Notes under the pieces: generated by a model
Database searches by the model: none
Told to the model about the DNA's origin: nothing
What the model saw: only the letters and a program-made list of their open reading frames with translations
Shown here: one piece after another, positions 1 through 64,000 of the stretch
How positions within the stretch are numbered: the first letter of the stretch is position 1
Layout: each line of letters opens with the position of its first letter
Made by a program: the position numbers and the translations under genes
Assembly (NCBI RefSeq): GCF_006345805.1
Contig: NC_042998.1
Coordinates: forward strand, 120,280,001-120,344,000
Reading direction: 5' to 3'
Length of the DNA stretch: 64,000 nucleotides
Source: Octopus sinensis
Lineage: Eukaryota

Positions 1-805
1 GCGTCCATCAGTGATTGAATGCCAATCAGTCGAGTGGCTTTTCTTTGGATGCTGTCCAGTATGTCAGTGCATGTAGCAACAACACTGTCCTAGTTGTGGG
101 AACAGTACTCCATCATGGGCCTCACTTGAGCCTTGTAGGGTGTCAGTAGCTGTTGCAGACTGAAATATTTTCTGGCTCTGAAAAGAATGACCAGTTTTAG
201 GGTTGAGATTCTAACTATGCTAAACACATGCTTTTGTCAGGAAGGACCCTTGGTAATAGTAAGGTCCAGCCATTGCAGCAACAGTGATGGCTTTACTTTA
301 GTGCTGTTTATGTTTAGGAATATGGCACAGTGGTGTTTTGCTCCTATGAGTGGAGCTTGAACTTTTATTTTTTTTAATGCAGAGACCTCACTGAAGAATT
401 CTCTCACAGTTTTCCTTTCCTGAAATGAATGCATCTTTGGTGTGTGGCATTAAGATGCATAGTTGGGGAAAGTTTGCAAGGAATGACAAGTCATGTCTTC
501 TGCATAAGAGTGGGTGTTGAGGTGGCAGCTATTAGGTCATTGATGTATAGGAGGAGACAACAGAAAACCCAGAGTAACACTAAAGTTGAATGAAAATGAG
601 GCAAAAGAAATTTATAGTCAACAGATGCCACAACAGTGCATAGCAGACATGCAAAAGTTTGCATGTCTGGCATACAAGAAAACTTTGCCAATGTCTAAAG
701 CAATGACACTACTTTTATCAAACTTCTCTAAACCAGAAGCACATTAATGTGTGATATAAGACAAAAGATGGATCTGGCTCCATGGAAGTAGTACTGGTGG
801 TTATT

Positions 806-836
<31 letters not shown>

Positions 837-975
837 AAGTCAAGGTGTTGCATATGCCATTGTTAATGGCTGTCTCTATTACTATTACCGTAAAGATTTC
901 AGAAGTGAAAGCAATAGGAAGATAGTTGCTTGGGTCAGAGTGATTACTTTTATTTGGAATTGAACATGCCAAAGT
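1..975 (-). mobile_element. Degraded non-LTR retrotransposon (CR1/L2-like) reverse-transcriptase fragment
   Basis: Minus-strand pieces PSNYLPIA (like PSNYRPIS), VIALDIGKVF (like LDIxKAFD), LLLYINDL and YKAQVRPMMEYCSH...LDSIQRKATRLI. Stops and frameshifts present; (GA)n insertion at about 808-836. Confidence 0.85.
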
Positions 976-1003
976 ACACTTCTAAAAGTTAGAATACATC
1001 CCC

Positions 1004-1510
1004 ACATCATCATCATCATCATTGTTTAACATCCACTTTCCATGCTGTTAATGGTTGGACGGTTTGACTGAGGACTGGCAAGCCAGAAGGCTGCACAAGG
1101 CTCCAATCCAATCTAGTAATGTTTCTACAGCTGGATGCCCTTCCTAACGCCAACCACTCTGAGAGTGTAGTGGGTGCTTTTGACGTGCCACTGGCATGGG
1201 AGCCAGTCAGGAGGCACTGGCAATGACCACACTTGAATGGTGCTTTTTACGTGCCACTAGCATAGGAACCAATCAGGCGGCACTGACAATGAGCATGCTC
1301 GAATGTTGCTTTTTATGTGCCACCGGCACGGGACCAGTAAGGTGGCACTGGCATCTCTCTTGCACATCACATCTGATGCTTCTTATGTCCAAATTTTTTC
1401 TCAGGGCACTTACACTCTGTCGTGTATGCACACTGACATCCAGCGAAGCATACTAGCTTCATTCCTTGCATGCTTACGCATGTCCTCAGCAGTCATGGCC
1501 CCCAAAAATT
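1004..1510 (-). mobile_element. RTE-clade LINE 3' end (ORF C-terminus, tandem-repeat 3'UTR and (GAT)n tail)
   Basis: Minus strand reads AMTAEDMRKHARNEASMLRWM..., homologous to the + strand RTE piece at 28632-29170. It is followed by internally repeated UTR units and a gatgatgat tail. Confidence 0.85.
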
Positions 1511-2484
1511 GATGAGTAAGGGAACAAGTTCTTGGGCATGCTGTTTGAGTCAAGTGGAAGGGACATTATCAAAGATGGTGGCCTTGTTGCTTTGAAGCAA
1601 CTGAAGGTATTTCTGCATTTAGCACATGTTATACAGGTTGGGATGTGGGTGTCTCCTTTCTGTACTTTCTATCATTTTTTGCAACAACCTCTGTTCCTTG
1701 GAGCAGGCTGGTCTCGTGCTTCCACCACTCAGTTGCCTCCAGCCCACTCGTATCTCCACCTCTCATCTCTCTTGTGTCTAATCTTCTCTGTCTCATACTA
1801 ACCCTTATACCCAGTCCATCTGAAATCTTCACCCTCTTTTGACTTTCCTGCAGGTGTTGACCTGCCACATTAATGGCATCATACTCACCTGTCTCAGAAA
1901 GCCAACCTCAGCAAATAAAAATATAAAATATACATATATTCACACAAATGCACATCCTTTTAGTCAGAGTACTTAAGCATCATTAATTCAAACCTTAGAA
2001 CATTTAAATGTGCTAATTTTTTTCTTTAAAAAGATTTTACAGAGTAAGATATTAGTTTGTTATGTATATGCTGAAACTAATGTAAATAGTTTATTATTTT
2101 ACATGTCTTTAATTGAATAGCTTTTAAAAATATTTGTTTAAAGATCGTATCACTGCTTATATTTTCATTTTCCCCATCCTTTGTCTGTCTTTATACACAT
2201 TAAGTTTTATATTTATATAATTTTTAAAAAATTCTTTTTTATTTTCTGGGATGTGATGTTAAGCTTCAGCAGTAATTCGTAACTAAATTCATATTGCACA
2301 ATTTTATTTCAATTGTTTCAACTCTTTGGCAGGTTTTCCGAGTTATAATTTGCAATCTTTAATATTATTTTTATATTTTCCTTGTGGCAATTTTCTGAAA
2401 TTCTTAAGAACATTGTTAGCTTTGTTATTGTATGCTTTACTAAGTTATTAATATTAAATATAACTTGCTTTCATTGTCATAAAC

Positions 2485-2515
2485 TTGTGCGTGCTCACAC
2501 GCATACAGTTACACT

Positions 2516-2550
<35 letters not shown>

Positions 2551-2612
2551 CACACGCACACATGCATGTGCATACATGCACACATGCATGTGCGCATGCG
2601 TGCACACACAGT
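2485..2612. repeat. (CA)n plus mixed TG/CA alternating purine-pyrimidine tract
   Basis: Direct reading. Confidence 0.9.
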
Positions 2613-4437
2613 GAATTATCATTGTACTTTTAGTAACTTTGGAAATAAAAATTTAACATAATCCATCATGGCAATACAATGTACTGTTCCCCTTATTCCA
2701 GCAATTATTCCTATAGTATTTCTCTTGATTTTATTATTTTTTTTATTTAATTAAAAACATCCTGTCTTAGAAATTTATAATGAACATTAATACAGTAGAT
2801 TTACTCAATTCAGATGCTAGTGTACATCCTTTGCAACATACATGCACATGGTTTAAGTATTGAAGCATTTGTAAAGCATATTTAATATTTTGATTTGTTT
2901 ATGCACACAATATTTGCTTGTAGTCCTAGTATTGAATTGTTGAGGTTGAGTTTGCTACATTCTTGTGAAGCTTCCAGTGTTTTTGTTGTGTTTTGTTTTT
3001 TTGTTGATATTTGGAATTTTCTTTTTCATTAATCGTGAAGTGGTGCCTTCAGGTAAGACCTGGATATTTGCAACACCAGTCTGCTTGGCTGAGAAACCTA
3101 CACAGCTTTTAAGGGCTCAGAGTTTTATTGAATGACTTGATTGGAGCCTTTTTGCTAAAGATTTAAAAAATTCCTTCAGAGATATTGCTCCTTCTCTCAC
3201 TTTCCTTTTATTCAGATTGGAAAGTTAATTCTGGGACATATCTTGTTTTATGCTGAATTTGTTTGTTAGACACCTTAGTAACAAAAGAAAAAAAAAAAAG
3301 GAGAAAACCTAAAATGTTTTTGCTTGTGGATTCCAAATAGTCCAAAATTTCCACTATATATCTCATGGGATATTTATGTCAGTCTGTAGCTATCTACAAT
3401 TCTGATTTACTTATCCTCTTATAAAATAAAATTTTAAAATCAAACCAAATAATTCGGTTTGTATTTAACATCAAGCATGTTGGTTTGCAGAAGCCTCTAA
3501 TGCTGTAATTTGAAGTGAATTGCATTGCTAAATAATCCTGACATCTTCATACTTTCTTCTCTTCATTAAATAACTCCTGGCAAATAGGCTGACAATCTTT
3601 AAATACAAATAGTGTTTGGTAGTAAATCACCAGTCATATGTCACTTAGGTTTTTTTCCTCTTCTGTCTGTCTTTCCTTTTGTTTATGGTTCTATCCACAG
3701 TGTGTCACTGAGACTCAGTATTATATACCACTGCAAGTAACCAAGTGTTGTTAGAGAAGTTCATAGCTAGTTTTATTGTAGTCACTTTTAGTCCCCTAGA
3801 ATTATCCAGTAGCCTTTTTGTTGACTTCAGAAATATTTGTGGCAGAATACTACAGATTATGGTGTAGAGGAACTCCATACTGCATATATTAACTATATAT
3901 TTTCTTCATTTATAAAGCACAACTCCTCTATTGACATCAAATTTGAATATTATTTACTATATACAAAACCTCTTCTCATAAATATATTTACTGGAGGAAA
4001 TATATCCTATATAGTGCTCTGCCACAATTTGTTGGTAAAGAAGAAATTGATAATAGTACTGTATTTTTGTTTTTGTATATCTGATCACTATCTAGCATGA
4101 CAATAGTGTGTTCACCTAAAAAAAAAAGAATGTTCTTTCTGTTAGTCATTAGTCTATTATCTATGCTATTATCTAAATGATTACATTTTTTTTTATTGTT
4201 CATTTCTTTGAAAATCCTGTTCTTTCTCATAAACACTTTCAGACAGTTATTTACTATCCATTAATACATACACAGTCCTCATGCTACACTATATGCATCT
4301 TACCATTGTATTTGATGAATACATCTGACATTCATATATTTATGCATATATAATGCTCATTAACTAGATCTTGTCTTTCTATACATCTGCCACTCTATTA
4401 TGTACATGAGATAAATATTGAAACTTGAGCCAACAAA

Positions 4438-4616
4438 GGAATCTTTATGTGGCTGCTCAGCCAACTAGAAACAACAACCAAATCTTCCTCAAATTACATC
4501 TTAGTTTCTTGAAGAGAGAGGGGGCACAGTCTATATGCAGTGTCTGTGTAAAAGCTGAGATGGTCATGCAAGACCACTTTTTATTGTAGATCTACTGACC
4601 TGAGGCTAAACAACAT
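4438..4616 (+). mobile_element. Short interspersed repeat with (AAC)n tail, degenerate copy
   Basis: Shares ctagaaa(t)agcagccaaatct..ctcaaat..cac...ggctaaacaac with copies at about 5858-6070(-), 8112-8225(+), 19298-19489(+), 21360-21440(-), 22408-22620(+), 23995-24190(-), 24705-24860(-), 34570-34697(+), 46415-46570(-), 49865-50000(-), 54195-54390(-) and 61528-61640(-). Confidence 0.7.
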
Positions 4617-7600
4617 CTTGTGACTAGTTACATTAAATACAACTTGATACTCCATAAAGATCTTGTCACTATCTACTATGGTCTTACTGCAGTCAAATAT
4701 CAATGACTTAGTTTATACTATTGTCCTTTACATCCTCATAATAAACTTGTTTTGTCAGTCATGTTGATGTAGGCATCTATTATTATTGTTAGTTTTTAGA
4801 TTACCAGGCTTTCCATTACTGGAATATTAGAAATTTTAAGGTGTGCACAGTTGATTATACTGATACTCAAGACAAGACTGGTATTTTATTAACATTAAGA
4901 GCATAAAAGATAATGTCAGCCTTTGTGAGATTTGGACCTTGCACTTCTTCCTGTACAACATTCTTTTGGGGAAAGGTAATGAAGTTCGGACTTGTTGTGT
5001 AGCCCTTCTCAACTCTGCTTGAGCACTGCTATGGTGTTACAAATATAATTATTTGAGGGAGCAATCCAATATGCAGTGTCATAGTGAAGAGACACTGCTT
5101 CAGTTTTGCTGTGCAACCCATATCTCGGATGTAATCAAAACCTTTGATGGTGGCTGTAACCTGAGAAAGATAGTCTTTGTGTGTTTAGAGAATGGGATTG
5201 TTATGGATGGGATACTGTATAGTACAGAGTTATTAGCTTCTAATTTGTGAGCTTAAATTTTACAAATTTTAACCTTGTATTTAATTTCTGCTGGATTGAG
5301 CGGAATAAAGTATGTGTATGTATCATTTATTCAATGTGTTCTGGTCAATCAACTAAATACTTCGTTCTTTTTTAAAAACGAAACCTTGTGTCTAATTAAA
5401 AACAAATATTTAGACATTCTAATCTATGTAACTCTGTAGACATCAAAATCAGCATTTGTTTAAAACTGGTTGGTGTTTTGCTTGAATTTTTGTGCTTCTC
5501 AATGAAGATAAGGAAATATCCAAAATTACTTCAGAAGTTACTTAACATTTTTCCATAGTCATACCACAAGTCCAATAATAGACTGTGATGCACCAGTTTA
5601 ATTGTACACATTACTCAAATCAAAAGTAGTAAGTTTCACAGATTATTCAAATGAAGGTGTAAAATATTTCACTGAAAGACTAGTTATACTTGTTTGATAT
5701 TATGTCACAAAGGATTTGACCATTTAATTCTAGTTAAACATTTGCTAGTTAAATATGTTTAGTGCATTATAAGTAAGCATCAATAAAATTATTTAAGTGG
5801 TTACTAATTGTATTAAAAGAAATTTTCACTAGATTATTTAAAACAAATGGATCCATTAGTTGTTGCTATTTAGCCCCAGTTGACTGAGATGACTTATCAA
5901 CACATTACAACCATGAACCCATCTTTTTTAGGGCTATATAGGACTGCATATCCAAATAAGTTCTTTCCTTCCCCAAGATGATATGGTATGAGTTTCTTGA
6001 TGGGTATAGAATGAGGGCAATTTTCCTGCTATTTCCAACTAGTCAGTAACATCATAGAAGTTTCCCCCACTGGCTCAAGCAATCCATTTTTTCATTGTTT
6101 ACAATATTTTCCCTACTCTCAGTTGTACTTCATGTAAAATTTCTTAAGTTCTTTTTTTTTTAAACAAAAAAACTTGTATAGGGTCATCAGCAGTCAGTCT
6201 GTTAATGACCCATATGAACAGGGCAAATGTATCTAATCTAATTAGTTATATATAAGTTTATAGGATTTTAAGCAATTTTGCCATAACCTGTAACTCCATC
6301 CAATCTCTTTTTTGCATGTCCCTGAAGAATTTAAAATTCTGATTGTTAGTAGATTATTTTTGAAGATGTGAGTGGCTGTTAGACTATTTCTCTTGTTATC
6401 TTCCATCTGCATAACCTCACACCCATTACCTCTCTTCCATCTTTTTTTTTTTACCCTTTTATTAAACATATGCCAAATTTAATATTGGTCTCTGAATGCC
6501 ACTCCCTTTATTGCTGCTGTTGATGCTGCTGCTGCTACTATTACTGCTGCATTGCTTCTAACTGACTTCTATTTTTTTTCTGCATGGTAACAATTAATTA
6601 CTTATTAGAATATCAAGTTTGCATAAGCTTGTCTTGAATTCATCATCATGAGTAAGCCCATCAGATTTAAGTACTGTTTGGTCCCTAATACAAATTGTTG
6701 TTATTGTTATTATAAGAAGGAATTGTTTAAACAGAACTCAACAGGATAAAAGGAAAGCCCCTAAATTACATATTTGGAATATTCTAAAATGAAAATAGTT
6801 TAAAATTGTAATTTTAATTTTTAAAAATTACATCAAAAGATATATTGCTATGACTCAAATGTGATCTTCCAAAATTCCTCCATTTTCTGTTATTTCCTTA
6901 GGAAAAGGTAGGATAATGTTAAACATATTTTGGTGTATATTATTGTTATTATTATTATTTGAAATATTTTCAAATATTTGAATGCTCCATTACTTTTGAT
7001 ATTGAAATTAATAATAACCAGAGCTTTATTATTCAGCTCTGGTGAATTTGGTGTGAAATAAAAAAATTTTGGGGACCATGTAATTTATAGAGACACTAAT
7101 CATAATAGCTGGAGATGCCATCTAGGAGGCAGGTCCCATTTAGAAAATATTTCAAATTCATAGGCTTTGATGAAATCTCCAGAAATCTCTAACTATGAAA
7201 TATTATTTTAAGTGTAGTGTTGCAATCTCTACCTAAAGAAGTACTGTGTAATACAATTGCTGAAGTGAACATGGATTGATATTGGAAATACATTACAAAT
7301 TTAGAATTAATTTTGTTATATATATTTTGAACATAAAATGTGAAACTAACATCTCTGTGAAACATATTTCAAACAAAATCCATATATATATATATATATT
7401 TTTATTCTGATGGGCTGTTATATAATTGTCCTTAATAGTAAGCAATTCAGTCTCAGTTCATTTGTGTTTGTACATATATGTTAATTTTGAAAATTTTGTA
7501 AATAGTTGAGTTTGTCTTGCCATTTCACCTCTCATCTCAATTTAATGTTGGCACACATACACATAGAAATACATACACAAACATTAATTCTGTTTTGAAT

Positions 7601-8878
7601 TATTGTATTGTTGGCAAATATCTTCATTTCTCTAATAATCAGTTTTGAACATCATTAGTAAAATATTCTTAGTATCTAATAGACTTATTTTGTTTATCTG
7701 AGACACTTCCTGATTAGATTGATTAGATTTTAAAAAAACACAAATTCAAAATATTTTTTCACATCAGTAATTCTGTCATACTGTCATTTAGTTCTCTTAA
7801 TTTATGAAAAAGTTCAATATTAGTACATTCCCAACTATCAATTTATTGCTATTATAACTGTAAATATTTTATCTTGTTATACAAATACTACAGTTTTGAT
7901 TTGAAATGTTAGATTAATCTGAATAATTCTCATATTTAAAATTGGTTGTATTCAGTAATTTTTGTTCAGGAAATATTTTTGTATTTGAATCAATTAAGTT
8001 TGGGTGTTGTAGTGTGATAGTAAATTCTTAATGGCCTCAATTTCTAATTTGAAGTTTTCCAACGTTTCATCTACATCCTCTTGGGAATGGCATAAGCATC
8101 ACAACAATCCCACTTACCTTGAGGGAATCTCTTCATAGTGATTTGACTGCCTGGAAATACCAGCCAAATCTATCTTAGAAACGGAAGGAAACATTAGATA
8201 ATGGAGTCTTATATAGACTATATCTGAAAATGAAAGATAGGATTGTTAAAGCTTGCAAACCTTTGTTCATAAGTCTGATCAAGGATGGCATGCAGGTTAG
8301 ATAACAACCACAAGCATTATGCTTGTTTATTAATTGAGAAAATAACATTTTCCCCTCTAAATCTTCTAAAAAAATTGAAGTTTAATTTAAAATTTTAGAA
8401 TTTAAAAAGCTGAAATCTATAAAAAATTAAGTGGTTAGCTAAATTTATTTTGCCACCATAAAGCATTTGAAAATGTTATAATAGAGAAGTTGTTAAAAAA
8501 AAGTATTTAATTGACAAGTTGATTATGCATTTATCCTTAAATTATTTATTATTTAAAATTTAGATTACATTTTGTAAAATATTATTTTCATTTTTTTTTA
8601 TACCTTTATTTTCAAAATGTAAGAAAATTTGTGTAGAGTTATTTCATGGGGATTCTATCATTGTTCAAGTATATAATTAGAACTATCAGTTTATAACTAT
8701 TGTAACTCTTTATTTAAAAGTTTATATTGGTTCTTGTTAAAATGGATTAATCTTGATTAATATGGCTTTCATATCTGTTCAGTTATTAGCTTATTACTTA
8801 ATTTTAAATAAGCTTTTCATATATTTGTAAAACTTTTTGTTTACATGTTAATATTTGTCTCATTTTTCTTTTTTAAAG

Positions 8879-9070
8879 GACATGTACATGAATATTAACC
8901 GCATCTTAAGTGTTGCTCAGCGGCTGTGTGATACTGGTCATTATGGTGCCAATGAAATCCGCCAACAGGCCAGCAAACTGGAGAGGGATTGGAAGACTTT
9001 AGCAGCAGCTGTTGATGATCGTAGCACTGTCCTTAGTATGTCTGTGATTTTTCATAAACGTGCAGAACAG
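8879..9070 (+). CDS. trio: Trio/Kalirin RhoGEF, spectrin-repeat exon (window exon 1; 192 nt, phase 0-0)
   Basis: ttttaaag|GAC acceptor and CAG|gttagc donor. Translates DMYMNINRILSVAQRLCDTGHYGANEIRQQASKLERDWKTLAAAVDDRSTVLSMSVIFHKRAEQ, which I recognise as homologous to Trio NVYVNINRIMSVANRLVESGHYA...FHQKAEK. Confidence 0.95.
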
Positions 9071-10631
9071 GTTAGCAAATTGAACTTTTCTATTTTGTTT
9101 AACCTTTTACTTTAACTTACTGGGGTTTAGCGGGGAAAATATTCCTTTGAGAACTAAGGGATAAAGAAACTTCATTAGAAACTTCACTGTTTTTCTGATG
9201 CCTATGATTTTATGCTGAAAAGGTAATGGTTCCATTGGTTATGACTAACACTAGATAGTTTTCAGCTAGCTGTCTTAATCCAGAGTCACAGCATCACCTA
9301 CCTGACCAATGTTTATAATCAGAGTTTTTTTTTTTCCTTTTTACCTTTTCAGCTAAAGAGAAAGTGATAGGATAAACACACCTAAATAAAAGTGGCTTGT
9401 CAGGAAATTTTTAAAGAAATCTGTTTTTGAACAAATTGGAATATGTTTGTTCTGTGAACTACTTTTTGATAGATTTTATAGTGATGATGAATATAACTAA
9501 ACCTGGTAATGTAAAATAGTTGATGCACACAGTGTTGAGGTTTTACGTTGATGATAAATATAACTGGTTACTTGATATTAAATAATTATAGTGGATTTTG
9601 TCAATGTATTGGGAATTGATAACTCAGCAAGATTTACCTTCATTTGTTGATGTTACTTTGTATATGGGGATACTTTAAGTACTTATTTGAGTGGAAAATC
9701 CACCCTACTTCTGCCTTGAAGTTGCTCTTCTTTAAACTCATTCGCCATTTCCCAACTCTATGTAATCACATCTGTCTCCTTTATCAAGGGCTAACACCAA
9801 AGTGATGTGTATCGAGTCTGTGGAGGACCCTCTACAGAGTTACTTGGCCAAATCATCAAACTACACCATGCAATCTAAATTAAAATAAACAAAAAAATAT
9901 AAAAAATGACCTGATAATAAGCTTACAGTTGGAATTTCATTCTTTATAGGTTTGTTCAGTTAGGGTTGATCTGATCTGGAAAGCAACATCAAATCTTCAG
10001 AAAATTTTTTTACATTATTTATTCTGAAGTTCCCAGATATTATTTTGTCAAACAACATATACCGAAAATAATGCGCTTAATCAGATTAATTCTCATTCTA
10101 TAATTTATTGCAATCCATAAATACTTTACACATATATTGAGAGCCAATTTATTTATTTTTGACAAGGGGAATGATTCTTTCTGTACTAATTTTTTTTATA
10201 TCGTTGTTACCTCCCTTGCATAATACATTTCCTTGCTCTCGCGATTTGCATTCTGATTTTGGAACGTGACCGTAGTCAGAATATTTTTGCCTTCGATTGG
10301 AGATTAAAATTAAACTTAGATTATATATTTTGACCGTGCCAGTTTACTCTTACTGCTATACAAGGATTTACTTAAGACTGGGTTTTTTTTTTTTTTACTG
10401 TCTCATAATGAAACAAAAATGTTGCTATCCTCAAAATGTTAGAAAATACTTCTCTTACGTTTATAGAAATGTTTCTTTAAAGATTTCATATCTTACTTGA
10501 CATTATTCACACTTACTAAACCCCCATGGGTGACTGAGTTATCCATACTGCTTATTCAAATAAGTTATAATGATTGATTATTTCTTCCTTTTATACAAAC
10601 TTTACTTTCAATATATATTCATGCAATTCAG

Positions 10632-10763
10632 TATCTTGCTCAAGTCCATGAGTGGAGGCTAGCCTGTGAGAGTCCTCAGATTCCATCATCCATTAAAGAC
10701 CTAGAGGAAGCCTTACAACAACACCAGACATTAATTGAAACCATCAGCCAAGCCTATGCTGAG
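10632..10763 (+). CDS. trio: Trio exon 2 (132 nt, phase 0-0)
   Basis: aattcag|TAT ... GAG|gtaagt. YLAQVHEWRLACESPQIPSSIKDLEEALQQHQTLIETISQAYAE is in frame with exon 1 and resembles Trio ...DLEDAIHHHQGIYEHITLAYSE. Too short for the ORF track. Confidence 0.95.
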
Positions 10764-11358
10764 GTAAGTACTGACATCCATCAGTTTTTTTCCAGTTTTT
10801 ATTTAAAGTAGAATAATGTTAGCCTTTAAAGAAGGTTAGCTAATTTGTTCATCCTAATTTGCCTAACCTAAATACCCTCCTCTGATATATTAAAATTATG
10901 TTTTGATAAGTAATGATCTAAAAGAGTATAAGGCTGAGAAACACCAATACTGTAGGCTGAATATATTGCTAAACTTGTGCTTTAATCATGGGAAAATCCT
11001 GAGTAACATTTTATTTCCAGTTTTGGTTCTACAAAGTCAGTCTTTTGCTTAGATTCATAGTGTAATGATTGCAATCTCAGATTAACTCACTACCTAAAGT
11101 CAAGCCCAAATTGGGAAAAGGTAGTAGCCCTTCTGTGACTTTATTTCTAACAAGTGGTTTAGTCATACAGGGAACACAATTAGAAATATTTAAACAATGA
11201 AGAAAAGATTGCATTAGCTCATGGATTAATGTTATCCATTACCAGAATCTCACAAAAATGATGCCATTGTTTACTGAACATGTATGCTATTTACATTTAC
11301 AAATTATTAATATTGATATCAGTACTGTTATTTAACTGTTTACCTTTATATCCTGTAG

Positions 11359-11487
11359 GTATGTGCTGATGGGAAGGCATTATTGGATACACTTCAAACG
11401 CCAGTTACTTCAAGTAGTAACAATTCTATTACAGCCAAGGCTGATTATTCAGAAGCAGCAGGACATGTCCTAGATGTTATTCATGAT
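11359..11487 (+). CDS. trio: Trio exon 3 (129 nt, phase 0-0)
   Basis: tcctgtag|GTA ... GAT|gtaagt. VCADGKALLDTLQTPVTSSSNNSITAKADYSEAAGHVLDVIHD resembles Trio VSQDGKSLLDKLQRP...ANYSKAVHHVLDVIHE. Confidence 0.95.
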
Positions 11488-11618
11488 GTAAGTATACATG
11501 CATATATGTATATAGGTGATAAAATTTGTCAATTACTGGTTTTAACACGAATTATGGGCTAATACCTCAGAAAAAGCTCTTTCATATATATGCACTGATT
11601 TTTCATAGAAATGTTTAA

Positions 11619-11838
11619 CCCTTTCATTACTGTATTTATTTTGAGAAGCTCTGTGTTTCTCTCAATTACTTTAAATAAAACAAAGAATTTAGTAAAATAA
11701 CTTAGTTATCATTCAACTAGTGTTAGGAACATAAATTGTGACTAAGGTTTGGTGGAAGATTTTAATTCAGGACGATTGAAAATAAGACATTTGTACTCAG
11801 AGACAGAGCCAGTTTCAGCTGGGTTGGTAATGAAAGGG
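11619..11838. mobile_element. piggyBac-type MITE (220 bp)
   Basis: TTAA at 11615-11618 and 11839-11842; perfect 12-bp TIR CCCTTTCATTAC/GTAATGAAAGGG. A related degraded copy lies at about 50960-51140. Confidence 0.9.
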
Positions 11839-12249
11839 TTAATCAGATTTGCTGTTTAAAATACATTCTGAAAGATCCTGCTTCCTAAACAGAAGGAAAA
11901 AAAAGAAAAGAAGTTAAAAGCGACCCTTTAACTTTACAGATGCAAGCTTTAAAAGTGCATCTGCTGTCAAGTCAAGATTGGAAAAAAAGAAATTTGTCTC
12001 AATTTTTCCAAAATTTGTTTAGTATGAGGATCATAACACACATGCACGCAGGCAGGTAGAGAGAGAGTTATTATTGAAAGTTTCTGGTTTGCTTATACTG
12101 TGATTATATTGTTCTCCATAAAGACATGTGCTACTGATAGTCATTAGTAGTCTGCCTACTAAGTCATTATTTTAAAAAAATTCCTGTGATCTACTTTTGT
12201 TCAGTTACTATAGAAAGTTTTGTAATTTATTAGAGTGACTTCTTGGCAT

Positions 12250-13020
12250 CTACCACGACCAGTAAATTTGGGCAATGTGCTTGCATCAAGCTTTATCTGA
12301 ATTTTGGCAGTTTGGTTACTGAAATCTTCAGAAGGCTTCAGCAGACTTCTGGCAAACATTCTATATATTAAACACAGGTCTTTGAGAAGCATATGTGTTA
12401 CAAGGATGGTCTTTGTCAGTTCAAGATGATGAGCATTCAAATCAACAAGTCACCAGAAAATATGGTTAAAATTTGTGAACTCATCCATGAGGACCATTGC
12501 TGAACCAACTATCAGTTTCCTCTCATGACTGGAATCAGCTGTAGAGTCTGTCAAGTGGTTCTCTCAAAGCCTGAGAAGCCTTGAGGTTTGTGAGAAGGGT
12601 AACAACTTTTATCTTTAAACTCATCACAAGTAATTCAAGTTGTGTTTATAGCTATGATCCAGACATAAAACAACAGTCATTGTTGTAGAAGAGCCTGCAG
12701 TCACTCAGACCCTAGAAAACATGACAGATTCAGGTTGTGACAAGATTCAGGCTCATCATTGTTTCTCTGCTTATGTTCAGAGCATTGTTCATTAGTATTC
12801 ATTCCACCTAGCAGTAGAATGAATTCTGGTTTTTACTGTGATGTTTGAGGCACTTCATAAATAACAAAAGTTGTTGTCTTATGACTGTGTTCCTTGGTTC
12901 AGATCCTTAAGACAATGAAGTTTTTGACAAGCATAGAATGAGAGTTATTCCACACACTTCATATTCACCCATCTTGTTCCTTTGTAACTTAACTGTTTCC
13001 CAAAATAGAGGTCCAACTCA
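12250..13020 (+). mobile_element. Degraded mariner transposase relic
   Basis: Pieces CIKLYLNFG..TEIFRRLQQTSGKHS...VFE...KDG (HTH region), VKICELIHEDH and MRVIPHTSYSPILFLCN (like HPPYSPDLAPCDF). Confidence 0.75.
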
Positions 13021-13749
13021 TGCCAGCATAGGAAAAGGACATTTGGTGATGATGATGATACTGAACATTCAAAACTGTTAATGAAATTCAAGTAGAATTG
13101 CTAACAGTATTGTTAGATAGCCTTTTGGGAAAGGACTTTAACAGTTCCTTTACCACATGGAAGATACATTGGTATTGTTGTGTACATTTCCAAGAGGACT
13201 ATTTTGAAGGAGTTGGTCCCCAAATCATCATCATTAATCTACATCTCCTCCTCTCCCCACTCCTTCATGCCCAGTTTTTCCGTGCTTGCATGGTTTGGAA
13301 GGGTTTCCTTCATGATCAGCCTTCTGCACTTTTGCTGTCTTCCACTGGTTCTTTCCACATGACTCTCCTGTCACTTCTTCACCTACTTGTTACCATTCAA
13401 ATAAAAATAATGTAGGAAACATGCTATTTATTAGAATAATGGTGCAAATTCTTTGTAGGTTTGCTAAGAACTTTCTGATATCACCATATATGTATGCATT
13501 CATATCGATGATATCAATCTTATATGTTGGTGTGGTATAATTTGTTGCTCACGACCTGGGTTTTATCTACCTGTAGTGATATTCACTGTATTGCAAGTAT
13601 TAGGACCAGGTTTTGACACACTACTTGCTACTGCAGAAACCCAGGAGGTATGGTCTCTCCTTTATTTTCTTGCAGCAATATTTGAGGCTCTGCAAAATGT
13701 TATGAACTCTGTTCTTCCTTTCCTGATGAAGCCATGAATATATATATAT

Positions 13750-13790
13750 ATGTGTGTGTGTGTGTTGTGTGTGTGTGTGTGTGTGTGTGT
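13750..13790. repeat. (TG)n microsatellite
   Basis: Direct reading. Confidence 0.95.
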
Positions 13791-13969
13791 TTAATTTAAC
13801 AATGAGTTTTCAAGCTATTTTAAATAAAGAGGTAAAGAATGAGGAATAATGGGCAAAAACCAAAAATGGCTACTCCATCAATTGTGCAGACACTAGTAAA
13901 TATCAACTCTATAACTGACTGATGATAAGGTCTTTTCATATTCATTAATGTAGCAATTGAACCAATACT

Positions 13970-14305
13970 TTACTATTTGTCTAAATACTGTATCATATTG
14001 AAATATTGTACCACATGTCTACTGTACCATTTGCCTAAATTCTGTACCACAAGAATAAAAATTTTATCACATTTAAATTACTATACCATTTGTCTGAAGG
14101 CTGTACTACATGTCTAAATACTGTACCACATGTCTAAATACTGTACCACATGTCTAAATACTGTACCACATGTCTAAATACTGTACTACATGTCTAAATA
14201 AAGTACCATATGTTTAAATACTGTACCACTTGTCTAAAAACTGTGCCACTTGTGTGAATATTGTACCACTTGTATAAATGTAACCACTGTACTATTTGCT
14301 TAAAT
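13970..14305. repeat. 20-bp minisatellite (CTGTACCACATGTCTAAATA)n, about 16 units
   Basis: Perfect units at 14121-14180, single-mismatch units at 14101-14120 and 14181-14200, degenerating outward. Confidence 0.95.
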
Positions 14306-14330
14306 ATAAATCCTTTTTTCTATCTTCCAG

Positions 14331-14432
14331 GTTCTAGCTCATCAACGTCATTTAGAACATCTGTGGCATAACAAGAAAGTGAAGTTGCACCAGAGGTTAG
14401 GTTTGCGCTTGTTTCAGCAAGATGTCAAACAG
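14331..14432 (+). CDS. trio: Trio exon 4 (102 nt, phase 0-0)
   Basis: tatcttccag|GTT ... CAG|gtacag. VLAHQRHLEHLWHNKKVKLHQRLGLRLFQQDVKQ resembles Trio VLHHQRQLENIWQHRKVRLHQRLQLCVFQQDVQQ. Confidence 0.95.
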
Positions 14433-14507
14433 GTACAGTTGTTTTTACTGCAGCTGCATTTCTTCTGACTTATATATTTTAGGAGAGAGAGACAAATGAC
14501 CAATATA

Positions 14508-14648
14508 TAAGGTTGTCCCAAAAGTTCGTAGAAAGTCTTGGAAAATAATGGTCTTTATTTTGAGGAATAATTTTTGTTGTTTTTGTTAGTACTTGGCGAG
14601 TAAAAATTCAATTTTCGCAAGTGTTTACGAACTTTTGGGACAACCTAA
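14508..14648. mobile_element. Tc1/mariner-type MITE (141 bp)
   Basis: TA duplication at 14506-14507 and 14649-14650. 23-bp TIR T(A/T)AGGTTGTCCCAAAAGTTCGTA with one mismatch, resembling mariner TTAGGTTG termini. Confidence 0.9.
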
Positions 14649-14911
14649 TATTAGAACTTGGTCTTGAATTGTGACATAGATTGTCAGTAAGATCTTTTTA
14701 GAATTGAAATATAAATTTAAAAGCTATGATTTTGATATTATAAGTCGTATATTTATTTTGAAAATAGGAATAAATATAATACTTTGTGATAATTGAAAAA
14801 AATGATTGAGGAAAACTACCCAATAAAAACAAAATAAAATGAAAACAATATGTACCTCCAGCTGCAAATACATCTATTTTTTAATGTATGCATTTGGTTT
14901 GCCTCCTTTAG

Positions 14912-15034
14912 GTGATTGATTGGCTTGATAACCATGGTGATGTTTTCCTGAAGAAAAATACATCTATAGGAAAAACTTTGCAAAGGGCTAAAGCTTTACA
15001 AAAGAGCCACGAGCATTTTGAATCTGTTGGACAA
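14912..15034 (+). CDS. trio: Trio exon 5 (123 nt, phase 0-0)
   Basis: ctcctttag|GTG ... CAA|gtaagt. VIDWLDNHGDVFLKKNTSIGKTLQRAKALQKSHEHFESVGQ has the spectrin helix-A Trp and resembles Trio VLDWIENHGEAFLSKHTGVGKSLHRARALQKRHEDFEEVAQ. Confidence 0.95.
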
Positions 15035-15575
15035 GTAAGTTAAGTTTTAATTTTTACTCACAATGAAAACATATACATGTGTACATGTGCGCACACATGC
15101 ACACACACATACAGATACATGTTTCATTTAATATACGCAGTATTTAAATATGAGTTACTAATAGTTTCATGCAGTGGAAACACTATAATTCACCAGATTT
15201 ATATATCATGCCTCGTGTCTCCAAATAATGTGTCTATTAAGTGATATGTATCTCTCACTGGCTGGAATACTTTTTTGTTGATCTTACTAATAACACCATT
15301 GTAAATGACATATATGCATAAATGAACAAACCTACCAATCATTGTCAAAATGTCTTGTTGTTAATTAAATTGTAATTCGACCAATAAGTTCATTGTTTAA
15401 GAGGAAAATGTTTTCTTTTTTCAGTATTTACATCTACACAATATATTGGTTAATTTTCACTGGAGATGTATTTAATACCAGACTGGATTTGAACTAAAAA
15501 CCTATATTTTTAAACTAAGGATAATAACCTATGTGTCATTTGTGTAGGGAAAATGATTATGACTACCCTTAGGTT

Positions 15576-15752
15576 AGGTGGCAAGCTGGATGAAATGTTT
15601 AGCAGTATTTTGCCCATCACTACAGTCTGAGTTCAAATTTCACCATGGTCAGCGCCCTTTTGGGGTCGATAAATTTAGTACCATTAAAAGGCGGATTTAT
15701 GTAATCAACTAGTTGCTTCCCCACAAATTTCAAGCATTATGCCTTTATTATT
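15576..15752 (+). mobile_element. tRNA-derived SINE family C (head aaggcggcgagctggcagaat, (ATT)n tail), degenerate
   Basis: ctgagttcaaat B-box-like motif and gggtcgataaatt.agtacca body, shared with about 25 other copies in the window. Confidence 0.75.
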
Positions 15753-15825
15753 ACCTTAAGCTAAAAATTCAGCTATTTCTCATGTGTTGTTCTTGCATAT
15801 AACTGATTGGTAGCCTAATTGTTAA

Positions 15826-16899
15826 CCATTTCAATACCAAACCGCCCGAAAAAATTTTGGTTAATGTGACCAAACCGCCCAAAGCCGCCCGAATTTACCT
15901 ATTCATATTTAAATGAGAATATCAGAGCAAATCTCTTTAGTACATTCGTGAAAACACGTATTATACTTTGTAAACAGTTCAACTACAGTTTTGTACAAAA
16001 ATCGAAGTGTAATTTTAATTCTGTGAATTTGGGGAGATTTTTTTCCGAAATTTGTTCCTATTGTGTTTTCAAAATTTGTAATTCTCTCAAAAAATGGATA
16101 TGAATTTCATTATATCAAGCAGCAAGTCAGAATTCGAAGGATTTTCTACTGAAGACCTTCATAAATCTAACTCTATGACTGAAAAAAAAAGCACGTGGTA
16201 TTTGATAATGAATCTGATGTTTCATTTTCCGAAAGTGAAAACAGTGAATCCGAGAGCTCCGACAGCGATAAAGAAAATGAATTGGCACCTGAATGGAGTG
16301 AAAATTTAAAAACTGTTTCTTTCAGTGATTTTTCTGAAGAAACTGGACCAAGCCACAGACTTTCCCAGAAGAGTAAAGCCTTAGACTATTTCTTTTTACT
16401 TTTTCGAATGAGCCTATTTGAAATCATTACGGCAGAAACGAACCGTTGCGCTAAATGTAAACAAAACGAAAGAGAGGATAGTTAGTGGTTTCCCATAACC
16501 TTAAATGAAATTAAGACTATTTTGCCATAAATATTATTATGGGTATCAGAAAGTTACCCAGAATAACAAATTCTATCGTAAAATTTTGTTGTATACCCAA
16601 TTGAATTTTAGCTAATAACCCATTTTCTATAGCGATGTTTGAACAAAATTTTAATAATTTTATATTTTGTTGAATTTACCTGTATCTACCTGCAATTAGG
16701 GTCGCTTTGTGACAAAAATTATAGTATAGAATTGGTTGAGAACATTTCATTAAATTATCTTCCAAAATTCACGTTAATATATTGATAAATAAAAAAGTTA
16801 TAGTTGTTTAATGAAACCAGACTAAATTTATGATTACATTAGAAATTAATTGAAACACATAAGGGGTGTATTTTGGTCAGAAATATAGTTATGAAAGGG
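15826..16899 (+). mobile_element. piggyBac internal-deletion derivative with a transposase N-terminal pseudo-ORF
   Basis: TTAA at 15822-15825 and 16900-16903; termini CCATTTCA/TGAAAGGG. Acidic Ser-rich N-terminus, then FSEETGPSHRL...ALDYFFLLF...IITAETNRCA..WFPITLNEIK..NIIMGIRKLP (PGBD / DDE_Tnp_1_7 N-terminal motifs), frameshifted. Confidence 0.88.
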
Positions 16900-17874
16900 T
16901 TAAAGAATATTATTACTAAGTTAAGAAATAGAGTTCCTAATCTGATACTATGTACATATCTAGGAATAGGACATCAGACAATGATTGGAGATTGAACTGA
17001 TCAAAACAAAGTAGGTGTAAATGTTAATTAATCCCTTTAGATATTTTAATATGGGTATTTGCAATCTGATTAATCAATTACATATTTAAAATTTTAGGAT
17101 GTCTTCCCCTCAGTGTGGATTTAAAAAAAAAAATTATGTATTTATTTTTTCCCCATTGTTGCTTAAATACTTTGGTTTAGTTTAGGTACTTAATGACATT
17201 TCTTACTTAAAATATCTTCCTTTTCTCACTGAAATATTGTCTGTTTTCACCCTTTGATGACAAACTTGAAAGTAAGTAACAGATGTTATTGCCACATATA
17301 GGGTGAATTTTAAACTCCAAAAATTTCTTGATTAACATAGCAATTATAATAATTATAACAAGAAAATAATAATTTCTAAAATAAGAACAAAGCAACAAAT
17401 TTTTAAGAGAGGGTATAGTTTCTCTCTCCTCTTCCTGTCATAGGCACAAGGCCATGCATTGTTAAGAAGGGTTTAGCTGTTTAGATTGGTCCTTGTAGTT
17501 GACTGGAAGTATTTTTTTTCCTAACCATAGAAAGACAAAAATCAAAATCATTGTCAAGAAGATTGGAACTCAGAAAGTAAATATGCCAAAGTATTTAATC
17601 TAACGTTCTTATGCATTATCTTTATTTGAGTAAATATAAATTGTTAAATGATTTCAATAGATTTCTCAATGGAAATACTTCATTCTTTGTTTATATATAA
17701 CAGTAATAAATTTTATCTGTATCTTGTGAATTTAGGTTATATCTTAGCAGTGGTATTTAATGTTCTAATATTGAAGTGTGGAAACAACCCTCCAGTATTT
17801 GAACATTATCACATTATCAGTTGTTTACAGTAACTCAGTTCTGTTGTATATATAAAAATACATCAGCATATATA

Positions 17875-18297
17875 AAGGTGTGGCTATGTCGTTAAGAAGG
17901 TTGCTTTCTGACCAGAAGGTTTCAGGTTTACTCTGCTATGTGGTACCTTGGATTAGCATCTTTTACTATTGCTGTGGGTTGACCAAAGTCTGGTGATTGG
18001 ATTTGGTAGATGGAAACTAAAAGAAGCATGTTGTCTATATGTGTGTGCATGCATATATGTGTATCTCTTTGTTTTGACATCACATGATAGTTGTAAATTA
18101 TAGTCGCTGTCATACAAGCAGAGTAATTTATTTCTAATGTTCTGCAAGAACATGTCTGATCATAAGGAAATATTATCTTGCTTGGAAACAGGTGAAGGTT
18201 GGTGACAGAAAGGCATCTGGGTGTATAAAATCTGTTGCAATAAACTCTGATCTCATGCAAGCAAGGAAAAATGGACATTAAATGATGATGATAATGA
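17875..18297 (+). mobile_element. tRNA-derived SINE with RTE-like 3' tail (family E)
   Basis: Head related to the SINE at 18617, central (TG/TA) tract, tail ...ggacattaaatgatgatgat. A second copy lies at 19787-20190. Confidence 0.85.
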
Positions 18298-18616
18298 AAC
18301 ACAATATGGACAGTGGATGGTGGAATCCACAGGGTAGTGGACAGAATTCATTGTTGTTTTTGGTTACATACATGTTGATTTTGTGCTCAAATTCTGCCCA
18401 GATTGATTTTGCCTTTCATTTTATTGAAGGTCACTAAATGCCTATAAAGTACTTGGTTTGATATAACTGGCTGTATCTTTGATGGTTTTGTCTTTGTAAT
18501 AGAAAATTCCATGAACGAAACCAGTAAAAGAACAAAGAATACATGACCTTGATTTAAAAGCCAAGCTAATTCATGTACATGTAATGAAAACATAGTATAC
18601 ATGTAATAAAAACATA

Positions 18617-19007
18617 GGCGCAGGAGTGGCTGTGTGGTAAGTAGCTTGCTTACCAACCACATGGTTCTGGGTTCATTCCCACTGTGTGGCACCTTGGGCC
18701 TCACTATTATAGCCTCAGGCCAACCAAAGCCTTGTGAGTGGATTTGGGAGATGGAAACTGAAAGAAGCCTGTCGTATATATGTGTATATATATGTTTGTG
18801 TGTCTGTGTTTATCTCCCCAACATCGCTTGACAACCGATGGTGGTGTGTTTACGTCCCCGTAACTTAGCGGTTTGGCAAAAGAGACTGATAGAATAAGTA
18901 CTAGGCTTCCAAAGAATAAGTCCTGGGGTCGATTTGCTTGACTGAAGGTGGTGCTCCAGCATGGCCGCAGTCAAATGACTGAAACAAGTAAAAGAGTAAA
19001 GAGAGTA
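18617..19007 (+). mobile_element. Full-length tRNA-derived SINE family A
   Basis: GGCGCAGGAGTGGCTGTGTGGTAAG head with A/B-box-like motifs, internal (TA/TG) tract and (AAAGAGTA)n tail. Close to the minus copy at 30370-31148. Confidence 0.92.
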
Positions 19008-19717
19008 CCATGATTTTCAATTTCTTTAGCTGTATATTTCCTATCCTCTGCCCTGAATTAGACACGTTAAGGATATTCTGTGATGTACAGAATATGGTGA
19101 GTAATAATTTATGCAAACATTGGTCAACATTGGTTTATCTCTTTCAGTGCATCTGACTGGTATAAAAAGTTTGATGACAACCTGATGAGATTTGAGCAGG
19201 CTCTAAGTCTGGGTTTTATCTAAAGTAATCTTTGTAGTAAGATGAAATATATTTACTCATACATAATAGAACATAAATCTTTAATTTGTAAAGTAGCAGT
19301 TGGAGAGAGGCAATGAAAGAACCTCCACATGGTTGCTTGATTTGGTAGAAATAGCAACCAAATATCCATCTCTTAAAGAATAAAGACATATTGAATAATG
19401 TAGTCCTAGGTATCATATATTTGACTGAAAGTCACTTTTGTTTATCACTTTATATGATCAGGAGTAATCTAGGACTAAATAACAACAACTCTGTAAGTGT
19501 AGACATGTGATGTATAAGAAAGATAAAATAAAGTGTTGTTTATATTGTTGTGGTTTCCATAGAGTAGATATTACTCTATGGTGACAAATGTAGTTTTGTA
19601 TTGGTGACAATAACCACAGTTTAACAATAAGATGTTAACTGGTCCATTTTGTATTGTATCAATAGTCATAAGAAAAGAAATTAATAATGCAAGTAATTTG
19701 AATTTAAATTTTTAGTA

Positions 19718-19774
19718 GTCTGTATGATACAGTTGTTAACCGAAAGGTTGGTGGTTCAAGTCCACCTAGGATTG
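19718..19774 (+). pseudogene. tRNA-Asn(GTT) pseudogene lacking the D-arm
   Basis: TGTTAACCGAAAGGTTGGTGGTTCAAGTCCACCTAGG matches the 3' half of eukaryotic tRNA-Asn. Intact T-stem GGTGG/CCACC and GTT anticodon; the 5' part is decayed and about 17 nt are deleted. Confidence 0.75.
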
Positions 19775-19786
19775 TATGGTGCATAA

Positions 19787-20190
19787 AGCACAGCTATGGT
19801 TGTGTGATTGAGAAGCTTGCTTCCTAGCCATGTGATCGTGGTTCAATACCACTGCATAGCACTTTAGGCGAGTGCCTTTTCCTATAGCCCTAGATTGATC
19901 AAAACCTGAGGATAAATTGGGTGACCAAAAGAAGCCCATCGTGTGTGTTTGCATGTGTGTATCTTTGTCGTGACATCATTGAATAATTGTAAATGAGCAT
20001 CATCATCATGCAAGTGATGTTGTTTGTTTCAGTTTTCCATGAAAAATATGTCTAGATATGAGAAAATATTACCCTTAAGCAAACTAAGGTTGGCTACAGG
20101 AAAGTCATCTGGCTGTAGAAAACCTGTCTCAACAAGTTCTGCCTGACCTATACAAGCATGAAAAATTGGATGTTAAATGATGAGGATGAG
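19787..20190 (+). mobile_element. SINE family E copy
   Basis: Collinear with 17875-18297. Confidence 0.85.
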
Positions 20191-20652
20191 GACTGCCTTT
20201 GAAAAAGCTTGAATGTCTTAGTATTCTCTCCCTTTCTTCCTCTGTCCCCCTTAGAGAATTTGTTTATGGAAGAAATCAGTATTGTTCAACAAGTTATTGT
20301 TGCCATGTATTGATCATTCTTACTTCAGTTCATTGAACTGACCATTTCTTAAACATTCTTAATAATAGACATTATTAACAGAACTAAGCACCTATTCTTA
20401 CCTTAGTAATACTCCTGATGGAACTGGCCATTTTTTTCATCATTCCTACTTTATTAACATAATTGTAGAACTGACTGTCTATTACTCATTCTTATCTCTG
20501 TCAACCATCTGTTGTCCATGCTAGACATGCTGGAACCTTGTCTATTAACCCTTGATGTTTTAATAGATATACTGGAACTGGTCTTATATTGACCATTCTT
20601 CCTTTATTGACATAATGATGGAACTGATTGTCTGTTAACCATTCTATCTTAA

Positions 20653-20870
20653 CCCTTTGGCATTTAAACTGGCCATATCCAGCCAAAATATTTTACCAGT
20701 TTAATGTTCAAAGCAGCCAGATTCAGCTCCTCACACCTGCCTTACAATGTCATTCTAAAAATAAACAATCACATCATAAAAATCTTGAAGCTATGAGATA
20801 AGGCACAATTATTTCAAAACTGTGAATAAATAAGCATTATATTTGCCAGAGTAATCTGAGCACTAAAGGG
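20653..20870. mobile_element. piggyBac-type MITE family 2 (TTAA-flanked, CCCTTTAGC-like TIR)
   Basis: TTAA at 20649-20652 and 20871-20874. The body is homologous to 51604-51825 (opposite orientation) and to 59455-59678. Confidence 0.85.
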
Positions 20871-23693
20871 TTAATAGATATGTAGGTGGAACTCATCATC
20901 TGTTGTTTACTTAAATTAATAATAAACCTGATGGTAAATAGACCCATCTGTTAGAGATTCTTGCTATTGTAATTGACATGTTGGTAATAGTGACCCTCAG
21001 TTGACTATAGCTTTCTAAGTCATTTCTTCCTATAATATGGGAGCACTCCATCAATTTCAAACTATCCTGTATTTCTGATCATTAATAAAACCATTTTAGG
21101 TTACAGTCTAATGAGCTAGTTTAATTGCAATGAAGCACTTGTTTGAGTTAGAATCTGTGACATTGGGATATAATTAAATGAAAGTCTTCATGTGTCCAAG
21201 TTACCCTGAAAAATGATGTTCTGTTCATTTTCCTGTAAAGTCAACATTTGTTGTAGTTCTTGTTTGATATAGGGTCAAACAACAGAGCTTTAATCAGATA
21301 CAGCCTGAATTATATTTCTAGCATATTGTTTCTAAGACTGCATTGTCCTATCCATGTTATTCCTCATTCCATTTTCAAGATGGAGGGAGATTTGGCTACT
21401 ATTTCTAGCAGGTTGAGCAAATGTGTAGAGGCTCTCTCTAATGGTTTCTTAGTACATGCATTAAACTTCTTTAAATTGCATTTCATTAAAAAAAGAATGA
21501 AGGAAATCTTTTCTTCTTTAGTTGATATTTGTATGCTGTATTACAGTATAGTTAATATTTTTGTTTTTAGTTGCTTTTTTTTTAAAGTGGTAGTGGGGTT
21601 AATTAAAAATGGAAGAATTATCTTGCAAAATATTGGATGTCAATTAGTGTTGGGAGGGTAAGAGCAAATAACAAACTCTTGGGATTATTGATTCTCTGCT
21701 GGGAGTTGCTGCAAGCATTCCATTATACACAGGTGATGTTCAGTTTGAAACAGGTGATGGGACAGGCGGACTGTCAGCATAGCTTTGCTCTCATTGTTAC
21801 TAAATAGATAATTTTTCTTTGGAAACAGCTGCATCTGCAGTGATTCTGCACAATTCTATTATAACTTTACTGTTCTTACTGCAGAAAACTGTTGATTTCT
21901 TATTTCTTTTTCTTCCAGAAGTCCTTAGATGATGATGATTATTATTATTATTATATTTTTTTATGTTACTGAGCTTTTTGTAGTTATTTTTCTTTTACTG
22001 TAGCATTTGATCTCTTTGATAAATTATGGGATCTTATCTGAACATTTTGATTAAATAATTAAGCTACTTATGACTATTTATACTTACATTTAATCTTAAT
22101 GCTCTCACCCCATGTTCTGGCTTGTTAAGCATGGTATCTAATTTAGTTTTAAATCTAAGATATTATTCAAAAAAGAAACTCTAACAATTACTATGGCTTA
22201 TTACAGTTGTATTCATTCCAATTTCACCATGAATGACGAATTTTACATGATATGAGGTAAGATGGGACCACATAACAACTTTATCTTATGTATAAAGATC
22301 ATTATTACATATTAAATCATTGTTACTGGCTTCTTGTCACTGTTAGAGATATAATATGTAAGTAACGGCATATCTGGCTATATAAGTATAATTGAGCCAA
22401 AGAGAAAGAACTTCTTTGTGATCTCTTGGCCTGTTCAAATAGCAACAAAATCTTGCTCAAATCACACCCTACAGCCCTGTAAATGAAAGTATTGAATACT
22501 CTAGTTCAACATATGTAGTGCTTGAGAAAAGGATGTGATGGTTATGGCTAGATTGCCTTTGATCATATATCTGCTTGGCTAGGGGTTATTTGATGTGCCT
22601 CCCCTGCCAAAACAACAAAAAAGAAGAAAAACCAAAACAAATGTAATCTGATGTAAGTTCTTTTCTTCTCTTTCTTAGATACTGTTTAAAATTGATATGA
22701 CTTTAGATCATGGTAGCCAAAACAAGCCACAATTTTATGGCTAAAGTGGTTTTTGTGTTGAAACAATTTTATTTTTACAGTCAGATAATCTTACCATTAA
22801 CCACTCAACCATGAAGTCAGTAGAACTTGTTAGGAAATCTGGATTAAGAAAAGTTGACCAATTAGGCAGAAAAATATTCAAAAATGTCTTGCTAATTCTA
22901 ATGAAATAACCAGAAAATATTTTAATCTTTAAAACAAACTGTGATACTATCAAATTATGTTGTTTTACAATAGATATCTAATAATATATAGAAGAACATA
23001 GATTATACCAATTTATTTATTTATTTTTTAATTCTTTAGCAATTTCTCTCATGTCTGTTTTCCCACACAGTTTTAGTTATGTTCAGGCTTAGCAACAGTT
23101 AAGCCTTAATTATTTGTTAAGAACAAGTCATAATGATAACCATAATGAAATACTCCCAATAATTGTTCAGTTGTACAGGTAGTAAATGTATACCTATTAA
23201 TATTATGGAGATTGTAACATGTCCCATCACCAACTCCGTCATATTTTAAGATTAATATCATAGTTTGAAAGTAGTTATATCTGGGAACATGCAACTGTTA
23301 TGGACACATGCACAGTTATCTTAGACCACACCAAACATAAGCCTATCTCTATGGATTGATAAAGACTTATATTTGCAACCACTGATCACAGATGCATTGT
23401 TACTTTGTTCTATACTATTACTATATTAGCTTCTTTTCATCTAAGTTAATGTGGCAGTGTCTGTTCTAAACTGTTTCACCTCCTAAACTCTGCTCTAAAT
23501 ACTTTGCTCACTTCTTTCTCTTCAGAACCATATTTGGTTGGAGTTGCCCTCTCTGTTGTCTTTTTGCTATGAGCATCAACTTATTGAAATTCAGGTTGAA
23601 CATTAACTATATGAATCTCATCCCTTTCAGAGAGCTTGCAATAGTTATGGGTACTTTCATTCTTTCTCTGATTTAATCAGGATAATGATAAAT

Positions 23694-23903
23694 TCTAACA
23701 TAGGTGCAGGGCTATAAATTTTAAAGGGTAGATGGTTAGCCAATTAAATTGATCCAGTACTCTACTGGTATTATATTACCAACTTAGCCTTCCATTCAAA
23801 AAGATGGATGGCAAAGTTTGCATTGGCCGAATTTGAACTTGGAATGTAATGAACTAGAACAAATACTGTAAGCATTTTGTTTTGTGATGTAATGATTCTG
23901 CCT
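23694..23903 (-). mobile_element. SINE family C, degenerate
   Basis: gatggcaaagt...gaatttgaact...aagcatttt...aatgattctgcc motifs. Confidence 0.75.
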
Positions 23904-25433
23904 CAGTTGTTATAACAGTAAAACACTGCATATTTTATTGTAGTGGGCACAAATAATGAAATCAACCCAGTAGATAACTGGTATTTCAAAATTGTTATTG
24001 CCTCAGTTCAGCCTTTGTTAAGCAGAGTGATGATCGAAGATGCTGCATCTATGACCATCCTGTCTTTATGAATATCAGGTCTTAAATTGTATCCCTCTCT
24101 TTTTTAATTTTTTTAAGATAGTCAGTTGTAGCTTGAGGGAGATGTAACTGTTGTTTCTAATTGGCTGAATGATTGTATTGAGACCTCTTGTTTGAAGTAT
24201 TTGTATTGTTTTATTGGTAACCTATGTAAACTGACAAATATAGAGGCAATATCAGCTGTTTATATAATCTCAGCACAAGACTGAAACTAATCCAACTGAT
24301 AATTCTTTTTCTGTCCATTGTATATTATTGTATTGAAATTTTTAATAAAAAAACAAGGTATTTTCATCTGTTGGTTAAAATCTACAGATATATTTTGTAT
24401 AGCAGTGATGTAATTACAGTTGAAAATGAAGTTGATAGAGCAATATCGAGAATTAAAGACAGAAGTTTTGAGAACTGCTACTTTTATTGAAAACCAAAGG
24501 TTTCCACCACTTTATGTTAAGAGTAAGCTGTATAAAAAATACAAATAAGGGTAATGGTCTGTGACTGAGTCTTTACAGCAGATGGAGAAAAATGAATTGA
24601 CCAGCTTATTAAAGCGTGCAGGTTTGAGTGTAAGTGATTTGAGAGAGAATAATTGGAAACTGGGGTTGTTGGTCCATGGAGCTAAAGTAATAAGTAGACC
24701 TGTGATTAATGTTGCCTTGTCATGACTATTCTATCTTTATTTGGACAGAGTGTATCGTGCATTATCCAATGTGTTGTTTTTTTAAGATGGTAGCATATGA
24801 ATTATAGGAGATGGATTTGATTACTATTTTTAGCATGTTGAGTGACCATGAAAAAGCTTCCTTTTGGCTTTAGTATGAACATGTAATATGAATGAATAAA
24901 AGATGCTAGAGTGGGGATGGTTCTGTAGTAGTTTGCAGAAGACAGCATTTGATAAGTCAGTCATTGTTAGGACTGATCAGATGAGATGAGTAAGGATTGA
25001 GAAGTCTGGAAATAGTAATACAGGCTCAGTTCGTCTGCTGATATTAAGCCAACAGATAATGAGGATAATGGCAATGATGATGATGACTGTGAAGAATTAT
25101 ATTTCTAAGAGGCTTAGTTTAATCTAAATGATATTACACAATGAATAAATGTATATTTTTGGAATCTTGGATTTAGTTGCTTTCACGGAATTAGAAGAGT
25201 TAATAACTGCCATCATTTCAGTCAGTATTATTGGCTGATCAATGTTATTAAAGGAAGTTAAACCCTTGTAAAATACTGGTGCCTAAATATTTTTTCAGAT
25301 AAAATACTGGTGCCTGAATATGCTTTCAGATTATGTTACAAAATGAATATTATATTTTGAAAATATTTAAAGGATACTGCAAGAAATAGCTAAAAACTAA
25401 TTTCTCGATATCAATTTTTAAATAGTTGCAGAA

Positions 25434-25435
<2 letters not shown>

Positions 25436-25502
<67 letters not shown>
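25436..25502. repeat. (TA)n microsatellite
   Basis: Direct reading. Confidence 0.95.
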
Positions 25503-25507
<5 letters not shown>

Positions 25508-26371
25508 GTTTTTCTTTATTGATTTAATTCTATTATTAGCATATTGAGTTAATTAAAGTGTTGAAAGTGCCGATAAGTCAAATTAAAATATATTGACAAA
25601 AGGTAATATTTAATGACTTTGCACCTTGAAAGGATTCCAGTTCCAATTTCATGTTTAATGATTTGAATAAGAGGCAGATATTTAGAGGGTTTCTAGTATA
25701 GTGTTTCAATGAAGGTAGGATTAAATAACAGTGCATGCATATTTGGTACGTTTAGTACTAGTGGTTTGACTTGAAACCCATTCATACATCATCTGAGTAA
25801 AATTGCTTGGTAGTTGAATTGCATATTTGCTGGGTGATGTTGAAAACACAATAACAATTCACTGCCACCACTACCTTTTTTACATCTACTTTTTCCATGC
25901 TAATGAGTTTGATGAGAGTTATCGAAATAGTTTTCAACAACTGGTTGCTCTTTCTGTTACCAATCCTTACTTGTGTTTCATGTGTTTATTCCATTGGTCT
26001 TCACATGCCATGAAACCACTTAGGGATAGGATGGAACATTTTGTTTATGACAGATATAAACACTGTCTCCATTTTTTTGTTTCATTTGGTGACAATGTGA
26101 AAACACATGGAAATTTACACAGATGTCTATACTTGAGCATGCATGCACAGACACTAATTACCAGCTTCCATGCAGTTTCTGGCTTACCAAGTGGATCAGT
26201 CCCATGCTATAGCAAGGACATTTACTTAAGGTACTATGCAGTTGAGTGAAACCTGAAAATGCCTGATTGCAAAACAAATTCCTTAAGCACAGAGAGATAC
26301 TTGTGTATTAAAATTTTTTTTTTGTAATTGTTAATAATTTTAAAGAAAATCTTTCTTGAAATATATATATA

Positions 26372-28362
26372 TGAGCAAACGCCCCCCCATCCATTGGACG
26401 GTTTGTATAGGTGAAGAGGGTTAACTTGGATGGTGTTAAGTTGTGGAGATGTTTGGTGATTGTATGGGGTTGTTACTTTTGGTTAGGGCATTAAAGATTC
26501 CTGAGATGTTAAAACTGTTGACTGTTTCTTCTAAATAAGGAAGATTAATTGATAGTGAATCTTAACACAGTGAACCTTTTCAAAATTGTCATGAAGCCAA
26601 TAAAATGAAGGGAAGCTGTTCAGCCCACAATATATACAACTTCCAGTGGAATCACACATCATAATTAACCTTAAACTTTTTGCACTCAAATGCTTTCACA
26701 TTAGGATAAGCACAATGTATTCTTCCATAGTACATACTTCATGTTGACACCTATACGTCAGACTGAATGCTGCTTTATCTCCAAAGTGACTATTGCAAGT
26801 GATATTTAAGCAATAAACAGTTCTATGGCTTTCGCATTTGACAACTGTTGCTTTATATATTTTATTTCGATTTTCACTGGCGTAGTGGTAAGAACTACGG
26901 GGTAAGTAACATTAGTTTCGAATAAAAATATAAATGGAAGTTTTAATCACCGGATGGACAGGCAAACAGAAACTGCTGCTCAATAAAGGCACAAAACTGC
27001 TTAGGGAAGTCTCTCTTCTCTCAAAAGTTGACACAAAAAGAGATGAAACTTGGGGGTGAAGTAACACAATGTGCAATAAAATAACATAAGGCATGTTTCT
27101 TTGCAAATCAATTTTATCTAAAAAATTGAACAATACCGCTTATTTTTTAAAGTTGGATGAGAAACATTAGGCAAGATTTTAGATGTAACCCCCCAAATTT
27201 TTCATGTTTTATAAGTAGTCAATTAGTCTTTTCTACTTTCAATTGAATTTTGTTGAGAATATCTTCAGAAAATTCAGTAATCACCAGTTATTTATTTGCT
27301 TTATTTTCAAGTTACTGCCTTTTCCTAGTAGTTTTTCATGTCATCTGGTTTATTGCGCGAAAAACAGCCGCAAGAACACATTTCACTGCAAATGCATGTG
27401 GTTGATTACAGTTAATTAAAGTTAGAGTGATATTCATTTTTTTAGCCGCTTACAAACATGTGAAAATGCAGAAATGAAAACAGTTGTTCTTGGTCTAATA
27501 TTTAAATCAAAATGAGACTTACAAATAGTGAGCTTTATTTACATATATCTGTCATTTAAATGTGAAATCGTAGAAATGAATTGTTTAGAACGTTGGTTAA
27601 TGATCATGATGATGGAAGAAACAGGACAAAAAGGAATGTAAACAGTTCGAATGGCAGGAAGGCAATCTATATGTTAAATTGATGTGGGCAAGTGGAAGGC
27701 TATCCAATAAAAATCAAAAATGGTCAGTTTCAAACTAGGGCGTTTTTGGAAGAGTAAGTAATCACAGAAAAGACTAACCTTAAAGGGCTTTCAACTCCAT
27801 GGAAATAACTATTGGAGGGCTGCCTTGTAAACCACATTCCTTGTCAATCCTCTGAGAGCATAGTAAAATAGATTGGCTGAGTTTCCAACTCTCGAACAGT
27901 CTACATACAGTTGCCTGTGTGAAAAACATGGAGTGCTGAAGTCCAGCCCAACCACTTTGAGTGACTGCTCCCAGGCTTTGTTGATGGTCATGGCAAAGCT
28001 TAGTCATACGGGAAACTGTGCACTGATATTTAAACAATTAACAATTCTTTGGCTTTTGCATTTGACAACTGTTACTTTAAGTATTTTATTTTGATTTTCA
28101 CTGATGTAGTGGTAAGAACAAGGGGATAAGTATCAGTAGTTTCAAATAATAATAAAAATGGAAGTTTTAATCATCTGATAGACAGGCAAACATTACAAAA
28201 GTAGTGATTCTCACTTGGAAAGTGACAATTTTGAAGATCTTTTTAGATTACAGAATGTCCCGCTCTCTCGTATCCATGTTTAAAATTTCAGTACAATTGG
28301 ATGAACAATACTTGAGTTATAAGCACATAAAAAAACTGACAGAGTGGGATTTATATATATAT
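26372..28362 (-). mobile_element. Composite non-autonomous Helitron relic with a RepHel (PIF1 helicase) C-terminal fragment
   Basis: 27809-28020 minus reads [44 protein letters not shown]...[11 protein letters not shown] (PIF1 helicase terminal motifs). CTAG|T end at 27735-27738. A second 3'-like end has a hairpin at 26387-26401. Outer boundaries are inferred. Confidence 0.75.
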
Positions 28363-28388
28363 ACACACACACACACGCATGCATACAC

Positions 28389-28419
<31 letters not shown>

Positions 28420-28425
28420 TTTCTT

Positions 28426-28583
28426 GGTGCAGGCATGGCTGTGTGGTAAGAAGCTTGCTTCCCAATCACATGGTTCTAGGTTGAGTCCCACTGCATTTGG
28501 GTAAGTGTCTTCTTTTATAGCCTCAAGCCAACCAAGGCCCTGAGAGTGGATTTGGTAGATGGAAACTGAGAGAAGCCCATTGC

Positions 28584-28614
<31 letters not shown>

Positions 28615-28631
28615 CACATATATGTGTATGT
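28426..28631 (+). mobile_element. SINE family A, 3'-truncated at its (TA)n tract
   Basis: Head and body collinear with 18617-18790, ending in (TA)n. Confidence 0.88.
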
Positions 28632-29170
28632 ATATAGAAAAGGTGTTGGTAGAAACTCCATAAGATGTACCCAGTGTAAGCTATGGACACATAAGAGGTG
28701 CTGCAATATCAAAGGATGCACAGGGGAAATAAACACCACAGATGCTCAGAAAATAGATTCCATCACACTCCAGGGGCAGAAACTAGAACTAGTTGATAGC
28801 TTCAGCTACCTAGGTGACCAAGTTAGTAGTGGGGGTGGATGCTCAGAGAGTGTTACCACTAGAATAAGAATAGCCTGGGCAAAGTTTTGAAAGCTTCTAC
28901 CCCTGCTGGTGACAAAGGACCTCTTGCTCAGAATGAAAGGTAGATTGTACGATGCATGTGTGCAAACTGCCATGCTTCATGGCGGTGAAACATGGGCCAT
29001 GACTGCGGCGGATGTGTGTAGGCTCGAAAGAAATGAAGCTAGCATGATCCGCTGGATGTGTAATGTCAGTGTGCATACATGACAGTGTAAGAACCCTGAG
29101 AGAAATGTTGGACATTAGAAGCATTGGATGTGGTGTGCAAAAGAGATGTTTGCGCTGGTATGATCATTGA
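28632..29170 (+). mobile_element. RTE-clade LINE ORF fragment (5'- and 3'-truncated)
   Basis: YRKGVGRNSIRCTQCKLWTHKRC...LELVDSFSYLGDQVSSGGGCSESVTTRIRIAWAKF*KLLPLL...LYDACVQTAMLHGGETWAMT...RLERNEASMIRWMCNV. Confidence 0.9.
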
Positions 29171-30059
29171 CGTATGGGGCATTTCTCTTGTCCCACTTGA
29201 CACATCTTTATCCATTAGTCTTTGTGTATACACATCATATGTCCATATAAGCTCAGTTTCGTCTCTTGCACACTGATTTCTGTGATACCTAGTTCTTTCT
29301 CCACCAGCTCATTTGTGCTACATCATTTATGCAGACTAACATTACATATCCAGCTGAACTTGCTTACATTATTATTTTTTTTCCATGTTTCACATATCGT
29401 TCTCATTAGCACTCATGTTTTGCTACATATGCAGTATCACACTTCATGTACAAGGGTCATACAATCTTCTCTTCACTTGGGGAAAAAAATCCCTTGTTGC
29501 TGGTGAAGGTAATAGTTTATTCTCGCTATCATGATTTCAGAATAGTCATCTCTACTGTTAATTAGCTCACCTAAGTAACTGATACTGTCATCTAATTCCT
29601 GAGAATCTTCCAGGCATTGGAAATATTAATTTCATGGGCCTTACTGCTAACTGCTACTATATATGTACTACATAAAAAAAAAAAAGAATTCTTATTTATC
29701 AGCTTGTCAGAGATACCATTGCATCTCTAGTACACCCACAACTAACATTACATACACAATATAAAGTTTTTACGAACTTCTTTTCTGACGAGCATAGCTA
29801 CTTACCAGATGGTCACCTCTAGATTTGAGATGTAGCTTTCACTTCTATAATTTCTTCTCTACTTCAACAGAAGTATGAGAACTTGGTTATCAGCATACAT
29901 AAGTTTCCATGAATACCAATCTTAAACTCCTGTTATGGACTGGATAACAATAATAAACACGAAGGAGGCTAAGAACAAACTCCTGGCAGGCACCTATATA
30001 TGTACCTTGCTGAATTCATAACTGCTTTATGGTTAAACAATATGTTCAACTATCTACAA

Positions 30060-30175
30060 TATAGTTATGTATAATAATGTTTCATTACCCATAGTACACC
30101 TATGTATAGTATTGTTTCACCAACCATAATACATCACAGTATAATAATGCTTCACTAATCACAGTACATGCTATA
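30060..30175. repeat. Degenerate minisatellite of about 33 bp (tataataatgtttcac.aaccacagtaca); resumes at about 31390-31510
   Basis: The same unit appears on both sides of the 30180-31370 insertion complex. Confidence 0.75.
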
Positions 30176-30180
30176 AAATC

Positions 30181-30369
30181 TTTTCTTCTATAGGCACAAG
30201 GCTTGAAATTTTGGGGGAGTGGGCTAGTTGATTATATTGACTGTAGTTCTTGACTGGTACATATTTTATCAACCCAGCAAAGATGAAAGGCAAAGTCAAC
30301 CTCTGTGGAATTTAAACTTAGAAGTTAAAGCTGGTAAAAAAGCTGCTATACATTTTGTCTGGTATATTC
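30181..30369 (-). mobile_element. SINE family C, head-truncated; inverted twin at 31149-31316
   Basis: Family C body; see the inverted-duplication finding. Confidence 0.85.
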
Positions 30370-30569
30370 TTACTCTTTTACTTGTTTCAGTCATTTGACT
30401 GTGGCCATGCTGGAGCACCACCTTTAGTCGAGCAAATCAACCCAGGACTTATTCTTTGTAAGCCTAGTACTTATTCTATCAGTCTCTTTTGCCGAACCGC
30501 TAAGTGACATGGACATAAACACACCAATGCTAGGGGGACAAACACAGACACACAAACATATACACACAC

Positions 30570-30604
<35 letters not shown>

Positions 30605-31148
30605 CATATATATATAAGGGTAAAGACCCCCTTCGGTCATGAATGACCATGGGATTGCACCTAGAAAGTTACCCTCCTAGACACAAGTCCGGGCAAGGTT
30701 GTTTATGGAAGACCAGCAGTCGCCCATGCATACCAGCCTCCCCTCTCCACACCACCAGTGTTATCCAAGGGAAAGACAAAGGTCAATACAGCTTGGCACC
30801 AGTGACGTCGCAACTCATTTCTACAGCTGAGTGAACTGGAGCAACGTGAAATAAAGTGCCTTGCTCAAGAACACAACACGCAGCCCGGTCCGTGATTCGA
30901 GCTCACAACCTCACGATCGTAAGCTCGACGCTCTAACCACTGAGCCATGTGCCTATATATATACACACATATATACACATATATACGACAGACTTCTTTC
31001 AGTTTCCGTCTACCAAATCCACTCACAAGGCATTGGTCGGCCCGAGGCTATAGCAGAAGACACTTGCCCAAGATGCCATGCAGTGGGACTGAACCCGGAA
31101 CCATGTGGTTGGTAAGCAAGCTACTTACCACACAGCCACTCCTGCGCC
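30370..31148 (-). mobile_element. SINE family A interrupted by a family B SINE
   Basis: Head GGCGCAGG ends at 31148 and the tail is at about 30370. The two halves are split at the internal (TA)n tract. Confidence 0.92.
30616..30954 (-). mobile_element. tRNA-derived SINE family B with a CORE-like central domain, nested in (TA)n
   Basis: Minus strand reads GGCACATGGCTCAGTGGTTAGAGCG...GTGTTCTTGAGCAAGGCACTT...CAGCTGTAGAAATG. TA repeats on both sides; related + copy at 56358-56680. Confidence 0.88.
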
Positions 31149-32648
31149 AGCTTTTTTTACCAGCTTTAACTTCTAAGTTTAAATTCCACAGAGGTTGACT
31201 TTGCCTTTCATCTTTGCTGGGTTGATAAAATATGTACCAGTCAAGAACTACAGTCAATATAATCAACTAGCCCCCTCCCCCAAAATTTCTAGCCTTGTGC
31301 CTATAGAAGAAAAGATTTTATAGCATGTACTGTGATTAGTGAAGCATTATTATACTGTGATGTATTAACCAACTTGTTGCTTTATACATTACTATAAAAT
31401 GTTTCACCAACCACATCACATCCCTGTATAATAATGTTTCACCAACCGCAATACATGACTATAATAATGTCTCACTAACCACAGTACAGCACTGTATAAT
31501 AATGTTCCATGCACTACATATTCCCTGTTTCTCTAGGCACAGTTACTCCATTGATTTAACTCTATTTCTCCTGACCTTGTACACTGGGGTATTTACGAAA
31601 GTAGATAGACCATGTTTACAGGAATAGATAGACCTTGTGTACAATAATACTCACTGGAGTAATATGACATTGTCTATAGGATCAGTGAAGATATAAGTAA
31701 TTTGAATGTTTACAAAGTATTAATTACTACAGTATTGTGTTGATCATCTTTTACATGAGACTTCTTGAGCCTTCATCATTGCTGTTGGATAGGGCTTAAT
31801 ATAAAACTTCTGATAATTCCCTTATCTTCCCTTCTTTCCCCACTTTCTCCTTACTGCAGTAGCAGCTGCTGCTGCTACTACTGGTGCAGTCAGTGTATGA
31901 CAACATTATCTCTGTCTATAGGACAATGGACCCACCAATTAATGTTGAGTGTGTAAAGTCAGGGAGGGAACAAGGGGAAGGGGAGAAGATAGTAGATTGA
32001 TATCTAAAGAGTCTGTCAGGCAATACCAGGGACTACATTCTAGCATCGGATCACATCCATAGTTGATTTTCTTCCTGTCTCTATCATGCATCCACATGCA
32101 ACTATTATAAGCCTAAATATCTGCTATGCAGTATTTTGGGATCTTTCTAGGCATGATTTGCTGCAGTTATTTTACTAGATTTCAATTCCAAGATTTATTT
32201 TACTGTTCAAGGAAAATTTACTGCAACATGGACTGTATGTAAAAAAAATATTTAAAACTGTAGTATTCTAAAGATAAAGGAATGAAGTTGGGCAGTAATG
32301 TAATACTTGTACAAGGAGCAACAGGAGGAGATCCTGCCTCAGACAACTTACTGTTCTATGCATTGGTAAGAAAATGCTCTGCTATAGACAGTCCTTATGT
32401 TGGAGAAAACAGGTATTTTCTTCTTTTTGGAATTTTGATACATTAGATAAGCCTATTCTAAAGGTTTATTCTTTAAAATTAGTCAACTGTTGTAATTGTG
32501 AAGTAAATATCACCTTAAAATCTTTTAAGTGTATGTGTATATACACACACACACGATTTTCTTCTCATACTTATGTAGATAAACATACAGAAAGTTTGAT
32601 TCATTACTGTTAACATACTCATTTAATCAACATACATGATTGTACATA

Positions 32649-32649
<1 letters not shown>

Positions 32650-32688
<39 letters not shown>

Positions 32689-32765
32689 CATATGTGCACG
32701 TATGCATATTTACATACATATGTGCATGCATGCATATTTACACACACACACACACACACACACAA
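32650..32765. repeat. (TG)n ... (CA)n compound tract, self-complementary
   Basis: (TG)n at about 32650-32690 and (CA)n at about 32740-32765. Confidence 0.9.
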
Positions 32766-35700
32766 ACTATCTAAAGATAGAAAAATATTTTCTCCTTCAT
32801 ATTATCAAGAACATCTGGTCCAGTAGTTATTAAATTTTGTAAGTGATTCAGGCATATATAAGCTTTTATATGACTCACATACAGGTCTCAGTGTAAATGT
32901 GGAATCTTACAGACTTTTTCTCCTGATGTAATTTTAAACTGTTCCTATAAGATACATATCTATTTGAATCTAATCCCAACAAAATGAATAATCAATCTAT
33001 CTTTATAAAATCTTTGTATGTTTATTTATGTATGAGGTTGAACTTATGTTGTGATTCATTTCTTAAGTTTTTAACTGTCTTATGTTGTTTTCTTGAGGCT
33101 CAGATAATTCATGTAATCTGTTTTTCAGGATACCTTTTGGATGCTCAATGAAATTACTTTGGTTATACAAATCTTTGTGATTGTTTAGTCTTCAGTAGTA
33201 AACATGTCATTGCCATGTTTTCAGTTTCAAGCTTCGTTACATTTTGGTGTCAGTTTACTCTGAGTATGTTTAAACTTCATCATATTATCCTACTTAAGTT
33301 ATTTACAATGCATACACTTTCATTTTACATATCTTCCTTGCTAAAGTCATTTACTGTATTAAACCCTTGATTTATTTTCAATCTGCTTTTGCTAGAAATA
33401 TTTCATAAACGTTTTCCTTCCAAAGTGTAAGCAACCCTAGCATCACAAAGATACCATCAAAAAGCTCAGTTATTATGGTTCCTAACATCTTCAGTGAGAT
33501 AGGTAGTGGGTGGAATTGATGAAGCAACAGACAGAAAGTGTTCTGCAACATTTTGCTATGTCCCATAACAGTTCTAAATTCAATTCTGACTTTTATCCCT
33601 CCTGTGTTAATAAAGTCAATACCTGGCATGAACTGAAGTATCACTAATCAGCTGTTCCCTCACACCAAATTTGAAGACTTGTGTGCTTATGTTAGGAATC
33701 ATTTTGAAACAATTAATTAATTTAGTTATTATTACAGATGTGAACAAATTTACTTTAAACTGACATTGCCATTATTATACTTATTTGGATATTAATATTT
33801 TTGTGATAATAAATGAGTATAATAATTATGTATTCACTAGTTGGTGACTAGAAACATGGAAGTTGCAGTTTGTGTATTCATACCTTTCTCAAGTAGTGTT
33901 AATTTAACCTTTGCATAAGTATTTAACTTGTATTCAGTAATAGCTTAATGATAGCATGAAGTCTTAGCTTAACTGATGGTGGTGTAATATATTGTCATAT
34001 TTAATAGTAGTCTAATATCTTTACTTTTAAAGTAATGCAACATCTTATTCTAATAAAAGTTTGATATCTAATCACCTTTAGTAACAATGTGATATCAGAT
34101 CATTTAATAACTGTAACATCATACTTGATGGTAGTGTAATGCTTGAGTGTATCCGATGGAATTGCAGTTATCTTACATTTTTCCTGGAGGTTTAATATCA
34201 TATTGGATAATCTGGTAATTTCACCTATTAACAATGTAAATATAATTAATAACTTCCGCTGAAGCAGCTTACCTTCAAAACAATATCAACAAGACTCTTA
34301 CTTTTAATACAGTATTACTTATCTTATTCAGTAAACTTCTGTTTATATTGTGCTTTTATTGATCTCTATAAATTTTGGGTATATGTATTGTACAACCAAG
34401 GAGTGACTGATCTCTGTAACCAGTGATGTCTCTCTTTCTACATTCATAAGCATATGCATATACATACAACAGCAACAAAGCAAACTGTTCTTGATCCAGG
34501 TTCTTGAACAGAGCAAACACCCAAAATATATACCAATTAGGGAGCCTGTACCTGGTCACTTTATGTACTAGAAGTTTCAGCCAAATTTTCTCTCAAATCA
34601 CGCTCTAGTATCTCAGAAAAAATATCTAAGACTTAATAAGATAATGTAGTATTAGACAGATTATGCCTGGAGATGGGGGAAACAGCAACAACAACAAAAA
34701 AAAAGGAATAGAGTATTTTTGGTCAAAAGTATCAAGGCTTACCTTAGTTAGCCTGTGCCAAGACAACAGTAATTAGGTTCCTTTCTCCACTCCACAGCTG
34801 AGGGTTTAGTGTTAGCAAAGATGCCATCTAGCTGCAAAAACAGTTGCTTCAACAAATAAGCCATTTCATACATGCTAGTAGTTTGAAATATTAACTTTGA
34901 AAAAAAAAAGTAAAACTTTCACTTTTAAGATGAGGCATTAATTCCTGTTTGTGTGACAGGAAACAAGATGACAGATTCACCACTTGTCTCACCTGGCAGC
35001 CAAAAGAGAGATGACTCAATAGGTCACTTATAATGGATTAGCAGTTTAAGTTAGACTCCTGCTGAAGACATTTTAATATTTTGTCTCCCAAAATTGCTAA
35101 AATGTCATTGTCACAGTGGTATTTGTACTTTCTTTTGTTAACACCATTTGTTCTAAAATATTTACTGCACCAAAGAATATTTATGTATTTGAAACCTAAA
35201 TAGGTACTTTCTGATAGATATACCTTAGTGCATAGACCCCCAAGTACTCTGTAGCAGTGTACACATATCAAACCTACTGTAAAGTGTTTTTTTTTATTCT
35301 ATTGGTGTGAAAGTCTGATACAGACAATTCATATTTATTTATAAAATAGCTCTCAGCTGGTACAAGGGTGAATTAATTTATGTATTGGTGTTAGCTCGAC
35401 AAATATTAATTATTAGGACCCTAATACAGCAGGAAAATGTTTAAAAACATTAGTATGTTTACACACACACACACACACACAGCCATATGTACAGCAATGT
35501 AGCTAGATTGTGTGCTATCTGGGGCAGCCCTTGAGTTTGGCCCACCCCCTATACAGGTATATACACTAATTAAAAATGTGCTCCTCCCATAAAAGCACCA
35601 TCCCAAGCACGCACACCCCAGCTATGCTACAGCATGTACAGTGTAGAATCTTTTTAAAAATCCAAAATTATGGTTAAATTCAGTACCATTTCTATGCAGT

Positions 35701-37825
35701 AGAGAATTTGTTCTGATTCACACTAAGTTTTACTTCTCTCCAAAACCGTTTCAACCTAGAAATACATTATACTGTAAAATGTTGAAGCTATATAGGTAAT
35801 ATTATTAATGTATCAATATTTATTGTATTCAACAACTTAGTGGTATTGTCCACCCGTAACAACACCAACAATAATGATTTCAGTAGAATGGTTCATAAAC
35901 AAAACAACAACTTTACTATCAACTACAAGTGCTGTCATGTGCTTAAAGTCAACTAAGAAAGCATGTTTGAGTTTTTTAACATGTCTTGACATGTTGTGTG
36001 ACCATTGTCAAAAACCAGAAAGAAACAGAAAAGAAAAGAAACTTGTGACTATATTTGGGCTGTTTTGTTGATTGCTAGGCTAGTGAAGTCTTACCTTGCT
36101 TGGTACAAGTAAAGCCTAGCAATTCCTGGTTGTAGAAAATGTGCCTCAATAAATTCTGTCTAACCAATGCAAACATGGAAAAGTGGATATAAAAACAATG
36201 ATTATGACAACCACCACCACCACAACCACCATTGACAACTACAATGAACAATATAGTTTCATTACACAATTTCAGTGCACATGCTTTGGCATTTTGAGTT
36301 ATCAGTTGTTGTTTAGCCTCAGGTCCTCCCTGATCAAGAAGATTGTATTGAAAAATGATCCAACTGTAACCTTCCCTTGTGTTTATCAAGAACTATATTC
36401 TCTAGAGTATAGTTATTAAAGATTGTAGGCTGTAATTTGAAGAAGATATGGCTGTATTACTATAACAGGTCAAGTGACCACACAGAGACTCCCACATTGG
36501 TCATTGAGTCATCAATTGTTTCATTAGGTGTATGCGCTTCATACTGCAATATCTGTATTATATTTTCTCTGTCACATCATTTCTGATTACCTGGCATTAG
36601 TGTCTTGGTATTTCTTCATGGCACTGTCAGTTTTCTGATAAATCTTCATGTCCTATCAGTTTCACCGGCATCTATGGTACCCTTAACTCATTAGACTGAT
36701 ATATCTTCATGATACTTGTTAAACCACCAATCCAATATGTTTCTATAGCATCATTAAAGAAGCTCTTGTACAAATATTCTATTTCAGAGTTGTATTTGTC
36801 TGGGAAGTGGTATTACTTGAGATTTTGTGTTGAAACCAAATAATTAAACTATGAGTTATGCTAGCAACATAAAGCACACAAGCTTAAGTACAATTCCACT
36901 GGAGTACAGTGAATTTTAGACCACTCTGAAGTGTGTATCTGTCTGCCAGTCTTCTTTTTCAAACTGACATATATTGCTACACCAAAATTAATGTTGATAG
37001 ATTATTATGTTAATATATTGCCTGCTGCATACCTTTACACTGTGAGCTCAAATCTCGCTGAGGTTAACTTTGTTTTTCATCCTTCCAAGGTTCATAAAAT
37101 ATAGACCAATTGAATACTTAGGTTGCTCTAACCAACTATACCACTATTTACTGCACTTGAGTCTTTGTATCTATATAAGAAATCAATATATTTTTGAATT
37201 ATTTGTGGTTTCTAATCTTTATTGGTCTCTAGATTATCGAAAATTAGAAGAGGTGCAATAACTACGTATGGCATTCTTTGCATGTGAAGTTTGTAGCCAA
37301 ACTGATTTATGAGTTCTTTGCCTCATTGTTTGGTTATGTCCCTCATGTCCTTCTTTTTTGTTACACATGCTATTCCTATCTTTTTGTACATGAACAAACC
37401 TGTTTGTTGTCATTCCCCACTCACACAGACTAAATATCTCTCTCAAACCTACACCTCAGCCATGAACAAAGATCTCATAAACATCCTCTAAAGGGCCATA
37501 ACAATCACAATAGAATCACGAAGCAGTTATTGCATATATGAAAGAAACAATCTTGTACTTCCCTTTCTCAAATTTTGGGTAACAAACAATTGAAAAAAAA
37601 CCCAACAAAAACTGGAAAATTCTCTACAAATTTTGATTCTTTCTGCTGAACCCCCATCCATGATATAGGTAAAACTCTAAGACAGGCCTTTTCTTCTGAA
37701 TCATAATGAAGTAGTGGCCTTCTACAAAGCTCCAAAGCACACCTCCTCTCCTACATCTAGGTAACTCTATTGCTAGTGCACATACAAGAATCCTACTTTT
37801 CAATAAATAATAATAATCCTTACGA

Positions 37826-38030
37826 CTGGAAGCACAATGCCTCAAATTTGGGGGAAGGGATTAAGTTGATTACATTGACCCCAGTGCATAACTGGTACTT
37901 GTTTAATCGACCTCAAAAGGATGAAAGGCGAGGTCGACCCCAGTGGAATTTGAACCCAGAATGTAACAGCAGACAAAATACTGCTAAGCATTTCGTCCAG
38001 CGCGCTAATGATTCTGCCAGCTCGCCGTCT
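37826..38030 (-). mobile_element. SINE family C, well preserved
   Basis: Head gacggcgagctggcagaatc (minus strand) through the full body. Confidence 0.9.
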
Positions 38031-39334
38031 TAATAATAATGATAATTAATAATAATAATAATTAAAAGCTATCCAATTTTTTTACCAAATTTTACTAATC
38101 AACACATTACCACATATGTCATGTCACCTCTCTGTCTATTCTATTGATGCTATTTCTGTTTCTACTCTTGAATCAGCTTGTGCATACCACTACTGTTTAT
38201 GGACTTCTCTTCCTCCCAGGTTTTTTTTTCTTTTATAGCTTACTAAACATCAACTGATCTCACAAGTTTTCAAAGGCTTGCAAAGGTCATGACCACTGCT
38301 CCTTAAGCTTAAGCATATATATATATTAATAATAAAAAGAAAACTCTGTACCCCAAATAATTAAAAGCACAAAATAAAATTTTATTACATTAGTTTTCTT
38401 TACACAGAGAATAAGAGAGAGATAATTACTGAAACTGTGGTTCCTTTTAATGAAATAGCCAATATTTACAATACTGCCTAAACAGGATGCCAAGGCCAGA
38501 CATAATATTTAGAAAGTCCAGCCTTCCGCTTCATTTATAGTCAATCCATTGAAGAATGATTGTTTTTTAATCAGTCAAGGGCGAAAAGTTATGGTTATAT
38601 TTTGCAAGTTTTTTTGTTTGTTTATTTTGTTTTGCTTTGTTTTATTTATCACTGTTGGGTTACAGCTAAATGTAGAAGTTATTGGGAGTGTGGATTACAT
38701 AATACCTGGAGTAGTGCTATTGCTGCAGAAACACTCTAAGGCTAAGGTAATTGACCAATTGGTGTTTCCATTCGGTGGCCCACAAAGATGCTGTTTTCTT
38801 TTTCTGCTGCTCTGTCCCTCCTCCTCATCCTCTTCTAAATTGTGTACCCTCTCTACTATTTTCTGATGTTTCTTACCCAGCAAACTCCTCTGCAAGTATT
38901 TTCTGCTTTAATTTCCCTTCATTTGTTTAAATTTTCTTTTCTGACTTAATGTATACAAGTCTGCACTGGCTATGTATCGCTTATTTTTAAGTTATGGTGT
39001 GAGGGAAATTTGGTTACCATTATAGCATGTCAAAACACTGCGTAGAGACTTCTGATCCTTGACTAGACAGAAATCTAAAACAATTGATCAGTGAATATGC
39101 AAGCAAAAGCTTGATCAATCAAGATTATCAGAAGCTAAACAACAACGAAGAAAATACTTTCTCAAACATTTTTGTTCTAGCTCTGTAACCTTTTGGAACT
39201 GATTCCCTGTTTTCCCTTTAGATGTCAGCCTATAGAAGAAAGTCAGGCTAAGCATGAACTGCAGCTGTTTCACAACCATATGCAATAAGCTATTTAGTGT
39301 AGTGACAATTGTAATGGTATAAATAATGATAATA

Positions 39335-40474
39335 ATATTCCTTTCTGCTATAGACACAAGGCTTGAAATTTTTGAGTAGGGGACTAGTCAATTACATCAA
39401 TCTCAGTAATCAACTACTACTTGTTTCACTGACTCTGAAAGGATGAAAGGTAAAATCAATGTTGGCGGAATTTGAACTCAGAATGTAAAGACAGATGTAA
39501 TGCCACTAAGCATTTTGTTTGGTGTGTTAATGATTCTGCCAGCTCACCATCTTCATAATGATGATGATCCTTTCTACCATAGGTTCAAGGAACCGAAATT
39601 TTGTTAGGAGAGAGCTAGTCAATTACATTGACCTCAATGCTTAACTGGTACTTATTTTATCAACTCCAAATGGATGAAAGGCAAAATCAACCTTTATGGT
39701 ATTTGAACTTGGTTTGTAATGAGTTTGAAGAAACAGTACAAAATAAGTTTTCTGACGCTCTAACAATCCCATCAGCTCAGAACCTAATTTATGATGATGA
39801 TGATGATGGTGGTGGTGGCAGTGGTGGCGCACAACCAGCAATTTCAAGGAGAAGGGAAATCGATTACATTGACTCCACTGCTCAACTGGTACTTAATTTA
39901 TTGATCCAGAAAGGATGACAAGCAAAGCCAACCTCAGCAGAATTTGAACTCAGAACATAAAGATGGACAGAATGTCACTAAGCATTTTATTCAGCATGCT
40001 AATAATAATAATGGTTTCACATTTTGGCACAAGGCCAGCAATTTTGGGGAAGAGGGCAAGTCGATTACATCAAGCCAAGTATTCAACTGGTACTTATTTT
40101 ATTGACCAAAAGGATGAAAGGCAAAATTGACCTTGTGGAATTTGAATGAAATTTTCCTAAGCAATATGCTTGGCATGCTAATGATTCAGCCAGCTCTCAG
40201 CCTTAGTAATAATAATAATGATGATAATAATAATAATAATAATAATAATGATGATGATGATAATAATCTTTTCTACTGAAGGCACAAGGTCTGAAATTTT
40301 GTGGTGGGGGGTGGGACTAGTCGATTACATTGACCCCAGTACTTGACTGGTACTTAATTTATCAACCCTAAAAGGATGAATGGGAAAGTTGCCCTCAGTA
40401 GAATTTGAACTCAAAATGTAATGATGAGCAAAATACCACTAAGCATTTCGTCCAGCTAATGATTCTGCCAGTTC
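39335..40474 (-). mobile_element. Five head-to-tail SINE family C copies
   Basis: Copies at about 39335-39554, 39565-39785, 39825-40002, 40008-40204 and 40265-40474, separated by (ATG/AAT)n. Confidence 0.9.
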
Positions 40475-40519
40475 AGAAAACCCCTTTACCACAGCAAAAT
40501 TGATACCAATGCTGGATCT

Positions 40520-40665
40520 ACATAAAAAGCACTGGTGCTGGTGCCTTTTAAAAAGCACTCAGTACACTCTGTGAAGTGGCTGGCATTAGGAAGGGCATCC
40601 AGTCATAGAAACCAAGCCAGAACAAGCAATGGAGCCTGGTGTGGACCCCAACCATGCCAGATGAT
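40520..40665 (+). mobile_element. RTE-tail repeat fragment
   Basis: aaaaagcac...ggcattaggaagggcatccag motif shared with 1004-1350 and 41838-42450. Confidence 0.7.
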
Positions 40666-40844
40666 AGCTATTAATTTCTTTCAAGGGCTCAAAATGTTAG
40701 GGACAGTACAAATGCAAAATAAGGAAAAAGCAACAAGTATATTGAGTAAAATGACAAAGATCAGCAATAACAAAAGTGATATATTGATAAATAGACAGAA
40801 AAACCCCCTCCAATAACAGTAAAGTAATAATAGTAACAACAACT

Positions 40845-41500
40845 AGCATAGGCACAAGGCCAGACATGATGTGAAAACAATTATGTTGATCCCAGTACTT
40901 GACTAGTACATTATTTTTATCAAAATCAAATGAAGAATAGCAAAGTCAACCTCAGCAGGATTTGAACTTGGAATCACAATACATTTTGTTTGACAATCAA
41001 CCAATTTTACCTTCTGTTGCCCTTTAGTAATAATAATAATTTCTAAATTTGTAACAAAGTCAGGTATTTTATTTTGATGGTATCAGACAAATTGACACCG
41101 GTACTTGACTGGTACTTACATTATCAATAGTAATAATGATTTCTAACACAGGCACAACACCATGAAGGAGTTAGTTGATTAAATCAACTCCAGTACTTAG
41201 GTTTTCTTTTTTTTTTCTTTTAATTTTGTTGATCCTTGTAAAGAGAGGAGTCAACCTTAATGGGATTTGAACATAAAGAACTGGATCGAATGTAAAACAT
41301 TTTGTCTGGTATTCTAATGATTCTGCCAACCAATCACCAACTATAATCCTTTCTACTATAAGCACAAGGCTTGGAATTTGAGGGGAGGGGTATAGTCAAT
41401 TACATTGACCCCAGTACTTGGTACTTAATTTATCGATGCCAAAAGGATGAAAGACAAAGTTAACCTCAGCGGAATTAGAATTCAGAACTTAGCGACAGGC
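40845..41500 (-). mobile_element. Cluster of 3-4 degenerate SINE family C copies
   Basis: Repeated aggcacaagg / cccagtact / aaggatgaaag motifs. Confidence 0.8.
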
Positions 41501-41659
41501 AGCAGCAGTAGTGGTGGTAGTAGTAGTAATCATTATTATTATTATTAATTCATAAGAAAAAAAACTTTCAGGCCTTGTGCCTATGCTAGAAAATTATTAG
41601 TAAGGTTAAAAGATGAAATATGTCTTAGAATATCAGAAAAAAATTCTTGGTAATATTTT

Positions 41660-41830
41660 TTTCAGGTTCATTACTTAATGAGTTCAAACTCTGCTGAGGT
41701 CAGCTTTGCCTTTCATCCTTTCAGAGTCAGTAATATAAAATACCAGTGAAATACTGGGGTCAATGCCATCGACTTGCCCCCTCCCCATAAGATTTCAGGC
41801 CTTGTACCTATAATAGAAAGGATTATTATT
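41660..41830 (+). mobile_element. SINE family C (head-truncated)
   Basis: gagttcaaactctgctgaggtcagctttgcctttcatcc...aggattattatt. Confidence 0.85.
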
Positions 41831-41837
41831 AGTGTCG

Positions 41838-42450
41838 CATAACTGACCTGTTAAAAGCACTCTTCAGTTGTTGGACATTATGCTGTGCTTGTGAAGGCTG
41901 TCAAGCCAAGTGAAATCATAGTTGTGACCAATGCCAGTGCTGTCTGGCTAATACCTTTGCTGGTGGCATGTAAAAAGCACCATTCAAACATTGGGCCTCA
42001 TGGAGGCAGTGATATCAAGCCAAGTGAGATTGTAGTTGTGGCCAATGCCAGTGTTGCATAACTGACCCATTGAAAGCACCCTTCAGCCATTGGATGATAT
42101 GCTGTGCTTGTGAAGACCTGTTGAACCAAGTGAAATCATAGTCATGGCCAATGTCAGTGCCACCTGACTGGCATGTGAAAAGCACCATTTGTGGAGGCAG
42201 TGATAGGTGACCAAGACCGTTTGTGGTATACTGTGCTTGTGTAGACCTGTCAAGATCGTAGACCTGTGAGACCATAGTCACAGCCGATGCCAGTGTCAGA
42301 TCATTGGCACGTAAAAAATACTCACTACACTCTTGGAGTAGTTGGCATTAGGAAGAGCATCCAGCCATAGAAACCTTGCCAAACCAGTTTTCAGTCAAAC
42401 CGTCCAACCCATGCCAGCATGGAAAGCGGATGTTAAATGATGGTGATAAT
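41838..42450 (+). mobile_element. RTE LINE 3'UTR-type repeat with internal tandem units
   Basis: Recurrent caagccaagtgaaatcatagt.gtggccaatgccagtg units ending in ggatgttaaatgatggtgat. Confidence 0.8.
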
Positions 42451-42454
42451 GATA

Positions 42455-42670
42455 AAGTTGGTGAGCTAGCAAAATGAGCTGGGCAAAATGGTTCATGGCA
42501 TTTCATCTATCTTTACATTCTGAGTTGAATTTCGGCAGAGGTTGACTTCGTCTTTCATCCCTTTTAGGGGTCAATAAAATAAGTACCAGCTGAACACTGG
42601 GGTCAACGTAATTGACTCATCCCTTCCCCAAAATTGCTGCCCTCGTGGAAAAAATTGAAACTATTATTAG
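42455..42670 (+). mobile_element. SINE family C
   Basis: Head ggtgagctagc, body and tgaaactatt tail. Confidence 0.85.
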
Positions 42671-43014
42671 AGAAACAAAGTTCAGCTTTGGTCTTATTCC
42701 TGGTAGGATTTATGTGGTAGCAAGTTACCACTTGTAACGTTAGATATCCACACGCTTTTGGCAGTCTTTCAAGTGCTTAAAACTCTCCTGATAATCCTTG
42801 CTGTCCATAACAGGCAAACTATCTGTAGGAGCTCTACTGGGCATTCTGTTTCAATTTCCTTCAGCCATTTGCCCATATCTTGGCTTGCTGTTCCCAACGC
42901 ACCAATTGTTACAGACACAACCTTTACTGTTCACATGCTCCAAATTCTTCCTATTTCAAATTTTGAAGGATTGTATATTCTTTATTTTTCTTTCTCTTTC
43001 TTTAAGATTCTTCT

Positions 43015-43500
43015 TCATCGTCGTCGTCGTCGTCGTAGTAGTAGTAGTGGCGGCAGCGATGATGATAATCTTTGATTCATAAGAAAACAAAAACAAAAGT
43101 TTTGCAAGGTTATGTGATTGTTATAACTCTGCTGCTGCTAATACTGTTAACTACAACAAACTATGACCACAATTACTGGTGTCACAGCTATTATCATCAT
43201 CACCACTACTAATTACTTATATTACTATTAATAATAACTTGGTTTCTAATTTAGGTGCAAGACTAGCAGTTTTAAAGGGTGTAATACTACCAATAATACT
43301 GCTATCATTATTAATGTGACTACCACTGCTGCTGCTGCTACTACTACTACTAAATAATAATGATATTAATGCTGCTGCTACAACTACTATAATTATATCT
43401 AATAAAGTTGCTATCATCATTAATACTGCTCCTACTACTACTACTGCTACTGCTACTACTACTACTACTGCTACCACCACCACCACCATCACCACTTTTT
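43015..43500. repeat. Compound trinucleotide low-complexity region ((CGT)n, (GTA)n, (CTG/CTA)n, (CCA)n)
   Basis: Direct reading; explains the poly-V, poly-S and poly-R ORFs in the track. Confidence 0.9.
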
Positions 43501-44704
43501 ACTAATGGTTGATTAGTCAGAGTTGAAATATACTCAAATTAACTCTTCTATGTCCCACAATGAAATGGACTTTGGTGATGTTGGCATTTTACTCTGTTAA
43601 AGAGCAACCCAACCTCAGTGATATTCTCTGCAAGCCCCAGCACTCAGTTTTACAATATTGATCTCTTCTGCAAACTCTCCCTCCCTCCTTCCTCCTCTCC
43701 CGCCTTCCTCCTCTCCCGCCTTTCTCCTCTCCCAATACTAACACCGCCATCATTTTACCATCATCACCCTCTTAAATGAACCATTTATGCCTGATAATGC
43801 ATCACTTCCTGTGAAGATGAGACATAGTTATGCATCATGGAAAAAAATGGGCTCTCTGTTTCCCTTAATTCTCTTTGCTTTGTAGTCACTACAGTACAGT
43901 TAGCAGATGGTGGTGAGTGTAGTAATGGTTGGGGGTTGAGTGCAGGCTTGGTGGGTGGGGATTGATTTCTGGCTTATGGGTGGGGATTGATTTCTGGTTT
44001 GTTAGAATGATCCCAATTCATGAATCACACAGTTGTTGACTTGAGTAGTCAAGAATAATTGGGTTAGCTTCCTTCAAACAGATCTGCTTGTTGAATTCAC
44101 TCTTATGTTTTCTCTCCGCTGTTGATCCTCCTACTCCTTAACTGTCATCTTCTTTTCACACATCACTCCACAACTTCCTCCTTTTTTCGTAGTTTCCAGT
44201 TTGCTTTAGAATTCCCAAAACATAGCGGGAGGAGAAGGAGGCACGTGGGTAGTGTTTGTGTTTGTGATGGTGTTGGTGGTGGTGGTGGTGAAGAGAACAA
44301 AAAAAAAAGAGAGAGAAAATTCTTTCTTAGTAGAATAGAAGATGGTGGAAATGTGGAAGATTGTTTTTAACCCACCCACCTTCTCCTTTTTCTCTTTAAT
44401 GAAAATCTGTTGAATGTAAAAAAATTCCTTTAGAAAACCTCTGACACCTTGTTGATTCTTTTCATTTAAGGGGATGGTTGGCAGTGGTGGTTTGATTTCT
44501 TTTATCCTTTATAATTTCAGTTTACATCATATTTGAAATGTTATCTTTACGTAAGCTATTTATCTGTATCTTCCTTTTTCGAAAAGTTGCTTATATTTGA
44601 ATTTTGTAAACAAAATTTGTCTCAACACCTGCTAGCCAAACCCTACCTTTAATTTTAGAGTGATTTTCTAATTGCTTACGAAGTATATACATTATCATTG
44701 TTAT

Positions 44705-44925
44705 TAAGTCAATGAGCTGACAGAATTGTCAACACATCAGGCAAAATACTTAGTGGCATTTCTTCCAATTCTTTACATTCTGTGTTCAATTCCCACTGTG
44801 GTCATCTTTGAATTTCATCCTTTTGGGGCAATAAAATAAAGTACCAGTCAAGTGCTGGGGTTGATGTCATCAACTTGTTCCCTCCTCCTAAAAATTGCTA
44901 GCCTTGTGCCAAAATTTGAAACCAA
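44705..44925 (+). mobile_element. SINE family C
   Basis: gagctgacagaat head through the ccttgtgccaaaatttgaaacc tail. Confidence 0.85.
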
Positions 44926-44929
44926 CTAT

Positions 44930-45022
44930 TCTTCTTCTTCTTCTTCTTCTTCTTCTTCTCCTCCTCTTCCCCCTCCCCTCCTCTTCCCCCTCCCCTCCTC
45001 TTCCCCCTCCCCTCCTCCTCCT
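44930..45022. repeat. Polypyrimidine/polypurine tract: (TCT)n then about 3 x CTCCTCTTCCCCCTCCC
   Basis: Direct reading. Confidence 0.95.
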
Positions 45023-45044
45023 TATTATTGTTAATGATAATAAT

Positions 45045-45452
45045 AAGGTGGCAAGCTGACAGAATCATTAGTGCGCCAGACAAAACACTTAGCGGTATTT
45101 TTTCTGTCTTTATGTTCTGAGTTCAAATTCCGCCGCAGTCGACTTTGCCTTTCATCCTTTCGGGGTCGATAAATTAAGCACCAGTTATGCACTGGGGCCG
45201 ATATAATCGACTTAATCCATTTGTCTGTCCTTGTTTCTCCTCTCTGTGTTTAGCCCCTTGTGGGTAGTAAAGGAATAGGTATTTCCTCTGTCCTTATATT
45301 CTGAATTCAAATTCTGCTGGGGTCGACTTGGCCTTTCATCCTTTCAGCATTAATAAATTAAGTACCAGTGATGCACTGGGGTCGATGTAATCAACTAGCC
45401 CCCTCCCCCAAATTTCAGGCCTTGTACCTATAGTTGAAAGGATTATTATTAT
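45045..45452 (+). mobile_element. Long (body-duplicated) SINE family C copy
   Basis: Head, body, spacer, second body and tail; well preserved. Confidence 0.88.
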
Positions 45453-45671
45453 TAATGGTTTCAAATGTTGGCACGAAGCCAGCAACTTTAGAAGCAGGGG
45501 TAGGTCAATTACATCGACTCCAGTACTCAACTGGTACTTATTTTATTGACCCCTGAAAGGGTGGAAGGTGAACTCAACCATGATAGAATTTGAACTCAGA
45601 ATATAAAGATGGACGAAATGTCACTAAGCATTTTGCCCAACATGTTTACAATTCTGCCAGCTCACTGCCTT
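45453..45671 (-). mobile_element. SINE family C, tail-to-tail with the preceding copy
   Basis: Starts immediately after the (ATT)n tail of the + copy. Confidence 0.88.
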
Positions 45672-47147
45672 CATAATAGTAATAATATAATCAGTACAAG
45701 CAAAGAAGATAGTACTCCCCACTACATTAGTCATGCAAATAATATATATTTCAAGTGAGAAATTCAATGCAATATATTGCTTTGAGTTTATTTGAAAGCT
45801 ACTCTCAGCAAGTTATTCAGAGTTATATTCAGTTCTTCAATTTGAAATAAATATGTATAAAATTCTCTTGCAGACTTATCTTCATACACTGCTGTGTGTG
45901 TGTGTGTGTGTGTGGTGTGTGTGTGTGTGTGTGTGTAGTTGCTGTTTAACCCCAGATAAGCCTTAATCCAGCAGTCCTGTAATTAAAAATACTTTGGCCA
46001 TGATTATTCCATAATTGTTTTTCATACATAAAGTAGCTAGGATTATATTATCCCAAGAGATTTGGATGTTATTTCTAGTAGGATCTTGTAAAACCTCCTG
46101 TCTTAGTTGCAGTAGGGGGATAATTGGGAGAGAATACTGCAGATAATATTCAAATTTCAACTACTGTAAGTTAGTAGTTGAACAGAAATTCCAGTATGCT
46201 GAAATTTTGGTTCTGGATTGGGCAGGGTTTTAGGCAGGTGTATAAAACATTGAAACAAAGAGTGTTGGTGGGATTAATGGATTTAAGTGTTGTCATATAA
46301 AGTGGCAAGATTGTTAATGAGTAGCAGAAGACATAGAGATGATAAAACAATTTGATCCTACTTCTGCTCAGTCATATAACTGCACTTGCTCAGCAATGTT
46401 ACTGTAGACCTACGACTGAAAGTGTTCTTGTTATGGCTATCTTATCTTTTATTTGGACAGTGTTTCTAAAACTACATTAGTCAATGTGCTCTACCTTTTC
46501 TTAAAGGCAGCAGGGTATGATTAAAGGGAAATTTGGCTGCTATTTTGCTGTTTCTAGCAAGCTGAGCCCTCTGTTAGTGGTTATGTGTGTGAATGAGTGT
46601 TCACTGACATGTATAATTATCAAATCAAAACTTCTCTTGGATACCTTCCACAATTGGCAAAATTTCATCCCTTGTCTATGACTATTTGAAAATACACTAC
46701 AAATTTATCTTAATTTTTCTTTGACTCCATTTATGGAGTCATTACTTCCCCATTTGTTGAGAATGGATCAGCATTATTTTCTTTATGCTAACCCAGTATA
46801 TCATTAATATATGACAAACAGGATAACATTTTCTTTCCTCATCTAGTCTGTCAGTCACATGATATTTCAGCTGGTCTTTACATTTAGTCCCTTGTTCTGA
46901 CAGTTTTAACATCAAATTAATTAACCATAAAATTTCAAGCTAGGCACAATGTGGGTGATGAGTGTAGGAAATTAAATTAGCTCCACTACATAACTGGTGC
47001 TTATTTAATCTATATCAGAAAGCTGAAATGTCAACTTTTGCAGGATTTGAAATCACAACATACAGCTACACATCTAAATACTGAAAGGTATCAGGTATTC
47101 CACTGATTCTATCATTCCATAATGCTTAATTAGTTAATTGATTAATT

Positions 47148-47760
47148 CATCATCATTACTTAATGCCCTCCATCCATGCTGGCATGGGGGGCACAGTTTG
47201 ACAGGAGCCAGCCAGACAGAAACCTGCACCAAAATTTTGCAACTGTTTTGGTAGGATTTTTATAGCTGGATGCCCTTTCTAACACCAACCACTTAGCAGA
47301 GTGGACATAATGCTTTTTATGTGGTACATGCACAGACGAGATCAGATTTGGCAAGGTTTTTACAACTGGATGCCCTTCTAAACACCAACCACTTTACAGT
47401 GTGGACTGAGTCACCAAGTACTTGCAAGAAAAGAAAAATTTCTTTTGAGAGGGGAGGGGGTATTGGTGGAGGTGATCTTGTGTCAGGTGATGAAAGGTTA
47501 TAGTGAGATAAAGAGACAGAAACAGGTGTCTTGCTGTAGAGGAGGTACAAGGTTACTAGGCTGGGAAGGGAGGGAGGGAGAGAGCTCGAGCTCAAGAAGG
47601 AAGACAGAAACAGGTGCACTGCTGCAAAGGAAATGCATGATTACCAACCTGAGGGAAGTGCAGGGGAAGGAGAGAGAAAGTGTGAAACAGCAGGATAGAG
47701 ATGGTGGCATTCTCAAAGGGGATGAGGATCAGAATATAAATGGAATGGTTGAGTAAAAGA
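47148..47760 (-). mobile_element. RTE-tailed interspersed repeat with a purine-rich body
   Basis: catcatcatt tail; duplicated ctggatgccctt.ctaacaccaaccact unit as in 1004-1200. Confidence 0.7.
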
Positions 47761-48089
47761 AGAGAGAGACATAGCTGGTGGCAAGTGCCAAGGCATACCC
47801 TTGATGTTCAAATGTCATAATATAAGTGGTAAGATATTGCGAGGAAGCATGATTAGAGAGTGTGGAGAGCAGGGGTGGTGTAAACTTGGGTATATATAGT
47901 GTCAGTGGGGCTACCGGATAGCAATAATACAGAGGAACAAGGCCATGAGAACAGGATTGGAGAGTGAGAGGTTGGCTTTCGTGTATGAAGGAGGAAGAGA
48001 AGAGATGTAGATTGGTTTGTTGGGGTAAGATGTGTGAAAAGTTTTCTTGTTACGTGTGGGTGGAATACACAGGTCAATAATAATAATAA

Positions 48090-48460
48090 TAATTGTTTCT
48101 ACTATAGGCACACAGCCTGAAATTTGAGGGAGAGAGATAATCACATTGACCCCAGTGCTTGACTGGTACTTAATTTATCAACCCTGATAGGATGAAAGGC
48201 AAAGTCAACCTTGGTAGAATTTGAACACAGAATGTAAAGACAGACAAAATGATGCTAAGCATTTTGCCCAGCATGCTAATGATTCTGCCAGCTCACTGCC
48301 TTACTAATTACAACAACAATCTAATTATACTGGTGTTCAAATTCTGCTGAGGTTGACTTTGCCTTTCATCCTTTCAGGGTTGATAAAATAAGTACCATTT
48401 GAGCACTGGGATCAGTGTAATCAACTTATTCTATCCCCCGTGCCAAAATTTGAAACCAAT
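48090..48460. mobile_element. Two SINE family C copies head-to-head (48090-48302 minus; 48331-48460 plus)
   Basis: gatgaaaggcaaagtcaacct at about 48192 and aggttgactttgcctttcatc at about 48350 are reverse complements. Confidence 0.88.
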
Positions 48461-49351
48461 AATTTATTATGTATACACGCAGAGACAAAGTATAGTTGTT
48501 TGAAACAAATACGAGGAATATTTACTTATATTATTTTATTGACCCCTAGTAGGGAGACTAAGTTAATCCAGGGTAAAATTTGAACTGAGAATCTAAAGAG
48601 ATGTAACTAAATACTACTCAAAATTCAACATGGTTTTCTGCTGTTAATGCCATCTATTACTATTAATATTTTTTCTTTTTTTTTAGTAATAATAATTTTT
48701 TATTATTATTTCTTTAATTATAATGATTATAATAATAATAATGATAAATAGGTTTATATATCTGGAATATTTCCAAAAGACTGTTTTGCTTGGAACAGAA
48801 TATTGAGATGAACACTTGTTGGCTCAGAGACCTGCATATACAAAGTATTGAAGGGAAAAGAAAGCAGCGAAAGAACAGCTGTGGTGGTGATGATGATAAT
48901 AATAATAATAATAATAATAATAATAGTAATAATAAATGATAAATTACTACATGGCTGTATACTCATCTTATGCACACTATTAACCACATATTTTTTTTTT
49001 AAATGTACACACCCAAGACAGTGCAGGTGTAATTATAAAATGATAGCATGCACTAATAATTAAATGATGATGATGATGATTTCCTTTAATTAGAGCCACT
49101 TAACCAATGTTTTTTAAAAAAAATGTTGGAGTGTATTTGCTTGGCTTGCTGAAAATGTAGTGCAATGCTACAGCATAAAATAATCATAATGCTAATAATA
49201 ATTAGCAGTCATTCTTGTACGGTGGTAAACTTTATTCCACACCAGAATAATGTACACTGGTTTTGTCAGCAAAGACATCATTCCTTTAAATTCCTTCTTT
49301 CTCCATTTCTCTAAATCTTTGTAATTGAGAAATCCTCATCATCATAATTGC

Positions 49352-49357
49352 TGAGAG

Positions 49358-49414
<57 letters not shown>
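49352..49414. repeat. (GA)n microsatellite
   Basis: Direct reading; a (CT)n tract also lies at about 50588-50616. Confidence 0.95.
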
Positions 49415-49419
<5 letters not shown>

Positions 49420-50585
49420 ACAAAGTTTTCCTTTTTGTCATCAGGGTGGGTAGAAGGTGATGTTATTACAGCTGAGTACCCTTCCTGCTGATAAGCACCC
49501 AACCAAGAAGTTGGGGAAGTGGGTTGACTGAAATCCAAGGGTGTGTGATAATGATGATTGCTATGTGTGAACTGGTGACCTCGTGGTTAGTAGCTTAGCA
49601 CATTTACTGCAGTGTCATTGTTAAAAGAAAACAGAGCTACTACTGCAAATTAGTTGTGGCAAGACATTTATTAACTTAATTTTCATTTCTGCAGACAACT
49701 TCATTATTGTAATTAGAATTAATAGTTGTTGAATTAGTTTTTATAAAATATATATAATCATGTCAAATTGATAAACTATGAAGTATCTTTCAGGTACACT
49801 GTTTAGAGCTTCCTGGTTGTTGTTTAGCTTCAATTCAACACTAATTCAGAAAGCCCAGTCTCCTCTTTCTCTTGGATGTTGTGTATCTGGGATTACATCA
49901 TTTATTGTGCACCACCTTTCCTTAAGTCAAGAGGGTGTGATTTGAGGGAGAACTGGCTGCTATTACTCACAGGTTTAAGTGACTGTATAAGAGGTTCCCT
50001 TATTGGATTGTTAAAATTTTTTTGTTTTTTATTCATTCTGATTGAGACCAGTAAATGAATGAGTCTCTTTCTTAGATCTATTACAGCATATATAATTATA
50101 GATATCCAATGAAGGAACCTGGTCCAATAGATACACAGCTATATATGGTTGCTCAACATAATAATAATAATAATTTTTTATTATCATTTCTTTAATTATA
50201 ATGATTATAATGATATTATTTCAAACTATAACAGTTTTAAGAACCAAATACGTAATATGGAATATAATTATAATGTCCAAAATGCCTCTTTTTACTTTCT
50301 GTTGTTAGCATAAGATACATACCCCAGTTGTAAAGAATACTCAGAAGTTTAGTTTCTTGTTTATTATACTAACAAACTTCTTCTTTCTAATATCTTTTGA
50401 AGCCATATTCGTTTCTGTCTCCATCATTCAAATATTTCTGTCAAAGAGACACAGAAGTTAATATTATCAAATTAGTATATTTTTCAATCAGTTAGCTAGT
50501 TTAATCCCTTTAGGAATGCTTACCTGTAGTAGTTCAAAACCATTTCACTGGATCAATAAAAAATACTTGTCAATATGTACACCCC

Positions 50586-50616
<31 letters not shown>

Positions 50617-51603
50617 CAAATGAGTTTAAAAAAAACTCTAAAAAGTTTAGCTGCTTCAATTTCAGCTGTAATAATAATTTCTGGAGTTTATATGCTGTGA
50701 ACTTCTTAATTAGTTGTGAGTGTAATTTGAAAGCTAATTAGTTTAATTCTTCTGAGATAGTCTATTTTCTTGTATTGTGTGCAAGGATATGTCTTGATCA
50801 TTTCATAATGGATCGCTATCATTTTACTGTCTGTGCTGAGTGTGGGGCTCAGACAGAGAGTGCTGGTTGCAACTCAATAAGTGGATCACTAAGTATTGCA
50901 GTCTAGTCTTCTCTGTTGCCCAAGTCTGTATAATTTCCTGTTGGGGAACAACTTACACATCTGATACCATATTTTTGTCAGTATTCACTGATTTTGTTTC
51001 AATTAATTTGGAAAATAATGAAGAATTTAGTAAAATTACTTTGCCATTATTAAGCTGGTGTTTAGAACATGAATTAATATAAAATTTTGATGGAAGGTTT
51101 TAAAATGGAATTTGTAACATAGAAACAAGGTTACTTTTAAGTAGGTTAGTATTGAAAGGGGTAAAGTGTGAATAGAAGATTTACTTTGACAGACTCTTCT
51201 TACAAGTTGTTGCTTGTATGATGCTGATCTCAATACTCCACATATCAAATTCAAGACCACTTCGATTTGACTGTTCTGCCAAATTATGTTGTAGTAATTC
51301 TGATGCATGGATGGTTGAGCCAGTAATGTTTGTTGATACCTATGGTGTATAGTCCAGTTTCTACAACATTTTAGAATGTTACAACTACCTTGTAGACTGA
51401 TCCTATTATCTACATGTAAATGTAGATACTAATTTTTCAGATTATAGAAAACATCTCAAGTCACATGTTATTGTAATAAGTTAATCAAAAATACTCACAG
51501 GCTGATTCTGTTGATATGGTTGATGTTTAACTTGAATATCTATAAGTTATTGTTTTCAAGAAAAACACACACCTGCTTCAGTGACTTGCCAATTTGAGTT
51601 TAA

Positions 51604-51825
51604 CCCTTTAGCATTCAGATTATTCTCTTAAATGAAATGCTTGTTTATTCACATTGTTTTGAATTTATCATGAATTATCTTATAACTTAGAGATTTTGAT
51701 GCTGTGGTAGTTTAGTTTTAGAATAACATTGTAGAGTAGGTGCGAAAGGCCAGATTTGGTCAGTTTGAATATAAAAAGCAGGTAGAATATTTTTACTGGA
51801 TGTGGCTGATATAAATGCTAAAGAG
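51604..51825. mobile_element. piggyBac-type MITE family 2
   Basis: TTAA at 51600-51603 and 51826-51829; TIR CCCTTTAGCATT/AATGCTAAAGAG. Confidence 0.88.
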
Positions 51826-52595
51826 TTAAGGATATCATTTAACCTATGGTATAAAATATCAGTGCATATAAAAACTTTGATCTCTATGTGTATATTCATA
51901 CAAAAACATTCAGTTTTATGCAGAATGTAAATAAAGTAACAGTGGGTTTCCAAGTTTAAAGCATTGTTTCTTCTCTCATAAACTCCCTATAAATAATACT
52001 CAGGAGAAGCCACACCCATTTCTCTATAGGCCATAAATTGTTGACATGCACATTTTGTATGATATTTCAGCTTCAGTTCCTTATTTTTATTCAAGGAAAT
52101 GTGTAAAATGAGATTTCTGCTGGAAATTTGAACTCATTTTCTTTTCTGCTTTACTTCAATTACATATCAACCCAGTGAAATTACTGTTCCTATTTTAGAT
52201 GATACTATTATTGTTGTTGCTGTTCTTGTTATGGAAAGTCTATTTAAACTTGACACATCTACTACATACTTGTCCAGTAATGTTTTTCCCCATCCAATTT
52301 AGTTTGGGTGTGTGATTATGCCATAATTAGGTAAAGTAGGTTTTTTTTTTCTTGAACAACAATTAACTAATGAATTCATATTTTTTTCTAATTTTGTTAG
52401 TTTTTGTTGTTATTATAAACGTTTATAAAGTTTCTTGGACTATTTGATACAAAACTTGTCATAATCTTGATTGTACATTTTTGTTCTTTGTTTATTGGCT
52501 TTTATTTTTGGATCCTGTAGAAAAGCTGATGTTGAAGAAATGAGGATGATGATCACAAGTTTAATTATTACTTATAATTCATTGATTGATTTCAG

Positions 52596-52787
52596 AACAC
52601 AATAACAAATGCTGATAAACTACTAGCTGCTGCTGATGAACTTGCTCAAACTGGTGAATGTGATCCCAAGGAAATATACAGTGAAGCCCAGGAACTTGAA
52701 GAGCGCATGCATGATTTCATCACTGCTCTAGAAAGGAGAAGGGCTATACTTGATATGACTGTCTCATTTTATACACATGTTCATGAG
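52596..52787 (+). CDS. trio: Trio exon 6 (192 nt, phase 0-0)
   Basis: gatttcag|AAC ... GAG|gtaaat. NTITNADKLLAAADELAQTGECDPKEIYSEAQELEERMHDFITALERRRAILDMTVSFYTHVHE contains the near-invariant Trio/Kalirin motif NADKLL..A..LAQTGECDP.EIY. Confidence 0.96.
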
Positions 52788-54469
52788 GTAAATATGATCG
52801 TTTTGCATATTACATATCAATTAGTCAAGTTTCCTCCTCTCTCACACACAAACATTCTCTTTCTATTAAAAACCTTCTCCACTAATTCCTCAGAAAAAAA
52901 TAACAGAAATAACAAAAGAAAAAGGAAACAAAAAATAATCACTACCATTTCTAGTTGTAAAATAATCTTCAAATGTAATTAGAAGAGTTAATGGTAAATG
53001 AGCATTCACATCTTTAACTCATTTGTTACCAATCTACCTGGAATCACCTTTGATTCTATGATACATAACTGCATTCTTATTTAAGCTACATTTTCTTATT
53101 TTTATATAAGAACCTTTTGTTGTATTGCAATCATGCTAGCTTAATAACAAAAAAATTTATTTTACTTAATCTTTCTGACTGATTATTTAAAAAAAGACCC
53201 AAAACAATTGAAGCGCACAGAGTGTGTATTACTTTTATTATAAAAAAGTTGAAGTTATTTTAATTTTCAATTAGTGCCCTTTTTTAGTTCTACATATTCT
53301 GATGCCTGTGTACACAGCTACTCTCACTGTACCCCATCCTCACACCCATGTATTTGGAAATGGAATCACAGTGTTTACTATGTGACTTGTTGCATGTTAA
53401 TATTTTAATCATGTCAACTGTTTTATTATGTTTTTCCTGTTTCCAAGTCAAGTCAAATATTTTCCACTTAATTTTGTGTTGCAGTAAATAAAAATAACAC
53501 AATTTTACTCTGCTTAACTCTTGTTTTCTAAATTTTCTCCTTGTGATAAAATTAATTTTAGAATTTAATAAACTGATCCAAATTCTATAAAGAATGTTGA
53601 GAGAACTAAATGGTAGTAGCACTATAAACACTTTGATCAAGCATCATTATTACCTTTATTCTCTTGTTGAAATTCCATCAAGAATAAAAGAGACCATGTA
53701 CCATTATGTAAATGAGTTATGCCTGGTACAGTGTTATTTACATTTTAATAAGTAGTATTCTGCTGTTATCACACAGCATTTTGCTGTTATCACACAAGTA
53801 AGGTAAGCGAATCTTGATGGCTTTGTTAAATAACAAGACCATTAAGTTTATTGTGTATCTCAAGCTACTGAAAAGGCCCTCATGAGACCTAATATCACAG
53901 TATGACTAAATGCATAAGTCTACGATCATACATTTATTTAGTCATAGCTTATATTGTATTGGTAGACAGACAACAGTAATTCATCTCTGATAAGGTAGCC
54001 ATACTCTTCTAGTTAACTTTCTGAGACTACATAATGCATGTACTTCTCTAATTCCAAACATACCTGAGTAACCAAAGATGAGAATATTCATAACTAGAAA
54101 ATTAATTTTAATTGTGGTAAGGAGGTTTCCAAACATGATGTATGTATTACTGACAATAAATGTATATTTTAAAGGAGTTAAAATTGTATTTATTAGCTGT
54201 TTAACCCAGGTTAAACTAATTGACAATCTTAAAATCATAGTTTTACAGATATAACCACCTAATCATTTTAGGAGTATCCACAACTACATTATCTTAGGCA
54301 TCCTCTTTATGTTTTTTGAAGATGATAGGGTTTGCAATTTAAAGGAGATTTTCATTTGCTTGTTGGTTGAATAATCTCCTAGAAGATTTTGAAAGTATCA
54401 CTAAGTAAACAACTCTTTATTTTGAGAGACTTCAGGTATAAGTGATGAACTGAAGATCTTCAGAGTAAA

Positions 54470-54860
54470 TAATATTAATTTCTAACATTGGTACAGAGCC
54501 ACAAATTGTGGATGAAAGAAAGGGTTCAGCCAATTAAATGAACTCCAGTACATTCATCTTAGAAAACAGATGAAGGGCAAAGTTGACACCAGCAGTATTT
54601 TGAATGATTTTCAACAGATATAATTAAATCATGTTTGATATGCTTTTAAAGAAGATGCTTATTTTTTCATAGACATAAAGCCACAAGTTTGGAAGTGGAT
54701 GTATAGTTAATTAAATAAATCCAGTACTTAACAACAGGTGTTTTTTATTTCGTTGACCCTGGAACGATAAAATTAACTGTAATAAGGTTTGAATTCAGAA
54801 TGTAAAAAGCCATAACTAAATACCTAAATGTATTTATCCAAGTCTTAATGACCCTGCCTC
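54470..54860 (-). mobile_element. Two degenerate SINE family C copies
   Basis: gatgaagggcaaagttgac and gaattcagaatgtaaa motifs. Confidence 0.65.
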
Positions 54861-56357
54861 CCCACTACTTTAGCACTTATTGTATACTGGAATTTTTCTT
54901 CAAATTTTCATCATTATTAGAAGTTACCACACTGCTGTGTAATTTATTCCAATATTTGTGACCTTAACCACTTGTCCTGGATAGAATAGCTTTACATGTG
55001 AGTTCCACGTTGTAAACCAATGAAACCCTCCAACAGTTCTACTTGCTGCCTAAAACAATGTACTGTACCTCTTCATGTATCAATTTACATCTTTCTGGGC
55101 CGGTTGTTAAGCTATCTGTGTAAAGGATACTTAAAACTCTGTTGGTAGAATAAAAGCTTTTTAACCCTTTTGCAACCGTAAGCTGTGGATGGAAACTAAG
55201 AAAATCCTAGAATTTAGGGTGTTGAATTTTAGACAGTTTGCTGTAAAGCTAACTAGTATGCATATTGTAGGTTAATGACTGTACAAGTGATAGGCTAATG
55301 AGTTCAGGCTGTTTCACAGGTTATAGATTAATCTTAATCTGTGATGAATTTCATCTGACTGAAATCAGCAATGAGTTAAATTGCATTTTTTTTTTTTGGT
55401 ATGAACCATTCTGCCAGAGTTGTTCAACTACTCTACTACTGTTTAGATATGGCTATCATATATAACTCTGTTTACTTCAACATTAAACACTAGAAAGACT
55501 AATTGTAGTCTCTCTTGTCAAAACGTTATAATTTTTGTCTGCTCATGGTATGGTACACTAACATAATTCATTTTGTAAAAACTGTTCTCGTTAATCATCT
55601 TAGAACATTGGTGCTTCAAAAACCTTGTTTTCAGTAGTTGGTACTTGGAAAGATATTCATCTGTTGAAAGAAAAATATTTGTTTATTTGCAAATTCTTGA
55701 GGACTTGTATTGGATAAGCATGTAAAATGTTGCCTTTTCATTAGTTTGAAGATGAATGGTATTGTGTCCTTCCACCAGGCTGTATTTTGAGTAAGGTTAT
55801 ACAATTATACAGTGTTTTGCATACCTCAAGTCAGTATACTCGAGGTATGACAATAGATTCCTTTAACTCAACTGTACTGTTAATAAAATAACTGCATGGT
55901 GATTGGTACTGAAATATAAATTGGTCACCTGTCTAGTCCTGGTATACGGCAGTGAGTTCAGTTGTCTTGCAGAAGAATAAAACTGATTTGACAGGCACTG
56001 AAAACCACATGACTAGGTATTGTACTGTCGCTCCAGGTTATTCTTTTGACTATGTTTGAGCAAACAAAGTGACTCTCTTAACCTGGGGGTGTTAGAGCTA
56101 CCATTGAAAACTCCACCTTCATGCATTCTACATCCTTCTCCAAGTTATAGGAGGATTTGAACTTTGCTCTGCAAATTAAATACTTTTGAATTTAGTGGTG
56201 TTTCTGCTTAGAGTAGAGTGCTATTCCTGTTCTATGGTACTTATTTGCAGTTGGCAGGGCTGGCACACTTGAGAGTTGAATGTTTTGGTCATGAATGCAA
56301 CTATGGTGTTGGTGGTGTGATATGAGCTTCTGACTTCTCTGTTAGTGATTTGGAGTG

Positions 56358-56680
56358 AAGGCACATGGCTTAGTGGTTAGGATATTTGGCTCATAATCAT
56401 AAGGTCATGAGTTCAATATCTGGTGGTGTGTTGTGTCCTTGAGCAAAATGCTTTAGTTCACATTGCTTCAGTTCACTCAGCAGACAAAAATGAGTTGTGC
56501 TTGTAATTTAAATGACCAGCCATGTCACATTCTGTGTTATGATGAATCTCCTCTGAGAACTACATTAGGGGTACATGTGTCCGTGGAATGCTCAACCACT
56601 TGCTCATTCATTTCATGAGCAGGCTCTTTGTTGATTGGATTAACTGGAACCCCTCATTGTCATAACTGATGGAATAACAC
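56358..56680 (+). mobile_element. SINE family B variant
   Basis: aaggcacatggcttagtggttagg head and tgtgtccttgagcaa CORE-like domain. Confidence 0.8.
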
Positions 56681-57610
56681 TTTTTTTTTTATAGTGATTT
56701 GGAAATCTCTTGCCAACCCACTGACACATTTTCTTGGCTTCTTACAAATAAATACTGGCTACATTCTTTCGATAGTGTTGGTAGTTAGTCTTGAGAATGT
56801 CATACAGATCTAGAAATAAAACCCAGTGAATCATGTTACCAACATGTCAGTCAGTTAGAGGTGGTGATGTTATAATTAAGTGTATTGACATTTACTTTCC
56901 TTCTCCACCTTAATGAAAGCTGTCTTTTTAAAATGCTCATTATGATTTCATTTACTTCAGATTACTAAAGTCTGTTAAATAATTATGGCTCTACCTTCTT
57001 TCATCACAGAGAAAATAGGTATGAAGTACAAGTCTAAATGTGACCACCTTCTTATCTGATTGGTGTTGTTAACTACAGGTGATCAAATAGCAATTTAACT
57101 TAATTGACTTCAGTTATGTTCATTGTACATGTTATTACACAAAGAAGCTTTTACCTTGCAACCTGGGCCAGTCCTGCTGTAAAATACACAAGGAAATATT
57201 GAGTTTATTGATTCTTCTGTACAACTGCGGTTGGCTGTAATGTTTATGGAAACATGGCTAATAGGTAGCTGTTCTTAAATGTCAATTACCATTGTGGAAA
57301 GTTTGCATCTAAGTATATGGCCCTGAATTTGTGTGTGTGTGCGAGAGAGAGATTATATAGGTAGGGTAAAGTCCAAACTGTATCCTCTTGAAGCACATCT
57401 GCTTATTCCAGTATTGTAGTCCAGTATGTATTAATGTGAAGAATTTCTAATAGGAAGTTTCTTGTTTATCCAACATTTACAAATTTGTGATTCCTAGATT
57501 CCTATTAGCAAATGAAACTTGTGTAATGGTGAATAAGTAATGTCAAAAACTTTTCCATCTTCCTGTTTTGTTTTATATATATATATATATAGATAGCATT
57601 TTTTCAATGG

Positions 57611-57679
57611 CCTGATAACTGAAGAGATGGCGGCGTGGGTTTCTGCTCCGACATCTGAAACTTGGAGTTTTATCATGGC
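57611..57679 (+). ncRNA. Type I hammerhead-ribozyme-like motif (possibly attenuated), within a (TA)n-flanked segment of about 180 bp that may be a Penelope-like relic
   Basis: CTGAAGA core at 57619-57625 and GAAAC at 57657-57661. Three stems pair by inspection (see finding). Penelope origin is inferred. Confidence 0.6.
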
Positions 57680-57775
57680 TACCGAATAACTGTTACATAT
57701 AGTTACAGATAAATCCCTCTATTTACATAATATTGAGGTCTCTTTCATTTTTTTGTTGTCTTACCATTTCTATCA

Positions 57776-57779
<4 letters not shown>

Positions 57780-57836
<57 letters not shown>
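57780..57836. repeat. (TA)n microsatellite
   Basis: Direct reading. Confidence 0.95.
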
Positions 57837-57842
<6 letters not shown>

Positions 57843-58091
57843 ACTGAAATCTTTTAGTATTCCTCAAGACAAATGCTGTGCATAATGTGGAAATGCTCTG
57901 CATTTGTCTTACAGAATATAAGAATAAATGAAACTTGATAATTTTTTGTGTTAAAATTTCTGTGATAATCATGATTTATGATCTTCATTGTTTTAATGTA
58001 TTGTATATGTAATGAAACACACACATACACACGCAGAAAATTTGGGTAAAAAAAGCCCTCCAATTGAGCAATTTATCCATATCTATTTTAG

Positions 58092-58261
58092 TTAACATCT
58101 TGGCTAGAAGAATTGCAACAAGAACTGCAAAGTTCAGAAATAGCTGATACAGTGGAAGGAGCAGAGCACTTAGTAACACAGTTCAATGATCAAAGGGAGA
58201 CAACTATTGAAGCAGCTATTAGTACGGTCAGAGAAGGAGAAAGTTTACTTGAACGGATAAG
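58092..58261 (+). CDS. trio: Trio exon 7 (170 nt, phase 0-2); the gene continues beyond the window
   Basis: ctattttag|TTA ... AG|gtaagc. LTSWLEELQQELQSSEIADTVEGAEHLVTQFNDQRETTIEAAISTVREGESLLERI(R) resembles Trio [28 protein letters not shown]...IKEGEDLIQQLR. Confidence 0.93.
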
Positions 58262-58747
58262 GTAAGCCTTACACTCAAAAATTTGTTTTATGATTTTTAT
58301 TACCTTCATTACAACAAAATAAATACGAAATAGATTTATGGGATTCGGTTGTTAGCTATCAATTATTAATCAATACTGCAAAATTAGTAGGCATGAAACA
58401 GTTTCTTTGTCTCCCCCACCATCTACCTATACAAGCGTAACACTGACGAACCAATCAAAAAGATGTTTGTATTTTATCACACTTCTCTAATTATACTACA
58501 TACAGTGGTGATATAGCGGAAGAATTCTAATGTAATACAAACTAGTAGTCACATGTGTACACACACAAAACTAACAAGCCAATTATATAGTCATTAAATA
58601 TTTTGAAATAGTTTTAAAAGCAGTTACCATTTGATGGAACAGGTGAAGTTACAAGAAATATTTAGAATAAATTTATCTCAATATTTAGTTGATTCATTAA
58701 CAATGCAGACTAGATCACTGGGCTTTGACAGAACATGCATCCACCTT

Positions 58748-58783
<36 letters not shown>

Positions 58784-59454
58784 GAGTTGAAAATGCACAG
58801 GGATTCATTTAGACTTTTAATTTTTAAATATTTAAAGATGTAACCAGTTTCATAGATTTCTCTGGTATTCAAAAGTTAAGATAGAAAGATGTGGAGCTAT
58901 GCTGCAACTGTCTTGCTTTTATATATAAATATATAAAGCAGTATTTAGATGTCCTGGGCAAATATAAAATTTATATAATACTCATATATACATATATATG
59001 TTTTATCCATTTACCTTCAATTATTATTTTTGTCCTAAAATAATGTAAATTATATATATTTTTATACAATTTACTTTTTTTTTTTATTTAAAAATCTAAT
59101 TTTCCTTGTAAATTTGTTTTCTGATTTTTATTAGAAAAAATTCGGTTATTTAGAATTTTAAAAAAATGTCAATTTTATGGAAATTATTTACTGAAACATA
59201 ATGGTTCCCGTTCCTTGTTTCAGTTCACATGTATAGATAAACATGTCTAGAGTTCTTTGTCTTCCACTGTGTAAACATTAATGCATGTTGTTTTTATCAA
59301 TGTGTCTAATTGTTGTCAATCATTGCATGGTTATTTACTGTTTATTTAATCCAGCATGCCAGCTGTTTAACAGTGTATTTTTATTTTGTACAAGACTTTC
59401 GTTTGATATTAGTTCATCTAATTAGGTAAAGCAACATTTAAGGAATACCATTAA

Positions 59455-59678
59455 CTCTTCAAGCATTTAAACTGGCTATACCCAGCCCAAACCTACTTGA
59501 CCTATTTTATGTCCAAGCCAGCCAGATCCATCTTCTTATACCTACACAATGATGTCATTCTAAAGAAAAATTATCACATCATTAAAATTTTTAAGCTGTG
59601 AGATGAAGCATGGATGAATTCAAAACAATGTAACTGAATAAGCATTACATTCAACAAAGTAATCTGAATGTTAAAGGT
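59455..59678. mobile_element. piggyBac-type MITE family 2, degenerate
   Basis: Collinear with 20653-20870; TTAA at both ends. Confidence 0.75.
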
Positions 59679-61934
59679 TTAAAGCAGTTTAGGATGCCAA
59701 TGAAGAAACTCATCTTCAAAGTTTCTTTGAATTTTGGAACCAATGCCGTTAAAGATATGTTTAGTATTTAGCAATTTAAACTCCTATTATGTTTGGTAAA
59801 TTCATAAGTTCTGCTGAGGCCTAAGTTTTAGTTTTAAATCAAAAATCAATCATTTCAACATCCAATGTAGCAATAAGACCCTTGCCAACATCATCAGGAT
59901 TTTTTTTCCATGTTAGAAGAGACATTTTGATAGAACAGCAAAAATAATTTCATTACTTAAATATATTGTCAGTTTATATCATATGGAGTAAAAATGCAAT
60001 TTTTAATCAAGTGTAAAAATGAATATTTAGGGGAAGGAATATTAATTTTAAACTTTATAAGTAGTTTTCTCTTTTTAAAGAAAAATATATATTATTGGAA
60101 TTTAATTGTTGTAATAACTGCATGTTGTCAATATTGTTGCATTTTTTTTTTTAATTTCCTCTTGATTTAAAAAAAATTTACAAAACATAAAAATGAAATA
60201 AATCAAATTGTTTAATTACAACAGTTTAGCTTGTTATTACTGTGTTGCATGCGTTGTTGCTATTATGTTTCCTGTGCTCATATTTCCAACAGACTTCAGC
60301 CGCTTGTTGGGTGCAGCCAGTGCTGTCACTTGCGCCACCAGCGAATTGATGTTTCTTCCACAATGCACAAAGGGTTAGTAGGACTGCACCAAGTACATAC
60401 TGAGATAGTCTTGTACACTATGGGTCAGGCCTGATTCTTCTTTGCCCCCCACTGCTGGTCATCTGAACTTAAGTCTACCTGCATATTCCTTGAGTGAGCC
60501 TCTATTCCAATGCCTATTTCTACCTTCAACTGCCTAAACAGCTCTTCAGTTTCTTTCAAAACAATCTTACGTAGTTCAAAGTTGCTATTTTTTGCTTTCT
60601 TTTACCCCTTTTTCAAACTCTAGAATCACCTCTTTGAATGTCCTCCTCTTAGATACTTCTGGTGAAGGGCCAAATGGTCAGTGCTTGATATCTTTGGTAG
60701 AAATAATTCTTTCAGTTTTTTTTTTTCTTTTAAAGAATTATTTTTATGCATTTCTAGAGATCTATCAAACTCTTTGAAAGGTATTACTGCTTGAAATGGT
60801 TATATATCTTCAGTTAAGCATTTCAAACATTTTTCAAATACACCCAGGAATATTCTTGCATGGTGAACTTTTGTCCTTCTTGCATTATTAATTTTTACTC
60901 CATTTTAACTATTGCTAGTTTTAGCTGGGCTAATCTAGATTTAGCAATTTAAAAATCTGAATGCCTTTTATGCTTCCCATATTAAAGTAATAATACTAAA
61001 ACTGCCCTTGAAATGTTAACCATACATTAAAGACTTTATTGTTTCCGAATGTGAAATATCCCACTGACAGTCAATAAAGCAGATAGTTGCAGTCTGTAGT
61101 TGGTAACTATTAGCGGTGAGTGATATCATGTGTTATCATCTCTCTGGTGATCTTATTGTAAATATATTTATGGTGTTGATTAGAAAAGTCTAATAGAAAA
61201 AACATTGTCTGCTTTATTGGTTCAACACTTGTTTTCTTTCCTTGCTCCTGACTATTCCTGCTTATGCCTAAACACTTCATTCCTTATTGTGCAAACACAC
61301 ATATACAGAAAAACATACTTATATATGATGCACACACACTGTTTACTAGGTACATCTGTTTCCCCATGCTTACTTAGTTTATTTGATGAAACATTCTTAT
61401 TACAGCTTTCAGATGTCTTTCCTACAACTGACCACTCAACCATGAAGTAGGACATAGTCTTTTCATTCAGTCAAGCAACAAGATTTATACACTTTGCACT
61501 GGGGCATTTCAAAGTGATATCTATTGTTATTTAACCCTAGGTTAGTCTTGATCAAGTAGACATGCTGTCTTTAATGATGTTCTAGCCAAGGCCATTCTCT
61601 GTTTTTTTTTCAGATTTAGTGTATCTTGAAATAAATCATCCAGTGTTTGAATTGAAGTGCCATAAGAATTTTCCACCATCAGTTTTCTCTTTCTAGAGTC
61701 AGTCATAGAGTGTGTGTTCAAAAGAAATGAGGTCCACTTGTACTGTTTCTAGACCATTGCCTGTGAGTACACCACATCACTACCAAAAAGTTTAAAGGAC
61801 ATTTGGTTGCTATTTGTAATAGGTGGGCTACATATGGTTTGTCATGGCTCCTTTGTTAACTCAACAATGCAATGATTATAGCAATATCCAAAATTACAAA
61901 CCATCAGAGGCTCAGTAAAGAAACCAATTACAAA

Positions 61935-63169
61935 TGAGAGATGTTCATTAAAGATATCCCCTGATCCACTTCCCAAGGACTGGGATAAACAAAGCTTGGC
62001 ATAATTATTTGTCCTTCTCTACATAGCCACCAACAATGGTGCCACACTTCTCCCATCACTTTATGCAGCTGTGAAGACCTCGTCTGTAGAAATTGGTAGG
62101 TTGGGCCTGGAGCCAAGACATCACCTTAGAAATAAGTTCATCCTCATCCAAAAAGTGCTTCCTCTTCAAAAATGACTTCATGGTTGGAAAGAGGTGGAAG
62201 TCAGATGATGCAAGGTCAGGACGAAGGATTTCATAGCTGCAGGAGTCTGCTTTCATCTGGGCAACATGTGCATTGTGAACTGGGGCGTTGTCTTGGAAGA
62301 GGCAGACTCCTTTGCTCAGCATGCCACTCCTCTCTGCTTTGATGGCATCCCACAATCTCTGCAGCAGAGAAGCATAATATGCCCTGTTAATTGTGGTGTC
62401 CTTTGCCAGAAAATCCATCCTCACTGCTCCATGCTGATCCCAAAAGACAGCATCACCTTGCCTGCTGAGAGTTGGACATGAGCCTTCTTTGGAGTTATGC
62501 TTATATTCAAGTGGACTTTAGTCTTAGGATCATAGTGATGGACCCATGCCAAAAAAGTCCTCATTTTCTTGGCACATTGCCAAAAGAGCCTGGGAGTAAT
62601 TGACGTGTTCCTGCTTCTGAAAAGGTGTGAGCATCTAGGGAATCTATCATTCACACAGCTTCCACATGTGCAAATGGTTGTGAATGATTTTTTTCCACAG
62701 ACCCTACACTTATCTTCGCTTCTTGGGCTAGTTGCAGAATAGTTATGCAGCGATCCTCCAAAGTTGCAGCTTCTACTTTATGGATGGTGTCGTCATAAAT
62801 GGTGGAATGTGGTTGTCCAAGAATAGGAGCAGTTTTCACCTAAGTCCAACCACATTTGAACTGGCAATGTCAGTGCTTGACTACATCGTATGATGGTGCA
62901 TCATCACCAAAAGCTTCTTTCATCTCATCAAAAGTCTCTTTTGGTGTATGCCCTTTCAAGTATAAGAACCTGATCACTGATCTGCATTCAACTTACTCCA
63001 TTGTAACACATTAGTCCACTTCAGTAACCATAAAAGACAAACGAATACTAGTGGAAAGCTGCAATTTACAATGTGACATGTAGAGACAAGTACACTTATA
63101 CCTACACAAGTTCCGTTTCCTGCAATAACTGGAAGTGGATCAGGGGAAATCTTAAATGAACACCCATCA
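61935..63169 (-). mobile_element. Near full-length defective mariner element (about 1.24 kb)
   Basis: TIRs of about 39 bp (TGAGAGATGTTCATTAAAGATATCCCCTGATCCACTTCC vs TGATGGGTGTTCATTTAAGATTTCCCCTGATCCACTTCC); TA at 63170-63171. Fragments WVHHYDPKTK, FQDNAPVH and RPDLASSDFHLF (DD34D-family motifs); frameshifted. Confidence 0.93.
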
Positions 63170-64000
63170 TAAATCTGATCATCTGATGGAGATAGGGAAA
63201 AAGGCACCAACTACAGGATCCACTTTCTATTTTATAGTTGAGTAGTCATCAGTAAGGACATCACTTAGCTGTAAAAGTAATTGTCCCCACAAATAATCTA
63301 TAGAAGCATGAGAAAATAGATATAAATGATATGTATGTGTGAATGCTTTATATATATATTTATAACACCTACCCTGAATTGAAAACCTATTTGCTAGTTT
63401 TTATTTGTCTATTTTATTTAGTTTAAAGCAACTTTATAAATCTTTTTTCAAAACAATTTATAGAGAAAATTGATGTTGATCAATTTTCGAAATGAACTTT
63501 TATATTTGTCTCATAGTGGTCTAATTGAGAATGACTAAAGTTATAATGTGGAATAGTTCTGAGGCTTTATTTGTAATCTTTCCTTGAAACAAAGCTTTAT
63601 ATATTTATCTTTGTATTTTAAACAATTTTCTAATTAACTTTCTGTCTGTATTGCTTGCTAGTAGTTAATTGCTTGTGTGTAAAATGAAACTTTCTAACAA
63701 TATTGAAAATAATTCTACTTATTTACAAGTTGAATATAGGGTTGAACTATTATTGATCTATATTAACACCTTTTATTTTTAATATTGCTATGCTTTTTAT
63801 ATTATTATTATTATTTTATTTATATTAAATGCTTGTATTTATTTTGGCAATATAACAACATATCTTCACCTCTTAAACATGTTTTGGTGTAATGCATGAG
63901 TCTTGTTTTAGTTCAACTAAAAACCTTTTTAACAACCAGCAGTGGTAAGCATGATAAGAATGAAGTACCTTATTATTTTTTCTATAAATTGTTTAACTTT

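What the first reader, a model, noticed from the sequence alone, without database searches (positions are those of the whole stretch)
57611..57679. Hammerhead-ribozyme-like fold on the sense strand of a Trio intron, about 410 nt upstream of exon 7
Seen: stem I TGATAA(57613-18)/TTATCA(57670-75), extendable by GCC/GGC past a bulged T. Core CTGAAGA(57619-25). Stem II GATG/CATC plus CGG/CCG and a possible inner helix (57626-55). Then T-GAAAC(57656-61), a short stem III ACT/AGT with a TGG loop, and cleavage triplet GTT (57667-69). This is type I topology. Known: minimal type I hammerheads with a short stem III occur in Penelope-like retroelements and retrozymes, and intronic hammerheads occur in some animal genes. 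Inference: because it is transcribed in sense, it could cut Trio pre-mRNA co-transcriptionally, perhaps as a dimer, and so affect splicing or output. Deviations that may inactivate it: an extra U before GAAA (could pair with A9) and U at position 17.
Basis: partly seen in the sequence, partly recalled or inferred. Interest (0 to 1): 0.75.

Follow-up and report, generated by a model that had tools for sequence, protein, structure and literature searches.

The report
Orphan hammerhead-like motif in intron
A 70-base stretch in an intron of a Trio/kalirin-like gene does carry every signature base of a hammerhead self-cutting RNA, far better than chance would give. It has one extra base in the catalytic core, a weak third helix and a more stable competing fold, so it is most likely a crippled stray copy of a retroelement-type ribozyme, not a regulator of the gene.

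Summary
The described motif is at the stated coordinates. It has type I order, a 6+3 bp helix I, CUGAAGA, a long helix II closed by G10.1-C11.1, GAAA, a 3-bp helix III and U17. It lies on the sense strand of a ~5.3 kb intron, 413 nt upstream of a spectrin-repeat exon.

It is not a routine chance match. Shuffle, hallmark-pair and energy tests give about 6e-7 expected per 64-kb window. None of 3,774 decoy cores scanned on the real window came close.

Nothing supports activity or function:
- No Rfam hammerhead model matches, even at E<=10 on 83 nt.
- A U sits between C11.1 and G12, a position where I found no natural precedent.
- Helix III alone is unstable (+2.1 kcal/mol).
- A rod-like hairpin that pairs C3, U4 and A6-A9 is 4.8 kcal/mol better.
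- There is no second copy in the window for a dimer.
- I found no family copies anywhere I could search.
- Nothing resembles it in the orthologous introns of the available relatives, which are distant.

Best reading: a solitary, probably crippled hammerhead-lineage copy of Penelope/retrozyme type, lying between two (TA)n tracts. Cleavage of Trio pre-mRNA is unproven and unlikely to matter. U17 is allowed by the consensus.

The parts
57610..57618 (+). Helix I, 5' arm: GCC extension (57610-12) plus TGATAA (57613-18)
   Evidence: All nine pairs are Watson-Crick, with pairing probability 0.22-1.0.
57619..57625 (+). Core box C3 U4 G5 A6 A7 G8 A9 (CTGAAGA)
   Evidence: It is one of 33 CTGANGA sites in the window and the only one with all three helices.
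57626..57655 (+). Helix II stem-loop, 30 nt: GATG/CATC closed by G10.1-C11.1, a 1x1 G/A internal loop, CGG/CCG, a weak GUGG/CUGC helix and a 4-nt loop
   Evidence: pairing probability 0.98-1.0.
57656..57656 (+). Extra U between C11.1 and G12, the core defect; pairs with A9 in the minimum-energy fold
   Evidence: a hit only with insertion class c. The papers I read report no natural insertion at this position.
57657..57660 (+). Core box G12 A13 A14 A15.1 (GAAA)
57660..57668 (+). Helix III: A15.1-U16.1, C15.2-G16.2, U-A, with a UGG loop
   Evidence: The hairpin alone is +2.1 kcal/mol. Pairing probability is about 0.05.
57669..57669 (+). U17; the predicted cleavage site would lie between 57669 and 57670
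   Evidence: H17 may be A, C or U.
57670..57679 (+). Helix I, 3' arm: TTATCA (57670-75), bulged T57676, GGC (57677-79)
57574..57591 (.). (TA)9 microsatellite directly left of the ~190-nt segment that holds the motif
57781..57836 (.). (TA)28 microsatellite directly right of that segment
   Evidence: Only 0.6% of the window lies between two (TA)n tracts less than 250 bp apart.
52596..52784 (+). Upstream spectrin-repeat exon of the Trio/kalirin-like gene (approximate ends); left boundary of the host intron
   Evidence: tblastn, 83% identity to the neighbouring exon of L007.
58092..58261 (+). Downstream spectrin-repeat exon, with AG at 58090-91 and GT at 58262-63; 413 nt after the motif

Best explanation
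This is a solitary sequence of hammerhead-ribozyme lineage. It is most likely a stray, decayed copy of the type I hammerhead carried by animal retroelements (Penelope-like elements or their non-autonomous retrozymes). It sits within a ~190-nt segment bracketed by two (TA)n tracts, inside a ~5.3 kb intron of a Trio/kalirin-like gene, in sense orientation.

It is transcribed as part of the pre-mRNA. There it is predicted to fold mainly as a rod-like hairpin in which C3, U4 and A6-A9 are base-paired. Four things count against monomer cleavage: the inserted U between C11.1 and G12, the unstable 3-bp helix III, the lack of a nearby partner copy, and U17, which I recall as the least favourable of the allowed bases. 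It therefore probably cleaves not at all or only very slowly, and is removed with the intron without affecting Trio output.

Shown: the anatomy, its improbability by chance, the strand and intron position, the competing fold, and the failure of the Rfam models. Inferred: the retroelement origin and the loss of activity.
For: - All 13 conserved core bases are in type I order, and all three core-adjacent pairs are formed.
- Two hallmarks not used in my descriptor are present: G10.1-C11.1 and C15.2-G16.2. Each occurs in 7.5% of chance stems.
- Helix I is exactly 6 bp and helix II exactly 4 bp before the first interruption, as in canonical metazoan type I hammerheads (Cervera & de la Pena 2014).
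- Chance expectation is about 6e-7 per window. No decoy core on the real sequence comes near.
- Long, bulged helix II and small helix III are traits reported for Penelope-element hammerheads.
- The segment lies between (TA)9 and (TA)28. (TA)n is a preferred target of Neptune/Naiad-type Penelope-like elements, which are reported in cephalopods as old remnants (PMC8557442).
- Evidence for crippling: the core insertion; the hammerhead-compatible fold at -20.1 against a -24.9 kcal/mol rod fold, a fraction of about 8e-5; helix III at +2.1 kcal/mol; no second copy in 64 kb. Metazoan type I motifs with an unstable helix III need a second copy to cleave.
- Mutant hammerheads inside repeats are a known by-product of hammerhead searches (Perreault 2011).
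Against: - I found no family copy: not in the window, in about 43 kb of related loci, in JGI metagenome contigs, or through ORF handles in the protein collections. The source genome itself could not be searched, so this is weak.
- The window holds no reverse transcriptase or GIY-YIG reading frame and no tandem repeat.
- The 189-nt segment is not notably self-paired (z = -1.8).
- Two published Penelope-hammerhead traits are missing or only approximate. The bulged base is on the 3' side of helix II, not the 5' side, and helix III/loop 3 is only quasi-palindromic.
- (TA)n tracts are common here (10 in 64 kb), and at least one follows a SINE copy. The flanks are therefore circumstantial.
- Thermodynamic prediction ignores tertiary contacts, so inactivity is not shown.
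Confidence: 0.5

Rival explanations
1. It is an active intronic hammerhead. Despite the extra U, the RNA self-cleaves after U57669 during transcription, alone or as a dimer, and so cuts the Trio pre-mRNA intron. This may modulate splicing or output.
For: - The conserved core is complete, with correct core-adjacent pairs, G10.1-C11.1 and sense orientation.
- A bulge on the opposite strand at the same helix II/core junction, between A9 and G10.1, is tolerated and even typical in natural hammerheads.
- Other core insertions (A6a, U13a) retain some activity.
- U17 is allowed.
- The predicted homodimer forms an extended helix III and is 7.4 kcal/mol better than two monomers.
- Conserved intronic hammerheads exist in amniotes.
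Against: - No Rfam hammerhead hit, even at E<=10.
- I found no natural precedent for an insertion between C11.1 and G12. G12 is the general base, from my knowledge of the crystal structures.
- The hammerhead-compatible fold is about 1e-4 of the ensemble.
- Helix III is unstable and there is no partner copy in 64 kb. A dimer advantage of 7.4 kcal/mol corresponds to micromolar affinity, which is implausible for a single-copy nuclear pre-mRNA (inference).
- No motif is present in the orthologous introns of the available relatives.
- From memory, ribozyme cleavage inside an intron need not disturb splicing (exon tethering, Dye et al. 2006). Even activity would therefore not imply regulation.
Confidence: 0.15
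2. It is a chance look-alike: an ordinary intronic hairpin that happens to carry CUGANGA and GAAA in the right places, with no hammerhead ancestry.
For: - The hammerhead consensus is short, and matches are expected by chance in large databases (Perreault 2011).
- Hairpins this stable occur at about 26 loci in this window.
- There is no covariance-model support, no family copies and no conservation.
- A core defect is what chance matches usually show: 33 of 37 shuffle hits carried an insertion.
- My thresholds were set after seeing the candidate.
Against: - The joint expectation is about 6e-7 per window, or about 0.02 for a genome of some 40,000 such windows.
- None of 3,774 decoy cores on the real sequence gave a hit better than -11.5 kcal/mol, against -19.9 for the candidate.
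- It has G10.1-C11.1, C15.2-G16.2 and the 6 bp/4 bp helix geometry. These are independent hammerhead hallmarks.
Confidence: 0.2
3. The functional unit is the rod-like hairpin itself, for example an intronic pre-miRNA-like precursor, and the hammerhead resemblance is incidental.
For: - A 75-nt hairpin with about 28 pairs: -24.9 kcal/mol, z = -2.86 on the plus strand against -16.5 and z = -2.19 on the minus strand.
- It is on the sense strand of an intron.
Against: - No Rfam miRNA or other family matches at E<=10.
- Comparable hairpins are common in the window.
- The apical loop has only 4 nt.
- No similarity in the orthologous introns of relatives.
- This reading does not explain the complete hammerhead core.
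Confidence: 0.05

Closest known systems
Hammerheads of Penelope-like retroelements (min-HHRs and variants; Cervera & de la Pena 2014)
   Same: Type I topology, a long and sometimes bulged helix II, G10.1-C11.1, a very small helix III, one unpaired base at the helix II/core junction, mostly solitary dispersed copies, and low or no monomer activity. The host elements favour (TA)n targets.
   Different: The unpaired base here is 3' of helix II (between 11.1 and 12), not 5' (between 9 and 10.1). Helix I is 6+3 bp, not 4-5 bp. Helix III is 3 bp with a non-palindromic 3-nt loop. No pLTR, reverse transcriptase or GIY-YIG context and no family copies were found.
Non-LTR retrozymes of animals (tandem 170-400 nt repeats with type I hammerheads; de la Pena lab 2020; 2026 preprint)
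   Same: A type I hammerhead with 6-bp helix I and 4-bp first segment of helix II. The ~190-nt unit size fits the range. A rod-like alternative fold is present. Many copies of such elements lie in introns.
   Different: There is no tandem repeat, and only one copy in 64 kb. The 189-nt segment as a whole is not strongly self-paired. The core carries an insertion.
Conserved intronic hammerheads of amniotes (HH9 in RECK, HH10; Rfam RF02275/RF02277)
   Same: A sense-strand type I hammerhead inside an intron of a protein-coding gene.
   Different: Those are ultraconserved across species, match covariance models and cleave in vitro. This motif matches no model and has no counterpart in the available orthologous introns.
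Canonical type I hammerhead family, Rfam Hammerhead_1 (RF00163); 235 matches reported in the giant squid genome
   Same: The same core bases and helix order. Cephalopod genomes do contain members.
   Different: The candidate scores below about 11 bits, against a gathering score several times higher. It has a 30-nt helix II, an inserted U and no recognisable loop 1/loop 2 contact motif.

Membership tests
Hammerhead ribozyme (any type) | Conserved core bases C3 U4 G5 A6 N7 G8 A9, G12 A13 A14, A15.1-U16.1 and H17, all present and in order | tested here: met
   Consensus as stated by Perreault 2011.
Hammerhead ribozyme (any type) | Core not interrupted by insertions or substitutions (any core mutation disqualifies in curated searches) | tested here: not met
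   U57656 lies between C11.1 and G12. Criterion.
Hammerhead ribozyme (any type) | Three helices with standard pairs directly adjacent to the core (1.1-2.1, 10.1-11.1, 15.1-16.1) | tested here: met
   U-A, G-C and A-U.
Hammerhead ribozyme (any type) | Match to an Rfam hammerhead covariance model at gathering score | tested here: not met
   No match at gathering score or at E<=10 on 201 nt and 83 nt.
Hammerhead ribozyme (any type) | The hammerhead secondary structure is the favoured, or a well-populated, fold | tested here: not met
   -20.1 against -24.9 kcal/mol, fraction about 8e-5, helix III probability 0.05. Tertiary contacts are not modelled.
Hammerhead ribozyme (any type) | Site-specific self-cleavage 3' of position 17 | not testable with these tools
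   Needs an in vitro transcription or cleavage assay.
Penelope-like-element hammerheads / metazoan type I family | Many related copies in the genome that form consensus families with compensatory changes | tested here: inconclusive
   No copy in the window, related loci, JGI metagenomes or protein collections. The source genome was not available.
Penelope-like-element hammerheads / metazoan type I family | [quoted passage not shown] | tested here: not met
   A9 is followed directly by G10.1. The unpaired base is on the other strand. Feature.
Penelope-like-element hammerheads / metazoan type I family | Conserved G10.1-C11.1 pair | tested here: met
   G57626-C57655. It occurs in 7.5% of chance stems.
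Penelope-like-element hammerheads / metazoan type I family | Palindromic 15.2-16.2 and loop 3 that allow a dimeric extended helix III | tested here: inconclusive
   ACUUGGAGU pairs with itself at 8 of 9 positions, including two G-U pairs, with a central G/G mismatch. The dimer minimum-energy fold uses it. Any hairpin can dimerise in this way.
Penelope-like-element hammerheads / metazoan type I family | Location in a pLTR flanking a reverse transcriptase/GIY-YIG reading frame | tested here: not met
   No such reading frame among the 5 ORFs of at least 110 aa. A 5'-truncated solo fragment cannot be excluded.
Non-LTR retrozyme | Head-to-tail tandem repeats of 170-400 nt, each with a type I hammerhead | tested here: not met
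   Single copy. No repeat of the 180-nt segment in the window.
Conserved intronic hammerhead (HH9/HH10 type) | Conservation at the orthologous intron position across species | tested here: inconclusive
   No motif and no alignable intron sequence upstream of the orthologous exon in L001-L007 and L014. Those exons are only 68-82% identical at the DNA level, so the species are too distant to judge.
Animal pre-miRNA | Stable hairpin of about 60-80 nt with a match to a known family or conservation | tested here: not met
   The hairpin is present. There is no Rfam match, no conservation, and about 26 equally stable hairpins in the window.

The most novel reading that the evidence does not exclude
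The motif is a working, lineage-specific intronic hammerhead of a new core variant. It would tolerate a bulged U between C11.1 and G12, the mirror image of the well-known 9/10.1 bulge. It would cut the Trio pre-mRNA co-transcriptionally, with the rod-like fold acting as an off state.
Probability: 0.1. Interest if true: 0.6.

Novelty: already known. Interest (0 to 1): 0.3.

Why it matters
If the best reading holds, this is one more stray, mutated retroelement-type hammerhead in an animal intron. That is a documented and common situation, with no consequence for Trio.

It would matter only if the RNA cleaves. Activity would show that the hammerhead core tolerates an insertion next to the general base G12. 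It would also give an invertebrate example of a ribozyme inside a neuronal signalling gene. A one-day transcription assay settles this, so the motif is cheap to test but not a priority.

Tried and rejected
- Rfam at gathering score on the whole window, and at E<=10 on 201 nt and 83 nt, gave no hammerhead and no miRNA. The only hits were noise: SNORD116 at 16 bits and CRISPR-DR24 at 12 bits.
- BLAST of the 180-nt segment against the window gave only low-complexity hits.
- I fetched eight loci holding the orthologous exon through exon-ORF homologues. Their introns do not align, and they hold no hammerhead descriptor hit and no Rfam hit.
- An exact look-up of the window's exon ORF found nothing on record. 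Cluster look-ups gave no organism names.
- I used reading frames across the motif as handles to find copies in the protein collections. A 43-aa minus-frame peptide found no candidate. A 30-aa plus-frame peptide found 0 hits among 1.84 billion representatives. A first attempt failed on a stop codon.
- A pattern scan of JGI metagenome contigs returned six unrelated chance matches.
- A tRNA-derived SINE head was rejected: ARAGORN found nothing, and there is no similarity to the SINE family present in the window.
- A retrozyme-like rod for the whole 189-nt segment was rejected: z is only -1.8.
- A second descriptor hit at 27196-27268 (minus strand) is AT-rich, has short stems, and fits the 0.14 expected by chance.
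- I tried re-registering helix II to move the extra base to the usual 9/10.1 position. The pairs do not form (reading).
- The supplement with Penelope-like-element consensus sequences is not held.

Full report
**Observation.**
- Helix I is TGATAA 57613-18 / TTATCA 57670-75. It extends by GCC 57610-12 / GGC 57677-79 past a bulged T57676.
- The core box is CTGAAGA, 57619-25.
- Helix II is 30 nt (57626-55). It is closed by GATG/CATC and continues through CGG/CCG and a weak inner helix.
- An extra T sits at 57656, followed by GAAA at 57657-60.
- Helix III is ACT/AGT with a TGG loop (57660-68). T17 is at 57669.

This is type I order. A descriptor I wrote independently finds this locus as the only strict hit on either strand of the window.

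**Gene context.** The exon at 58092-58261 has AG and GT at its borders and reads as a spectrin repeat. Twelve homologous exon fragments exist in public assemblies, and JGI names one of them 'triple functional domain protein/kalirin'. The neighbouring exons of one such locus map to the plus strand of the window at 14328-14435 and 52596-52784. The motif therefore lies on the sense strand of a ~5.3 kb intron, 413 nt upstream of the next exon. I could not verify the exon number or the organism.

**Is it more than chance?** Yes, by every test I could run.
- A descriptor with helix I >=5, II >=4 and III >=3 bp, allowing one junction insertion at any of four places, gives 37 hits in 2,500 dinucleotide shuffles of the window, about 0.015 per window. 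The perfect class gives 4 and the observed class 7.
- The candidate is far better than that minimum. Synthetic chance hits built from a Markov model of the window reach its hammerhead-constrained energy (-19.9 kcal/mol) in only 0.17% of cases.
- It also has two hallmarks the descriptor did not ask for. G10.1-C11.1 and C15.2-G16.2 each occur in 7.5% of chance stems. Given those pairs, 0.75% of chance hits reach the energy.
- The product is about 6e-7 per 64-kb window, or about 0.02 for a genome of 40,000 such windows.
- As a control that keeps the real sequence, I scanned the window with 3,780 permuted decoy cores. The 23 hits at other loci are no better than -11.5 kcal/mol.
- Helix I is exactly 6 bp and helix II exactly 4 bp before the first interruption, which is the canonical metazoan type I geometry.

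The thresholds were set at the observed values after the fact and the nulls are simple. I keep 0.2 for it because all independent support is missing.

**What is missing.**
- No Rfam family matches at gathering score. No hammerhead family appears at E<=10 when only 201 or 83 bases are searched, so every hammerhead model scores below roughly 11 bits. Genuine cephalopod type I hammerheads are found by the Rfam model; 235 were reported in the giant squid.
- The 180-nt segment has no other copy in the window, and there is no tandem repeat.
- Eight loci with the orthologous exon from other species were recovered. The exon is 68-82% identical at the DNA level, but the introns do not align. None holds a hammerhead descriptor hit or an Rfam hit. 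These species are too distant to test conservation properly.
- Searches for copies through reading-frame handles and a pattern scan of JGI metagenomes found nothing related.
- The source genome was not available, so the decisive test for family copies could not be run.

**Would it work?** Four things count against monomer activity.
1. The U between C11.1 and G12 interrupts the core. The natural insertions described in the papers I read lie between A9 and G10.1, after A6, after A13, or near C3. I found none at this position, and curated searches reject any core change.
2. Helix III is 3 bp with a 3-nt loop. It is +2.1 kcal/mol on its own and has about 5% pairing probability. Metazoan type I motifs with such helices need a second copy to form a dimer, and none lies within 64 kb. 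The predicted homodimer is 7.4 kcal/mol better than two monomers. That is micromolar-range affinity, and any hairpin can dimerise in this way.
3. The minimum-energy fold is a rod-like hairpin (-24.9 kcal/mol, z = -2.86). In it A9 pairs with the extra U, A6-G8 pair with CUU, and A2.1-C3-U4 pair with the 3' arm of helix III. The hammerhead-compatible fold is -20.1 kcal/mol, about 8e-5 of the ensemble.
4. U17 is allowed (H17 is A, C or U). From memory, it is the rarest and slowest of the three.

Prediction ignores tertiary contacts, so inactivity is inferred, not shown.

**Origin.** Several traits point to the Penelope-like-element and retrozyme world: the long, bulged helix II, the tiny helix III, one unpaired base at the helix II junction, and solitary occurrence. 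The unpaired base is on the opposite strand from the published pattern, however, and loop 3 is only quasi-palindromic.

The motif sits in a ~190-nt segment bracketed by (TA)9 and (TA)28. Only 0.6% of the window lies in such an interval. (TA)n is a preferred target of Neptune/Naiad-type Penelope-like elements. These are present in cephalopods as old remnants, and some carry non-canonical hammerhead cores. This is circumstantial, because (TA)n tracts are frequent here and one follows a SINE copy. No reverse transcriptase frame is nearby, and the 189-nt segment is not rod-like as a whole.

**Verdict.**
- Most likely (0.5): a solitary, crippled hammerhead-lineage copy of retroelement type, spliced out with the intron.
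- Chance look-alike: 0.2.
- Some real self-cleavage: 0.15. Regulation of Trio is less likely still. From memory, ribozyme cleavage within introns can leave splicing intact (exon tethering).
- A different hairpin function such as a pre-miRNA: 0.05. About 26 equally stable hairpins occur in the window, and no family match or conservation supports it.

Degenerate hammerhead copies in animal repeats and introns are well documented, so the finding is ordinary unless the cleavage assay says otherwise.

Noticed in passing
window 28420-28584 (+), 30993-31149 (-), 18617-18769 (+); fragments at 17982-18027 and 19796-19857: A ~160-nt repeat family with tRNA-like box A and box B sequences (GGCTGTGTGGTAAGAAGC ... 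GGTTCTAGGTTGAGTCCC). Copies are 81-83% identical, and one is followed by a (TA)n tail. It looks like a tRNA-derived SINE. From memory it resembles the abundant octopus SINE, which would fit a cephalopod origin. It is unrelated to the hammerhead-like segment. ARAGORN calls no tRNA in the window.
   Followed up: partly
window 62056-62424 (-): A 122-aa reading frame with a weak match to the mariner-type transposase DDE domain (Pfam Transposase_1, 20.3 bits, below the 24-bit cut-off). It is probably a decayed mariner/Tc1 transposon in the next intron.
   Followed up: partly
window 27196-27268 (-): A second, much weaker type I hammerhead descriptor hit: CTGAAGA ... GAAA, helices of 4, 4 and 2 bp, no insertion. 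It is AT-rich and within the 0.14 hits expected by chance at that stringency.
   Followed up: yes
window 2546-2620 (-), 32661-32735 (+), 30896-30970 (-), 15056-15130 (-): Near-perfect hairpins or inverted repeats of 15-22 bp (-31 to -39.5 kcal/mol in 75 nt). They are much stronger than the hairpin under study. Their nature (foldback elements, MITE ends) was not examined.
   Followed up: no
window 7383-7398, 13739-13750, 25435-25503, 28352-28363, 28585-28610, 30583-30604, 57574-57591, 57781-57836, 58752-58779: Ten (TA)n tracts of at least 6 units in 64 kb. Two pairs lie about 200 bp apart and bracket unique segments: one holds a SINE copy, the other the hammerhead-like motif.
   Followed up: partly
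window 14328-14435 and 52596-52784 (+): Two further spectrin-repeat exons of the same Trio/kalirin-like gene, separated by introns of about 38 kb and 5.3 kb. In the related JGI locus L007 the same exons are only about 300-950 nt apart.
   Followed up: partly
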